A DNA stretch of 64,000 bases from Verrucomicrobiota bacterium (lineage in GTDB: Bacteria > Verrucomicrobiota > Verrucomicrobiia > Opitutales > Seribacteraceae). Every line of letters begins with the position of its first letter. The stretch's first letter is position 1. A program made the position numbers and the translations under genes. The stretch lies in NCBI GenBank assembly GCA_027622665.1, contig JAQBYT010000016.1:15203-79202 (forward strand). The letters are read 5' to 3'. The notes under the pieces are model-generated. The model was not told the origin of the DNA. It saw only the letters and a list, made by a program, of their open reading frames with translations, and ran no database searches. Below, in pieces: positions 1 through 64,000 of this stretch.

Positions 1-10763: not shown

Positions 10764-11378
10764 TTAATAATAAGGTTTTAAAAGCAGGTAAACGATCGGT
10801 CCGGTGATCGCCACATAGAGCCAGACGGGAAAGACCTTCTTCGCCATTGTTCGATGCCTCTCGAACTGATTGGTAAACCCGGAGACGAAGGTAAGCAGTA
10901 TGAAAGGCAGGCTAATGGCCGCCAAGGCAATGTGTGAAAGCAAAATGCAGAGGTAAAGCAAACGCATGCCGCCTGCCTCTTCCCTCTCCGCATCATTCAA
11001 GGCGCCATCACCGTCAAGATCTCCGTAAATCGTCTCGGCAGTGGTGAAGTGATACGCCAGGTAGCAAAGGAGAAAGAGCAGCGAACAAGACATCGCTACG
11101 TAAATCCATCTTAGATGACTCTGCACTTTCCCGCCTTTGATGGAAAAAATCGCCATCGACAAAGCAACAGCCGCCCCCGAATTCAAAAGTGCGTGAAGAG
11201 GAGGAAGGAAGTCCAAGCTCATACCCTCGGGCAGATTAAACTTAACAAAACGCATAAGCCCTACCAAGAAAAGCACGGCAGCGGAGATGACCCACACTGC
11301 AACGGTTAACTTCTTGGCTAATGCTTGCTTCGCATCACGACCACGATAAGATTCAATTTCACTCATATTGCCTGCCAA
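10764..11378 (-). CDS. DUF420-family membrane protein (oxidase assembly-associated)
   Basis: LPPLHALLN, FLLCYLAYH, ILLSHIALA, HRTMAK, WLYVAITGPIVY; four hydrophobic segments; next to SCO and cta genes. Confidence 0.85.
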   Translation of the reverse strand: MAGNMSEIESYRGRDAKQALAKKLTVAVWVISAAVLFLVGLMRFVKFNLPEGMSLDFLPPLHALLNSGAAVALSMAIFSIKGGKVQSHLRWIYVAMSCSLLFLLCYLAYHFTTAETIYGDLDGDGALNDAEREEAGGMRLLYLCILLSHIALAAISLPFILLTFVSGFTNQFERHRTMAKKVFPVWLYVAITGPIVYLLLKPYY

Positions 11379-11396
11379 CCGAAAGGTGGTATTTTC

Positions 11397-12335
11397 TCAA
11401 ACTCCGGACTGGAGGTCAAAGGGCACGAAAATCTCTTGTTCGTCGATCCGAACTTGAGCCCACAACCGGAAGTGACCTGTGCTCGGAGGCCGAAAGCCAA
11501 AGGTAAGGGGTCCGCGATACGTTTCCTCCCCCTCGACGGGGATCAAGTTTTCCTTGGGATGGAGATGAGCGAAGCCTCGGCATTCGTCATCGAAGGCGAC
11601 GAGATGAGCAAAAGCACCCATGACCGGTTGCAACGCTACTGGCTTTCCCTTGGCATCACGTGCTTCGAAACGAAGGTACTCATCCTTGCCCACGGAAAGA
11701 CCGGAAGACTCAGGAATTAAGGAAAAGGAATATCCCGCTCGTTCGACATTAAAACTTTCGCCCCCGGCGAGTGAACCCGGTTGACCCGCGACTTCGAAAC
11801 CTGCGGAGAGAAGAACGCGACGAGGACTTCTGACTGGAATGAAATCGAAAAACACGCGATATGCACCCGCGGAAGAAGGGGTGAGCGAAAAAGTCCATAC
11901 ACCGGGAAATTGTGGATCGGGAACAGGATGCAGATGCATGTAGTCCCCAAGGGCGGGATCGATGGCAAGAAGGTGTATTTTTTTAGTATGACTCAAGGCG
12001 ACGTCATCAAAACCTAGGGGCGACCCATCGAATTGATGAATGTCGGCGCGGAAGCGGCATGGTTCTCCAATACGAAGGTCATCGAGGGCTTCCAATTTGA
12101 GGCTCAAGGGCCAAGATCGGCGAGTAAGATCCACGAAACCGGAATCACCGGGACCGCAGTAATCAAGGGCGCCCTCTGAGTTGTAGGTCTCGGCGTGCAA
12201 AAAGTCGCAGGGTTCCACCGGAATCGCCCTTATCGCCAAATAGGCGGCAAAGAAAGGGAGTGTACAAACCGCGAGGCGAATGCCCGTAACCTTGGCGGAA
12301 GTTTTCGTGGTCGAGTCGGTGGCGCTATTTTTCAT
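11397..12335 (-). CDS. Membrane-anchored His-rich putative heavy-metal (copper)-binding protein
   Basis: N-terminal TM segment; two related halves with HTKKIHL..YMHLHP and MGAFAHLV..FAHLHP; co-oriented with SCO. Confidence 0.6.
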   Translation of the reverse strand: MKNSATDSTTKTSAKVTGIRLAVCTLPFFAAYLAIRAIPVEPCDFLHAETYNSEGALDYCGPGDSGFVDLTRRSWPLSLKLEALDDLRIGEPCRFRADIHQFDGSPLGFDDVALSHTKKIHLLAIDPALGDYMHLHPVPDPQFPGVWTFSLTPSSAGAYRVFFDFIPVRSPRRVLLSAGFEVAGQPGSLAGGESFNVERAGYSFSLIPESSGLSVGKDEYLRFEARDAKGKPVALQPVMGAFAHLVAFDDECRGFAHLHPKENLIPVEGEETYRGPLTFGFRPPSTGHFRLWAQVRIDEQEIFVPFDLQSGV

Positions 12336-13275
12336 TGCTCAACCCCCCTTTCAGTCGGGCCAAAAAGTCATCCTCCGCCCAACCTTTTCCCGGCACCTGG
12401 TAGACGATTTGTCGGCGACTATTTACGACGAGTGTCCGCATGGTGTGGTCGAGAGTCGTGGGATCATCCCTTTTGCGACTAATACCGAACTGGCGGACAA
12501 GATCGTCGATCACGGACTTGGGCGCAGTGGCAAAACGAAAGTTGGATTCATCGACTCCGTAGGCAAGGGCATAAGTCTTGAGCACGCCGGGAACATCATA
12601 TTCCGGATCGAGCGTAATGGAGAGAAACTGTACATCGGGAAGATTATTGGCGAAAACGAGGTTTTGCAATCGTCTCATGCGATTGGTGGCCGCAGGACAC
12701 ATCTCTGCCATCGAGCAACGAGTAAAAATAAAGTTCAGGACGGTGCTCTTGCCATCGAAAAAGTCGGTCGTGAGCAAGTCACCGTCTTGATCGAAGAGAG
12801 CAAACGGGGGAAGATATTCACCGATGGTGCGTATGGGGTCGTCGCCGCGACTCAACGTATCCCTCCTGAGCATACGGTTTACATTGTCAAAGCGATTGCG
12901 ACAAGTAGGGTCATCGGGCCAAATGCTCGATAAGCTCAAGGTCCGGTTAACCGGATCAGATCCCGGGACTTTCTCAACCGTTGCCCGAAACACCTTGCCG
13001 GGAGACAGGTGACCAAAATCACCGGGCTCCACTTGAAATTCAATGGATTTTCCGAGATCGAGTTCGGGAAAACCAAGCACTTTGCGACCAATCGTTTGCG
13101 GAATAGCAGTAATGCGACTGGCATTTCGGTCTATGGACAAAACTTCAGCACGAATCTCGTTAAAGCCAACGGATGATACGGTTGCTATTCTATCCTCATC
13201 CCCACACGCAGCAAAGAAAAGCAAGGAAAGGCTATAGCAAAACGGAATAAGCCGAGATATTGAGAATGGAAACAT
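12325..13275 (-). CDS. SCO-family copper chaperone lipoprotein with N-terminal extra domain
   Basis: Lipobox LFFAAC; FIFTRCSMAEMCP, SITLDPEYD, LDHTMRT; start taken at ATG 13275 (ORF track starts at 13416). Confidence 0.85.
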   Translation of the reverse strand: MFPFSISRLIPFCYSLSLLFFAACGDEDRIATVSSVGFNEIRAEVLSIDRNASRITAIPQTIGRKVLGFPELDLGKSIEFQVEPGDFGHLSPGKVFRATVEKVPGSDPVNRTLSLSSIWPDDPTCRNRFDNVNRMLRRDTLSRGDDPIRTIGEYLPPFALFDQDGDLLTTDFFDGKSTVLNFIFTRCSMAEMCPAATNRMRRLQNLVFANNLPDVQFLSITLDPEYDVPGVLKTYALAYGVDESNFRFATAPKSVIDDLVRQFGISRKRDDPTTLDHTMRTLVVNSRRQIVYQVPGKGWAEDDFLARLKGGLSNEK

Positions 13276-13696
13276 GAATAAGTCGTTAAACATGAATAAG
13301 TCGTTAAAAAAGACAATAGTAATGGACTTGCGAAAGATCAATATGTCATTAGTAATACTGTTTGTCCAAAACGAAATCACATTAGAATTCCTTAAGTGGG
13401 GAAAAAAGGAAACCAAATCAAATACATGAGTACCAACTCCCTCATGGCATGGGGCACCTTTTATGCAGTCTGGCTACCGATCGCCCAAACGCTTGCCGTT
13501 CATTGTTGCTCCGGCACTCGCCCAGATTCTCGTATGTTTCGCACATCACACGTCACAACGATGCAAAAAATTCGAATGTGAGCTAAGCTGAATCGAGTCA
13601 TTAGAGATCCTTTCAACACCAGAACCCCGCGCAATGACCTTGCCACATTCTAGAAAAATGATGTTTTAAAATAACCCTAAAGTAAATTTTACAGGA

Positions 13697-14635
13697 ATGA
13701 ATTTCAACGGATCCAAGGAATATGCAGCGAAAGCTGATGTTGCATCGTTTGAGGGAACGGCACGACTCAACTGCTCGGCCCTTTTCGAACTCACAAAGCC
13801 CAGACTGAGTATGCTCACAGTCTTTACGGCTGCACTTGGTTACCTGGCCCACTACCCGCTCAACAAGGAAGCCCTTACATTTTGGTCATTGATGCTTGGA
13901 ACTTCCTTGGCGGCAGGAGGGGCTGCCGCTCTCAATCAATGGATGGAACGCCTCGAGGATGCCCGAATGCCTCGGACAGCAGGACGCCCCCTCCCCTCCC
14001 GTTTAATTGAACCCGAAACTGCCTTAGCCTTCGGACTGGGCATATCCGCCATCGGCGTGCTCATACTCTGGTTCGGAACTAATGCTTGGGCGACGGGACT
14101 CACATTGGGCACTTTGCTGACGTACCTTCTGATTTACACTCCGCTCAAGAAAAAGACCGTTTACGCCACCGAGATCGGGGCAATCGCCGGAGCCTTGCCA
14201 CCACTCATCGGGTGGGTGGCGGCGGCTGGTCAACCCACCACTTTCGGTTGGGTACTCTTCGGCATCCTGTTTGCTTGGCAGCTCCCTCACTTCATGGCCA
14301 TAGCATGGACATATCGTGAAGATTATCGCCGAGGTGGATTCGTGATGCCTTCGCATGCCGGCGACGGCGGCGAAAGTTCCGCCCGCAAGAGCTTACTTTA
14401 CGCGATACTCCTCACTGGTTTAGTGCTTGCACCCTTCTTCGCTCCCTTGGGCCAACCTCAACCCGGATGGTTCTATCTCTTGAGCGCCACACCTCTCAGT
14501 GTCTACATTCTGTGGGCATCGGCGAAATTCTTATGGAGCAAGAATCGCGATCTAGCGGCCCGCAAGCTGTTCTACGCAACCATCATTTATTTACCTATCC
14601 TGTTTGTGGCCTTGGTGGTCGACCGTTACCTATAG
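13697..14635 (+). CDS. ctaB: Protoheme IX farnesyltransferase (heme O synthase)
   Basis: ELTKPR, LNQWMERLEDARMPRTAGRPLPS, YTPLKK, GALPPLIGW, WQLPHF. Confidence 0.95.
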   Translation: MNFNGSKEYAAKADVASFEGTARLNCSALFELTKPRLSMLTVFTAALGYLAHYPLNKEALTFWSLMLGTSLAAGGAAALNQWMERLEDARMPRTAGRPLPSRLIEPETALAFGLGISAIGVLILWFGTNAWATGLTLGTLLTYLLIYTPLKKKTVYATEIGAIAGALPPLIGWVAAAGQPTTFGWVLFGILFAWQLPHFMAIAWTYREDYRRGGFVMPSHAGDGGESSARKSLLYAILLTGLVLAPFFAPLGQPQPGWFYLLSATPLSVYILWASAKFLWSKNRDLAARKLFYATIIYLPILFVALVVDRYL

Positions 14636-14666
14636 GACCTAGCAACGTTTACAGCCAAAACAAGCG

Positions 14667-16088
14667 ATGATACGAATCTTGCGTCTAGCTCTCAATCTTC
14701 CGGCATTGCTCGGTCTCATGGTTCTGCCTTGCTTCTTGGGCAGTTGTTCACGCATCGACCACAAGCAATCCACCTTGGATCCAAAGGGCATCGTGGCTCA
14801 AAACATGTATGACCTGTTCATGCTATCCATCTGGATCACCATCTTCCTCTTTTGCGCCGTTGGCGGGTGCCTACTCTTCGTGCTATGGAAATATCGTGCA
14901 AAGGACGAGGAAGACGCCAAGGAAATCCCACCGCAGACCCATGGAAACCCGAAGATTGAGACTACTTTAATTCTAGTATCTTCGGTAATCTTGTTGATCC
15001 TTGCCATCCCAACGCTTCAAGGCGTAGTTCTTTTTAACCGTGTGCCCGACCCGAACGACGCGGAAATGCTAAAGAAACTCAAACTGGAACGCTCCACGGT
15101 CGAGGACGCAATCACCGTCAACGTTACGGGAAAGAGATTCTTCTGGGTTTTCGAATATCCCGAATACGGTATAGTAACCGCCAACGAACTGGTCTTTCCA
15201 GCTAGCAAGGCCGTACGTCTCAACCTTCGCACAGAGGACGTAATCCACAGTTTTTGGCTTCCGAAACTCGCGGGCAAAATGGACCTTATACCGGGACAAG
15301 AAAATTTCATCTGGTTCGTAGCCGATCAGGAAAAACTTTTATTTCAAACGGACAAAGAGGGACTCAAGACTCCGGCAACCATCGCAGAAGCAATGCCCGC
15401 CGTGCATGACGGTTCACTGAGAGAAGCTTTGTTCAAGGATCGTTCGTTCACCGACGAGTTCGACCCCGTGGGCGGTTTGTTTTACGGGCAATGCGCCGAG
15501 TTCTGCGGCAATTCACACGCCTACATGCAATTTCGGGCCATGGCACAGACTGATGCAGACTTCGACGAATGGGTGGCACGGTTTCAGGATGCCCAAAACC
15601 CGACAAAACAACCTCAGCCCTATAATCCCGAAAAGGAATACGCGACCGGAGACGTCGTTCTGATCGCTGACCCCGAACTGGGTGAAGGAGCGCTCCGTGA
15701 ATGGGTGGCAACGGGAGACGTAGAGAAAGGTCAAGCACCGGATATAGCTAAAGATTCATGGGGCAAAAGACATGACGACGACTACGAACACGGTAAGCAA
15801 CTATTCACGGTCAGTCAGTGTAGCCAGTGTCACGCCGTCAACCGCACGGGACTTGGCGAAAAAGGCCCGAACCTCACCCTCTTCGGGTTACGCACCTCAC
15901 TTGCCGCAGGCTGGATGCGCAACGATGAAGAAAGCCTCGCCAAGTGGCTAAAGAATTCCAACGAAATTAAATTCGGAAACTTGATGTGGAACGGAGAGGG
16001 CGTAAATGACGCTCACCCTGTCCGTAATCTACATAAGGACGAGAAGAAGGTGGATCAGCTAATTGCCTTCCTGCTCGGCCAAAGCTAA
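14667..16088 (+). CDS. ctaC: Cytochrome c oxidase subunit II with fused C-terminal cytochrome c (caa3 type) and insertions
   Basis: Lipobox (FLGSC), two TM helices, DVIHSFW, CuA motif CAEFCGNSHAYM, heme c motif CSQCH, GPNLT. Confidence 0.93.
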   Translation: MIRILRLALNLPALLGLMVLPCFLGSCSRIDHKQSTLDPKGIVAQNMYDLFMLSIWITIFLFCAVGGCLLFVLWKYRAKDEEDAKEIPPQTHGNPKIETTLILVSSVILLILAIPTLQGVVLFNRVPDPNDAEMLKKLKLERSTVEDAITVNVTGKRFFWVFEYPEYGIVTANELVFPASKAVRLNLRTEDVIHSFWLPKLAGKMDLIPGQENFIWFVADQEKLLFQTDKEGLKTPATIAEAMPAVHDGSLREALFKDRSFTDEFDPVGGLFYGQCAEFCGNSHAYMQFRAMAQTDADFDEWVARFQDAQNPTKQPQPYNPEKEYATGDVVLIADPELGEGALREWVATGDVEKGQAPDIAKDSWGKRHDDDYEHGKQLFTVSQCSQCHAVNRTGLGEKGPNLTLFGLRTSLAAGWMRNDEESLAKWLKNSNEIKFGNLMWNGEGVNDAHPVRNLHKDEKKVDQLIAFLLGQS

Positions 16089-16124
16089 AACGATAAAAGA
16101 AAACCTCCAGCACCTGCGATCACC

Positions 16125-18068
16125 ATGGCTACCGAATCCGTAAAGTACGTTGCCCCGGAAACGAAAACGAAGACTCTTCTGGATGTCTTCCGTCGCCCTG
16201 ACCAACACGTCACGGGCATCCGCGACTGGCTCACCACCATCGACCACAAGAAGATCGGTCTCCTGTACGGTTCGGTCGCCCTCTGCTCCCTGATCTTCGG
16301 AGGCATGCAAGCCTTGCTTATCCGCTCGCAGTTGTGGGCACCGAACCAAGAGTTGCTCACTCCTCGGGAATACAACCAACTGTTCACGATGCACGGAACC
16401 ATAATGGTGTTCCTCGTGATCATGCCCCTGAGTGCCGCCTTCTTTAATTTCGTAATGCCTTTACAGATTGGCGCCCGGGACGTTGCCTTTCCCAGACTAA
16501 ATGCACTCAGCTTATGGTGCTTTGTCGCAGGTGCGATCATCCTGAACTTGAGCTGGTTCTTCACTGGCGGGGCCCCTGCTATTGGTTGGTTTGCCTATTC
16601 TCCGCTCACGGACGTACGCTTCGAGGAAGTTGCTCGGGACATGGGGCCGGACTTCTGGGTATTCGGCATTCAAATCCTTGGTTTGGCTTCGCTCTTGGCC
16701 TCCTTTAATTTCATCGCCACCTTAGTTAACATGAGGGCTCCGGGCATGACTATGATGAGGATGCCTGTGTTTTGCTGGATGACTCTTGTTGTGAGTTTTC
16801 TCATTATTCTCGCCTTTCCCGCCATCACTATCGCTCTGGTAGAGTTGATGTTCGACCGAAACTACGATACTAATTTCTACGATTTTCTGGAAGGAGGGAA
16901 ACCCCACCTCTGGCAGCACCTTTTCTGGATTTTCGGGCATCCTGAAGTGTACATCTTGATATTGCCCGCTATGGGCATCGTTTCAGAAGTAGTCCCCACC
17001 TTTTCTCGCAAGCCACTTTTCGGCTACGGGCTGGTGGTGTTCTCGGGGGCAATCATCGGCTTCATGGGTTTCGCCGTATGGAGTCACCACATGTTCACTA
17101 CCGGTATGGGAATCGTGGCCACCTCCGCTTTCTCCATGCTGACGATGTTGATAGCCATTCCCACGGGAGTTAAGATTTTCAACTGGATTGGCACCATGTG
17201 GGGAGGCAAGATACGCTTCGACACGCCTATGTTGTTCGCCCTCGGCTTCATCACGATGTTCATGGTCGGGGGTTTCACTGGCATCATGCACTCCTCCGTG
17301 CCTGTAGACATGCAGCAACAAGACACCTACTTCGTGGTTGCACACTTCCACTATGTTTTAATCGGCGGTGCTCTCTTCGGTCTATTTTGCGGTTTCTACT
17401 TCTGGTTGCCCAAGATAACGGGACGCATGTTAAACGAAAAAATGGGGAAGGTTGTCTTCACCCTAATGTTCATCGGTTTCAACACAACTTTCTTCCCCAT
17501 GCATTACCTTGGGATGATAGGACAACCTCGTCGTACCCATTCATACAATGCGGGACATGGCTTCGAGATGTGGAACCAGATTGCGACTGTCGGGGCATTC
17601 ATTCTTGGAATAGGAATTTTACTGGGAGTCATTCAATTCATGAGATCGTTTAGAGACAAGAGCCTCAAGCCGGCGGGCAAAAACCCTTGGGATGCCCGAA
17701 GCCTGGAGTGGACTCTTTCTTCCCCGGTGAAGGAATACAACTTCGCTCGTACTCCAATTATCAAAGCCCGTGACCAAGCTTGGGAAAACAACTATGGTCC
17801 GCGCGACCTGCACTCGGAGAAGGAACCCCTCGACCACCATGGGGTTCACATGCCGGACCACTCATGGTATCCCCTGTTCACCGCCATAGGTTTTCTAGTA
17901 CTCGTCATCGGCATGCTCTTTCATTCAAGCCTAGGGACGGACGGCGAAATAATACGCAACTACACCGTTGCGATAATTGGTGGTATCATCGCCATAACGA
18001 GCATGATCATGTGGTCACTCGAGGGACCCGGTGGCTACCATCTTTTTCCCGAGGAAGATGAGGAATAA
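16125..18068 (+). CDS. ctaD: Cytochrome c oxidase subunit I (type A1)
   Basis: DHKKIG, TMHG, RDVAFPRLN, WIFGHPEVY, WSHHMF, PTGVKIFNW, VVAHFHY; two extra C-terminal TM segments as in caa3 enzymes. Confidence 0.97.
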   Translation: MATESVKYVAPETKTKTLLDVFRRPDQHVTGIRDWLTTIDHKKIGLLYGSVALCSLIFGGMQALLIRSQLWAPNQELLTPREYNQLFTMHGTIMVFLVIMPLSAAFFNFVMPLQIGARDVAFPRLNALSLWCFVAGAIILNLSWFFTGGAPAIGWFAYSPLTDVRFEEVARDMGPDFWVFGIQILGLASLLASFNFIATLVNMRAPGMTMMRMPVFCWMTLVVSFLIILAFPAITIALVELMFDRNYDTNFYDFLEGGKPHLWQHLFWIFGHPEVYILILPAMGIVSEVVPTFSRKPLFGYGLVVFSGAIIGFMGFAVWSHHMFTTGMGIVATSAFSMLTMLIAIPTGVKIFNWIGTMWGGKIRFDTPMLFALGFITMFMVGGFTGIMHSSVPVDMQQQDTYFVVAHFHYVLIGGALFGLFCGFYFWLPKITGRMLNEKMGKVVFTLMFIGFNTTFFPMHYLGMIGQPRRTHSYNAGHGFEMWNQIATVGAFILGIGILLGVIQFMRSFRDKSLKPAGKNPWDARSLEWTLSSPVKEYNFARTPIIKARDQAWENNYGPRDLHSEKEPLDHHGVHMPDHSWYPLFTAIGFLVLVIGMLFHSSLGTDGEIIRNYTVAIIGGIIAITSMIMWSLEGPGGYHLFPEEDEE

Positions 18069-18131
18069 ACACCAGTAATCAATCATCTCTCAACTAACCT
18101 ATATTTAGATTTCCTTACCCGACCTAAGACC

Positions 18132-18782
18132 ATGAGCGAAGCATCCGCAGCGCACGCCGGCGAACATCACGAACCCTACACCAGCACGGGCATACCGACC
18201 AAGAAAGTGCTCATGTGGGCCTTTCTCGGATCGGACTGCATGTTTTTCGGCACCCTTATTTCCACGCACTTGATCTATCGCAAGATCTCTGCCACCGTCG
18301 GAACCAACTACCTCGACATTCGCGATATCTTCGACATTGAGCTAACTTCCTTCAGTACGTTTATCCTGCTGGCTAGCTCTTTGTTCATGGCACTAGCCGT
18401 TTCCGCCATCCACAAAGGCAACCTCAAGAGCACCCGTTGGATGCTGTTGGGAACAATTATATTCGGCGGAATTTTCCTCGCATGCCAAGTATATGAATTT
18501 ACTCACTTCGCCTATGCTCCCGGAAACGAATTGACCCTCTCCAGCTACCGAGGCGCCCCTCATGTCTTCGGATCCACCTTCTTTGTTTTGACCGGAACCC
18601 ACGGCACCCACGTCGCCATAGGTGTTTTCTGGTTGCTGGGATGGCTTGCGTACTCTTTCACCGGAAAGATGAGTACCGCCGACGCAATGGACATCGAATG
18701 CTGCGGTCTCTACTGGCACTTCGTCGATATCGTATGGATCATCATTTTCCCAGTAGTCTATCTTATGGAATACGCCTTATAG
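18132..18782 (+). CDS. ctaE: Cytochrome c oxidase subunit III
   Basis: MWAFLGSDCMFF, ILLASS, FFVLTGTHGTHV, LYWHFVDIVW. Confidence 0.94.
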   Translation: MSEASAAHAGEHHEPYTSTGIPTKKVLMWAFLGSDCMFFGTLISTHLIYRKISATVGTNYLDIRDIFDIELTSFSTFILLASSLFMALAVSAIHKGNLKSTRWMLLGTIIFGGIFLACQVYEFTHFAYAPGNELTLSSYRGAPHVFGSTFFVLTGTHGTHVAIGVFWLLGWLAYSFTGKMSTADAMDIECCGLYWHFVDIVWIIIFPVVYLMEYAL

Positions 18783-18825
18783 CGGACTGCCCAAAAATTA
18801 ATTTCCTTAAGCGGAGTAAAACATC

Positions 18826-19518
18826 ATGAGCGGACACGGAGAAGACCCAGTCGAAGAGGAAAGCAAACGCTTCTTCACCTTTTTCAATCTTTCCATGGCT
18901 CTTGTAGCCATAACGGGCATCGAGATTGTCATAATCTACGTTCAAGCCTTCGAGAGCACCACGATAATCGGCGTCCTCTTCACCACCTCCATCGTTAAGT
19001 TCTTTGGCGTTGTCTATTGGTTCATGCACTTAAAATGGGACAAGGTGCTGAACACCGTGCTCTTTCTTATGGGTTTGGTAATCGCACTCGGCACCTATTT
19101 TGCGGTCGTTAACATGGCTGACGACACGCCAATTATCGATAGCTTCAAAGTCACAGCAGTAGAAAATATTTGGAAAGCCAAAACCCACTACGAGGCCGGA
19201 GCCTATTTGAAACACGAGGACGCTTACTACAAGGCAGGTGCCGCCCACACCTCGGAAGAGGTTTTTGACGCGGATAAGTGGGGAAGGGTCGAGGGCGTTC
19301 CTCATCACATAAGCTGGAAGATAGAAAAAGCAGACACGATCGAAATCAACTCCAAGACTCCCGATAATCCATTTTACCACCGACACCAACCGGAGGAATC
19401 CGACAATGTGGAAGGTTCGATCATCGGTATACTCGCTAAAGTTTCGACTAAGGCAGATTTCCGCATCAAGGCTCGATCCGAAGCGAATTGGAGTGAGCAA
19501 GTCAAAGAGGAAGAGTGA
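18826..19518 (+). CDS. ctaF: Cytochrome c oxidase subunit IV with ~130-aa soluble C-terminal extension
   Basis: Three TM helices with ITGIEI and KFFGVVYWFMHLKWD (subunit IV motif), followed by a hydrophilic extension. Confidence 0.85.
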   Translation: MSGHGEDPVEEESKRFFTFFNLSMALVAITGIEIVIIYVQAFESTTIIGVLFTTSIVKFFGVVYWFMHLKWDKVLNTVLFLMGLVIALGTYFAVVNMADDTPIIDSFKVTAVENIWKAKTHYEAGAYLKHEDAYYKAGAAHTSEEVFDADKWGRVEGVPHHISWKIEKADTIEINSKTPDNPFYHRHQPEESDNVEGSIIGILAKVSTKADFRIKARSEANWSEQVKEEE

Positions 19519-19614
19519 ACGACAGGCTGAACCCTGCCAAAACCTCCACTCCGGCAAGTCAGCTCATAGACGCTCATTAGCCTTACGGGTTCTCCCAAGG
19601 GAGAGGTTCCCCAC

Positions 19615-20403
19615 ATGCTAAATTCCTCTCCTGTAACTCTTCTGCATTGGCACACCGAACCCGCCTTGGTGGGTGGTCTGCTGTTCACCGCATGGTGCTA
19701 TGCTTTAATCGTAGGACCTTTCAGGGAACAAATTGCCCCCGGTATGCCTTTCCCCAAGAAGCAGGCATGGTGGTTTGCCTCCGGAATCATCAGTTTCTAT
19801 TTGGCGGTGGGTTCTCCGCTGGATCCCTTGGGCGAAAACTATCTCTTTTTCGCCCACATGATCCAGCACAACATCCTGATGTACGTAAGTCCCCTCTTCT
19901 TGCTCTTTGGCATACCTGGGCAATTATGGGACGAGCTGTTTATAAGGCGACCCGATATCAAAGCCCTTTGCCGCCTATTGTTTAATCCCATCGTAGCGGG
20001 TTTAGGCTTTACGCTCGTCTTTTCCTTTTGGCATTTCGGGACTTTCTATGAAGCCGCCATCCGGAACAAAACACTCCATATGGCGGAACACTTGTCGATG
20101 TTCCTTACCTCATTCGCCATGTGGTGGCCTATCGCCAGTTCATCCAAGCAACTTCCACCGATCCGGTATGGTCCACAGATGCTTTTCATTCTGGCGCTGA
20201 TGCTCGGACAAACCCCCATATTCGCGACACTCACCTTCTCCCAGGAAGTTCTTTACGATACCTATTTTTATGCCGAGCGCATCATCGACATAACTCCGCT
20301 CGAAGATCAGAGATCGGGTGGCGTTGTGATGAAGATTGCAAACTTGATCGTCTCCGTGAGCGTTTTGGGATCTATTTTTTACCGATGGTCAAAAGAGCGC
20401 TAA
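19615..20403 (+). CDS. ctaG: caa3-type cytochrome c oxidase assembly factor CtaG
   Basis: SPLDPLGENYLFFAHMIQH, FWHFGTFYEAA, HMAEH, PLEDQRSGGVVMK. Confidence 0.88.
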   Translation: MLNSSPVTLLHWHTEPALVGGLLFTAWCYALIVGPFREQIAPGMPFPKKQAWWFASGIISFYLAVGSPLDPLGENYLFFAHMIQHNILMYVSPLFLLFGIPGQLWDELFIRRPDIKALCRLLFNPIVAGLGFTLVFSFWHFGTFYEAAIRNKTLHMAEHLSMFLTSFAMWWPIASSSKQLPPIRYGPQMLFILALMLGQTPIFATLTFSQEVLYDTYFYAERIIDITPLEDQRSGGVVMKIANLIVSVSVLGSIFYRWSKER

Positions 20404-20538
20404 AGGCTTGATGCTAGATTGCTGCGAAGAAGCCAACCGACGCACTTGGAGACCAAACACTTCAACACTCCAAGAAAGAATTCTCAAATCGGTTTGCCAG
20501 TTTGAAACCGAAAGGCTATCGAAAAGCACAACAACCGA

Positions 20539-21708
20539 ATGAAAGAAGCACAAGAAGCAGTCTTTGCCTTGGAAGATGGCAGCGTATTCCGAGGAAAAGC
20601 CTTTGGCGGCAAAACCACCGTAGTGGGCGAAGCCGTATTTAACACCAGTATGACGGGGTATCAAGAAATCCTCACAGACCCATCGTACTATGGACAAGTC
20701 GTCACGATGACGGCACCCCAGATCGGCAACTATGGCATCATCCCCGGAGACGAGGAATCAGACGGCCCAAAAGCAGCAGGCTTCGTCGTTCGTGAGTTGA
20801 GCACCATAGTGAGCAACTGGCGGGCAACCTCCAACCTGCATGATTTTCTCGCCGAGCACGGCATCCCGGGAATCGAAGGCGTGGACACTCGCGCCATTGC
20901 AAAACGCATACGAGTCAAGGGGGCACTAAAAAGTTGCCTAAGTACGGAAGGCCTTTCGGATGAGGAGGCACTCGCCAAGGCAAACGAATGGTCGGGCCTA
21001 GTGGGGATCGACTACGTCAAGGAAGTTACCTGTGCCGAAACCTACGAATGGGACCCTGAGTCCACTAAGAGCAATAGCTTTACCCTTGCGGGGACGAACC
21101 TAAGCAAGGACATCGCGAACAATACGAAATACCGTGTGGTCGCCTTCGACTTCGGGGCAAAATGGTCTATCTTTCGCAACCTTCGAAGACATGGCTTCGA
21201 AGTTCACGTATTGCCGGCAGATTCAACGGCAAAGGAAGCCCGGGCACTTAACCCGGATGCCATTTTCCTTTCCAATGGACCGGGCGACCCTTCCGCCCTC
21301 ACCTATGCCCACGATTCCGTTCGTGATCTCTTGCCCGACTTCCCCGTATTCGGGATTTGTCTAGGTCACCAAATTATTTCTCACGCTCTAGGGGCTAATA
21401 CCTACAAGTTGAAATTCGGGCACAGAGGAGGGAATCAACCCGTTCAAAATGTGGAGCAGGGTCGTGTAGCGATCACAGCTCAGAATCACGGTTTTGCATC
21501 CAGTGCCGAGGAACTCGAAAGCTGTGGGGCAGTGGTCACGGAATACAACCTAAATGACGAAACCGTGTCCGGCCTCCGCCATAAGGATCTTCCGGTTTTT
21601 TCCGTCCAATACCATCCTGAGGGAGCTCCCGGGCCAAATGATGCGAACGCCCTTTTCCAAGCCTTTCACGACCTCATAACCGAGGCAAAGAAACGCCGGC
21701 AAGGGTAA
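20539..21708 (+). CDS. carA: Carbamoyl-phosphate synthase small subunit
   Basis: GEAVFNTSMTGYQEILTDPSY, LSNGPGDP, FGICLGHQ, FGHRGGNQP, SVQYHPE. Confidence 0.98.
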   Translation: MKEAQEAVFALEDGSVFRGKAFGGKTTVVGEAVFNTSMTGYQEILTDPSYYGQVVTMTAPQIGNYGIIPGDEESDGPKAAGFVVRELSTIVSNWRATSNLHDFLAEHGIPGIEGVDTRAIAKRIRVKGALKSCLSTEGLSDEEALAKANEWSGLVGIDYVKEVTCAETYEWDPESTKSNSFTLAGTNLSKDIANNTKYRVVAFDFGAKWSIFRNLRRHGFEVHVLPADSTAKEARALNPDAIFLSNGPGDPSALTYAHDSVRDLLPDFPVFGICLGHQIISHALGANTYKLKFGHRGGNQPVQNVEQGRVAITAQNHGFASSAEELESCGAVVTEYNLNDETVSGLRHKDLPVFSVQYHPEGAPGPNDANALFQAFHDLITEAKKRRQG

Positions 21709-21724
21709 CGATCTTTTCTCAACC

Positions 21725-22696
21725 ATGGGAGACGCCGTAAAGATCGCACCGTCGACCTCCGTCCTTGTCTCCGACGTCGCCTTCGAAAAACACATCACCG
21801 GATTCGGCCATCCTGAACAACCAGACCGCAATAAAGCGGTCCTCAAAGCGCTCGACAACGCCGGCATCTCCGAAAAGTTCAGCAAAGTGGACCCACGACC
21901 CTGCGAGGATGCCGACATCCTGCGTTGCCACTCGGGGAAATACCTCAACACCGTAAAAGCCGACATCACCTCGGGAAAGAATCAGCTCAGTACAGGCGAC
22001 ACCAACATTTGCCCCGCCTCTCTAGACATTGGTCGCCTCGCAGCAGGCGCAGTCCTCGCAGCGGTAGACGAAGTCCTTGCAGGCAAAGCCTCCAATGCCT
22101 TCTGCGTCGTCCGACCACCTGGACACCACGCCACTCCCGATAAAGGCATGGGCTTCTGTCTCTTCAACAACATCGCCATCGCAGCTCGTTACGCCCAAAA
22201 AAAATACGGCATAGGTAAAATTCTCATCGTTGATTGGGACGTGCATCACGGCAACGGAACCCAAGACGTATTCTACGAGGACGAAACCGTTTTTTTCTTT
22301 AGCACTCACCAATCCCCGTGGTACCCCGGCACGGGCGAACGGGAAGAAACAGGCAAGGGGAAAGGACTGGGTTCCACTCTCAACCGCCCCTGCCCCGCAG
22401 GATCAGGTCGCGACAAAATAGTGGAAAATGCTTTCGGCCAGGATCTCATAACAGTAATGAACAAGTTTCGACCCGAACTCATTCTCGTTTCAGCAGGATT
22501 TGATTCTCGAATTGGTGACCCACTCGGACAATTCCGTCTTACCGACAAGGACTTCACCTCACTTACCGGAATCGTTCTCGATTTCGCCAAGGAATACGCC
22601 AATGATAAAATCGTCTCTGTTTTGGAAGGCGGATACGACCTCGACGGATTGGGCAAAGCCTCAGTAAGCCACGCTCGGAAGCTTTTAAACATCTAA
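21725..22696 (+). CDS. Histone deacetylase-family (Zn-dependent) amidohydrolase
   Basis: GHPEQPDR, RPPGHHA, GFCLFNN, DWDVHHGNGTQ, SAGFD, LEGGY. Confidence 0.93.
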   Translation: MGDAVKIAPSTSVLVSDVAFEKHITGFGHPEQPDRNKAVLKALDNAGISEKFSKVDPRPCEDADILRCHSGKYLNTVKADITSGKNQLSTGDTNICPASLDIGRLAAGAVLAAVDEVLAGKASNAFCVVRPPGHHATPDKGMGFCLFNNIAIAARYAQKKYGIGKILIVDWDVHHGNGTQDVFYEDETVFFFSTHQSPWYPGTGEREETGKGKGLGSTLNRPCPAGSGRDKIVENAFGQDLITVMNKFRPELILVSAGFDSRIGDPLGQFRLTDKDFTSLTGIVLDFAKEYANDKIVSVLEGGYDLDGLGKASVSHARKLLNI

Positions 22697-22806
22697 TTCA
22701 ACAGGCATTATAAAATTCGCTCCAAATTATAATAGCTAAGAAAACCGTCAGGGTGTAAAATACATGGAAATTAAACATAAAATCCCACGAAGTTCTTAAG
22801 GAATCC

Positions 22807-23247
22807 ATGGAAAACATTGGCGTAAAGGCGATTGCATCCGACATGAACCTTTCCTCCTCCCTTCTCTACAAGTGGTGTCAACCCAACAACGAAGAAGATG
22901 AAAACGGAACCACCAATCCACTCGATCGTGTTGCCAAAATCTTCGAAGCCACGGGCGATGAACACCTTTTAGCTTGGATTTGCCAACAAGCAGACGGTTT
23001 TTTCTCGCCAAATCCTAAGGTAGGCGATGCCGCCGAGAACCTTTTTGCCAACACGCATCGGCTAGTGACCGAGTTTTCCGATCTTCTTCGTGAAGTCTCC
23101 CAGAGTTATGACAAAGATGGCGATATCTGCAAAGAGGATTCGCGGCGCATACGTCGTGAATGGGAAGAACTCAAAGGTGCGGGCGAATCTTTTGTCAAGG
23201 CGTGCGAGAAAGGTTTTTTTAAGATCGAAGAAAAAAGAGTGCTGTAA
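22807..23247 (+). CDS. Phage-CII-like (CP76-type) HTH regulatory protein
   Basis: HTH-like GVKAIASDMNLSSSLLYKW, NPLDRV, WICQQADGFF, EFSDLL..., IRREWEELK; true start may be at 22777. Confidence 0.65.
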   Translation: MENIGVKAIASDMNLSSSLLYKWCQPNNEEDENGTTNPLDRVAKIFEATGDEHLLAWICQQADGFFSPNPKVGDAAENLFANTHRLVTEFSDLLREVSQSYDKDGDICKEDSRRIRREWEELKGAGESFVKACEKGFFKIEEKRVL

Positions 23248-23420
23248 ATTTGACGAGGATTATAATTTAGGTTAACCTATCTCATAATCCACTCGATTAT
23301 AAATGGAAAACAAGAAAGGATTTGGGAAAAAGAGTACTTGCACCTTCGACATATAAACCAGAGCAATTGCCCGTAAAGGAAGGGTAGCAGCTCTAAATCC
23401 AATAGCCTTTAAGTTTGTCC

Positions 23421-23450
23421 AAAAAGCGCCGCTTACGCGGCGCTTTTTTT
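23421..23450. terminator. Bidirectional intrinsic terminator
   Basis: AAAAAGCGCCGC-TTAC-GCGGCGCTTTTTTT: perfect GC stem with A-tract before and T-tract after. Confidence 0.85.
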
Positions 23451-23541
23451 GTCATTAGATGAAAGGGTAACCTAACCGACCTTGACTCTTAATGTGGTGC
23501 TACATATTTTGGGCAATTCCACTACCCATTCCTTATAAGCC

Positions 23542-23994
23542 ATGTTACGAGGCATCTCACCACTTCTTAGTCCCGACCTACTCGAAACCATGTATCGCAT
23601 GGGACATCACGACGAAATCATTTTCGGTGATGCACATTTCCCAGGTGAAAGCTGCAACACGAAAATCATTAGAGCCGATGGGTTGCAAATTGACGATCTT
23701 CTCGAAGCCGTACTCCCGCTCTTCGTACTCGATCACGTCGTCGACAATCCCGTCATGATGATGGAACCTCTACCTGAAGATAAAGCCGACGCTAAAATTT
23801 CAGCCGACTATAAAAAGGTGCACGATGGTTACCACGAAATCGTACAGAAGCATTATCCCGACACCGCTCCCATCGCACAAGTAGGGAAATGGGATTTTTA
23901 CGAGCAAACCAAAAAAGCTTTCGCCGTCGTCATGACCGGCGACACACGCATTTACGCGAACCTCATTTTGGCGAAGGGCGTTACTACTTGGTAA
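23542..23994 (+). CDS. fucU: RbsD/FucU-family mutarotase (L-fucose mutarotase-like)
   Basis: MLRGISPLLSPDLL, MGHHDEIIFGDAHFP, DFYEQ, VMTGDTRIYANLILAKGV. Confidence 0.88.
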   Translation: MLRGISPLLSPDLLETMYRMGHHDEIIFGDAHFPGESCNTKIIRADGLQIDDLLEAVLPLFVLDHVVDNPVMMMEPLPEDKADAKISADYKKVHDGYHEIVQKHYPDTAPIAQVGKWDFYEQTKKAFAVVMTGDTRIYANLILAKGVTTW

Positions 23995-24546
23995 ATGAAG
24001 TTTAAAGAGAAACACTTATTACTAAGTATATTTCTACTCTTTTGGTCTTTTGCTAGTTGCTTTGAACAGACAGCCGATATCTCTATCCCTAAAGGTTATG
24101 ACTCCAATCAAATATCCTTTAAATACCCGAAGAACTGGGAAATTACCCAAGATTACTATACCCCTGCGGTTCATAATCTTTTCGTAGAAACTGCTGGCGA
24201 CGCATTGGTTATCTTACAATCATATCAGTCAGACCTAGCTGAAGATCTGGAATCTTTCTCAAAAAGTTTTTCAGAAAGTTCACGGACAGATACTCCGGTT
24301 GGCGAAGCTTCATTGGGTCATGAATTTGAAAATATCCCAAAGGAAGGGGGATATGAATGGATACGGGAGCAATTCGAGATTTCCTTACTTGGCGTATCCG
24401 TTCCTCATAGGAGAATTTACGGAACCAAGAAAATTGCCGATCGACAAATTTTCCTCATTTTTCAAGTTGCAACTGAGGATTACTCAAAAGCAGAGCCTGG
24501 CTTTCGTTTAATTAGGGATACCCTAAGAGAATCCAAGACGAATTAG
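23995..24546 (+). CDS. Hypothetical lipoprotein, AT-rich gene
   Basis: Signal peptide with lipobox-like FASC; ISFKYPKNW (PsbP/DcrB-like start); starts directly after the fucU stop. Confidence 0.6.
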   Translation: MKFKEKHLLLSIFLLFWSFASCFEQTADISIPKGYDSNQISFKYPKNWEITQDYYTPAVHNLFVETAGDALVILQSYQSDLAEDLESFSKSFSESSRTDTPVGEASLGHEFENIPKEGGYEWIREQFEISLLGVSVPHRRIYGTKKIADRQIFLIFQVATEDYSKAEPGFRLIRDTLRESKTN

Positions 24547-24549
24547 CGT

Positions 24550-25365
24550 CTATCCGCGGGATTTTCCTCCGGAAATATTGACCGTGGTTCCGTGCAGGTA
24601 GGAAGCACGATCGGAGGCAAGAAAAACAACTAAATCCGAAACCTCAGAAAGTTTTCCGCTTCGACCTAAGGGTATGGAAGATCCATCCTTGGAACGCAAT
24701 TCCTCCACCGAGATTCCACGTGTGTATGCAAGAGATTCCTCATAGGTATCACTTCTCATGCTCGTGGCCTCCATGATTCCCGGGGCTACTCCCACGACTC
24801 GAATACCCTTGTTCCCTAGCTCCTTGGCCCACGAACGGGTAAGGTTTTGGTTGGCCGCCTTGGTCGCAGCATAAACGCTTTGGCCTTCACTTCCCTCCAT
24901 GCCGGATTCGGAAGACATGTTGATTAGCACTCCGCCTTTTCCATCAGCCAACATAGCTCGAGCAGCTGCTTGGGCACAGAGAAACTGCCCCTTTACGTTG
25001 ACGGCGAAAACCTTGTCCCAGATTTCCTCGGTCAGTTCCTCCTTGCCGGTGGGGTCAACGAGGAGACGGGGAACGTTAATGCCGGCATTGTTTACGAGGA
25101 CGTCGAGACGCCCGAAACGCTCGACTGCGGTGGCCACCATATTCTCTACGTCAGCCTTGGAAGTAACGTCGCAGCGAACGAAAACAGCTTCACCGGAGCC
25201 AAGGGAAGAAATTTCCTCGATTGCCTGAGCTCCTTGTTCCTCGGCGAAGTCAGCCAGAATAACGTTGGCCCCGACTTCGGCGAAGCCCTTGGCTACTGCA
25301 AGACCGATTCCGCAAGCGCCACCCGTGATTGCTACGTTTTTTTCAGCTAGGTTTGTCCAGTTCAT
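24550..25365 (-). CDS. SDR oxidoreductase, sorbitol(glucitol)-6-phosphate 2-dehydrogenase (SorD-like)
   Basis: TGGACGIG, NNAGINVPRLLVD, NMSSESGMEGSEGQSVYAATK, LAYTRGISVEEL: signature of the SorD-type SDR subfamily. Confidence 0.85.
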   Translation of the reverse strand: MNWTNLAEKNVAITGGACGIGLAVAKGFAEVGANVILADFAEEQGAQAIEEISSLGSGEAVFVRCDVTSKADVENMVATAVERFGRLDVLVNNAGINVPRLLVDPTGKEELTEEIWDKVFAVNVKGQFLCAQAAARAMLADGKGGVLINMSSESGMEGSEGQSVYAATKAANQNLTRSWAKELGNKGIRVVGVAPGIMEATSMRSDTYEESLAYTRGISVEELRSKDGSSIPLGRSGKLSEVSDLVVFLASDRASYLHGTTVNISGGKSRG

Positions 25366-25400
25366 GCTACGAAGAGAGAAGTTGTACAAGGATGGTAGGT

Positions 25401-27209
25401 TTAAGAAAGGTCAAGCGGGTAAGGTTTATCGTAGCCTGTGTAGAGAGCTTGCTCGACCTCACGCGACCAAACCTCGCCGTTAGTTCTGAGAACTTGGGCG
25501 GCTAGTTCGAGTGCGGTTCGCACAGGTTTTTCGGCATTCTCTGCAGCGGCATCAAAAGCCGCAGCGGAAACCTCAACGTAGGGAATATCGGGCAGCTCGG
25601 TGAAGGCAAAAAATGAGCCGAATGGTTGCTCGCTCTCTACTTTTTCCATCATTACGGGAACGTGACGAAGACCGCACACACCCTTGACCATCCAGTCGAA
25701 GTCCACGGGTTTCTGAGCCTGCTGAACCATATCGTCGGAATGGGGCTCCGAAGTATTGGTCATGTGCCAAGGAACGTTGGAACCGCAAATTTGATGACGG
25801 GAAACATAATGAGCGTGCCGAGAGCCGATGGGGACGACCAGATCGCCATCTATAAAATTGACCGCTGCCGATCGCGCGAGACGCCCTTCGACTTTGCGGT
25901 AAAGGGCGGCGGCCTCTTCGCCGGTTGAAGCGATGAACACGTCGGTGTATGTGGAGGCTTCGGTCAATGAACGTAAGTTTCGATCGGATAAATCGTCTCC
26001 CGGGACATGGGCCTCCGTACCTCCCGGTAGGGCTTTCAGATAAGCGTCTACACGTTCTGGTTGCCCATCGAAGCCAAGAAGAGCGACGCGAGGTTCCTTG
26101 TCGAGACCTCGATGGCGACGAGGGTCGTTAGGACCGAGGTTGTGATGCATCGCCCCTATTTGGGCAGTGACCTCCTCGGCGATGGAAGCAAAACCGGGAG
26201 CATGCGCAACGCTCATAGGCAGAAGGAGGTCTGGGTCGGAAGCTCCTGCATAACTGTTGAGATTGCCCCCATCGGCAATGATTTCACAAGCTTGATCGTA
26301 GGTTGCCTGGGAAGCGTAATTCGTCCAGATCACCTCGGATTTACCAAATTCGGTGAGCTTGGAAATGATTTCCGGGTCGCTCCGGTCAATCAAGACGACG
26401 CGACTACCTCGACGACGGAGGTCACGAATGAGGGCGTACTCCTCCATATCGGCAAGCTTTCCGGGAGAACCTGTAATATAAACGACGGATGGAAGTTCGT
26501 CATCGGGAACGGCAGCCACGATGGTGAGGTTTATCATCGCCATGCGGGCAGTACCCGACAGATAGGCAACTGTGGCTCGGGGGGGCACTCCATAGCGAAA
26601 CTCACCGTCCGAACCGATTGTGAACACATGCTTGTTGGTACCGTAGTTGCAAGCGAATGGCTCGGCATGAGCAAGTGAAACAAGGCTTATGTCCGGATGA
26701 TGCCCAACCTTGTTGAAGAGATTCCCAAAGCCTTGTTGCTTCAAAAAGGCGGGAGCGGAACCCGGCACGGCGTTGAAAGCACGTAGGCCGCCGAGATGAC
26801 GGTAGGAGTAACCAAGTGCGGCGAGAACACCATCGGAGGCCGGAGCAAATGTTGAAGGGTCGATCGGTTCGCTCGAATGGCCGGGCGTGACGACAACGAG
26901 ATCCCCGGGAACAAAACCTGAATCCTCGGGAGCTTGCAGGACAAGCTGAAGGGTCTCATGTCCAAGAGCTATTTGATTCACACCGTGCGGCACCCGGGCA
27001 TGAGCGTCGAACTGGCGGATGGCCTTGGCGTCGGAAGCGCAACGACAATTACCAAAACCGGCGAGGACAAAACCGTTGCCGTCGAAAGCGGAAGCGGGAA
27101 GCTCATCGGAAAGAAGTCGTATCTCGTTGGGGCCTGTAAGAAAAATACCCTGATGTTCTAGTCGGGCGTTTTCAAGTAGATCGGCGGCTCGTTCTTGTCT
27201 GGATGGCAT
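25401..27209 (-). CDS. Divergent L-sorbose-1-phosphate reductase-like (SorE-type MDR) protein, enlarged
   Basis: CRCASD, HARVP..ALGHE, LGYSY..GGL, AEPFAC, GNLNSYAG, DDM, VCGL, EVWSREVEQAL follow SorE motif order; 602 aa. Confidence 0.65.
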   Translation of the reverse strand: MPSRQERAADLLENARLEHQGIFLTGPNEIRLLSDELPASAFDGNGFVLAGFGNCRCASDAKAIRQFDAHARVPHGVNQIALGHETLQLVLQAPEDSGFVPGDLVVVTPGHSSEPIDPSTFAPASDGVLAALGYSYRHLGGLRAFNAVPGSAPAFLKQQGFGNLFNKVGHHPDISLVSLAHAEPFACNYGTNKHVFTIGSDGEFRYGVPPRATVAYLSGTARMAMINLTIVAAVPDDELPSVVYITGSPGKLADMEEYALIRDLRRRGSRVVLIDRSDPEIISKLTEFGKSEVIWTNYASQATYDQACEIIADGGNLNSYAGASDPDLLLPMSVAHAPGFASIAEEVTAQIGAMHHNLGPNDPRRHRGLDKEPRVALLGFDGQPERVDAYLKALPGGTEAHVPGDDLSDRNLRSLTEASTYTDVFIASTGEEAAALYRKVEGRLARSAAVNFIDGDLVVPIGSRHAHYVSRHQICGSNVPWHMTNTSEPHSDDMVQQAQKPVDFDWMVKGVCGLRHVPVMMEKVESEQPFGSFFAFTELPDIPYVEVSAAAFDAAAENAEKPVRTALELAAQVLRTNGEVWSREVEQALYTGYDKPYPLDLS

Positions 27210-27228
27210 TTTTATAAAAAGTTAAAAT

Positions 27229-27507
27229 TCAAACCTGAGGAGGAGCATCGGAATAGAACAAGTCATCCAGACTATCCCACGCACCCGGAGCTCCGGGAAG
27301 AGATAATCGCCGGGTAGTCATTACATTCCCCATGTCGCGAAGGTCATCGCACCCGATTCCCTTGATATTATCACCAAGGGTTCGAGCATGAATAATGTAC
27401 TTGGCGGTCATCTCGAGAAGATCCGTGCACATCTGAGCCCACTTTATATCCCATGGAGTAAGAAATACGTAACCATGATTTTCCATCAGAAAGGAATATG
27501 ACGAATC
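27229..27507 (-). pseudogene. C-terminal remnant of a class II aldolase/epimerase
   Basis: SFLMENHG...LLEMTAK resembles the class II aldolase C-terminal part; in-frame TGA at 27508-27510 and no room for the N-terminal half before the E1 stop. Confidence 0.55.
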
Positions 27508-27519
27508 TCACCGGAATGG

Positions 27520-29976
27520 CTACACCCCTTCCCGGTTGCGACGCACCAGTTCCCCGTTGGTCGGGTTGGTGGTGAGTTTGTGACCATCCAGAGGGACAAT
27601 GCGTTCATGGATCGCATCAAGAATCCAGTTTGGTTGAGGGAAGAAATCTTCCTCCACCTCAGCTCCGGGAGTAATCCAGTTTCGGGACCCGACGACCACG
27701 GGCGGAGCGTCCAAGTAATCGAATGCGAGCTGGCTCAAGTTGTTAGCAATGTCCTGCATGACTGATCCTCGCTCACAAGCGTCGGAAGATAAAACGACCC
27801 TGCCCGTCCGCTTAACCGATTCCACCAATGGTTCGTAGTCGAGTGGATTGATGGAGCGACAATCAAAGACATCGCAACTCATGCCATAACGTTCCTGTAA
27901 TTGGTCGGCGGCTTCGAGTGCTCGGTAGAGGGTGGCGCCAACGGTAATCATCGTAAGATCGGTGCCCGAACGACGCTTGGCGGGAGGCCCAATGGGTATC
28001 TCGTAGTAATCAGCGGGCACCTCGGGTTCGAAAAGTTCGCCAATGTCGTACAGCCGCTGACTCTCGAAGAAAATAACCGGATCGCTTCCGGCCAAGGCTG
28101 TATTCAAAAGCCCCTTGGCGTCATAAGGAGTGGAAGGGAAAACAACCTTCAGACCTGGAATATGACTTACGATGGCACACCAGTCCTGCGAATGCTGGGC
28201 ACCATATTTGGAACCAACCGAAACCCGCAAAACCACGGGCATCTCGAGAATCCCCGCACTCATGCTCTGCCATTTGGCAAGCTGGTTAAAAATCTCGTCG
28301 CCCGCTCGGCCAATGAAATCGCAATACATCAACTCGATCAAGGCTCGGCCACCTTCCAGGGCGTAACCGACTGCAGTTCCCACGATCGCGGCTTCCGAAA
28401 TAGGAGAGTTGAAAAGGCGGTGATAGGGCAAGGACTCGGTAAGACCGCGGTAACAAGCAAAGGCGCCACCCCAGTCCCGATTCTCTTCGCCATAGGCAAT
28501 CAGAGTGGGATCATTTTCAAACCGATGAAGCACGGCCTCAAAAATGGCGTCGCGATATTGAAAGACCTTGTTTTTCGAGACAGGTTTACCGTCAACGACT
28601 CCCGCCCGCGACTTTTTGGCGAGGGCTTGGACGCGCGGGTTTTCGTCATGGGCAAGCAGTAGCTCAGGCTTTCGCGATTCATCATAGCTCTCGCAGCGAC
28701 GATTGGAAAACATGAGCTCTCCGATTTTCTCTGATGGAATACGCGGAGACACCTCCAGATCCGTGGCAAGTCGGCAGACTTTAGCCATGGCCGTTCTCGT
28801 TTTCTCAATCAAGGCATCACGGGCCGCATCATCAAGTACGCCGACCCTTTTCAATTCGGCGGAAAAACTATCCAAAGGATCGACGGATTGCCACGCCTCG
28901 ATCTCCTCCTTCATCCGGTAAGAGGATGCATCCGAGGGAGAGTGCCCGGAAAATCGATAGGTAATTGTCTCAAGGAGTACCGGACCGTCTCCCTTCTCCA
29001 ACACCTCTCGCTTGCGCTTGATTGCATCGACAACCGCAAGCGGATTGTAGCCATCCACGCGCTCGGAGTGCATGGCATCCGGGTTCACACCTGCGCCCAC
29101 TCGAGAAAGCATGTCGAATGCCATGGTCTCGCCCGCAGTCTGGCCACCCATGCCATAAAAATTGTTCATGAAGTTGAAGATGATTGGCAATCCTCCGCGC
29201 AAGGATTCATCCCAAAGCTCATGAAACTGCCTCATGCCGGCAAAATTCATAGCTTCCCAAGTTGGTCCGCAACCCATGGAGGCATCACCGATATTGGCAA
29301 TAACGAGACCATTCTTCCGGTTGACTTTCTTGAATAAGGCGGAACCAGTCGCTATATCGGCCGAACCGCCAACGATAGCATTGTTCGGAAAAACCCCAAA
29401 AGGAGTGAAGAAGGCATGCATGGAACCACCAAGGCCTCGATTGAACCCGGAAGCCCGAGCAAAGATTTCCGCCAAGGCTCCGTAGAGAAGAAAATCCCGG
29501 GCCAAATCCTTTACGCTCCCTCCTGAGGTTTCCTTTTCTACGACCCTTAGGCAGTCTCCACCGAGAAAGTCTTCCATCACGACCTGTAATTGAGCATCGT
29601 CGATTTTGCGAATAGCTGATGCTCCCTTGGCGAGAATCTCCCCATGCGAGCGGTGCGAGCCGAAGACATGGTCGTCCGGTCCCAGCAGAAAAGCCTGACC
29701 GACGGCTGCGGCTTCTTGCCCGATGGATAAGTGAGCGGGGCCCTTGTGATCGTATTCGATTCCCTGATAGATTCCCTGCGTCTTTATCTCCTGCAGCATG
29801 TTCTCAAACTCTCGAATGAGAAACATATCCTCATAAATACCAACGAGAGCTTCGGGCCCGTAGCTTTCCAGCTCATCCTCAATCGTTCCGGAATATTGGT
29901 TAAGAGGAATATCAGGGCAAGTCAGTTTCCCTGTTTTGCGTTCCTTTTGCGGTTCGATGATTTGCGACTTAGGCAT
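27520..29976 (-). CDS. Fused E1 alpha/beta TPP-dependent 2-oxoacid/acetoin dehydrogenase-type subunit
   Basis: [32 protein letters not shown] (TPP motif), RFSGHSPSD; beta half [24 protein letters not shown]. Confidence 0.92.
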
Positions 29977-30035
29977 AATTCAAATGGTTGCGGTAAAATA
30001 AAGGTAAGATGGAACAAAGAGAGGGGTACGAGGCA

Positions 30036-31382
30036 TCAGCGGACTGCCATGAACACGTCCTTGATTATTTCGGAGGCGGTCGGGTGCGGGAAAACGATCT
30101 CTTCGATTTCTTTTTCGCGAAGCTCCGTTTCGAGCATTACGGCAGCGCCAAAAATCATTTCGGAACAAGCACCTCCAATCATATGAACACCTAGAAGGCG
30201 GCGCGTACCTTTCTCCACCACGACCTTGCACAAACCGGATTCGTCGGGATGCTCCGCCAAGTAACGGGCGTTGATGCCCATCGGGATTTTTCCCGTAGTC
30301 ACTTTAAGTCCGCGTTCTTCCGCCTGCTCCTTGGTCAGTCCGACCACGGCGACTTCAGGATTGGTATAGATTACAGCCGGGATGGCGTCGTACCTCATGC
30401 GATCTTCTCGACCCGTAAGGTTGTGGACGACCACCTCCGCCATACGACTCGCGGCATGGGCCAACCAAGCTCGTCCCGTGACGTCGCCTGCCGCCCAAAT
30501 ACCCGGAACGTTCGTGGCGCCGCGATCATTTACGCGAATACCACCGCGCTCGTCGACGTCGACTCGCAAATCCTCAAGACCGAGTCCGGATACGTTGGGC
30601 TTACGCCCTGTGGCAACCAGAACAACGTCCCCGGGGACGGACTGAGTTTCTCCGTCGAGCGTAAACTTGACCTCCTTGTCCCCGATCTCATCCACTTTCG
30701 CACCCAGTCGAAAAGTAATGTTTTTCTTTTCCAGTTCCTTACGGAGGACGGAAGCCACTTCGGGATCCACTCCGGGACAAATCTCGGGAAGAGCTTCTAT
30801 AACGGTCACGGGTACACCGACCGAGCCGAACACACATGCAAATTCACAGCCAATCACGCCACCGCCAACAATCACCAACCGCTCGGGCAATTCAGGCAAT
30901 TCTAGAATGCCCGAGGAATCGACCACATGATCTGCATCAATGCCGGGAATAGGAGGTTTGGCAGGAGAAGACCCTGTACAGATCAAGACATTGTCGGCCT
31001 CGTGAGTTTCTCCATCCACCGTAACCGCAGGTCCGGCGGACAGGGTGGCTCGTCCGAAAACAACTTCCACCTTGTGCTTCTTCATAAGACCCGCAATGCC
31101 ATCACGCATCCGATCCATTACCCGATTCTTATGGGCATGGGCCTTGCCCAAGTTGAAACGAACGCCATCGGCTTCCACGCCGAAGATTTCCCCATGCAAG
31201 GTATGGTGGTAGGTTTTCGCGGCCTGCAACAGGGTCTTGGATGGCACGCAACCTTCGTTCAGACAAACTCCACCGAGCTTCTTTCCTTCCACCAAGAGGA
31301 CTTTCAGTCCATTCCCGGCGGCCTTTTTTGCGGCAACGTAACCGGCAGGGCCGGCGCCAATGATAGCCAAATCGTATTTCAC
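30036..31382 (-). CDS. lpdA: Dihydrolipoamide dehydrogenase (E3)
   Basis: IGAGPAGY, GGVCLNEGCVPSK, VGGGVIGCE, AAGDV, FPHPTASE. Confidence 0.95.
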   Translation of the reverse strand: MKYDLAIIGAGPAGYVAAKKAAGNGLKVLLVEGKKLGGVCLNEGCVPSKTLLQAAKTYHHTLHGEIFGVEADGVRFNLGKAHAHKNRVMDRMRDGIAGLMKKHKVEVVFGRATLSAGPAVTVDGETHEADNVLICTGSSPAKPPIPGIDADHVVDSSGILELPELPERLVIVGGGVIGCEFACVFGSVGVPVTVIEALPEICPGVDPEVASVLRKELEKKNITFRLGAKVDEIGDKEVKFTLDGETQSVPGDVVLVATGRKPNVSGLGLEDLRVDVDERGGIRVNDRGATNVPGIWAAGDVTGRAWLAHAASRMAEVVVHNLTGREDRMRYDAIPAVIYTNPEVAVVGLTKEQAEERGLKVTTGKIPMGINARYLAEHPDESGLCKVVVEKGTRRLLGVHMIGGACSEMIFGAAVMLETELREKEIEEIVFPHPTASEIIKDVFMAVR

Positions 31383-32728
31383 TTAGATGATTCTCCTATT
31401 TTGTTTGCGGCGGGATCGCCGGAATAATTTTCCAAAGTCTCGACCAAGTCCTTCAGGAAGCGAGCTGCAGGAGCACCGTCTATGGCTTGGTGATCCATGG
31501 TCAAGCTGAGGGCAATGCTGTCGACAAAATTCACTTCTCCAGTTTCTCCGCGGACAGGACGAATAGAAATGCCGCCCACGCCGAGGATCGCCACCTCGGG
31601 AATATTCAGAACGGGCGTAAAGTGCTCCACTCCCAACATCCCGAGATTGGTCAAGGTGAAGGTGCCGCCGGTCAATTGATCTGGCTGGATGGTGCCTTCC
31701 CGGCATTCCTCGGCCAAGCCACGAATACCAGCGGACAAATTGTCAAGAGACAGGCAACATGCCTTGCTCAAGACAGGAACCATCAGGCCGCGATCGGTGT
31801 CTACGGCGGTTCCTAAACTCACTTTCTCGAAACGAGCTATGCGATCACCCAGGAAATGGGCGTTAAGATCGGGATGTCGCAAAAGAGTGTGGATCAACGC
31901 GTGAGAAATCACGTCATTGAGAGAAACCTTCGGTTCTCCCGATTCCTTGCGAGCCTTGCGAAACGCTTGGGCTGCGGTAACGTCAAAGGCTGCATGCAAA
32001 GTGAGCTGGGCAGTATTCCCCAGAGACTGCATCATACGGTCAGCAATGACCTTACGAATACCCTTCACGGGGACGACCTCGGCGCCATCGATCGATCCCG
32101 GTTCTCGCATGTCGGAAGCCAAGGCCATGCCGGACAAACCTCCTCCATGGACGGGTGGTTCCAGTCCACCTTCGCGGGCAAGCGCCGAGGCGGATGCGCT
32201 CAGTCGCGGCGTGCCCTCCAATGCTCCTTGCACGTCCCGCTCGATAACGCGTCCGCCGGGTCCTGTTCCAAGAAGAGAATCCGGATCAATACCCGATCGC
32301 ATGGCAAGTTGTCGCGCCCGTGGGCTGACACCTGCAACCGACCCCTCAGCCGCCGACACGGGAGAAGCAACGGTCCCGACCGAAGCGGCGGGAACCGAGG
32401 TTTCCGAAATCGCAGGACTGGAGGTAGAATCTACCGAAGGTCCGGATGAGGCAGCTTCCGTTACAGGCCTAAAACCGGACGCATCCTCACCCTCATCTCC
32501 GATCACCGTGACGTTTGCGAGAACGGGAACGTCGTCGTCGGCTTCCCAAAACAAATCAAGAACCGTACCGGCAACAGGAGATTCCAGATCAAAACTCGCC
32601 TTGTCCGTCTCAATGACGGCGAGCACCGAGCCTTCCTCCACTTGATCACCCGGAGCGACCTTCCATTCGGTCAAGATACAACTTTCCACCGACTGACCTT
32701 GTCGAGGCATAATAACAGGAGTAGCCAT
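31379..32728 (-). CDS. Dihydrolipoamide acyltransferase (E2)
   Basis: Lipoyl domain IETDKA; subunit-binding domain SPRARQLA..GTGPGGRV; GGTFTLTNLG; catalytic DHQAIDGA. Confidence 0.93.
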   Translation of the reverse strand: MATPVIMPRQGQSVESCILTEWKVAPGDQVEEGSVLAVIETDKASFDLESPVAGTVLDLFWEADDDVPVLANVTVIGDEGEDASGFRPVTEAASSGPSVDSTSSPAISETSVPAASVGTVASPVSAAEGSVAGVSPRARQLAMRSGIDPDSLLGTGPGGRVIERDVQGALEGTPRLSASASALAREGGLEPPVHGGGLSGMALASDMREPGSIDGAEVVPVKGIRKVIADRMMQSLGNTAQLTLHAAFDVTAAQAFRKARKESGEPKVSLNDVISHALIHTLLRHPDLNAHFLGDRIARFEKVSLGTAVDTDRGLMVPVLSKACCLSLDNLSAGIRGLAEECREGTIQPDQLTGGTFTLTNLGMLGVEHFTPVLNIPEVAILGVGGISIRPVRGETGEVNFVDSIALSLTMDHQAIDGAPAARFLKDLVETLENYSGDPAANKIGESSK

Positions 32729-32752
32729 ACGTTCGTTCCTTTTCGCTTTGTT

Positions 32753-33508
32753 TTAGGCCAAGCGAACCTTCAAACCCCGCTTGCGCAGAGCTCGGGCAGT
32801 CTTGGCCGGAAAATTTTTGTCACTAATCAAAATGTCAACGCTCTCCAGGTCGCTCACTCGAGCAAAGGAAATCTTTCCCGCCTTCCGAGCATCGGCCAAA
32901 AGAATCACTTGCCGGGCATGCTCTTGAACGAGGGACTTGGTAAAAGCTTCGTTGGGATCCGTCGTGGTGAGACCATCATCGATGGAAAGCCCCATCGTAC
33001 CCATGAAGGCCTTATCCAAACGCACCTGACCGAGGAGGACTCGGGTAAGCGGTCCCACCATGGTTTGACTCAACCGACGAAGTTCGCCGCCGGTAAGAAT
33101 CACCCGAGGACCGGATTCCGCCAACTCCGCCGCGGCTCGAAGAGAATTTGTAACCACCGTAAGATCGGTCCGTCCCGCAAGTAAACGGGCCAGTTCCAGA
33201 ACGGTGCTGCCACCATCGAGGTAAATCGAATCACCTGTACCTATAAGCTTGAAGGCTTCCTCGGCGATTAGGCGCTTTTCCTTTAGAGCGAGGTTCGCCT
33301 TGTCGTCGAACACCTCTTCTTCCAATCGACTCTCCATGCTGACCGCTCCGCCATGCACCCGTCGGATACGCCCCTCTTCCTCCAAGGCTTCCAAATCACG
33401 ACGCACGGTTGCAACCGAAACCTTAAGGTCGGATTTCAAATCCTCGACCCGAGCAACGCCGGCCTTGCGAATGAGGTTTCTCATACGCTCACGCCTTTCG
33501 GGTGCCAA
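32753..33508 (-). CDS. DeoR/GlpR-family transcriptional regulator
   Basis: VSVATVRRDLEALE, RRVHGGA, YLDGGSTV, VVTNS, LTGGELR; start taken at TTG 33508. Confidence 0.93.
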   Translation of the reverse strand: MAPERRERMRNLIRKAGVARVEDLKSDLKVSVATVRRDLEALEEEGRIRRVHGGAVSMESRLEEEVFDDKANLALKEKRLIAEEAFKLIGTGDSIYLDGGSTVLELARLLAGRTDLTVVTNSLRAAAELAESGPRVILTGGELRRLSQTMVGPLTRVLLGQVRLDKAFMGTMGLSIDDGLTTTDPNEAFTKSLVQEHARQVILLADARKAGKISFARVSDLESVDILISDKNFPAKTARALRKRGLKVRLA

Positions 33509-33535
33509 GTCTGCTCTAACTTCAAGAATCACAAA

Positions 33536-33575
33536 TGATTGGTTTTGATCGTTTTTGATCGTTTTTGAAAGAAAA
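33536..33575. promoter_or_regulatory. Putative DeoR-family operator: four phased 10-bp direct repeats
   Basis: TGATTGGTTT TGATCGTTTT TGATCGTTTT TGAAAGAAAA directly upstream of the DeoR gene. Confidence 0.7.
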
Positions 33576-33622
33576 GCAATCAAGAAACCGTAGTTTTTCG
33601 TTACGGAAAAAACGAAAGCCAG

Positions 33623-34831
33623 CTAAATTCGAGAAGAAAGAACCAGTTCCAAAAGTTCGGCCGCGACCTCTTCGGGAGCATCTCTCCAAAGATCGGACAG
33701 GACGGCTTCGGGGTCATCTTGGCCTGTTTCATCACACAGGCATTGCAAAGCGATGGCTACCCCTCGAGCCAGTCGATTGGGTTTCACCCCCGCCTCCGAA
33801 GCAAGCAACATGGAGCCGACCAGACGATCCTCCCAACCAAGTTTGCGAGCCGGATCTCGAGTTACTCGGGCGACCGGATCACGAAGGAAGGGGTTGACCA
33901 TGCGAGTAACCGCATCCTTGGCATAGGCGCGAAAGCCGTCCTCGGTAAAAAGCTCGTCATCCATCTCGCCATACTTGTGCCGCAAACCGATTCCAGATTC
34001 CTCAAGAAAAGCTTCTTGCGCAAAGGCCATGAGGTCTTCGCGCTTGCCTGCCTCGTGCATAAAACCAAGCCCTTGTTCCCGAGCCAAATAACCAAGCAAG
34101 GCATGGTTGGCGTTGTGACCGAGGAATTTAGTGATGGCAAAAGGATCGAGGTCGGGTTTTTCAATGAAGGCGGAAAGTCCGCGCTCAAAGTTCGGCAAGG
34201 TGACTTGGTCGACGAGGATTTCGCTGAAAGACTCGACGAGGAAGGCACGAGGGAAACCGGGAACAATCGGGGCGAGACCTTCGTCGGTAATGCGCACGGG
34301 GTCCGCCACCACGGAACACATCTTGGCAATAACAGTCTCCGAAAACTGGACGCTTTCTCCGAAACCTCCCGGAGCATGACCGAGACAGGCGTCTCGTAGA
34401 CGTAAAGCAGCCCGAGAATCGTTTTCAGCGGCGTAGGTGACGCAGGTCGGCAAGGCAGGATCCGCCATCTTCATAGAAAAACCTTCCGCGAGAAGGGAAG
34501 CGACAGAGGCTTCGCCCACGTCGTACAACGTGAAACTCGGGAGCGCGGTCGCCAATTCGCTCGCCTCGGAAATGGCCCGCACGAGCGCTTCACGATCCTC
34601 ATCCACCAATGGGTTGAGGATTTCCACACCCTCCACGCATATCGTCTCCACCGAAGAGCTCCCCGCAATATTGCAAAAGTAGGTTCCTTCGGCAGCCCGC
34701 AAGGCAGCCACGGATTCGGCATCGATTTCCGAAACGACCAGTCGGGAAAAGTTCCCCGAGCGAAAAGCTTCGGGAAGAAAGAGTCCTCCTTGAATGGCTC
34801 CGAAACCGAAGCCGACGAAAGTGCGGCTCAA
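33623..34831 (-). CDS. Mannitol-1-phosphate/polyol-phosphate dehydrogenase-like (long-chain MtlD family)
   Basis: FVGFGFGAIQGG Rossmann start, YAAEND, KFLGHNANHALLGY, RMVNPFLRDPVARVTRDPARKLGWEDRL. Confidence 0.75.
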   Translation of the reverse strand: MSRTFVGFGFGAIQGGLFLPEAFRSGNFSRLVVSEIDAESVAALRAAEGTYFCNIAGSSSVETICVEGVEILNPLVDEDREALVRAISEASELATALPSFTLYDVGEASVASLLAEGFSMKMADPALPTCVTYAAENDSRAALRLRDACLGHAPGGFGESVQFSETVIAKMCSVVADPVRITDEGLAPIVPGFPRAFLVESFSEILVDQVTLPNFERGLSAFIEKPDLDPFAITKFLGHNANHALLGYLAREQGLGFMHEAGKREDLMAFAQEAFLEESGIGLRHKYGEMDDELFTEDGFRAYAKDAVTRMVNPFLRDPVARVTRDPARKLGWEDRLVGSMLLASEAGVKPNRLARGVAIALQCLCDETGQDDPEAVLSDLWRDAPEEVAAELLELVLSSRI

Positions 34832-34843
34832 GACAAGACTCCC

Positions 34844-36163
34844 CTACTCCGCCGAAACGGCTTTACGAGCATGGGCAAGAACTTCCTCGGGGCCTTGATC
34901 CACGGATAATCCTTCCCCTAGACGGTCCTCACCAAAAGGTTGAAAAGCATGACCGAACTCGGCGAAAAAATCGTTCTTGGCGAAAACGTCGGCGAAGGAG
35001 TTTTTGGCCCATTCGCTGAGGTAGCCCATGCCCATCATACCTTGCAATACGGTGTGAGCATAGAGGATGCGTCCACCTTTGAGAAAAACCGAGCGAAGGG
35101 GATCGAGGGCGGCGGAATCGAAGTCATCGACAAACTTTTGCCCGGGGCCATTCATTTCCGTTCCTCCGATAAGGGGCAACCCGCGTCTCTCGACAAGAGC
35201 GACCACTTCCTGAAGGTTGCGAAGTTTTTCATCGGGAGAACCGGGCGTGTAGTTCCGGTCGGGAATAACGTTGAAGGCAGCCACTCCCGACTCCATCCCG
35301 ATGTCGATCAGCTCCTCGATGGCTTGCTCCCCGGAGGAACAACCATCCAGCCAAGCAAGAGTGGGGATTGCTCCACAAAGCAGGGAAAAACGATTCATGT
35401 CCGACATCTTCGGGAAAGATCCCGTATCGGGCTGAACGTATCCTACGCCACCTCGCTTCATGGTCTTTCCCCGCAGCAAATCGGTCAGACCGCGACCCTC
35501 GGGAAGGTCGACAATGTCCTCGGTTGCTACGCCCAGCTTATCCCCCCAGTATCGGGCCAAGGCTTCGGCATCGGGAAATTGAGACGCGGCCTTCCGAGCG
35601 TAGGCCACGCAAAGGTGACGCTCGGTGGCATTGCCGGCAGGCGTAAGGGGCAAAACGTCGGCATCGTAGTCGAGGATAACCGGAGCGAGGTGCGCATTCA
35701 CGCGATCAACGAGACCACGATTGCGATCGGCGGACGTGTTTCTCATCCCGTCGAGAAAGGTTTGAGCCTCGGCTGGAATGTCGGTCGTGGTGAACCCGGT
35801 TCCCATGTGGTAGCTAATGCCGGGTTCGCCGGGAGAATTGATTTCCCGATCGGCGAACTCAGGCACGAACACTCGAGATTCCACACCCACGGCGCCCTTC
35901 AAGTTGAGCAAGCGACCCGCAGCCAGAAATTCGTCAAGCCCATCCAAGCAATCGAATTCCACGATCCCGGAGGTTTCCAATCCGTGTCGCTTGGCTTCGA
36001 GGGCAAAGTGACTGGGAGAGTATCCCCGATAGTTGTAAGAAAAGAAAGTATGGGCGTGCAGGTTTAAGATTGGCTTCGGTTCGGGAAAGGCTTCTCCGGA
36101 CAAACCTTCGAGGGTTTGGCGTCGAATGGAGGAATCGAAATCGTCGATTGGGTTTTCGGACAT
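34844..36163 (-). CDS. PHP-fold metallo-hydrolase-like protein
   Basis: LNLHAHTFFSY, GIVEFDCLDG, GVESRV, GGTEMN pattern typical of PHP domains. Confidence 0.65.
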   Translation of the reverse strand: MSENPIDDFDSSIRRQTLEGLSGEAFPEPKPILNLHAHTFFSYNYRGYSPSHFALEAKRHGLETSGIVEFDCLDGLDEFLAAGRLLNLKGAVGVESRVFVPEFADREINSPGEPGISYHMGTGFTTTDIPAEAQTFLDGMRNTSADRNRGLVDRVNAHLAPVILDYDADVLPLTPAGNATERHLCVAYARKAASQFPDAEALARYWGDKLGVATEDIVDLPEGRGLTDLLRGKTMKRGGVGYVQPDTGSFPKMSDMNRFSLLCGAIPTLAWLDGCSSGEQAIEELIDIGMESGVAAFNVIPDRNYTPGSPDEKLRNLQEVVALVERRGLPLIGGTEMNGPGQKFVDDFDSAALDPLRSVFLKGGRILYAHTVLQGMMGMGYLSEWAKNSFADVFAKNDFFAEFGHAFQPFGEDRLGEGLSVDQGPEEVLAHARKAVSAE

Positions 36164-36211
36164 ATAGAAAAGTGAGCTGGAAGGATTGAGGAAAAAGAAA
36201 GTGAACGAGGC

Positions 36212-37252
36212 TCAGGTCTCGTCCACACCGACACCGAATTGATCGGCGAGGGCCAAGCATTCGTCAAGACTCTTGACGCCATCGGTACAAGTCGGGTCGG
36301 ACAAGGAAGCGGTCGCGGCGCAGGTACCGGCAAGGAGGGAACGATCCAGTTCCCAATCTTCGTGAATGCCGTATAGCATTCCCGCACAAAAGGCGTCGCC
36401 CGCGCCGGCTGCTCCAGCAACGTAACCTTTGGGCAAGGACAAGGAACCTTGCCATGCTGATTCACCGGAAACCGAACAAGCGTATGCGCCTTCGGGAAAG
36501 TGAATGGCCACCAGTTCGCGAGCTCCCAATTCCATAAGGCGTTCGGCTGTCTCCCTCACCGAGGATTCGTTCAGCTTGTCTCCGTCGCGAACGGAAATGC
36601 CGGTAACCTTGCTCGCCTCGATTTCGTTGAGTATGCAATAGTCGACCTGCTTGAGGGCAGGGCTAACGATTCTCGAGAATCGATCGCTGTCCTCGCTTAC
36701 CACGTCCAAACTAGTCTTTAAACCGGCTTCTCGGGCCATTGCCAATATGCGGGCGCCACGAGTCCCATACTCGGAATCCTCCGCGTCGATGGCATCCAGC
36801 AAAAGCAAATAACCAAGGTGAAAGATCCGGGCGTTGGAAGCGGAAAAGTCGAGGTCGCTTCCAGCCCATTCGGCATTGGCTCCGCGATTATGGAAAAACG
36901 TACGGCGTCCGCCGTTCTTCTCGGTCATCACGTCAGTGTAGGAAGTGGAGGCATTTTGGTTGACCGTGATGAATCGAGGATCGACACCGTGGCGACGGCA
37001 ATCCTCGAGGATAAGCTCCCCAAAGGCGTCCTTACCCACGAAACCGGCGCCTTCGAGCGGGAATGGGGCTCCCATCTTGGCCAGGTCCAACAAGACATTG
37101 TAGGGCGACCCCCCCGAGCCTTGCGACTGGTCGTAAATGTTGGCCAGTTGCTCGTGCTTGGGATAGACGTCGATAATCTTTACTTGGTCTATGATCCAAT
37201 TACCGCCGGCGAGAATGCCTGAGCGGGTTTCCGAAGAGGATTTCGGCTCCAT
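36212..37252 (-). CDS. PfkB/ribokinase-family carbohydrate kinase
   Basis: GGSPYNV, GRRTFFHNRGANA, NEIEA, GAAGAGDAFCAGMLYG; start taken at ATG 37252. Confidence 0.9.
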   Translation of the reverse strand: MEPKSSSETRSGILAGGNWIIDQVKIIDVYPKHEQLANIYDQSQGSGGSPYNVLLDLAKMGAPFPLEGAGFVGKDAFGELILEDCRRHGVDPRFITVNQNASTSYTDVMTEKNGGRRTFFHNRGANAEWAGSDLDFSASNARIFHLGYLLLLDAIDAEDSEYGTRGARILAMAREAGLKTSLDVVSEDSDRFSRIVSPALKQVDYCILNEIEASKVTGISVRDGDKLNESSVRETAERLMELGARELVAIHFPEGAYACSVSGESAWQGSLSLPKGYVAGAAGAGDAFCAGMLYGIHEDWELDRSLLAGTCAATASLSDPTCTDGVKSLDECLALADQFGVGVDET

Positions 37253-37375
37253 GTAGCGTGCGGGGGTTGTTTTAGGATTTGCAGGAAAAAACGATTTTCG
37301 CTTTACCTTTAAGGCGAAAAACGATTCTTCACCTGCATCCCAATTTCCTAAAACTGGCAAGAAAGAAAAGAATAT

Positions 37376-38647
37376 ATGAGCACCGAACTACCTCGTTCCA
37401 TTGATGGCCTGAATACGGTCACGGAAAACGTACGCTCTCATGCGGAAGCAGCTCTGGAAGCCGGCAACGGTCTCCTGCGCCTCGCTCCATGCTGGGTGCC
37501 CCGCTCCTTTTTGCAACCGGGCAAAAGACTGAAGCTCGACCCTAATGACCTCTACGCATTCGGCCTAAATCGAGGCGGCATCGACGAGCGCTGGTTCGGT
37601 TCCACGACCGAGGCGGCCAACGAAGGGCGCGTTCACGACGAAGGCTTCAGCTACGTCGTGCACGACGGCCAACGCTTTACGTTGCGAGACACGGTTGCCG
37701 AGCTGGGAGCCGAGCTTATCGGCGAATCCATCTGGAGCAAATACGGACGCTGGCCCGTGTACTCCAAGTTCTTCGACAACATGGGGCCAATTCCTCATCA
37801 CATGCACCAAAACGCGGAGCAAGCCGCGCTCGTTGGCCAGGAAGGAAAACCCGAGTCCTATTATTTTCCGCCCCAGCACAACAACGTCGGCAATAATTTC
37901 CCCTACACGTTTTTCGGCCTTAACCCCGATACCACCAAGGATCAGGTCCGCCGATGCATCGCCGACTGGAACAAGGGCGACAACGGGATTCTCGACCTCT
38001 CCGCCGCCCAACGCCTCAAACCCGGAACCGGCTGGCTCGTGCCTCCATCCATCCTCCATGCTCCCGGCTCGCTTTGCACTTACGAACCGCAATGGGGTTC
38101 CGACGTATTCGGCATGTACCAAAACCTCGTGGAAGGTCGCGAAGTACCTTGGAGTCTCTTGGTGAAAGACATGCCCGAGGACAAGCACCAGGACATCGAC
38201 TTCATCATCGACCAACTCGACTGGGAAGGAAACGTAGACCCCGATTTCCACAAAAACCATTTCCTTCAACCTATCCCCGTGGCCGACACTTCGGCCGAGG
38301 GATACGTCGATCGCTGGATCGTGTACGGCCGTATCGAGGGCAAGCAGGACTTCAGCGCCAAGGAACTTACGGTAGACCCGGGTTCGTCCTGTACCATCAA
38401 GGACAACGGAGCCTACAGCATGATCGTGGTGCAGGGCGGCGGCAAGATGAACGAACTGGTGCTCGATTGCCCGAAGATGATCGGATTTCGGGAGCTCACT
38501 CGCGACGAGGTTTTCTGTTCGGCGAAAGCCGCCGCGGAAGGCGTTCGCTTCGAGAATTCCTCCCCCACCGAACCTCTCGTAATCCTTCGCTACTTCGGAC
38601 CCGAAGCCAATCCCGACGCTCCCGAAATAGGCGACGCCGCGAAGTAA
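37376..38647 (+). CDS. Cupin-fold mannose-6-phosphate isomerase-like protein
   Basis: SKFFD..PIPHHMHQ, GKPESYYF, ILHAPG, YEPQWGSD resemble class I PMI metal-binding motifs. Confidence 0.65.
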   Translation: MSTELPRSIDGLNTVTENVRSHAEAALEAGNGLLRLAPCWVPRSFLQPGKRLKLDPNDLYAFGLNRGGIDERWFGSTTEAANEGRVHDEGFSYVVHDGQRFTLRDTVAELGAELIGESIWSKYGRWPVYSKFFDNMGPIPHHMHQNAEQAALVGQEGKPESYYFPPQHNNVGNNFPYTFFGLNPDTTKDQVRRCIADWNKGDNGILDLSAAQRLKPGTGWLVPPSILHAPGSLCTYEPQWGSDVFGMYQNLVEGREVPWSLLVKDMPEDKHQDIDFIIDQLDWEGNVDPDFHKNHFLQPIPVADTSAEGYVDRWIVYGRIEGKQDFSAKELTVDPGSSCTIKDNGAYSMIVVQGGGKMNELVLDCPKMIGFRELTRDEVFCSAKAAAEGVRFENSSPTEPLVILRYFGPEANPDAPEIGDAAK

Positions 38648-38663
38648 CAGGCTGAGATTCGGT

Positions 38664-40136
38664 CTAGTCTTCCTCAGCTATCCGCGCCTCAATGGCGGCG
38701 ATCACTCCGTCGAGAGCCTTGATGCGGGCGTATCGCTTGCAGTTGCCCTCGATCACGGTCCAAGGAGCGTAGGAGGTATTGGTGCGTAGAAACATTTCTT
38801 CGGTTGCCTCCTCGTAGAGATCCCACTTTTCCCGGTTGCGCCAGTCCTCTTCGTTGAGTTTCCACTGCTTTGCGGAATCTTTCTCTCGGGCCTTGAACCG
38901 GTTCATCTGCTCGTCCTTGTCGATCTGAAGCCAGAACTTGATCACGACGGCACCGAAATGCCAAAAATTTTCCTCCATCTCGTTTATCTCGCCATAGGCC
39001 CGATTCCAATCGGCCTCGGAGCAAAACCCTTCCACGCGCTCTACGAGCACGCGACCATACCATGAACGATCGAATATGGTAAGGTGACCCGCCTTGGGAA
39101 ACTCCGTCCAGAATCGCCACAAGTAGTGGTGGACTTTCTCTACGTCGTTGGGAGCCGCAATCGGTATCACTTCGTAACCGCGGGGGTCCATCTCCTCGGT
39201 CAAGCGTCGGATATTGCCCCCCTTGCCTCCGGCGTCCCAACCCTCGTAGACGATTACCACGGGAATACGGCGATGGTAGATCTCATCGTGCAACTCGCCA
39301 ATCCGCTTCTGGCGCTTCTCCAGAAGCTTGCGGTATTCATCCCTGTCCAGGCTCAGGGATAGATCCACCCTCTTCAAGCTCGGGGCAGTCGGGAACACGG
39401 GCAAATCCTTTTTCGGGGGAGGACCCTGCTTCGGCACATCCGTCGCCAGAGCAGTCACCCGCTTTCCCAAGACCTTAACCAAACATCGAAGAATACTGGC
39501 GTTGGCGGAAGTCACGTGCTTGGCATCGATCACCTTCCAAGGAGAGGCCGGAAGATCGGTGGCCTCGATTAATCGCTTGGTCGCCTTTTTGTACTGACCA
39601 TACTTGCAATGACGCGCGAGAACTTCGTCGGACACCCGCCAAGCAGTGGCGGGATTCTTGCGAAGCTTGTTCAGACGCTCGGCTTGCTCTTCCTTAGAAA
39701 TATCCAAGAAGAATTTGAAGATGACCGTCCCTCCGTCCTTAAGCTGATTCTCGAAGGCGACGACGTCGTCGAATGCCTTACTCAAGGAATCTTCATCCAA
39801 TTCCTCCGCCACGTAATCGTCCAACAAGGTGCGGTACCAACTCCGATCGAATATGGCCATGCGTTCCGCCGAGGGCGTGCGCCTCCAGAACCGCCAGAGA
39901 AAGGGGCGCAACTGTTCGTCATGATTGGGGGAGGCGATGCATGAGACCTTGAAGCCCCGAGGATCCAGTGGCTGGATCACGCGGTTGATCATGGTGCCCT
40001 TGCCCGCGGCGCTCCAACCCTCGAAAACAATGAGCACGGGAATCCCCAGCTCACGACAACGGCGCTGGAGCAAAGCCAATTCCTGCTCCAGTTCCTCGAT
40101 TTCCCGCTTCAGTGCCTTTTTACCGTTCCCATCCAT
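38664..40136 (-). CDS. pap: Polyphosphate:AMP phosphotransferase (two-domain PPK2)
   Basis: Two PPK2 domains: FEGWSAAGKG..FDRSWY and YEGWDAGGKGG..FDRSWYGRVLVERVEG. Confidence 0.92.
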   Translation of the reverse strand: MDGNGKKALKREIEELEQELALLQRRCRELGIPVLIVFEGWSAAGKGTMINRVIQPLDPRGFKVSCIASPNHDEQLRPFLWRFWRRTPSAERMAIFDRSWYRTLLDDYVAEELDEDSLSKAFDDVVAFENQLKDGGTVIFKFFLDISKEEQAERLNKLRKNPATAWRVSDEVLARHCKYGQYKKATKRLIEATDLPASPWKVIDAKHVTSANASILRCLVKVLGKRVTALATDVPKQGPPPKKDLPVFPTAPSLKRVDLSLSLDRDEYRKLLEKRQKRIGELHDEIYHRRIPVVIVYEGWDAGGKGGNIRRLTEEMDPRGYEVIPIAAPNDVEKVHHYLWRFWTEFPKAGHLTIFDRSWYGRVLVERVEGFCSEADWNRAYGEINEMEENFWHFGAVVIKFWLQIDKDEQMNRFKAREKDSAKQWKLNEEDWRNREKWDLYEEATEEMFLRTNTSYAPWTVIEGNCKRYARIKALDGVIAAIEARIAEED

Positions 40137-40228
40137 AGTATGAAAAGCAGATCAACCACTTAGGACTGGCACACCGACTTTACAACCCGGAAAAAAGAAA
40201 AAAAGAAATTTGCCCAGTTCTTGGAACC

Positions 40229-40262
40229 AAAAAAAGGCCTCGCCGAAATTGGCGAGGCCTTT
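40229..40262 (-). terminator. Intrinsic terminator of the porin gene
   Basis: AAAAAAA-GGCCTCGCC-GAAATT-GGCGAGGCC-TTT; gives a T-tract on the minus strand just downstream of the porin stop. Confidence 0.85.
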
Positions 40263-40289
40263 AGAAAAGTGAAATTTTGTTAAGAAATC

Positions 40290-41393
40290 CTAAAAGGTCA
40301 TGATACCTTCAGCGTAATATTCCTCTACATCATAACTGGAGTCTACTCCTCTATCTTTAACATCAACACCCGAGTGGCTCATTTCGAGGTTTATACCGAA
40401 GTTGTCGGTAATGGAGAAACCCGCACCAATGGTTATGCGATCGGAATCTTCTTCCTTAGTTGCAGAATACTCAAAATCTTCATGACTGTAGCGTAGCGTG
40501 AGGGCAAAAAAGTTGTTGAACTGATAGCTCCCCATTAGCATGACATTCCAAGCATCGGCAGTACTAATATCCCAATCGTCGTACTCGAGGGCAAGCGTAA
40601 GCCCACCGTCGTTGTAGGCAACCCATGCGTTAAATTGCTCAATGTCATCGTCGGTAGCAGGATTTCCATCATCTTCTGAATCATGAGCATATCCCAAACG
40701 GGCTTCAAATCCTGGCATGATCATTAGAGCCAATTGTAGATCGATACCGATGTCGCCTTTTTTAGTACTGTGTGTTTCAGAGTATAATTCATTGTGAAGA
40801 CCAAGAGTGAAACCAAATCGACCGTTGTTGAAGTTGGCTCTTATGCCATCAACATAGTTGCGACGTCCGACTATTCCACCGTCAATAATGTCTCCGAGCA
40901 AATAAGCGTAAGAAACTTGATATAAATTTGGGGCCTCGTCGGCTTCAAAACCGAGTGTGGTCAATTGGCGTCCCATGCTGATGCTGAAATCGCGATTGAT
41001 ACTGTAGCGGATGAAAGCTTGCTCTAATGAGGTACCAAAACTACCGCTAGTGTTATTAAGGTTCGTGTGAATTTCAGCCGTTACCGGCGAAAAATCCAAA
41101 AGAAAGTCCATATCGACAGCGGTGTTAAAACCAGCCTTGTCATTATCTCCACCAAGAGCTTTATCATTCTGACGATTGGCATACATGAAATCAACGTAGC
41201 CCCGCAGTTTGACGCGGTTGGCGAGATCTATGCCGCTGGCACCGCTAGTGAGGTTAGCCCCAAGAGTTGTACCTTGTGGTCCCGTTGAGACTGGAGCACG
41301 GGAAAGACCCGGGATGCCGGGGACTTGGGCAAATGAGAAAGAAACGGCAAGCAGTGATGCCGAAACGAAGGACAAAAGCGTTTTCATGGGCAA
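40290..41393 (-). CDS. Putative outer-membrane beta-barrel porin
   Basis: Signal peptide (MKTLLSF..SFAQ), LEQAFIRY, GRQLTTLGFE, alternating amphipathic strands, C-terminal Phe. Confidence 0.75.
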   Translation of the reverse strand: MPMKTLLSFVSASLLAVSFSFAQVPGIPGLSRAPVSTGPQGTTLGANLTSGASGIDLANRVKLRGYVDFMYANRQNDKALGGDNDKAGFNTAVDMDFLLDFSPVTAEIHTNLNNTSGSFGTSLEQAFIRYSINRDFSISMGRQLTTLGFEADEAPNLYQVSYAYLLGDIIDGGIVGRRNYVDGIRANFNNGRFGFTLGLHNELYSETHSTKKGDIGIDLQLALMIMPGFEARLGYAHDSEDDGNPATDDDIEQFNAWVAYNDGGLTLALEYDDWDISTADAWNVMLMGSYQFNNFFALTLRYSHEDFEYSATKEEDSDRITIGAGFSITDNFGINLEMSHSGVDVKDRGVDSSYDVEEYYAEGIMTF

Positions 41394-41687
41394 TGGTAGG
41401 ATTATTAGACGGTAAGTTTAGAATTCTAAGCTAAGTGACCCATGACAGTTCTTTTTAAATCAATCGTCAAGAATGAAAATAGCCTGCCTGAAGGCCGTGA
41501 AATCATTCGTGGGTTTTCCTTGTCACCCCAGCCTATAATGGTAACGAGGAAACCGAGCGACAAGACAGTCGAAACGAAGGAACCCTGCAAATCAAAGTAA
41601 AGCGGAGGTCGACGACGGGCAATGTGGTTTTGCCATCAATCACAAAACCGGGACGCGAAGGTAACGTCGGTTCCTAGAAGAAACCTT

Positions 41688-42764
41688 TTAGAGAAGCTTG
41701 TTGTTTTTCTTTTGCCCCGGCTTTCGCTTGATTGGCCGTTTACCGCCTTGGTGGATGCGAATATTGACGTTGCCCTCGAGGGATTCGAGGCGTTTGAGCA
41801 TGCCCTCGGGCAAGGCGGCCCGTTCGGCATCCGTATTGACGGGGCCATCGAAAAGCACTTCGCCATCGGGAGAGGTCGCCTTGAAGCGCTTTTTTTCGTC
41901 TTCGGAGCTATACTCAAAGGAACCTTCGTCATCGACGCTAACGACCTTTGTCTGGGCAGTCCCGGTGACGGAAGACCAAGAGGAAGAGGCGCCCCGGCGA
42001 CGAGCGTCGCGAAGAATTTCATTCACGTTGGGGACAGTCCCGAAGTCTAGATCGATGTCGAAATTGAGATCGAGTTCGGGAACGGCGCCTTCGTCACGAG
42101 CTTTGTCTCGCTCCATCGGGCTGAGCTTGCCGTCGCCATCGGCATCGAATTGTTCGAGCAGTTTGGGATCGGAAAAATCAAGGTTCGGGGCAAACCCATG
42201 GAAACCGCGGCGACCAAGCAAGTCCCGTTGCCCGGCTATCTGCTTGCGGATACGTTCGTTGAGGTCACGGGCGTCAGGGATGATGAACCCACCACCTCCT
42301 AAACCGTTGCCAAGAATTCGTGGGGCCGAAGACCCTCGAGCCTGAGCTTTCGATACCTGCTTGCTGCCGAGTTTGGCCTTAAGGACCTTCTCCTTGCCAC
42401 CACGCAGGATGGTTAAAGAAACCTGTTGATTTGCCTCGCGTGAGCGCACGAGCTCTAGAAGTTGCTCCTGATTGACGAGTATTTGGTCGTCGAGCTTCTT
42501 CAGAACGTCGTACTGCTCCAAGCCGGCTTTCTCGGCAGGGCTTCCAGGACTGACTTGTTCGACGGACAAGTAAAGGTTACCCGACAACCCAAGTTGGCGA
42601 CTGACCACAGGTGAAAGTTTGGTCGCGTAAACGCCAAGGAAAGTTGCCTTGTCGGGAGAAACGTTGACGCCGCCGCGGGCCTTTGATTGGGCCTTGCTGC
42701 CCTGCTCGGCAGAGAGCCACCCGCAGGATAGGACTAGAGAGAGAAGGAACGGGAGTGTTTTCAT
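41688..42764 (-). CDS. Exported PDZ-domain protein with EF-hand-like motif
   Basis: Signal peptide MKTLPFLLSLVLSCGWLSA; FLGV..VSPGSPAEKAGLEQYDVL..ILRGG; DADGDGKLSPME. Confidence 0.8.
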   Translation of the reverse strand: MKTLPFLLSLVLSCGWLSAEQGSKAQSKARGGVNVSPDKATFLGVYATKLSPVVSRQLGLSGNLYLSVEQVSPGSPAEKAGLEQYDVLKKLDDQILVNQEQLLELVRSREANQQVSLTILRGGKEKVLKAKLGSKQVSKAQARGSSAPRILGNGLGGGGFIIPDARDLNERIRKQIAGQRDLLGRRGFHGFAPNLDFSDPKLLEQFDADGDGKLSPMERDKARDEGAVPELDLNFDIDLDFGTVPNVNEILRDARRRGASSSWSSVTGTAQTKVVSVDDEGSFEYSSEDEKKRFKATSPDGEVLFDGPVNTDAERAALPEGMLKRLESLEGNVNIRIHQGGKRPIKRKPGQKKNNKLL

Positions 42765-42796
42765 GATGGTTGGGAGAACTGTGGTTGTTCTTTGCT

Positions 42797-43408
42797 TCAA
42801 TAAAGTTCCAGTCCGATGAGGACGACTTCCTGCCGAGGAACGGAGGAACGTATGAGAGTGTTGGTTTCGGGATTTCTCCAAATGGTTTCGTCGAGGTAGC
42901 GATAACGGTACTGACGAGCGGGACTCGAGCCGGGTCGCTCGATGATTCCTTCGTCGGAAACGTCGATGAGAATTTCTTTTACCTGCGGATTACTCCAACC
43001 TGATTCGGACATAGCGGCGAACTCGGCGGCGGAAACGCCGTGAAGTGGACTGAGGTCTTCCTCGTCCACCAACCCCGGTTTCGCCGGAAGCGATTCAGTG
43101 GAGGCGATTGAAGGAGGTACAGCCGGCGTTGTTTTTTTCTGCAACACGGGATAAGCGACGTATAGGGCGAGGACGACCAATGCGGCGACTGCGGAAATGG
43201 GGAAGGTGAACGCACGCAAAAAGGGAACGACTTTACCTCTCTCGACAGGCGACCGGGTGCTTGCGTCCTCCTCCAATTCGGGTAAGCGCCTGACCGCAAG
43301 ATTTCCCGATTCGCCCAGCGCTTTTTCTAGACGGGCCTCGAAAGCTTTCGACGGCTTGGCCGGGCGAAAGGAGCGAAGTTCCTTTTCAAGTTCTTCGAAT
43401 TCGTTCAC
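42797..43408 (-). CDS. Putative single-TM anti-sigma factor
   Basis: GTG start overlapping the sigma stop (GTGA) with GGAGG RBS; ELEKELRSFRP N-terminus, one TM segment, periplasmic C-terminus. Confidence 0.65.
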   Translation of the reverse strand: MNEFEELEKELRSFRPAKPSKAFEARLEKALGESGNLAVRRLPELEEDASTRSPVERGKVVPFLRAFTFPISAVAALVVLALYVAYPVLQKKTTPAVPPSIASTESLPAKPGLVDEEDLSPLHGVSAAEFAAMSESGWSNPQVKEILIDVSDEGIIERPGSSPARQYRYRYLDETIWRNPETNTLIRSSVPRQEVVLIGLELY

Positions 43409-43926
43409 TTCAAATCCTCCCCGCAAGGTTCCGACAACAGCTCGGGAACCGACTTTTTAAGCTTACTCATGGCATAACGATAGCGGGATGCCGCCGTGTT
43501 AAGCGAAATGCCCATCGTCTTGGCAATTTCGTCGAAGGTTTGCTCGCCCCATATCTTGAGGGTAAGCACTTCCTTCTGCTCGGCCGGCAAAAGGCGAACT
43601 GCTTCCAATAGGGCGTCCCGCCGTTCGTTGCGTTCCATGGAGCGGTCGAACCACGCATTCTTGTCCATGCCTGCGGCCACGTTGTCCTCGCGGATGACCC
43701 GACGATCCAGGCTACGCGCCCAGTCGATGGCTAATCGGCGAATGGCCCGATAAACCAAGCCGGGAGGAACCTCGCCCGTGTGACCGTATAGGCGCCACAT
43801 CCGAACGAAAGCTTCCTGCAAGAGATCCTCGGCATCGGCGGAATTGCGAGCCTGTTGCCGGGCAAACATGAGGAGCTTTGCCCCGTGACGGGCAAACCAG
43901 GATTTCCATATGGGCTCGGTGTGCAT
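43405..43926 (-). CDS. ECF-type RNA polymerase sigma factor
   Basis: ADAEDLLQEAFVRMW (region 2), LPAEQKEVLTLKIWGEQTFDEIAKTMGISLNTAASRYRYA (region 4). Confidence 0.92.
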   Translation of the reverse strand: MHTEPIWKSWFARHGAKLLMFARQQARNSADAEDLLQEAFVRMWRLYGHTGEVPPGLVYRAIRRLAIDWARSLDRRVIREDNVAAGMDKNAWFDRSMERNERRDALLEAVRLLPAEQKEVLTLKIWGEQTFDEIAKTMGISLNTAASRYRYAMSKLKKSVPELLSEPCGEDLK

Positions 43927-44254
43927 GGCGTTGATCGACAAAACGATCTTCGGAAGGTTTAGCGACACGATGGTCGGCTTTTGTTTGAATGAAATATATG
44001 AAACAGGCATCGGAGGTCAACCTGCGGATACGTGGTTTTGGGTCATCATTCAGGCTGAGGCTTTCTTAAGAAATTTAGGGGCGCCCGAACAATCCAAGCC
44101 CATCGGGACGAAGGATATGCGGGGCATTCACAATCACCTTCCTGTAAATTTTCTCGAAAACACCGAACCGACCAAGGATTCTAAAATAGAGGGGCCGCCA
44201 TTAAAAGGCTTGCCCCCGACAAAGAGTAAACACAGGTTTTCCTTTACTTTTAGA

Positions 44255-44545
44255 ATGAACAATACCGAGAGCCAAACAAAAGTCGATTTCGTCGAACTCG
44301 GCTTTATGGACGCCCGATGCAAGCTGATCGAGGTAGCCGCCTTCCTCGACCGTACCCAAAGAGCCGGCCAAACGGACGATTTTCGCGTACGGGAACTGAA
44401 GAAAGCGATTACCTGCCTGGACGCTGACAATCCCGAGCGAGCCAAGCAAGTGCTCCTCAGCCTGAGCGACCCGACCGAGGAACCTATAGCCATTGCGCCA
44501 GGCAAAGGTGCCGCAGGAGCCTGGGAAGGTTCCCATTCCTCTTAA
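44255..44545 (+). CDS. Small hypothetical protein leading the ebo operon
   Basis: 96-aa helical ORF (FMDARCKLIEVAAFLDR..RAKQVLLSLSD), 20 bp before the TatD gene. Confidence 0.65.
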   Translation: MNNTESQTKVDFVELGFMDARCKLIEVAAFLDRTQRAGQTDDFRVRELKKAITCLDADNPERAKQVLLSLSDPTEEPIAIAPGKGAAGAWEGSHSS

Positions 44546-44565
44546 CCTCTAATTTTGTATATCCC

Positions 44566-45366
44566 ATGCGCTACGTAGAGCCACACGCTCACATGGTCAG
44601 TCGGACGACCGACGACTATATAAAACTGGTCCAAGCAGGATGCGAAGCCGTTTGCGAACCGGCCTTTTGGGCAGGTTTCGACCGCAGTTCCGTAAAAGGG
44701 TTTTTCGATTACTTCAGCCAGTTGACGAAGTACGAACCGGCCCGAGCCGCCAAGTTCGGGTTGCCCCACTTCTGCTGGATTGGCCTGAACCCGAAAGAGT
44801 CCGAGGATATAAAGCTAGCCGAAGACGTTCTCGAGATCATGCCCGAGTTTCTCGATTCCCCCACCTGCCTCGGCGTAGGCGAAATCGGTCTCAACAAGAA
44901 CAGCAAAAACGAATTGGAAATTCTTGAGCGTCACATTGAGATCGCCGCCCAACGGGACGAACTGATCTTGGTTCACACCCCTCACCTCGAAGACAAACTG
45001 AAGGGAACCAAGCTTATCGTCGACGCCATCCTCAACCAACCTAGCATTCGGCCCGAGCGAGTGATTATCGACCATGTGGAGGAGCACACCATTTCAATCC
45101 CCAGAGACAAAGGTTTCTGGGTGGGCATGACCTTGTATCCGGTGTCAAAATGCTCGCCACAACGAGCGGCGGACATGCTGGAAGTCTACGGCACGGAACG
45201 AATCTGGATGAATTCGGCCTGCGACTGGGGAATAAGCAACCCCCTTGCCGTGCCCGAAGCAGCCTTTGAATTGAGACGCCGGGGACAGACCCGCGAAATG
45301 ATCGATAAGGTGATTTACCAAAATCCACGTACCTTTCTTTCGCAAAGCCCGAAATTCACGCTCTAG
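44566..45366 (+). CDS. eboB: TatD-family hydrolase, EboB
   Basis: EPHAHMVSRTTDDY, EPAFWAG, GLNPKE, GEIG, VHTPH, IDH, NSACDWG. Confidence 0.85.
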   Translation: MRYVEPHAHMVSRTTDDYIKLVQAGCEAVCEPAFWAGFDRSSVKGFFDYFSQLTKYEPARAAKFGLPHFCWIGLNPKESEDIKLAEDVLEIMPEFLDSPTCLGVGEIGLNKNSKNELEILERHIEIAAQRDELILVHTPHLEDKLKGTKLIVDAILNQPSIRPERVIIDHVEEHTISIPRDKGFWVGMTLYPVSKCSPQRAADMLEVYGTERIWMNSACDWGISNPLAVPEAAFELRRRGQTREMIDKVIYQNPRTFLSQSPKFTL

Positions 45367-45431
45367 AAAAAGGGTTCGCTTTCGAGTAAGCCTTCTTGCC
45401 GTACTTCTCTAGAACCTTGGATTAAACAGGC

Positions 45432-46607
45432 ATGCGCCTCGCTCACGGCATACACCTCGCTTATTGCACCAACGTTCATCGCGGGGGAAACTGGACGGAA
45501 ACCTTTGCCTCCCTTGAAAACGACGTCCTGCGCGTACGCCAAGCCGTAAGCCCCGACGAACCATACGCCATCGGCCTGCGGCTCGGAGCGGATGCCGCAA
45601 AAGAGCTTTCCGATGGGGAGAACTTGTTGGAATTCCGTAAGTGGCTGGAAGCCAAAAGCTGCTACGTATTCACCATCAACGGATTTCCCTACGGTAATTT
45701 CCATGGCACTAGGGTCAAGGAACAAGTCTACCGACCCGACTGGACCTCCCCTGAACGCCTCGCCTACACCAACTTACTCTTCGACCTGCTGGCCGAGCTT
45801 TCGGAGGAGGGCGCCGAAGGAAGCGTGAGCACCTTGCCGGGGTCCTTCAAGGAATTCATCCCCTCGGGCGAGATTCCCGCCGTCATGCTCGATCACCTCG
45901 CGAAATGCGCTCAACACATTGAGAAAGCAGCCAGGGCAAAGAATCTCGATCTTCACCTCGGTTTGGAACCGGAACCACTCGGACTCTTCGAGACAAGCAA
46001 GGAAACCGTCGCCTTTTTCGAAAAACTCCAACCATGTTTCGGCTCGGACGAAGAATGGAGGAACGTTCTCGGCGTAAACTACGACACCTGCCACCTCGGC
46101 GTGGAGTACGAGGAACCCGACGACGCCCTCGATCGCCTTGCCGACGCCGGTATCAGGATAAGCAAAATCCATCTCAGTTCCGCGCTCAAGGCCGTACCCA
46201 CAACCGCTAACCTGAAACGTTTGGCGAGCTTTCAGGAAGAGGTCTACCTCCACCAAGTCGTCGAGGCGAAAGACGGCGAGGTCATCCGCCGTCACAAGGA
46301 TCTCGATCTTGCTCTCGCTTTTGCCGAAACCAATCCAACCGACATCGGAGAGGAGTGGCGCATCCACTTCCACGTACCCTTGCACACTCCTCCCGGAAAT
46401 GACCTCGGCGACACCCGCGACCACGTCGAAGGCACCCTCGACTACCTCGCCAAGGACCCCTCGGCGTGTCGTCACCTGGAGATGGAAACATACACCTGGG
46501 AGGTGCTGCCGGACAACCTACGTTCAGGCGACGTGGTGGACCAAATCATTCGCGAGTACGACTGGACGCTTGCCGAGTTGGACAAGCGAGGATTGAAAAC
46601 CGGTTGA
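45432..46607 (+). CDS. eboE: EboE (xylose-isomerase-like TIM barrel)
   Basis: LAYCTNVH, FTINGFPYGNFH, VKEQVYRPDW, LEPEP, YDTCH, YLHQV, WRIHFHVP, HLEMETYTW. Confidence 0.9.
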   Translation: MRLAHGIHLAYCTNVHRGGNWTETFASLENDVLRVRQAVSPDEPYAIGLRLGADAAKELSDGENLLEFRKWLEAKSCYVFTINGFPYGNFHGTRVKEQVYRPDWTSPERLAYTNLLFDLLAELSEEGAEGSVSTLPGSFKEFIPSGEIPAVMLDHLAKCAQHIEKAARAKNLDLHLGLEPEPLGLFETSKETVAFFEKLQPCFGSDEEWRNVLGVNYDTCHLGVEYEEPDDALDRLADAGIRISKIHLSSALKAVPTTANLKRLASFQEEVYLHQVVEAKDGEVIRRHKDLDLALAFAETNPTDIGEEWRIHFHVPLHTPPGNDLGDTRDHVEGTLDYLAKDPSACRHLEMETYTWEVLPDNLRSGDVVDQIIREYDWTLAELDKRGLKTG

Positions 46608-46611
46608 ATTC

Positions 46612-47535
46612 ATGGCCTTCCTCCGCAATTTACTGACTCTCGGACGCATCTCGAACCTGCCCACGGTCTGGACCAATTGTACGGCAGCTTGGACAGTAAA
46701 CGCCTTTGCCTCCCCGATCGTGCGGGAAATGCCGAACCCCATCGAAGACTTAAGCCTGCTTGCATGGGGGCAACTCGGTTGGCTCCTAATTGGGGCTAGC
46801 CTGCTTTACGTCGCGGGCTGCACCCTAAACGACGCCTTCGATCAAGGATTCGACAAACAGTATAACCCGCAGCGACCCATTCCGAGCGGAGAGATGAAAC
46901 CGATGGCCGTTTGGCTGGCTGGTTTTGCGGAATTGATCGCAGGATCATATGTTCTGCTGGAACTTGCCGAGGTGTCCAAGATTTGGTTGGTAGCGCTGAC
47001 GGTGGCCATTTTAGCCTATGAAGCCGTCCACAAGAAATGGTCGGGAGGAGTATGGATCATGGGTTCTTGCCGTTTCTTCCTTTGGCTTGCAGCAGCTTCC
47101 GCTGCAAATGAATCTCTGGCTCCCTTGACTATTTTCTGGGCGGGGATCATGGCCTTTTACGTGGTGGGAATTAGTCTATTTGCCAGAGGTGAAGCAACAG
47201 GTGGCTCGGGAGAAAACCGCTTGCCTATTCTCTTGTTGTTCGGTGCCCCGCTCTTTGCCTTGGCCCTACTCGTTTATTGGAATAATTTGCCGCCGACCGC
47301 TCAGTTTGCAACCAATGTCGCGGGTCTCGTTTCGGTGTGGCTTGCCTACACTGCGGTTCAACGCATGAGGACAGGCGAAAAAGGATGCATAGGTCAGGGC
47401 GTAAGTCGCTTGTTGGCTGGGATTGCAGCCTGCGACGCAACCGCCATGGGACTAGTCTCCCCTTCCCTCGCGTATGGCTGCCTTGCTTGCATACCCATTG
47501 CCTTTTTAATGCAAAAGAAGTTTGCAGCGACCTGA
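46612..47535 (+). CDS. eboC: UbiA-family prenyltransferase, EboC
   Basis: LGRISNLPTVW, GCTLNDAFD..PQRPIPSG, MGSCR; multiple TM segments. Confidence 0.85.
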   Translation: MAFLRNLLTLGRISNLPTVWTNCTAAWTVNAFASPIVREMPNPIEDLSLLAWGQLGWLLIGASLLYVAGCTLNDAFDQGFDKQYNPQRPIPSGEMKPMAVWLAGFAELIAGSYVLLELAEVSKIWLVALTVAILAYEAVHKKWSGGVWIMGSCRFFLWLAAASAANESLAPLTIFWAGIMAFYVVGISLFARGEATGGSGENRLPILLLFGAPLFALALLVYWNNLPPTAQFATNVAGLVSVWLAYTAVQRMRTGEKGCIGQGVSRLLAGIAACDATAMGLVSPSLAYGCLACIPIAFLMQKKFAAT

Positions 47536-47548
47536 GACTGCTGCCTAA

Positions 47549-48754
47549 ATGGCAAACTTCTCCCCGATGGAAAATACTCACACTATGATTCGCCGCAACG
47601 TGCGGCTCGACCTTCAGCATTCCGTTTACTTCACGCGGGAAGCGTTCTCGACTGGCAACGAAACGCTGGCAAAGATCCTTCGACCGAATCGAGAGGGACG
47701 TCGTTCGAAGGTCATCCTGTACGTCGATGAAGGCCTTCTCGACGGTAACCCGAATCTCCCCAAACGGATCAACCAGTATTTTCGTGCGCACGAAGAAGAA
47801 ATTAACCTCGTGCACGAGCCTCTGTTCATTAAAGGTGGCGAAGCAGCCAAGAACGACTGGAGCCTCGTAGAAAAGGTCTGGAGCGACATTAACGAACATA
47901 GCATTTGCCGGCACTCTTTCGTGGTGATCGTTGGCGGGGGCGCTGCTCTTGACCTCGTGGGATTTGCAGCAAGCACTGCTCACCGAGGCATTCGTCTCGT
48001 TCGTCTCCCCACCACCACGCTCAGTCAGGGCGATGGCGGCATCGGCGTAAAGAACGGCGTAAATTTCTTCGGCAAAAAGAACTGGGTTGGTGCCTTTGCC
48101 GTCCCCGACGCCATCGTCAATGATGCCTCTTTCCTCCGAAGTCTTCCCGAAAATCAGAAACGGGCAGGCTACGTCGAGGCAGTCAAGGTGGCTTTGATTA
48201 GAGATCGTTCCTTCTTCGAATTCATCGAGGAGCGAGTCGATGCACTAAGCAAATTTGAGGAAATAGCGATGGAGCAAGTCGTTCGCAAAAGTGCAGCCCA
48301 TCACCTCGACCACATTGCCGGCTCAGGAGATCCTTTTGAAAAAGGGTCCGCCAGGCCACTCGATTTCGGTCACTGGGTAGCCCACAAGCTGGAACAAATC
48401 TCGGACTTTCGAATCGGACACGGTGAAGCGGTTGCAATCGGACTCGCGGTAGATCTCGTTTACTCGGCTCGCGTAGGCCTCGTTAAACCTGAAACCACCG
48501 AACGAGTACTTCGTCTATTGGAAAGATTGGGCTTCGACCTCTACGATAAATTGCTACTGGACGAAAGCAAAGATGGGGAGCGAATCATTCTGGAAGGTCT
48601 TGAAGAATTCCGCGAGCACTTGGGTGGACAACTCACCATTACCCTCATCCAAGGAATCGGTGAGGGCATCGAGGTCAACGCCATGGATCGCGAAGAAATC
48701 CTCGCATCGGTGGAAGACCTGCACAAACGCCACCTCGCTACACCCGTCAAATAG
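47549..48754 (+). CDS. eboD: 3-dehydroquinate-synthase-like sugar phosphate cyclase, EboD
   Basis: GGEAAKN, GGGAALDLVGF, PTTTLSQGDGGIGVKN, EAVKVALI, GSARPLDFGHW, HGEAV. Confidence 0.88.
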   Translation: MANFSPMENTHTMIRRNVRLDLQHSVYFTREAFSTGNETLAKILRPNREGRRSKVILYVDEGLLDGNPNLPKRINQYFRAHEEEINLVHEPLFIKGGEAAKNDWSLVEKVWSDINEHSICRHSFVVIVGGGAALDLVGFAASTAHRGIRLVRLPTTTLSQGDGGIGVKNGVNFFGKKNWVGAFAVPDAIVNDASFLRSLPENQKRAGYVEAVKVALIRDRSFFEFIEERVDALSKFEEIAMEQVVRKSAAHHLDHIAGSGDPFEKGSARPLDFGHWVAHKLEQISDFRIGHGEAVAIGLAVDLVYSARVGLVKPETTERVLRLLERLGFDLYDKLLLDESKDGERIILEGLEEFREHLGGQLTITLIQGIGEGIEVNAMDREEILASVEDLHKRHLATPVK

Positions 48755-48757
48755 TCT

Positions 48758-50164
48758 ATGACGACGTCCGGGCAGGACGGCATGGGCCGGGCGGTCATCA
48801 TTAACGTGGTAGGGTTGACACCCCGCCATCTGGGTGAACATACGCCCGCACTAAGTGCATTCGCCACGAGGTCCGGGCATTCACAAACATCGATTAAACC
48901 AGTTCTGCCCGCAGTCACTTGTACGGCTCAAGCGACTTACCTTACTGGCAAGACCCCCGCCGAACACGGGATCGTGGCGAACGGCTGGTACGATCGCTCA
49001 CTCAGCGAGCACCATTTCTGGAAACAGTCGAATCATCTAGTTGAAGGAGAAAAGCTTTGGGAAACGCTCAGGCACGACAAAAAGGAACTAACCTGCGCAA
49101 AGCTCTTTTGGTGGTTCAACATGTATTCCTCCGCCGACTTTTCCATTACTCCCAGACCTCTTTACAGGTCCGACGGACTCAAGACCTTCGACGTGCACAC
49201 CAACCCACTTGCCATGCGCGAGGAAATCAAGGCCGACCTCGGCGACTTTCCGTTTTCGTCCTTCTGGGGGCCAAGGGCGGGCATCGCGTCATCCCAATGG
49301 ATCGCGGAGTCTGCCAAATGGACAGAGGAAAAGTATTCTCCCGATCTCTCTCTAGTCTATTTACCCCATCTCGATTACGACCTCCAACGCCTAGGTCCAA
49401 ATCATCCCGACATCCCCAAGGAACTGCGGGCCATCGACGAGGTGGCTGGCAACCTGATCAACTTTCTGGAAAAGAGAGGTGTTCGCGTGGCCATACTTTC
49501 CGAATACGGAATCACCGAAGCCAATAAAGTCGTCTACCCTAACCGAGCCTTTCGGACAAAAGGTTGGATAAGCATTAAGGACGAACTGGGCCTGGAATAT
49601 TTGGACTGCGGAGGCTCTCGGGCCTTTGCGATTACCGATCACCAGATCGCCCATGTCTACCTCAGAGACGACTCGCCCTCCTTTGCCGCAGAGGTGCGGT
49701 CTTCACTAGAAAGCTTAGATGGGGTGGCAAAGGTATTCGATAAGGATTCCAGAAAAGAAGCGGGACTTGACCACGAAAGAGCAGGCGACCTCATTGCCAT
49801 CGCCGAGGAAGACGCATGGTTCGCTTATTACCATTGGGAAGAGGACGCCAAGGCGCCCGACTTCGCTCGCTGCGTAGACGTCCACCGAAAATATGGTTAC
49901 GACCCTGCCGAATTGTTCGTCGATCCCGCAATTCCCTTTCCCACGGCAAAAGCAGCCCTACGTTTGTTCCAAAAGAAAATGGGATTTCGCATGTCCATGG
50001 ACTTAATACCTCTGGACGCCTCCCTCGTCAAAGGAACGCACGGCGCCATTCCCAAAGACAAGTCCGATTGGCCGGTGCTCTTAGGCTCCATCCCCGAACC
50101 TCAAGGAGAATGGATCTCTTCAACGGAAGTAAGAGACATCCTCCTTCGGTTTTGCACTCATTAA
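48758..50164 (+). CDS. eboF: Alkaline phosphatase/nucleotide pyrophosphatase-superfamily protein, EboF
   Basis: INVVGLT, PAVTCTAQ, HGIVANGWY, YLPHLDY, SEYG, DHQIAHVY, VDVHRKYGYDP, VKGTHG. Confidence 0.88.
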   Translation: MTTSGQDGMGRAVIINVVGLTPRHLGEHTPALSAFATRSGHSQTSIKPVLPAVTCTAQATYLTGKTPAEHGIVANGWYDRSLSEHHFWKQSNHLVEGEKLWETLRHDKKELTCAKLFWWFNMYSSADFSITPRPLYRSDGLKTFDVHTNPLAMREEIKADLGDFPFSSFWGPRAGIASSQWIAESAKWTEEKYSPDLSLVYLPHLDYDLQRLGPNHPDIPKELRAIDEVAGNLINFLEKRGVRVAILSEYGITEANKVVYPNRAFRTKGWISIKDELGLEYLDCGGSRAFAITDHQIAHVYLRDDSPSFAAEVRSSLESLDGVAKVFDKDSRKEAGLDHERAGDLIAIAEEDAWFAYYHWEEDAKAPDFARCVDVHRKYGYDPAELFVDPAIPFPTAKAALRLFQKKMGFRMSMDLIPLDASLVKGTHGAIPKDKSDWPVLLGSIPEPQGEWISSTEVRDILLRFCTH

Positions 50165-50311
50165 ACAAAAAATCTTGGAAAAAAATCTACTTTAACCTTG
50201 CGCGTCTAAGAATTAAGATAATGGAATGGTGAGAGCGTAAAAGAAAAAATTCAGCTCTTTACTGCTAATCCTCTCCACCAAACATCAGAAACCCAAATCA
50301 TCGAACCAATC

Positions 50312-51358
50312 GTGAGTGCAGCCACCAAAAAAAAGACCACTACTACCAAAGCTTCTGCTGACGACGAAAAAATGGCGAAGGCCCTCGTCGACGCTTATGA
50401 CAAACTGAAAGCTCAAGTACACAAAGTGATCGTCGGGCAAGACGATGTCTTGGAGCAATTGCTCATCGCCATGCTAGCTCGTGGTCACTGTTTGCTTGAA
50501 GGTGTACCGGGCTTGGCCAAGACGCTCATGGTGCGTTCACTGTCACAAGCCATCAACTTAAGTTTCCGACGTATTCAGTTTACCCCCGACCTGATGCCTG
50601 CCGATATTACGGGCACTGACATCATCCAAGAAGACAAGACAACCGGACACCGCGAACTAGTATTTGAGAAAGGTCCGATTTTCAGCCAAATCGTACTGGC
50701 TGATGAAATCAATCGTACTCCTCCAAAGACACAGGCCGCCTTGCTCGAGGCCATGCAGGAACACGACGTGACCGTTGGCGGGAAGACCTATCACCTTGAG
50801 GAACCCTTCTTCGTTTTGGCCACCCAAAACCCGATCGAGCAGGAAGGCACCTATCATCTTCCCGAAGCCCAACGAGACCGTTTCCTTTTTCAAGTGATCG
50901 TCGATTACCCTTCGCGCGATGAGGAACGGCAAATTGTCGAGCAAACCACCTCGACCTTCGAGTCGGAACTGGAACCCGTAATCGACGGCAAGACCATCAT
51001 AGAATGCCAAGAGACGGTAAGACGGGTACCGGTACCCGAACATGTCTACGACTTTATTCTCGATCTCGTGCGCATGGCTCGACCGAAGGAAGAATCGGCT
51101 CCGAAGTGGGTTAAGGATCTCATTGAATGGGGACCCGGACCACGGGCTTGCCAGCAACTAGTGCTCGGGTCCAAGGTGCGGGCTTTGCTGCGTGGTCGCT
51201 ATCACGTAACCGTGGACGACGTAGAGGCTCTTGCCCACCCGGTTTTGCGTCACCGCATCGTCCCGACCTTCAACGCAGAAGCCGAAGGCATCTCCGTAGA
51301 ATCCCTCATCGATCGTCTGCTCAAGGACGCACCGAAGAAGCAGGAAGCCGTGATGTAA
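50312..51358 (+). CDS. moxR: MoxR-family AAA+ ATPase
   Basis: [58 protein letters not shown]. Confidence 0.95.
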
Positions 51359-51398
51359 GGGTTGAACCGACCTTTAACATATACGAATCGCGCGCCAA

Positions 51399-52319
51399 GT
51401 GGCCACGGTAACTGACTATCTAGATCCGAAGGACCTCTCTCGCCTCGCCAACCATCAGGTTTTGGCGAAGAGAGTGGTAGAAGGATTCTGCTCGGGGCTT
51501 CATCGTTCACCCCACAAGGGTTTCAGCGTCGAGTTCAAGCAGCACCGCCAATATGTACATGGAGACGAAATTCGTCACCTCGACTGGAAGGTATACGGAA
51601 AAACCGATCGTTTTTTCATACGCGAATACGAAGAAGAGACCAACCTGCGATGCAACATCCTCCTCGATGCCAGCGGATCCATGGCCTACGAGGGAACACG
51701 AACGGAAGGCCGATCCAAACTTCATTATGCCTCTCGCCTAGCGGCTTGCCTGTCATACATGATGCTCAAGCAGACTGATAGCGTTGGGCTCATCACCTTT
51801 GACACAAAAGCCCGCAAGATTCTCCCACCTCGCGGACAGCCCGCTCACGTCCGCAACATCGTCGACGTACTCGAAGAAACCTCCCCCGGAGGAGAAACCG
51901 ACCTCGGCGCCGTGTTCCACGAATTGGTTCCAAAGCTTAAACGCCGCGGCCTCGTAATAATAATTTCAGACTGTTTCGGTGACCTTGATTCGGTGATGAA
52001 CGGCTTGGCGCACTTTCGCCACGCCAAGCACGACGTCGTAATATTTCAGATCTGGGACCCCGACGAACTGGACTTCCCCTTCAAGCAGTGGACGCGTTTC
52101 GACTGCTTGGAAGTGGCCGACAAGAAGCACACGGTGGACCCGACTCACTTGCGCCAAGCTTACTTGGAGAACTTGGAAAACTATCGAGAAAACTTCACTC
52201 AAGGTTGCCACCGCAATCGCATCGACCTTGTGCCGATGACCACCGACCAACCTTATGCGGAAGCCCTTTCATACTATCTCGCCTTGCGCAAGCGCGGTGG
52301 AAGACCTTCGAGAAAATGA
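51399..52319 (+). CDS. DUF58-domain protein
   Basis: [41 protein letters not shown]. Confidence 0.92.
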
Positions 52320-54688
52320 ATTTCCTCAACGTCGGCTTGGCATTCGGAGCTGCAGCAGTGGTCATTCCGCTACTCATTCACATTTTTAACCGCAGCCGAT
52401 TCAAAGTGGTGACTTGGGGAGCCATGCACTTGCTTGAATCGGTGTTGCGCGTGAACCGCAGACAAGTACAGCTCGAGCAAATCATCCTGCTTATCATTCG
52501 CTGCGCCATTCCAATTCTGCTGGCGCTTTGCTTGGCCCGCATGGTGGTCACGGATTGGGGGCCATTCCTGCACCGAATCATTTTGCCCTTGGCGGCGTTG
52601 GCTTTCCTTATCCTCGTGGCACTCGTGCCGAGCCTTAAGAAACTCTTCGGCATTCTTTGCGCCGCTTGCATCATTTACGCCATCGCTGCGGAGGCTGGGA
52701 TTTTTGGAGGAGGATATGAAAAGAAAAACGTGAGCTCGGATTCCACGGATATCGCGGCCTCAACGGTTATCTTGCTTGACGATAGCTTTTCCATGAATGC
52801 GGATGGCGGTTTTGCCAAAGCCGGCGCGTTCACCGAAGGCTTCTTGAAAAAGCTTAAGAAAGGATCAGACGCTTCCGTCGTGCGGATGGGGGGAAGCGCC
52901 TCACCCATCTTCGCCAAACCCACCTCCGAAACAGAAGCCCTCGGTGAACGATCGGGTCAACTCAAGGCGTCCTACGACAAGGTCGATCTTATAGGATCGC
53001 TCGACGCGGGAATCGCCACCATCCACGAAGGACGAAACGCCAAACGCGAAATCATTCTTGTCTCCGATTTCCGCAAGGCCGATTGGGAAAAGACGGGAGG
53101 GGCGCTTGCGACCTTGAAGGAAAGACTGGACAATGAGCCCCTCAAGCCCGCCATCACCCTCATCGACGTCGGCGGCCCGGCTCGAGAAAACGTTTCGGTT
53201 GATTCCATCGAACTTTCGGCCACTTCCGTAGGAGTGGGACAGAAAGTCCTCGTGCGAGCGGAGCTACGCAACCACGGCAGCTCGTCCTACGAAGGCGACC
53301 TTCAAGTTCGTCTTCTTGTGAACGAAGAGTTAGATCCGGTTGACGAAACGGTAGTCTCCCTCAATCCGGGTGAAACGGGCCAAGTTCTTTTCACTCACAA
53401 GTTCACGGAAGCCGGTTCGACTGTAGTCACCATCGAAATTGGGGCTAGCGATGCTCTTGACGACGACGACCGAAGATCCGCCTCGGTTACCGTATTGGAC
53501 CGCATCGGCGTACTCCTTGTCGACGGATCTCCCTCCGAGGAATGGTTAAGCGGAGAGACGGATTTCCTTAAGCTTGCCCTCACTCCATTTGAGGAAGCCA
53601 AGATCAAGAATTCCGTGGAAACAAAAGACTTAATCGACGCCTCAGTTGTAACGCTCTCAAACTTTGATCCCACCAAGCATCTCGACGGCAACCAGAGCGT
53701 GGTGGTCCTCGCCAACGTTTCCAGCCTGAATGATGACCAAATTTCAGCACTTTCCTCCTTTGTCCGCAACGGGGGTGGACTGTGGCTTGCCCTCGGAGAT
53801 AAAGTCGACGCCGATTGGTACAACGACGTTCTTGGATCAGAAGCAAACGACCTTCTCCCCCTACCCCTCCGTAACATTGGCGGAAGCTTATCCGACGATT
53901 CCGTGCGCACTCGCGTGGTAGCCTCTCACTTCGAACACCCCGCACTCTCGCTCTTCAACGATCGCAGGAACGGTAATCTAGCCGACGCAGACCTTTGGCG
54001 GTGGCATCGTTTAGGCGAAAGCGACGGGATCGGGGCCCAAGACGCCACAGTACTCGCAAGACTTGAAACGGGAGATGTGTTTCTCGCCGAGAAAAAAGTG
54101 GATAAGGGAATAGTCATACAGATGGCGACCACCGTAGATGGTGACTGGACGAACATGCCAGTCCGCTCCTGCTATTTGCCCCTAGTTCAGCAGATTGCCT
54201 CCTACCTCGCCGATCAAGTGACCCCACCACGCAACCTGCCGGCGGGAGCCACCCTCACTCATTATCTCCCCGAAAAGGATGCGGGCAAAACGTTAAACGT
54301 AACGAGCCCCGACGGCTCCACCCATACCATAAAGGCTGTCAAGCGTGGTTCACAGGCAGTAGCCGAGTTTTCCAACACCCGAAAACCCGGCACCTACCAG
54401 ATGAGCGGAGAAGAAGGAAGCCCGGTCAAGTTCGTAACAAACGCATCGCCACGAGAGTCTCAACTGGATCGCATGTCGGAAGAAGAGATTCGGGAAAGCG
54501 CAAATGCTCTCGCCGAATCCATCGATTTTATCGACGCCTCCGAAAAAGACGCTCTAGCCCAGTATCTGGAACTGGATGGGGCCCGAACCTTTGGTCGCGA
54601 AACATGGAAGATACTCCTCGGGGCAGTCCTTGCCCTAGTCCTGCTTGAATTGATTCTGCAACGAATCTTCGGGAGGGTGCGAACATGA
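52316..54688 (+). CDS. BatA-domain / VWA membrane protein with Ig-like (CARDB-type) and GATase-like regions
   Basis: [22 protein letters not shown] (BatA), LDDSFSM (MIDAS), ILVSDF, LLVDG, C-terminal TM; ATG overlaps the DUF58 stop. Confidence 0.88.
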
Positions 54689-57600
54689 ACGACGATCGCA
54701 CCGGCAGCAGCTTTCACCTCGCGGGAGATATTGAACCTTGGCTGGGTATCTTACTCGCCTTGGGCACCGCTGCTCTGGCGTGGTGGCTTTATCGGCTCGA
54801 GACTCGAAAAGGAACGATTGCCCCCTTGGATAAAGTGCTTCCGCTTCTTCGCGCTGTCGCTGCAGGTCTAATCGTCATGATCCTCACCGGCCCGACGATA
54901 AGCAACGTCAGTGAGAAAGGGCAGCGAGGACGAGTATTGGTTTTTCTGGATGCGTCGAAGAGCATGTCCATCACGGACGAGCACATGTCTCCCGGTCGAA
55001 AACTTCTCTTGGCAGAAAGACACGGCTGGCTTCCAAAGGACCAAAATCTTCTCGACCCGGCGCTTCTCGATGCCGCGGATCTTCTCGCAGAAGCACGGAT
55101 AGGATTGAATGAAGGGCTGTCAGACCCCACCGCGGACCTAATTAAACTTAGAGAAATCTTCGCGAATAAAACCAAGAAAGCATCCGAACTGCTTTCGGGA
55201 AAAGAATACGAAGTTTCGACCGCTCCTGAACGTAAGGGAGTTCTTTACCATGAAGTCTGGAATGGCATCCCCGACGGTACGGTCACGAGCCTCACTAATC
55301 ACCCTAAATTCAAGGAAGGAAAACCGGATTCAGCCAGTTACATAACTGCCGCCGAAAGTCCATCGGACGTGGGCGACAACTTCGGTAGACGGATCCGGGG
55401 AATAATTGTTCCTCCCGAATCCGGCGATTATCGCTTTTCGGTCAACGCCGACGACGAGTGCGTGGTTCGTCTGAACAACGCCGGAGAAAATCCGGATAAC
55501 GCTCGGGAAATCTTAAGAACTCAAGGAACGACCGGACCGATAGCACTCGATCACTCCAAGCGATACTATTTTGAAATTTTACACAAGGAGGCAGCAGGCG
55601 GTGATTTCTGCACAGTTGGATGGACCTTGCCTAGCGGCCGCATCGAACGCCCCATACAGGGGAAACATTTTCGTGCGCCTAGCTACGATAGCCCACCGAC
55701 CTTTCCCGAACTGCGTGAAAGCATGCGCGCCGATGTAGTAAAAGCAGCTCAATCATTAAAGAAAGGAAAGGATGATACTGCAGAAACCAACATGCGCACA
55801 ACACTATCGAACCTTACCGAAACCGCTCTCTCCTATGAACTCCGGTTTCGAGACACGTTTGAGGTATATGCAGAAAATCGTGCGGCAGGAGATGATGAAA
55901 ACATTAAGAAAGCCATCGAATCATTTAACTCGAACGACAGATGGCAACGCGCCACTCGACTGCTCACTCAGCGCCGAAACAGCATCCTCAAGGAATTGGC
56001 CGACACTCACATCATAGAAGTACGTTCACTTGCCGGACTAGAAACTGAACGCCTATGGGACAACACCGGCGATGCGGATCCTCCACCCGATTTCGGCCAA
56101 TCTCCTGAGACCCGACGCACCGACCTCGCGACAGGTTTGCAAACTGCTATCAAGGTGGACGAGGACAACGGAGAAAACAAGGATGCCAAACAATCCAGAA
56201 CGGCCGCCGTTATCCTATCAGACGGTTTACACAATATCGGTGCATCCCCTTTCGAGACCGCGAAGCTAATGGCTGGACGCGACATTCCCATACACACCAT
56301 CGGTTTTGGCAGCGTAACCCCCCCTCCCGATCTAGCCGTCATCGAGGTAGAAACTCCTGCCAAAGTACTCAAAGATGATCGCTTCCGGGGCTCAGTCACG
56401 CTCAAGGACAACCTGACCCCGGGTACGCCCTTCAAGATCGTGATCGAGGACGACCTGAACCAGACCATATGGGAAGAAAGCTTTTCCGGCATGAGCGCAA
56501 CGCGTCGACGAGTCGCTTTTGATTTCTCTGTCGAAGAACTGGTGGAGGAAAAAATATCCAACCTTGGCTTGGACAACAGTGTCGAGGTTAACGCAGTCCC
56601 CTTTCGCATGAAAGTACGCGTAGAGCCAGTTGAGGGAGAAGCTCGTGGCGACAATAATGTGCTATCGTTCGCCTTCGACGCCATCACGAAGAAGAACAAC
56701 ATGCTCATCATCGACGGTCGACCGAGGTGGGAAACCCGTTACCTACACAATCTATTTGAACGTGACGAGCGGTGGACAGTGACAGTTGCCTTCGCGGGTC
56801 CCGGGTCCGACGATGGCGCCCTACCCCGCGGCGAGGAAGGAGATGTCTTCCCTTCCGACAAGAAAACTCTTTTCTCTTACGACCTACTGGTATTAGGCGA
56901 AATAGCCCAAGGCCTTTTCGAAGAAGAGGAACTGGAATGGATTCGCGATTTTGTGGCCAGCAGGGGAGGCGGCATAATACTTTTGGACGGTCCGAGGCAA
57001 AAGTTTCGTGAATACGCCGATGACGAAGACAACCCGATCGCCTCCCTTCTTCCAGTAAAATGGAATGAAGACGGCCCCAAGCGACTGGCTCCACAGTCTC
57101 TTCGCCTGACAGAGCGAGGTCTGGCTACGCCCGCCCTTTTCCTCCACCCTTCAGCCGAACGCAGTGCCGAACTCTGGGGCTACGTCCCTAAACCCGGTTG
57201 GGTTGCCCCCACGGAAGCCCTGCCCGGAACAGACGTGTATCTCGAGGCTACTCTGGATGAAAAAGGCGAAGAAGCCGTTCCACTTCTCGTGTCTCGGACA
57301 GTGGGAGCCGGCAAGACTCTCTATGCTGGTTTCGACAGCACTTGGCGCTGGCGCTTCGAGGTAGCCGACAAATACCACCAGCGCTACTGGCACCAAATAG
57401 CCTCTTGGATTATGGAAAAGCCATTTGCGGTAAGCGACGAGTTCGTCGCCATTGATCCCGGTGCATCCACTTATCGCCCCGGCGAATCAGCTGCTCTTCG
57501 GATTCGAGTTCGCGACCGCGAAGGGAAGCCTCTCGATGACCCAAAAGCAGAGGTCGAGGCGCTAATATGGAGAGAAGGTAAGATCGTGGCCACCGTACCG

Positions 57601-57993
57601 ATGAAAACCGACCCCGACTCGGGCGGTCTCTTCCAGGGCGAAACGCCGGCACTCAGTCCAGGAGAACACCAAGTGACAGTACGCGTAGACGGCCTTTTCG
57701 AAGAAGATGAACTGCGAAGCAAGGTCGAGTTTCTCGTCCGAGAGCCTGAAAGCCCAGAGCTCGCAACGCTTATTTGCAAGGAGGACCTTCTTCGAGATGT
57801 GGCCAAACTTTCCGGCGGAAGCTACTTGCGTGAAGAGCAAATAGGACGATTAAATGATTTGCTTAAGCCCATAAGCTCGGGCAGACTCGTGAAAAAGGAA
57901 ATCGCTCTTTGGCAAAGCTACTGGTGGTTCGTACCTATCATTTTGTTATTGGGCCTGGAACTCTTCCTGAGAAAACGGGCAGGCATGCTATAA
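54685..57993 (+). CDS. Large VWA membrane protein with PA14 insertion and GATase-like domain
   Basis: FLDASKSMS (MIDAS), PA14-like DNFGRRIRGIIVPPESGDYRF..DD, ILSDG, DGRPRWETRYL, TWRWR, C-terminal LRKRAGML. Confidence 0.85.
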   Translation: MNDDRTGSSFHLAGDIEPWLGILLALGTAALAWWLYRLETRKGTIAPLDKVLPLLRAVAAGLIVMILTGPTISNVSEKGQRGRVLVFLDASKSMSITDEHMSPGRKLLLAERHGWLPKDQNLLDPALLDAADLLAEARIGLNEGLSDPTADLIKLREIFANKTKKASELLSGKEYEVSTAPERKGVLYHEVWNGIPDGTVTSLTNHPKFKEGKPDSASYITAAESPSDVGDNFGRRIRGIIVPPESGDYRFSVNADDECVVRLNNAGENPDNAREILRTQGTTGPIALDHSKRYYFEILHKEAAGGDFCTVGWTLPSGRIERPIQGKHFRAPSYDSPPTFPELRESMRADVVKAAQSLKKGKDDTAETNMRTTLSNLTETALSYELRFRDTFEVYAENRAAGDDENIKKAIESFNSNDRWQRATRLLTQRRNSILKELADTHIIEVRSLAGLETERLWDNTGDADPPPDFGQSPETRRTDLATGLQTAIKVDEDNGENKDAKQSRTAAVILSDGLHNIGASPFETAKLMAGRDIPIHTIGFGSVTPPPDLAVIEVETPAKVLKDDRFRGSVTLKDNLTPGTPFKIVIEDDLNQTIWEESFSGMSATRRRVAFDFSVEELVEEKISNLGLDNSVEVNAVPFRMKVRVEPVEGEARGDNNVLSFAFDAITKKNNMLIIDGRPRWETRYLHNLFERDERWTVTVAFAGPGSDDGALPRGEEGDVFPSDKKTLFSYDLLVLGEIAQGLFEEEELEWIRDFVASRGGGIILLDGPRQKFREYADDEDNPIASLLPVKWNEDGPKRLAPQSLRLTERGLATPALFLHPSAERSAELWGYVPKPGWVAPTEALPGTDVYLEATLDEKGEEAVPLLVSRTVGAGKTLYAGFDSTWRWRFEVADKYHQRYWHQIASWIMEKPFAVSDEFVAIDPGASTYRPGESAALRIRVRDREGKPLDDPKAEVEALIWREGKIVATVPMKTDPDSGGLFQGETPALSPGEHQVTVRVDGLFEEDELRSKVEFLVREPESPELATLICKEDLLRDVAKLSGGSYLREEQIGRLNDLLKPISSGRLVKKEIALWQSYWWFVPIILLLGLELFLRKRAGML

Positions 57994-58012
57994 AGCAAAA
58001 CGGAGAATAGAC

Positions 58013-61000
58013 ATGAGCGTACAAGTAGATCCAATCATCCTACAAAAACTGGAAGACTTTCGACGCAGGCGTCGAAACCTAATCTTCCTTCGTGGATTCT
58101 GTTCGGCAGTCGTTAGTCTGCTCGCTGTTTTCTCCACAATCGCGGTGGCCGATTATCTCGTCAGCGTCTACGTTAAAGGTGGAATGCCCGACGAGGTGAG
58201 AACCGCTCTTTCCTACCTAGGCTATGGGGTGGTCGTCTTTGCCGTATGGCGCACCTGCGCTCGTTTGCTAATACATCTTCCAAGCAGAAGACATCTCGCC
58301 CGATTGATCGAGCAAACCGCTCCTGACCTTAGGGAGGACTTGTTGTCCGCCGTGGAACTGGGAAGAGATGACGGGGCCGAACTCGACTCCGAAATCTTTC
58401 GCAACTTGGTCCAAAAAGACGTTTCCTCGAGAGTCAAGGACCTCGACATGTCCAACGCTCTTCCACTGACCCGGCTTCGACGTTGGCTTCAAGCTACCGC
58501 CGCGTTGATCGTATTTACCTTGGTCTTGCTCAATATTCCCGATTTCGGAGGCCAATTCCAGCAACTCATGGGCCGAGCTCTTTTGCCGGGAGCCAACATA
58601 GCCCCCTTGACTGATATCGAAGTAGCGATCTTGGCTCCAAGCAACGATAAAACCATTACCCCAAAAAGTGAACCTCTTCGATTCTTGGTTGAGGTAAAAG
58701 GGAAAGAAAAAGATCAGACCTTTGGCCGCGTTGAACTGGAAACAAAGATAAAGAACGCCAAATTAAATCCCGTTGCCATGGCTCCTCGCCAAGCAAACCA
58801 GTTCTCGCTCGACTACAATGTGGACCGTGAAAAGTTCGAATACCGAGTTTGGGTGGACGGTTCGCCTCGCACAAAATGGTTCGACATGGACGTTGCCTCT
58901 CGACCCTACGTCACCTCCTTCACCAAGACCTACCGCTATCCCGAATACACCAAGCTCGAACCAATTACCGCAACCGATGACCGCGGAGATTTGTCTGGTT
59001 GGGAAGGTACCGAGGTCGACCTTGTCCTTAATACAAACCAAGTCGTCACTGAAGGCACGATGGAGTTGGACCTTACGGGAGGAGGCCTTTCGAAACTTCA
59101 ACTTTCTCCGACCGCCGATGGAAAAGGGCTAAAGACCACGCTCGTTCTAGAAAAGCCGGGCACCTATCACACCCTAGGAGTCACCTCCCAAGAAACAGGT
59201 TGGAAAAGCAAACCTTCGCAAGCTTATGAAATTGCCGTGCAACTGGACGAAGCTCCCGCCATTCGAATCGTCTCCCCGGAAGAAAAGTCCCAGCTTCTAG
59301 CACCCGACGACATCCTTGCGCTCACCGCCGTGGCCGAAGACGACCTCGCCCTCGAAAAGATTGAATTCCATGTTCGCGTGAACAATCGTGGCTGGCAAAA
59401 ATTCCCCGTTCCCGGCCTCGTGACGCCCATCGACGAAAAAAACGTTGTTCTGCGATTCGACTTGGATCTGCTCGATCTAAAACTGCGCCCCAATGACAGT
59501 GCCACCCTCAAGCTGGTCGCCTACGACCGGAAGGGAGCAATCGGTGAATCCGACCCAATACAGCTTTCAATCATTTCTCGTGACCTAGATCTCTCCGCCA
59601 TCCAGACCATCAAGCTTAAGAGCCTACTAGTCGAAGGCGTAACCGAACTCGCTGAGGCCGCCGAGGCCCGAGCAAAGGAAAACGACGAGCTTTACTCGAC
59701 CGTCCTAAAAAAGAATGGAGAGCCAATCTCCGGCGCAACTGCCGATCGGATGCGCTCCCTAACGCGTTCCCTAGTCGAGGAAAGCACCCTCCTCTTCGAT
59801 CAAACCTTGACCACCCTGACCGCAATGCCCCGCGGAACCGACTCCTTCGAAGTCACCCTTGTTACTCGTGCCGTAAATGCGATAAACCAACTGCGACCGG
59901 GAATTGCCTCCACTCATGCCGAAACGGCCCTGGCTTCCGAAGACTCGAAAGTTCGTAAACAAGCCGTACAGGACTTGAAGGGATCGATCGAGTCCGACAA
60001 GGGATTGCTCGGGAACCTAAGGAACATGGCAAAGGTTCAACTCAACCAACAAGTACTGGCCGTTGGTACCACCTACCTTAGGCAACTGTTGAAAAATCAA
60101 GGAGAATTAATCGAGTTGGCCAAAGGGGAATATCATTACAAGTTTGTTGCTCGGAGGCAAGAAGTTGCCCTCAATCATTGGCGAACCATAGAAAACGTTT
60201 TTAATGCCGGTAGCAATCGTCGGACTTCGGCAACAAAACAAATCAGTAAACAAGAGGGTAGCCTGCGAGCTGCCCTGGACGCCGAAACACCCGATAGGGC
60301 AAAACTTGCGGGTGAGATCGCAAAGTGGAACGACAGCGTCAGACGATTTTACGAAGTGGAACAAAACTTACTTCGTAGCAGAACCCGTTCACTTCGATCA
60401 AACCGAGAAAACTTCCTTTGGCAAGTTCGAGACTCTTGGCATGACATTGATGAATTCGCCCAAAAAATCACTTTGCTCAACTCGAATGAAAACGAATACG
60501 CAGGAATGGGACGCATCTTGGGAGATGGGCAATGGCCTGCTTTGGTATCGGAGCTTCAAGGGAGATCTCGTTTGGAAGAGTCTCGAAAGGATGCCGATTC
60601 AGCATTCGTCAAGGACACCGGCCAAGCATCCAGAGCGCTTCAAGCTCTCGGGAACCAGTTCAGGTCGCAAATATCAGCTGGCGAAGAGACTGTCGTTATC
60701 GCCACCAAAATCAGGGAAATTGCTTATCTCTTTCGTCTTCTGGAAGCCTATCATCAAGTCGTGGAAGCCTCAGGGCTCGCATCGACCTTCGCCAACAAGG
60801 AGAAGTGGGAAATGATGAAATCCAACAACCGTGCGGAACGAGCCATCCACTGGGCCACCGCAGCCTCCCCTTGGCGTGCCCTCTCAGGAAAAATTGCGGG
60901 CATTCCCTTAGATCAATTGGGCGGATCCAATGAGGATCGGAACGAGGCGGCCAAAATCCTTCGAGACTTGCAGAAGCAACCTTACGCCACCGCCATCGAC

Positions 61001-64000
61001 ACCGAAATGCAAATGCGGGTGGACAATCTCGAGCACAAGCCAAGCTCGACGATAAAGAACGTAGAATTGGTGCACGCGGACTTACAAAAAGTTCTTCAAC
61101 TTCTGAAGCCGGCCGTTCTCGAATCTCGTAAAAAACTCAATGAAATCGCTCCTACACTAGCCGAACTTGCTCGCCAATTGGCTGAACAGGCCAGAAAGGC
61201 ACAAGCCGAATCCGAGACCATCGTCCGAAAACCCGAGGAAGAAACCCAAGAGGTTCGTCAAGAGACCGCCAAGCTCCAAACCCAGCAACGCGAACTGGGC
61301 GGAGAAATCAAACTGTTCAACGCAGCTCTAAGGCAAGAGGCTAACGTACAAAACGTCCTAGATGAGGAAGGCAGAGAAATCGCCCGCGACGCTGACGATG
61401 CTGCAGCCCTAGTACAAGACAAGGAAAACGCCGCCGAAAAGGCAATCGATCAGGCACTCCAGGCCACCGATAGAGGAAGCCAAAATGAAAACTTGAACGA
61501 AGCCGCCGAAAGCCAAGGTGAACTCGCCAAGGTGCTGGATGCCATTGCCGATCATTTTGAGAAAGTGGATAAGGGTGAGGACGTGGCCGAGTCACGCGAA
61601 GAACTGCGCCAAGCAGAGGAAGACCTTGGAATACAGGAACAAATAGAGGAACAATTTGCCCAAGCCGAACGTCTTGCCGAACTAGCTAAACTTTCACCGG
61701 AAGAACTCCTCGCCGAATTGGAAAAGGAGCTGACGGACAACAAGCCGATGCAGAAAGAACTTTCCGCACTCGCCGAGGACATTATCGCCGAAGCCCAGGA
61801 AGCCCTCGAAGACGCAGCAGAAGAAGAGGAGAAAATCGCCGAGCAACTGGAAAACACCGACGAAGAACTCGTTGATAAAAAGAAGGTATTGGCCAAGGAA
61901 CTTGAGCAACTGGCGCTTGAAATCAAGAAATTGGCCGATCAAGAAGTGAAACAAGCCTCGCAACTGGCTCTACAAGCTAGTGCAGGTGAAGCTTTCAAAG
62001 AATTGACCGAGACGAGAGAAGAACTGCTCGAACTCGCCCAAGACACACAGCAAGACGCAAGGCCAGAAGAAACCGCTGCCGAACTTGCACAAACAGCCCA
62101 AGATTTGGTAGAGCCACTGCTCGAAGAAGCAGGCGACCTGAACGATGCCGCCGAGGCCGCCGAGGCCGTTTCGACACTTACACCCGAACAAGCTGCCGAA
62201 CAAGCCGAACAAGCAACCGCTAACGCAGAAGAAGCAGTGGAACAAGCCGAACAGGCGCAAGAACAGGCTAATGCCGCCGAAGCTAAAGCCGAACCTGCCC
62301 AACAAGAAGCGGCGCAAGCCGTGCAAGATGCCTTGAAAGCTGAGCAGGATGCCGCCTTCGCCGAGCAAAAAGCGCAAGATGCAGCACAGGATGCTACACA
62401 GCAACCAGACAACCAAGCCGCTCAGAATGCAGCTCGGAAAGCCGAGGCAAATGCGGAGCAGGCTCAACAAGAAGCAGCCCAAGCACAAGAGCAAGCACAA
62501 CAAGCACAAGAGCAAGCCAATGAATTTGCCAAACAAGCCAACACAGCCAGCCAAGCAGCGGAACAAGCACAAGAACTAGCTGAAGAGGCCCAGCAGAACG
62601 CCGACTTCGCCAAGGAAAGAGCGGAAAGAAAACCATCGCAGGTCGCTGCTTCACAACAAAATGCCCAGCAAGCGCAAGAGCAAGCTGAAGCCGCCTCCGA
62701 AAAAGCCACCGATTTGGCTCAACAAGCTCAAGAAATCGCAGCCAAGCTAGACGAGCTCAGTGAAGGTGCTTCCCCCGACACGGAAGCCTTAGCGCAGGCA
62801 CAAGAGCAGCAGGAAGATGTAGGGGAAGACGTATTCGAAGCCGCACAAGACGTAGCCCGAGCCGCCCGCCACGAAGAACGACTTGGCAACGAACAGGCAG
62901 CGGAGGAACTCTCTGAAATCGCCGAAGGAGCAGAGCAAGCCGCACAACAAGAAGTCGCTCAAGCGGGCCAGGAGTTGCAAAATGCTGAACTAGCCCAACA
63001 ACTAGAAGATTTGGCACAGGACGCTCAAGACATTGCCCAAGGAGAGCAAGCTCAACAGGCTGCTCAACAAAACCAGCAGGCCCAGCAAGCTCAAGAATCT
63101 CTTCAAGAAGCCGGGCAAGAGGCCCAGCAAGCGGCGGAAAGCCAACCGGACTTTCAAGAATTGGGGGAAGCAGCCGATGATTTCGCACAAGAGGCTCAAG
63201 AAGCAGCCGATAATTTCGCACAAGCCGCCGAGCAGGCCCAGCAGCAAGCCGAGCAGGCCCAGCAGCAAGCCGAGCAGGCCCAGCAGCTCGCACAACAGGC
63301 CCAGCAAGAAGCTCAACAAGCTCAGCAGGAAGCCGCTCAAGAAGCGCAGCAAGCCGAGCAGGCCCAGCAAAAAGCCGAGCAGGCCCAGCAGCAAGCCAGC
63401 GCGCAACCACAAAATGCCGAAGCCCAGCAGGAAGCTCAACAAGCACAGCAGCAAGCCGCTCAAGAAGGGCAAGAGGCTCAGCAGGCTCAGCAAGAATCTC
63501 AGCAGGCTCAGCAAGAATCTCAGCAGGCTCAGGAACAATCTCAGCAGGCTCAGCAGTCAGCACAAGAAGCGGGCGAACAGGCTCAATCCGGTCAAGAAGC
63601 AGCCCAAGAAGCAGCTGAATTGGCCGAAGCCGCCGAAGCTTTTGCCGACGCGTTCCCCGAGGAACCCGCATTCGCGCAAGACTCACCGCCTGAGGATGGT
63701 TTTCCGCAAGATAACTTCGGAGAAGCTCTAGCGGCTGCCGAGCAAGCCATTGGTGAACAAGCCGAAGCGCTCGAAGCCTTAGGCGAAGGTCAAGGCGAAG
63801 GTCAGGGCGAGGGCGAAGGCGAAGGCGAAGGTCAAGGCGAAGGTCAGGGCGAAGGTCAGGGCGAGGGCGAGGGCGAAGGCGAAGGTCAGGGCGAAGGCGA
63901 AGGTCAGGGCGAAGGTCAGGGTGAAGGTCAGGGCGAAGGTCAGGGCGAAGGTCAGGGTGAAGGTCAGGGCGAAGGTCAGGGCGAGGGTCAGGGCGAAGGT
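58013..64000 (+). CDS. Giant membrane-anchored coiled-coil protein (DUF4175-like), >1996 aa, 3'-truncated by window edge
   Basis: GGAG RBS then ATG at 58013; [23 protein letters not shown] helices, [25 protein letters not shown]; same frame reads E/A/Q-rich repeats and ends ...GEG at 64000. Missing from the ORF track, consistent with no stop inside the window (spot-checked, not every codon). Confidence 0.85.
63227..63556 (+). repeat. In-frame 21-bp tandem repeats (AEQAQQQ x~3 at 63227-63286; QQAQQES x~4 at 63479-63556)
   Basis: GCCGAGCAGGCCCAGCAGCAA and CAGCAGGCTCAGCAAGAATCT tandem copies. Confidence 0.85.
63782..64000 (+). repeat. In-frame (GE/GQ)n microsatellite-like repeat, continues past the window
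   Basis: GGCGAAGGTCAG-type 12/6-bp units over 219 bp encoding [14 protein letters not shown]... Confidence 0.93.

Follow-up and report, generated by a model that had tools for sequence, protein, structure and literature searches.

Sorbose-type sugar-phosphate dehydrogenases encoded together with a dedicated thiamine/lipoate complex: an intact copy of a widespread gene set in a marine bacterium

The window, a stretch of 64,000 nucleotides from a marine member of the Verrucomicrobiota, carries an intact copy of a widespread gene set in which sorbose-type sugar-phosphate dehydrogenases are joined to a private thiamine/lipoate complex. Tentatively, with a probability of about 0.45, the substrate of this complex is a deoxy-sugar phosphate, which it splits to give acetyl-CoA and a four-carbon sugar phosphate. 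Algal and plant glycans have fucose and rhamnose among their major sugars, and the module occurs in about one third of the sampled Verrucomicrobiota genomes (63/201), where microcompartment genes are almost always absent. If the reading is true, a sugar phosphate would join the substrates of lipoate-dependent complexes, PHP proteins would gain a non-hydrolytic role, an unassigned rhamnose-induced cluster in a biofuel organism would be accounted for, and thousands of proteins labelled '2-oxoisovalerate dehydrogenase' would become candidates for a new annotation. Direct testing is feasible, as Caldicellulosiruptor and R. leguminosarum are cultured and tractable hosts.

Gene content of the operon

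All ten minus-strand ORFs of the operon described in a sequence-only reading of this DNA were found where stated. Measured between the longest-ORF starts, their junctions range from -4 to +59 bp. The FucU gene named there is present as well. The features are:

23542..23994, plus strand, FucU/RbsD mutarotase, convergent with the operon
24550..25389, minus strand, SorD-type sorbitol-6-phosphate dehydrogenase (SDR), likely start ATG at 25365
25401..27209, minus strand, diverged SorE/YggP-like zinc dehydrogenase, 602 aa
27229..27486, minus strand, C-terminal remnant of a FucA-like class II aldolase (85-aa ORF)
27520..29976, minus strand, fused thiamine-dependent E1 alpha/beta, 818 aa (PF00676+PF02779+PF02780)
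30036..31382, minus strand, E3 dihydrolipoyl dehydrogenase, CLNEGC and HPTASE intact
31379..32728, minus strand, E2 dihydrolipoamide acyltransferase with one lipoyl domain, E3-binding domain and catalytic DHQAIDG
32753..33583, minus strand, DeoR/GlpR regulator, likely start GTG at 33532
33623..34831, minus strand, distant MtlD-like polyol-phosphate 5-dehydrogenase (PF08125; under all NCBIfam MtlD cut-offs)
34844..36163, minus strand, PHP-fold protein resembling YciV/Cv1693, its metal site reduced
36212..37360, minus strand, PfkB sugar kinase (PF00294; top PDB matches ribokinase and ketohexokinase)
37376..38647, plus strand, PMI-like cupin, divergent from the operon and accessory

The likely kinase start, ATG at 37252, gives 346 aa, a length as in relatives, and the E3 scored above the TIGR01350 cut-off (497.5 against 408.8). 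FucU adjoins the operon in 7/10 family loci fetched. The cupin was called PMI-like from Atlas features alone (PDB search E 0.62), and a paralogue of it, 27-29% identical, occurs in three of these ten loci. As had been noted before, no transporter was found; the scan covered 15 ORFs between 22.8 and 40.1 kb of the window.

The SDR exceeded the cut-off of the sorbitol-6-phosphate dehydrogenase model PRK06171 (345.7 against 304), shares 49% identity with the SorD encoded in a sor operon from Klebsiella and is classed as a SorD. MtlD proper was rejected for the MtlD-like protein, with a best NCBIfam score of 91.9 against a cut-off of 356 and similarity at the family level only. Since SorD-, SrlD- and MtlD-like types all fill one slot, polyol-phosphate oxidation is indicated. 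The 602-aa SorE-like protein gave no Pfam match above cut-off and a single-sequence fold of pLDDT 33. It is 24% identical to SorE/YggP with the Zn-site motifs kept, has a duplicated subdomain and is conserved at 62-93% within the family; SorE of one relative is 50-54% identical to annotated SorE. In the window's protein the Gly-rich NAD-binding motif is altered or lost, which was counted against the deoxy-sugar reading.

The PHP label is based on Atlas (0.98), a profile search and the predicted fold (pLDDT 93; best Foldseek match 2yb1, E 2.7e-11). The protein keeps the metal-site HxH, Glu95 and Glu/Asp336. Other residues stand in place of the Asp that follows HxH, of two His and of the terminal His; the last is Asn in 45/45 sequences and the His following the first Asp is retained in 15/45. 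Thus, with ligand roles that we assume for these positions, the full trinuclear ligand set of YciV/Cv1693-type PHP phosphoesterases is not present. The protein is a candidate ketose-1-phosphate epimerase or phosphatase, the candidate epimerase role being proposed solely from the lost metal ligands.

The 85-aa ORF matches, at 78% identity, the C-terminal third of a FucA-like class II aldolase of 250 aa; by itself it gave no score in profile tests and was recognised through relatives only. Aldolase matches were obtained in 9/40 relatives, eight of them in open frames of 240-259 aa; some relatives thus have the complete gene, and others lack it without leaving a remnant. The suggestion that the E1 replaces, or arose to replace, a decayed aldolase was abandoned, because relatives have an intact aldolase directly beside the E1, and because the catalytic motifs are retained in each of the 11 full aldolase-SDR fusions. 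The aldolase is dispensable rather than replaced. Retention of the motifs in full-length aldolase domains also counts against the deoxy-sugar reading.

Phylogeny, active site and partners of the fused E1

By its ThDP motif, cofactor Glu and two catalytic His, the E1 belongs to the alpha/beta E1 superfamily of 2-oxoacid and acetoin dehydrogenase complexes, and its partners, a lipoyl E2 and a FAD-type E3, have intact motifs. Among the outcomes that the sequence-only reading had named as speaking against it were clustering of the E1 with housekeeping PDH/BCKDH and a link to sugar genes that is not conserved. Neither of these was seen. In a FastTree phylogeny (71 rows, midpoint root; 18 family loci and 11 library proteins left out), the fused E1 formed its own clade apart from the PDH, BCKDH and AcoAB references, whose names come from the annotation of their records or from their operons rather than from assays. 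Housekeeping alpha/beta PDH was rejected on this separate clade and on scores of 190.6 for TIGR03182 (cut-off 393.85) and 138.9 for TIGR03181 (cut-off 411.35). Branched-chain 2-oxoacid dehydrogenase was rejected since the E1 lies outside the BCKDH group and lacks the YRQ-type alpha motif, and AcoAB since it lies outside the clade of three context-defined AcoAB references and no acoX, acoR or bdh occurs at the locus. The source genome has separate AceE-type PDH and OGDH, the E1 complex being the third. The E1 family is present in at least 8 phyla.

The general catalytic residues D231, N272, H345, E528, F554 and H595 are invariant in 101/101 sequences. Family-specific residues are R500, Y551, R557, S586, K590, Y591, Q640 and R641; R500 occurs in 101/101 tier-1 sequences and 0/27 references, K590 in 101/101 and 1/27, and S586, Y551 and Y591 are invariant in tier 1 too. 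R500/K590/S586/Y551/Y591 align with R347, the D427 region, D419/R420 and Y392 of DXS, residues that presumably bind triose phosphate; the mapping onto transketolase is based on a MAFFT alignment alone. The invariant Arg, Lys, Ser and Tyr residues map onto the sugar-phosphate site of DXS. The E1 alpha part carries the AcoA-type HR.H motif, so that AcoA-like and DXS-like features are both seen, in line with the earlier comparison with acetoin dehydrogenase. Tier-2 E1s are without R500, R557 and R641, which was counted against the deoxy-sugar reading.

The genome-wide sample consisted of 201 genomes, 63 with the E1 family and 138 without. PHP is the tightest partner of the E1 (61/63 against 0/138); the SorE family was found in 55/63 against 8/138 and FucI in 50/63 against 53/138, whereas microcompartment (BMC) genes showed the opposite distribution (2/63 against 39/138); these counts are confounded by kinship, and the BMC contrast largely tracks class boundaries. 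Among the 47 named loci of at least 15 kb, E2 was found in 44, SDR in 36, SorE-type genes in 32 and PHP in 31, the last three together in 25, and RhaB, FucI, RhaA or FucU in 15; ORF calls in the fetched loci left one locus, L050, without a called E1. The association with PHP, SorE and SDR is hence conserved across phyla and genome-wide, and chance clustering of the operon genes was rejected. PHP genes unlinked to E1 adjoin RhaA, RhaB, FucI/FucU, SorD or MtlD. In rhizobial members, the E1 stands with a split E2 of the AcoC type, a protein resembling psicose-3-epimerase, and fructokinase, xylulokinase or arabitol dehydrogenase.

Within the window's family, the E1 was found in 21/24 relatives, and FucI in 5/23, RhaB in 10/23 and RhaA and RhaI each in 0/23; in its own genus RhaA, RhaI, FucI and RhaB were each found in 0/7 (assemblies 69-97% complete). 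The source genome encodes RhaA and RhaB and, as a separate gene, a RhaE-type aldolase, and searches for FucI and BMC there gave no match. The missing genes of the congeners and the missing FucI were counted against the deoxy-sugar reading. Six enolase-superfamily matches were obtained in the source genome; when a fuconate-type dehydratase context was sought there, no fucose-linked neighbourhood appeared in the three regions listed.

Proposed deoxy-sugar phosphate cleavage and rival readings

From the observed gene content, clade, co-occurrence and residue conservation we infer every substrate and reaction that follows. The favoured reading, still a tentative one, is a DeoR-controlled module for 6-deoxyhexose-derived carbon that acts on a sugar phosphate in the manner of acetoin dehydrogenase. 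A 6-deoxy-ketohexose-1-phosphate would be brought to the C3 configuration used by SorE, either by PHP as a 3-epimerase on fuculose- or rhamnulose-1-phosphate or by aldol re-joining of dihydroxyacetone phosphate and lactaldehyde to 6-deoxy-L-sorbose-1-P or 6-deoxy-D-fructose-1-P. The SorE-like enzyme, judged by homology, would reduce C2 and the SorD-like or MtlD-like enzyme oxidise C5; the two ends of the molecule would thereby change roles, and the result would be a 1-deoxy-ketose-6-phosphate, a methyl ketol such as 1-deoxy-D-fructose-6-P. The E1 would then split CH3-CO-CHOH-R as AcoAB splits acetoin, releasing D-erythrose-4-phosphate, and E2 and E3 would yield acetyl-CoA and NADH. In net terms, the cell would assimilate the lactaldehyde half of the sugar, or recover an aldol product that otherwise leads nowhere, and would need no microcompartment for this. 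The proposal of a sugar-cleaving complex holds up as to the separate clade and the conserved link to sugar genes. Its product would have to be revised: judged by the neighbours, 1-deoxy-ketose substrates that derive from 6-deoxyhexoses, with acetyl-CoA as the product, are more probable than glycolyl-CoA. Doubtful is the wider claim of a multi-phylum third methylpentose route, in which a PHP 3-epimerase, the SorE/SorD flip and a lipoate-dependent '1-deoxy-ketose-phosphate dehydrogenase' (the oxidative reverse of DXS chemistry, giving acetyl-CoA and erythrose-4-phosphate) would substitute for the microcompartment in numerous polysaccharide degraders. No assays of module enzymes were found in the searchable literature.

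The DXS-like site would fit equally the version of the sequence-only reading, in which the E1 splits a common ketose phosphate such as xylulose-5-P or fructose-6-P into glycolyl-lipoamide and an aldose phosphate. Sorbose, mannitol or arabitol would supply the substrate. An Agrobacterium locus with arabitol dehydrogenase and xylulokinase, a Pleomorphomonas locus with xylulokinase, HAD phosphatases resembling phosphoglycolate phosphatase in 8/80 loci and the known methylpentose entry enzymes missing from the window's genus agree with it; nevertheless we regard it as unlikely, since neighbours and regulation indicate rhamnose and fucose, and since F6P and X5P already have routes, which would make a dedicated complex behind the SorE/SorD flip superfluous. 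A hydroxy-2-oxoacid dehydrogenase, forming hydroxyacyl-CoA by decarboxylation of 2-oxo-4-hydroxybutyrate from homoserine or of a 2-keto-3-deoxy sugar acid, is likewise unlikely. It would agree with the family's only genetics, pRL80083, which lies in the homoserine catabolism cluster pRL80079-88 and is reported as needed for homoserine use; this protein is 55% identical to the window's E1 over 801 aa and nested in the E1 clade, and its homoserine link counts against the deoxy-sugar reading. The basic residues could bind a carboxylate, and the six enolase-superfamily matches of the source genome were counted in its favour. However, neither a dehydratase nor an aminotransferase recurs among the neighbours, the rhizobial cluster itself looks like one for sugars, with a RhaS-like binding protein, a 3-epimerase, fructokinase and a SorC regulator, and the mutant may be polar because pRL80083 is first in its operon. 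The supplements of PMC3333776 hold no pRL80083 row.

In Rodionov 2021 (PMC8579813) the module is noted in Caldicellulosiruptor and a role at the lactaldehyde step predicted. Under that reading the aldolase would set free L-lactaldehyde or a C3 ketol such as acetol, and the complex would dispose of it as lactyl- or acetyl-CoA. This would also suit the intact aldolase motifs of the 11 fusions and the near absence of BMC from module genomes. It leaves SorE, SorD/SrlD/MtlD and the invariant basic residues unexplained, many loci have the aldolase truncated or lost, and C. saccharolyticus on rhamnose forms propanediol:acetate:H2:CO2 at 1:1:1:1, which places the bulk flux there in the aldolase route and leaves little lactaldehyde for oxidation; we consider this explanation unlikely as well. 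The propanediol yield was counted against the deoxy-sugar reading as well. A sugar-inducible pyruvate (or acetoin) dehydrogenase isoenzyme for redox balance is very unlikely: the general catalytic residues are intact and many hosts are anaerobes without another alpha/beta E1 match, but the source genome already has AceE PDH, the clade is separate, PHP is an obligate partner, and the locus differs from the aco operons fetched.

Likeness to known systems

The sequence-only reading called the pathway undescribed, which is only partly true, as matching gene content had been noted in Caldicellulosiruptor and an orthologue mutated in Rhizobium. The Caldicellulosiruptor cluster (Athe_0695-0706 / Csac_0865-0876), which is rhamnose-induced and tracks rhamnose growth, encodes FucA- and RhaD-like proteins, SrlD (51%), SorE (54%), LipA, E2, E3, a single-gene E1, DeoR and RhaA in the gene order of our loci L106/L128, the likeness being judged by gene content and order; in the window SorD- and MtlD-like enzymes, PfkB and the cupin replace RhaA/LipA. 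The E1 of R. leguminosarum 3841 has the same family residues, yet pRL80079-88 has a free lipoyl domain, an alpha/beta hydrolase, an ABC transporter and a 3-epimerase, and E3, PHP, SorE and SDR are not nearby.

Acetoin dehydrogenase (AcoA/AcoB/AcoC/AcoL) resembles the complex in its thiamine E1, lipoyl E2, E3 and the proposed ketol cleavage; HR.H (alpha) and WGG (beta) are common to the window's E1 and two aco references, and the rhizobial split E2 has a hydrolase fold as in that system. The window's E1 is about 31-32% identical, fused and in a separate clade. Its alpha part has a long insertion, it carries additional basic residues and is accompanied by sugar-phosphate enzymes, and no acoX, acoR or butanediol dehydrogenase stands beside it. 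In the L-sorbose pathway SorE and SorD perform a head-to-tail redox flip. Compared with that of Klebsiella and with E. coli YggP, the window shares SorD, and a relative shares SorE, at the identities given above; it has no PTS, a SorE-like protein that is far more distant, and a cleavage complex that follows. With DXS/transketolase the E1 shares the Pyr-domain signature Y-x-x-F-x-x-R-A-x-D and aligned Arg/His positions; it differs in its lipoyl-dependent architecture and in a Lys-Tyr pair in the loop of the absent D427, the Asp that we take to set hydroxyl stereochemistry. RhaEW and the Planctomycetes-Verrucomicrobia microcompartment route have the same upstream isomerase/kinase genes as many relatives, though BMC genes are nearly absent from module genomes. 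The aldolase-SDR fusions resemble RhaEW, yet score 253.6 against a cut-off of 567.75, and their SDR part is SrlD-like.

Operon structure and the window's own family

The operon and its central enzyme lie in the window as follows.
24550..38647: the operon with the divergent cupin gene
27520..29976, minus strand: E1, a fused alpha/beta thiamine enzyme of 818 aa

On the minus strand the gene order is pfkB-PHP-mtlD-deoR-E2-E3-E1-orf85-sorE-sorD; neighbouring genes lie -4 to 59 bp apart, and a divergent cupin gene and a convergent fucU flank the operon. Pfam and NCBIfam upheld the names that the sequence-only reading had given to PfkB, DeoR, E2, E3, the fused E1, the SDR (SorD-type) and FucU; for PHP, the 602-aa SorE-like protein, the cupin and the 85-aa ORF (orf85) these profile searches gave nothing over the cut-off. 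The genome (G000), whose nearest named relatives among the matches were Opitutae MAGs, contains elsewhere an AceE-type PDH operon, an OGDH operon and LipA, and the complex of the operon is therefore a third lipoate complex.

The E1 was found in 21 of 24 relatives of the window's family, including genomes of 1.6-2.6 Mb, and most of the 10 family loci fetched had the same gene order as the window. The aldolase remnant is real: the 85-aa ORF matches positions 166-249 of a FucA-like class II aldolase that is 250 aa long. The earlier idea that the complex replaced the decayed aldolase is not supported, since E1 coexists with an intact aldolase gene in relatives: in the 10 family loci the gene was whole in 5 and absent in 4, and the remaining locus stopped at a contig edge. 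RhaB was found in 10 of 23 relatives, FucI in 5, and RhaA and RhaI in none; the 7 congeners had no match for any of the four. This scarcity counts against a simple rhamnose or fucose story. RhaA, RhaB and a stand-alone RhaE-type aldolase are present in G000 (93.5% complete), in which FucI and BMC (bacterial microcompartment) gave no match. The window variant includes a PfkB, an MtlD-like enzyme, a FucU and a cupin of its own. At G000:C64:26509-29643 an isomerase-like gene, presumably methylthioribose-1-phosphate-isomerase-like, is followed by an aldolase/SDR fusion and adjoins OGDH genes.

Upstream of pfkB (window:37253-37400), the element TTTTC(C/T)TTG, usually with an A-run behind it, was present in 8/8 family sequences compared and is probably a promoter plus operator; the same region has a short duplication that is missing from the family locus L071. 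A two-domain PPK2 (window:38664-40136) lies upstream of the operon and is placed likewise in 6/10 family loci, which probably reflects synteny only. Between fucU and sorD, a 183-aa protein (window:23995-24546) has what looks like a signal stretch, matches PsbP_2 weakly and had no counterpart among the 10 family loci.

Distribution and genomic partners of the E1 family

A word search with E1 gave 7998 scored candidates; identity among the best 120 was 72-99%, and these carried either no name or an automatic label. Across 201 genomes from the phylum, 39 matches were found at 54-100% identity (tier 1, including G000 and one partial at a contig edge) and 24 full-length E1s at about 36-41% (tier 2), with ordinary E1s below these. 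The best 80 named loci came from PVC, Armatimonadota, Bacteroidota, Bacillota, Planctomycetota, Spirochaetota and Chloroflexota, and orthologues 53-56% identical were found on 16 plasmid records of Rhizobiales. In a FastTree phylogeny of 71 rows, tier 1 including the rhizobial proteins formed one clade (support 100), all PDH, BCKDH and AcoAB references fell within a separate 35-row clade (support 100), and tier 2 was placed between them. The grouping of E1 with housekeeping enzymes, which would have told against the sequence-only reading, is not seen in this tree. The module is real and conserved, and it is a variant of the acetoin-dehydrogenase kind that lies outside PDH, BCKDH and AcoAB.

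Gene calls made in this analysis on 47 named loci of at least 15 kb revealed E2 in 44 and E3 in 36, regulators of the DeoR (25) or GntR (11) type, and as sugar-side partners SDR in 36, SorE-type in 32 and PHP in 31, all three together in 25; rhamnose/fucose genes were present in 15. The SDR occurred as a full aldolase-SDR fusion (11, all with retained aldolase motifs), a truncated fusion (22) or a short form (24, including contig-edge pieces). Genome-wide, a 45-row PHP profile matched 61/63 E1-family genomes versus 0/138 others, and the SorE query, which failed to detect G000 and two genomes with the gene visible in the locus, matched 55/63 versus 8/138. The corresponding counts were 50/63 versus 53/138 for FucI and 2/63 versus 39/138 for BMC shells, the latter contrast mostly tracking lineage; as the counts also include non-independent kin, co-occurrence is given without a P value. 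RhaA, RhaB or FucI was present in 8/16 regions around unlinked PHP or SorE genes. The sugar link of the module, as distinct from the exact substrate, is well supported.

In the tier-2 sister clade, loci L051-L066 have the order DeoR-E1-E2 at ~38% identity, and tier-2 E1s keep Y551, S586, Y591 and the PHP partner while R500, R557 and R641 are missing; their substrate may differ from that of tier 1. Five full-length family members (P0129, P0134, P0135, P0146 and P0151 in alignment A1) have neither catalytic His residues nor a ThDP motif and are apparent pseudo-E1 proteins, as judged from the alignment. YggP of the E. coli cryptic cmt operon (L184:5001-6278) is 53% identical to the module SorE-type protein of locus L138.

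Active sites and a candidate cleavage route

All general E1 residues, with roles as described in PMC2663715, are invariant in 101/101 tier-1 sequences, and the E1 alpha motif resembles AcoA. Also present in 101/101 are R500 (0/27 references), K590 (1/27), Y551 (4/27), Y591 (3/27) and S586 (mostly Pro in references); R557 is found in 92/101 and R/K641 in 95/101. These residues align with R347, the D427 region, Y392, D419/R420, R398 and R478 of E. coli DXS by MAFFT, and all except R478 also by hhalign (E 1.6e-5). In DXS, R420, R478, Y392 and D427 bind the triose phosphate; the alignment favours a substrate carrying a distal phosphate.

The PHP protein has a fold like YciV/Cv1693, keeps of the usual ligands only His36, His38, Glu95 and Glu/Asp336, and has Arg182, His183 and Arg303 also invariant. 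Ketose 3-epimerases have a comparable arrangement of one metal and two carboxylates, and a role of PHP as a ketose 3-epimerase-like enzyme is a lead only. PHP is missing from the rhizobial loci, one of which has a psicose-3-epimerase-like gene.

SorE and SorD convert L-sorbose-1-P to fructose-6-P head to tail. By analogy, 6-deoxy-L-sorbose-1-P would yield 1-deoxy-D-fructose-6-P, the same product that an MtlD-type enzyme could form from 6-deoxy-D-fructose-1-P. This product belongs, as acetoin does, to the methyl ketols, and its cleavage would yield acetyl-thiamine and erythrose-4-P. Fuculose-1-P would need C3 epimerisation alone to enter, and rhamnulose-1-P, likewise epimerised, would lead via 1-deoxy-D-psicose-6-P to erythrose-4-P again. 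Alternatively, the precursors could arise from an aldolase re-joining dihydroxyacetone phosphate and cytosolic lactaldehyde; the module would then be a salvage branch, which would fit scarce microcompartments and a high propanediol yield. For this flip and cleavage chemistry, all steps of which we infer, we estimate a probability slightly below one half (about 0.45).

Published clusters and further loci

PMC8579813 lists SrlD, SorE, LipA, E2, E3, E1, DeoR and RhaA in Athe_0695-0706 of Caldicellulosiruptor and ascribes the lactaldehyde step to this complex, as a prediction only. According to PMC4187192, Csac_0865-0876 is rhamnose-induced and correlated with rhamnose growth, its genes have functions that the paper calls unclear, and C. 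saccharolyticus forms propanediol, acetate, H2 and CO2 at 1:1:1:1 from rhamnose. From gene content we infer that the Caldicellulosiruptor cluster is orthologous to the E1 family. The pRL8 orthologue, pRL80083 of Rhizobium leguminosarum (55% identical to the window E1, numbering tied to the fetched rhizobial locus through neighbour genes), is annotated as 'putative dehydrogenase, fusion' in PMC5118466 and linked to homoserine catabolism in a review table and a preprint, a link that the sugar reading does not account for. Full-text searches, whose coverage leaves out most subscription journals, turned up neither an assay of the E1 family nor an account of the flip pathway.

The Rhizobiales loci L151:15001-20649, L152:12001-16534 and L153:12001-16494 encode E1 together with an alpha/beta hydrolase of the AcoC type and a free lipoyl domain, have no E3 or CoA-transferase domain in 2/3 cases, and adjoin xylulokinase, arabitol dehydrogenase or 3-epimerase genes. 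In the window, a phage CII-like (CP76) regulator gene lies amid housekeeping genes (window:22807-23247), and a very long ORF (window:58013-64000, >1996 aa), whose tail is A-rich and Glu/Ala/Gln-rich, is preceded by a gene set that we take to be AAA-ATPase/DUF58-like.
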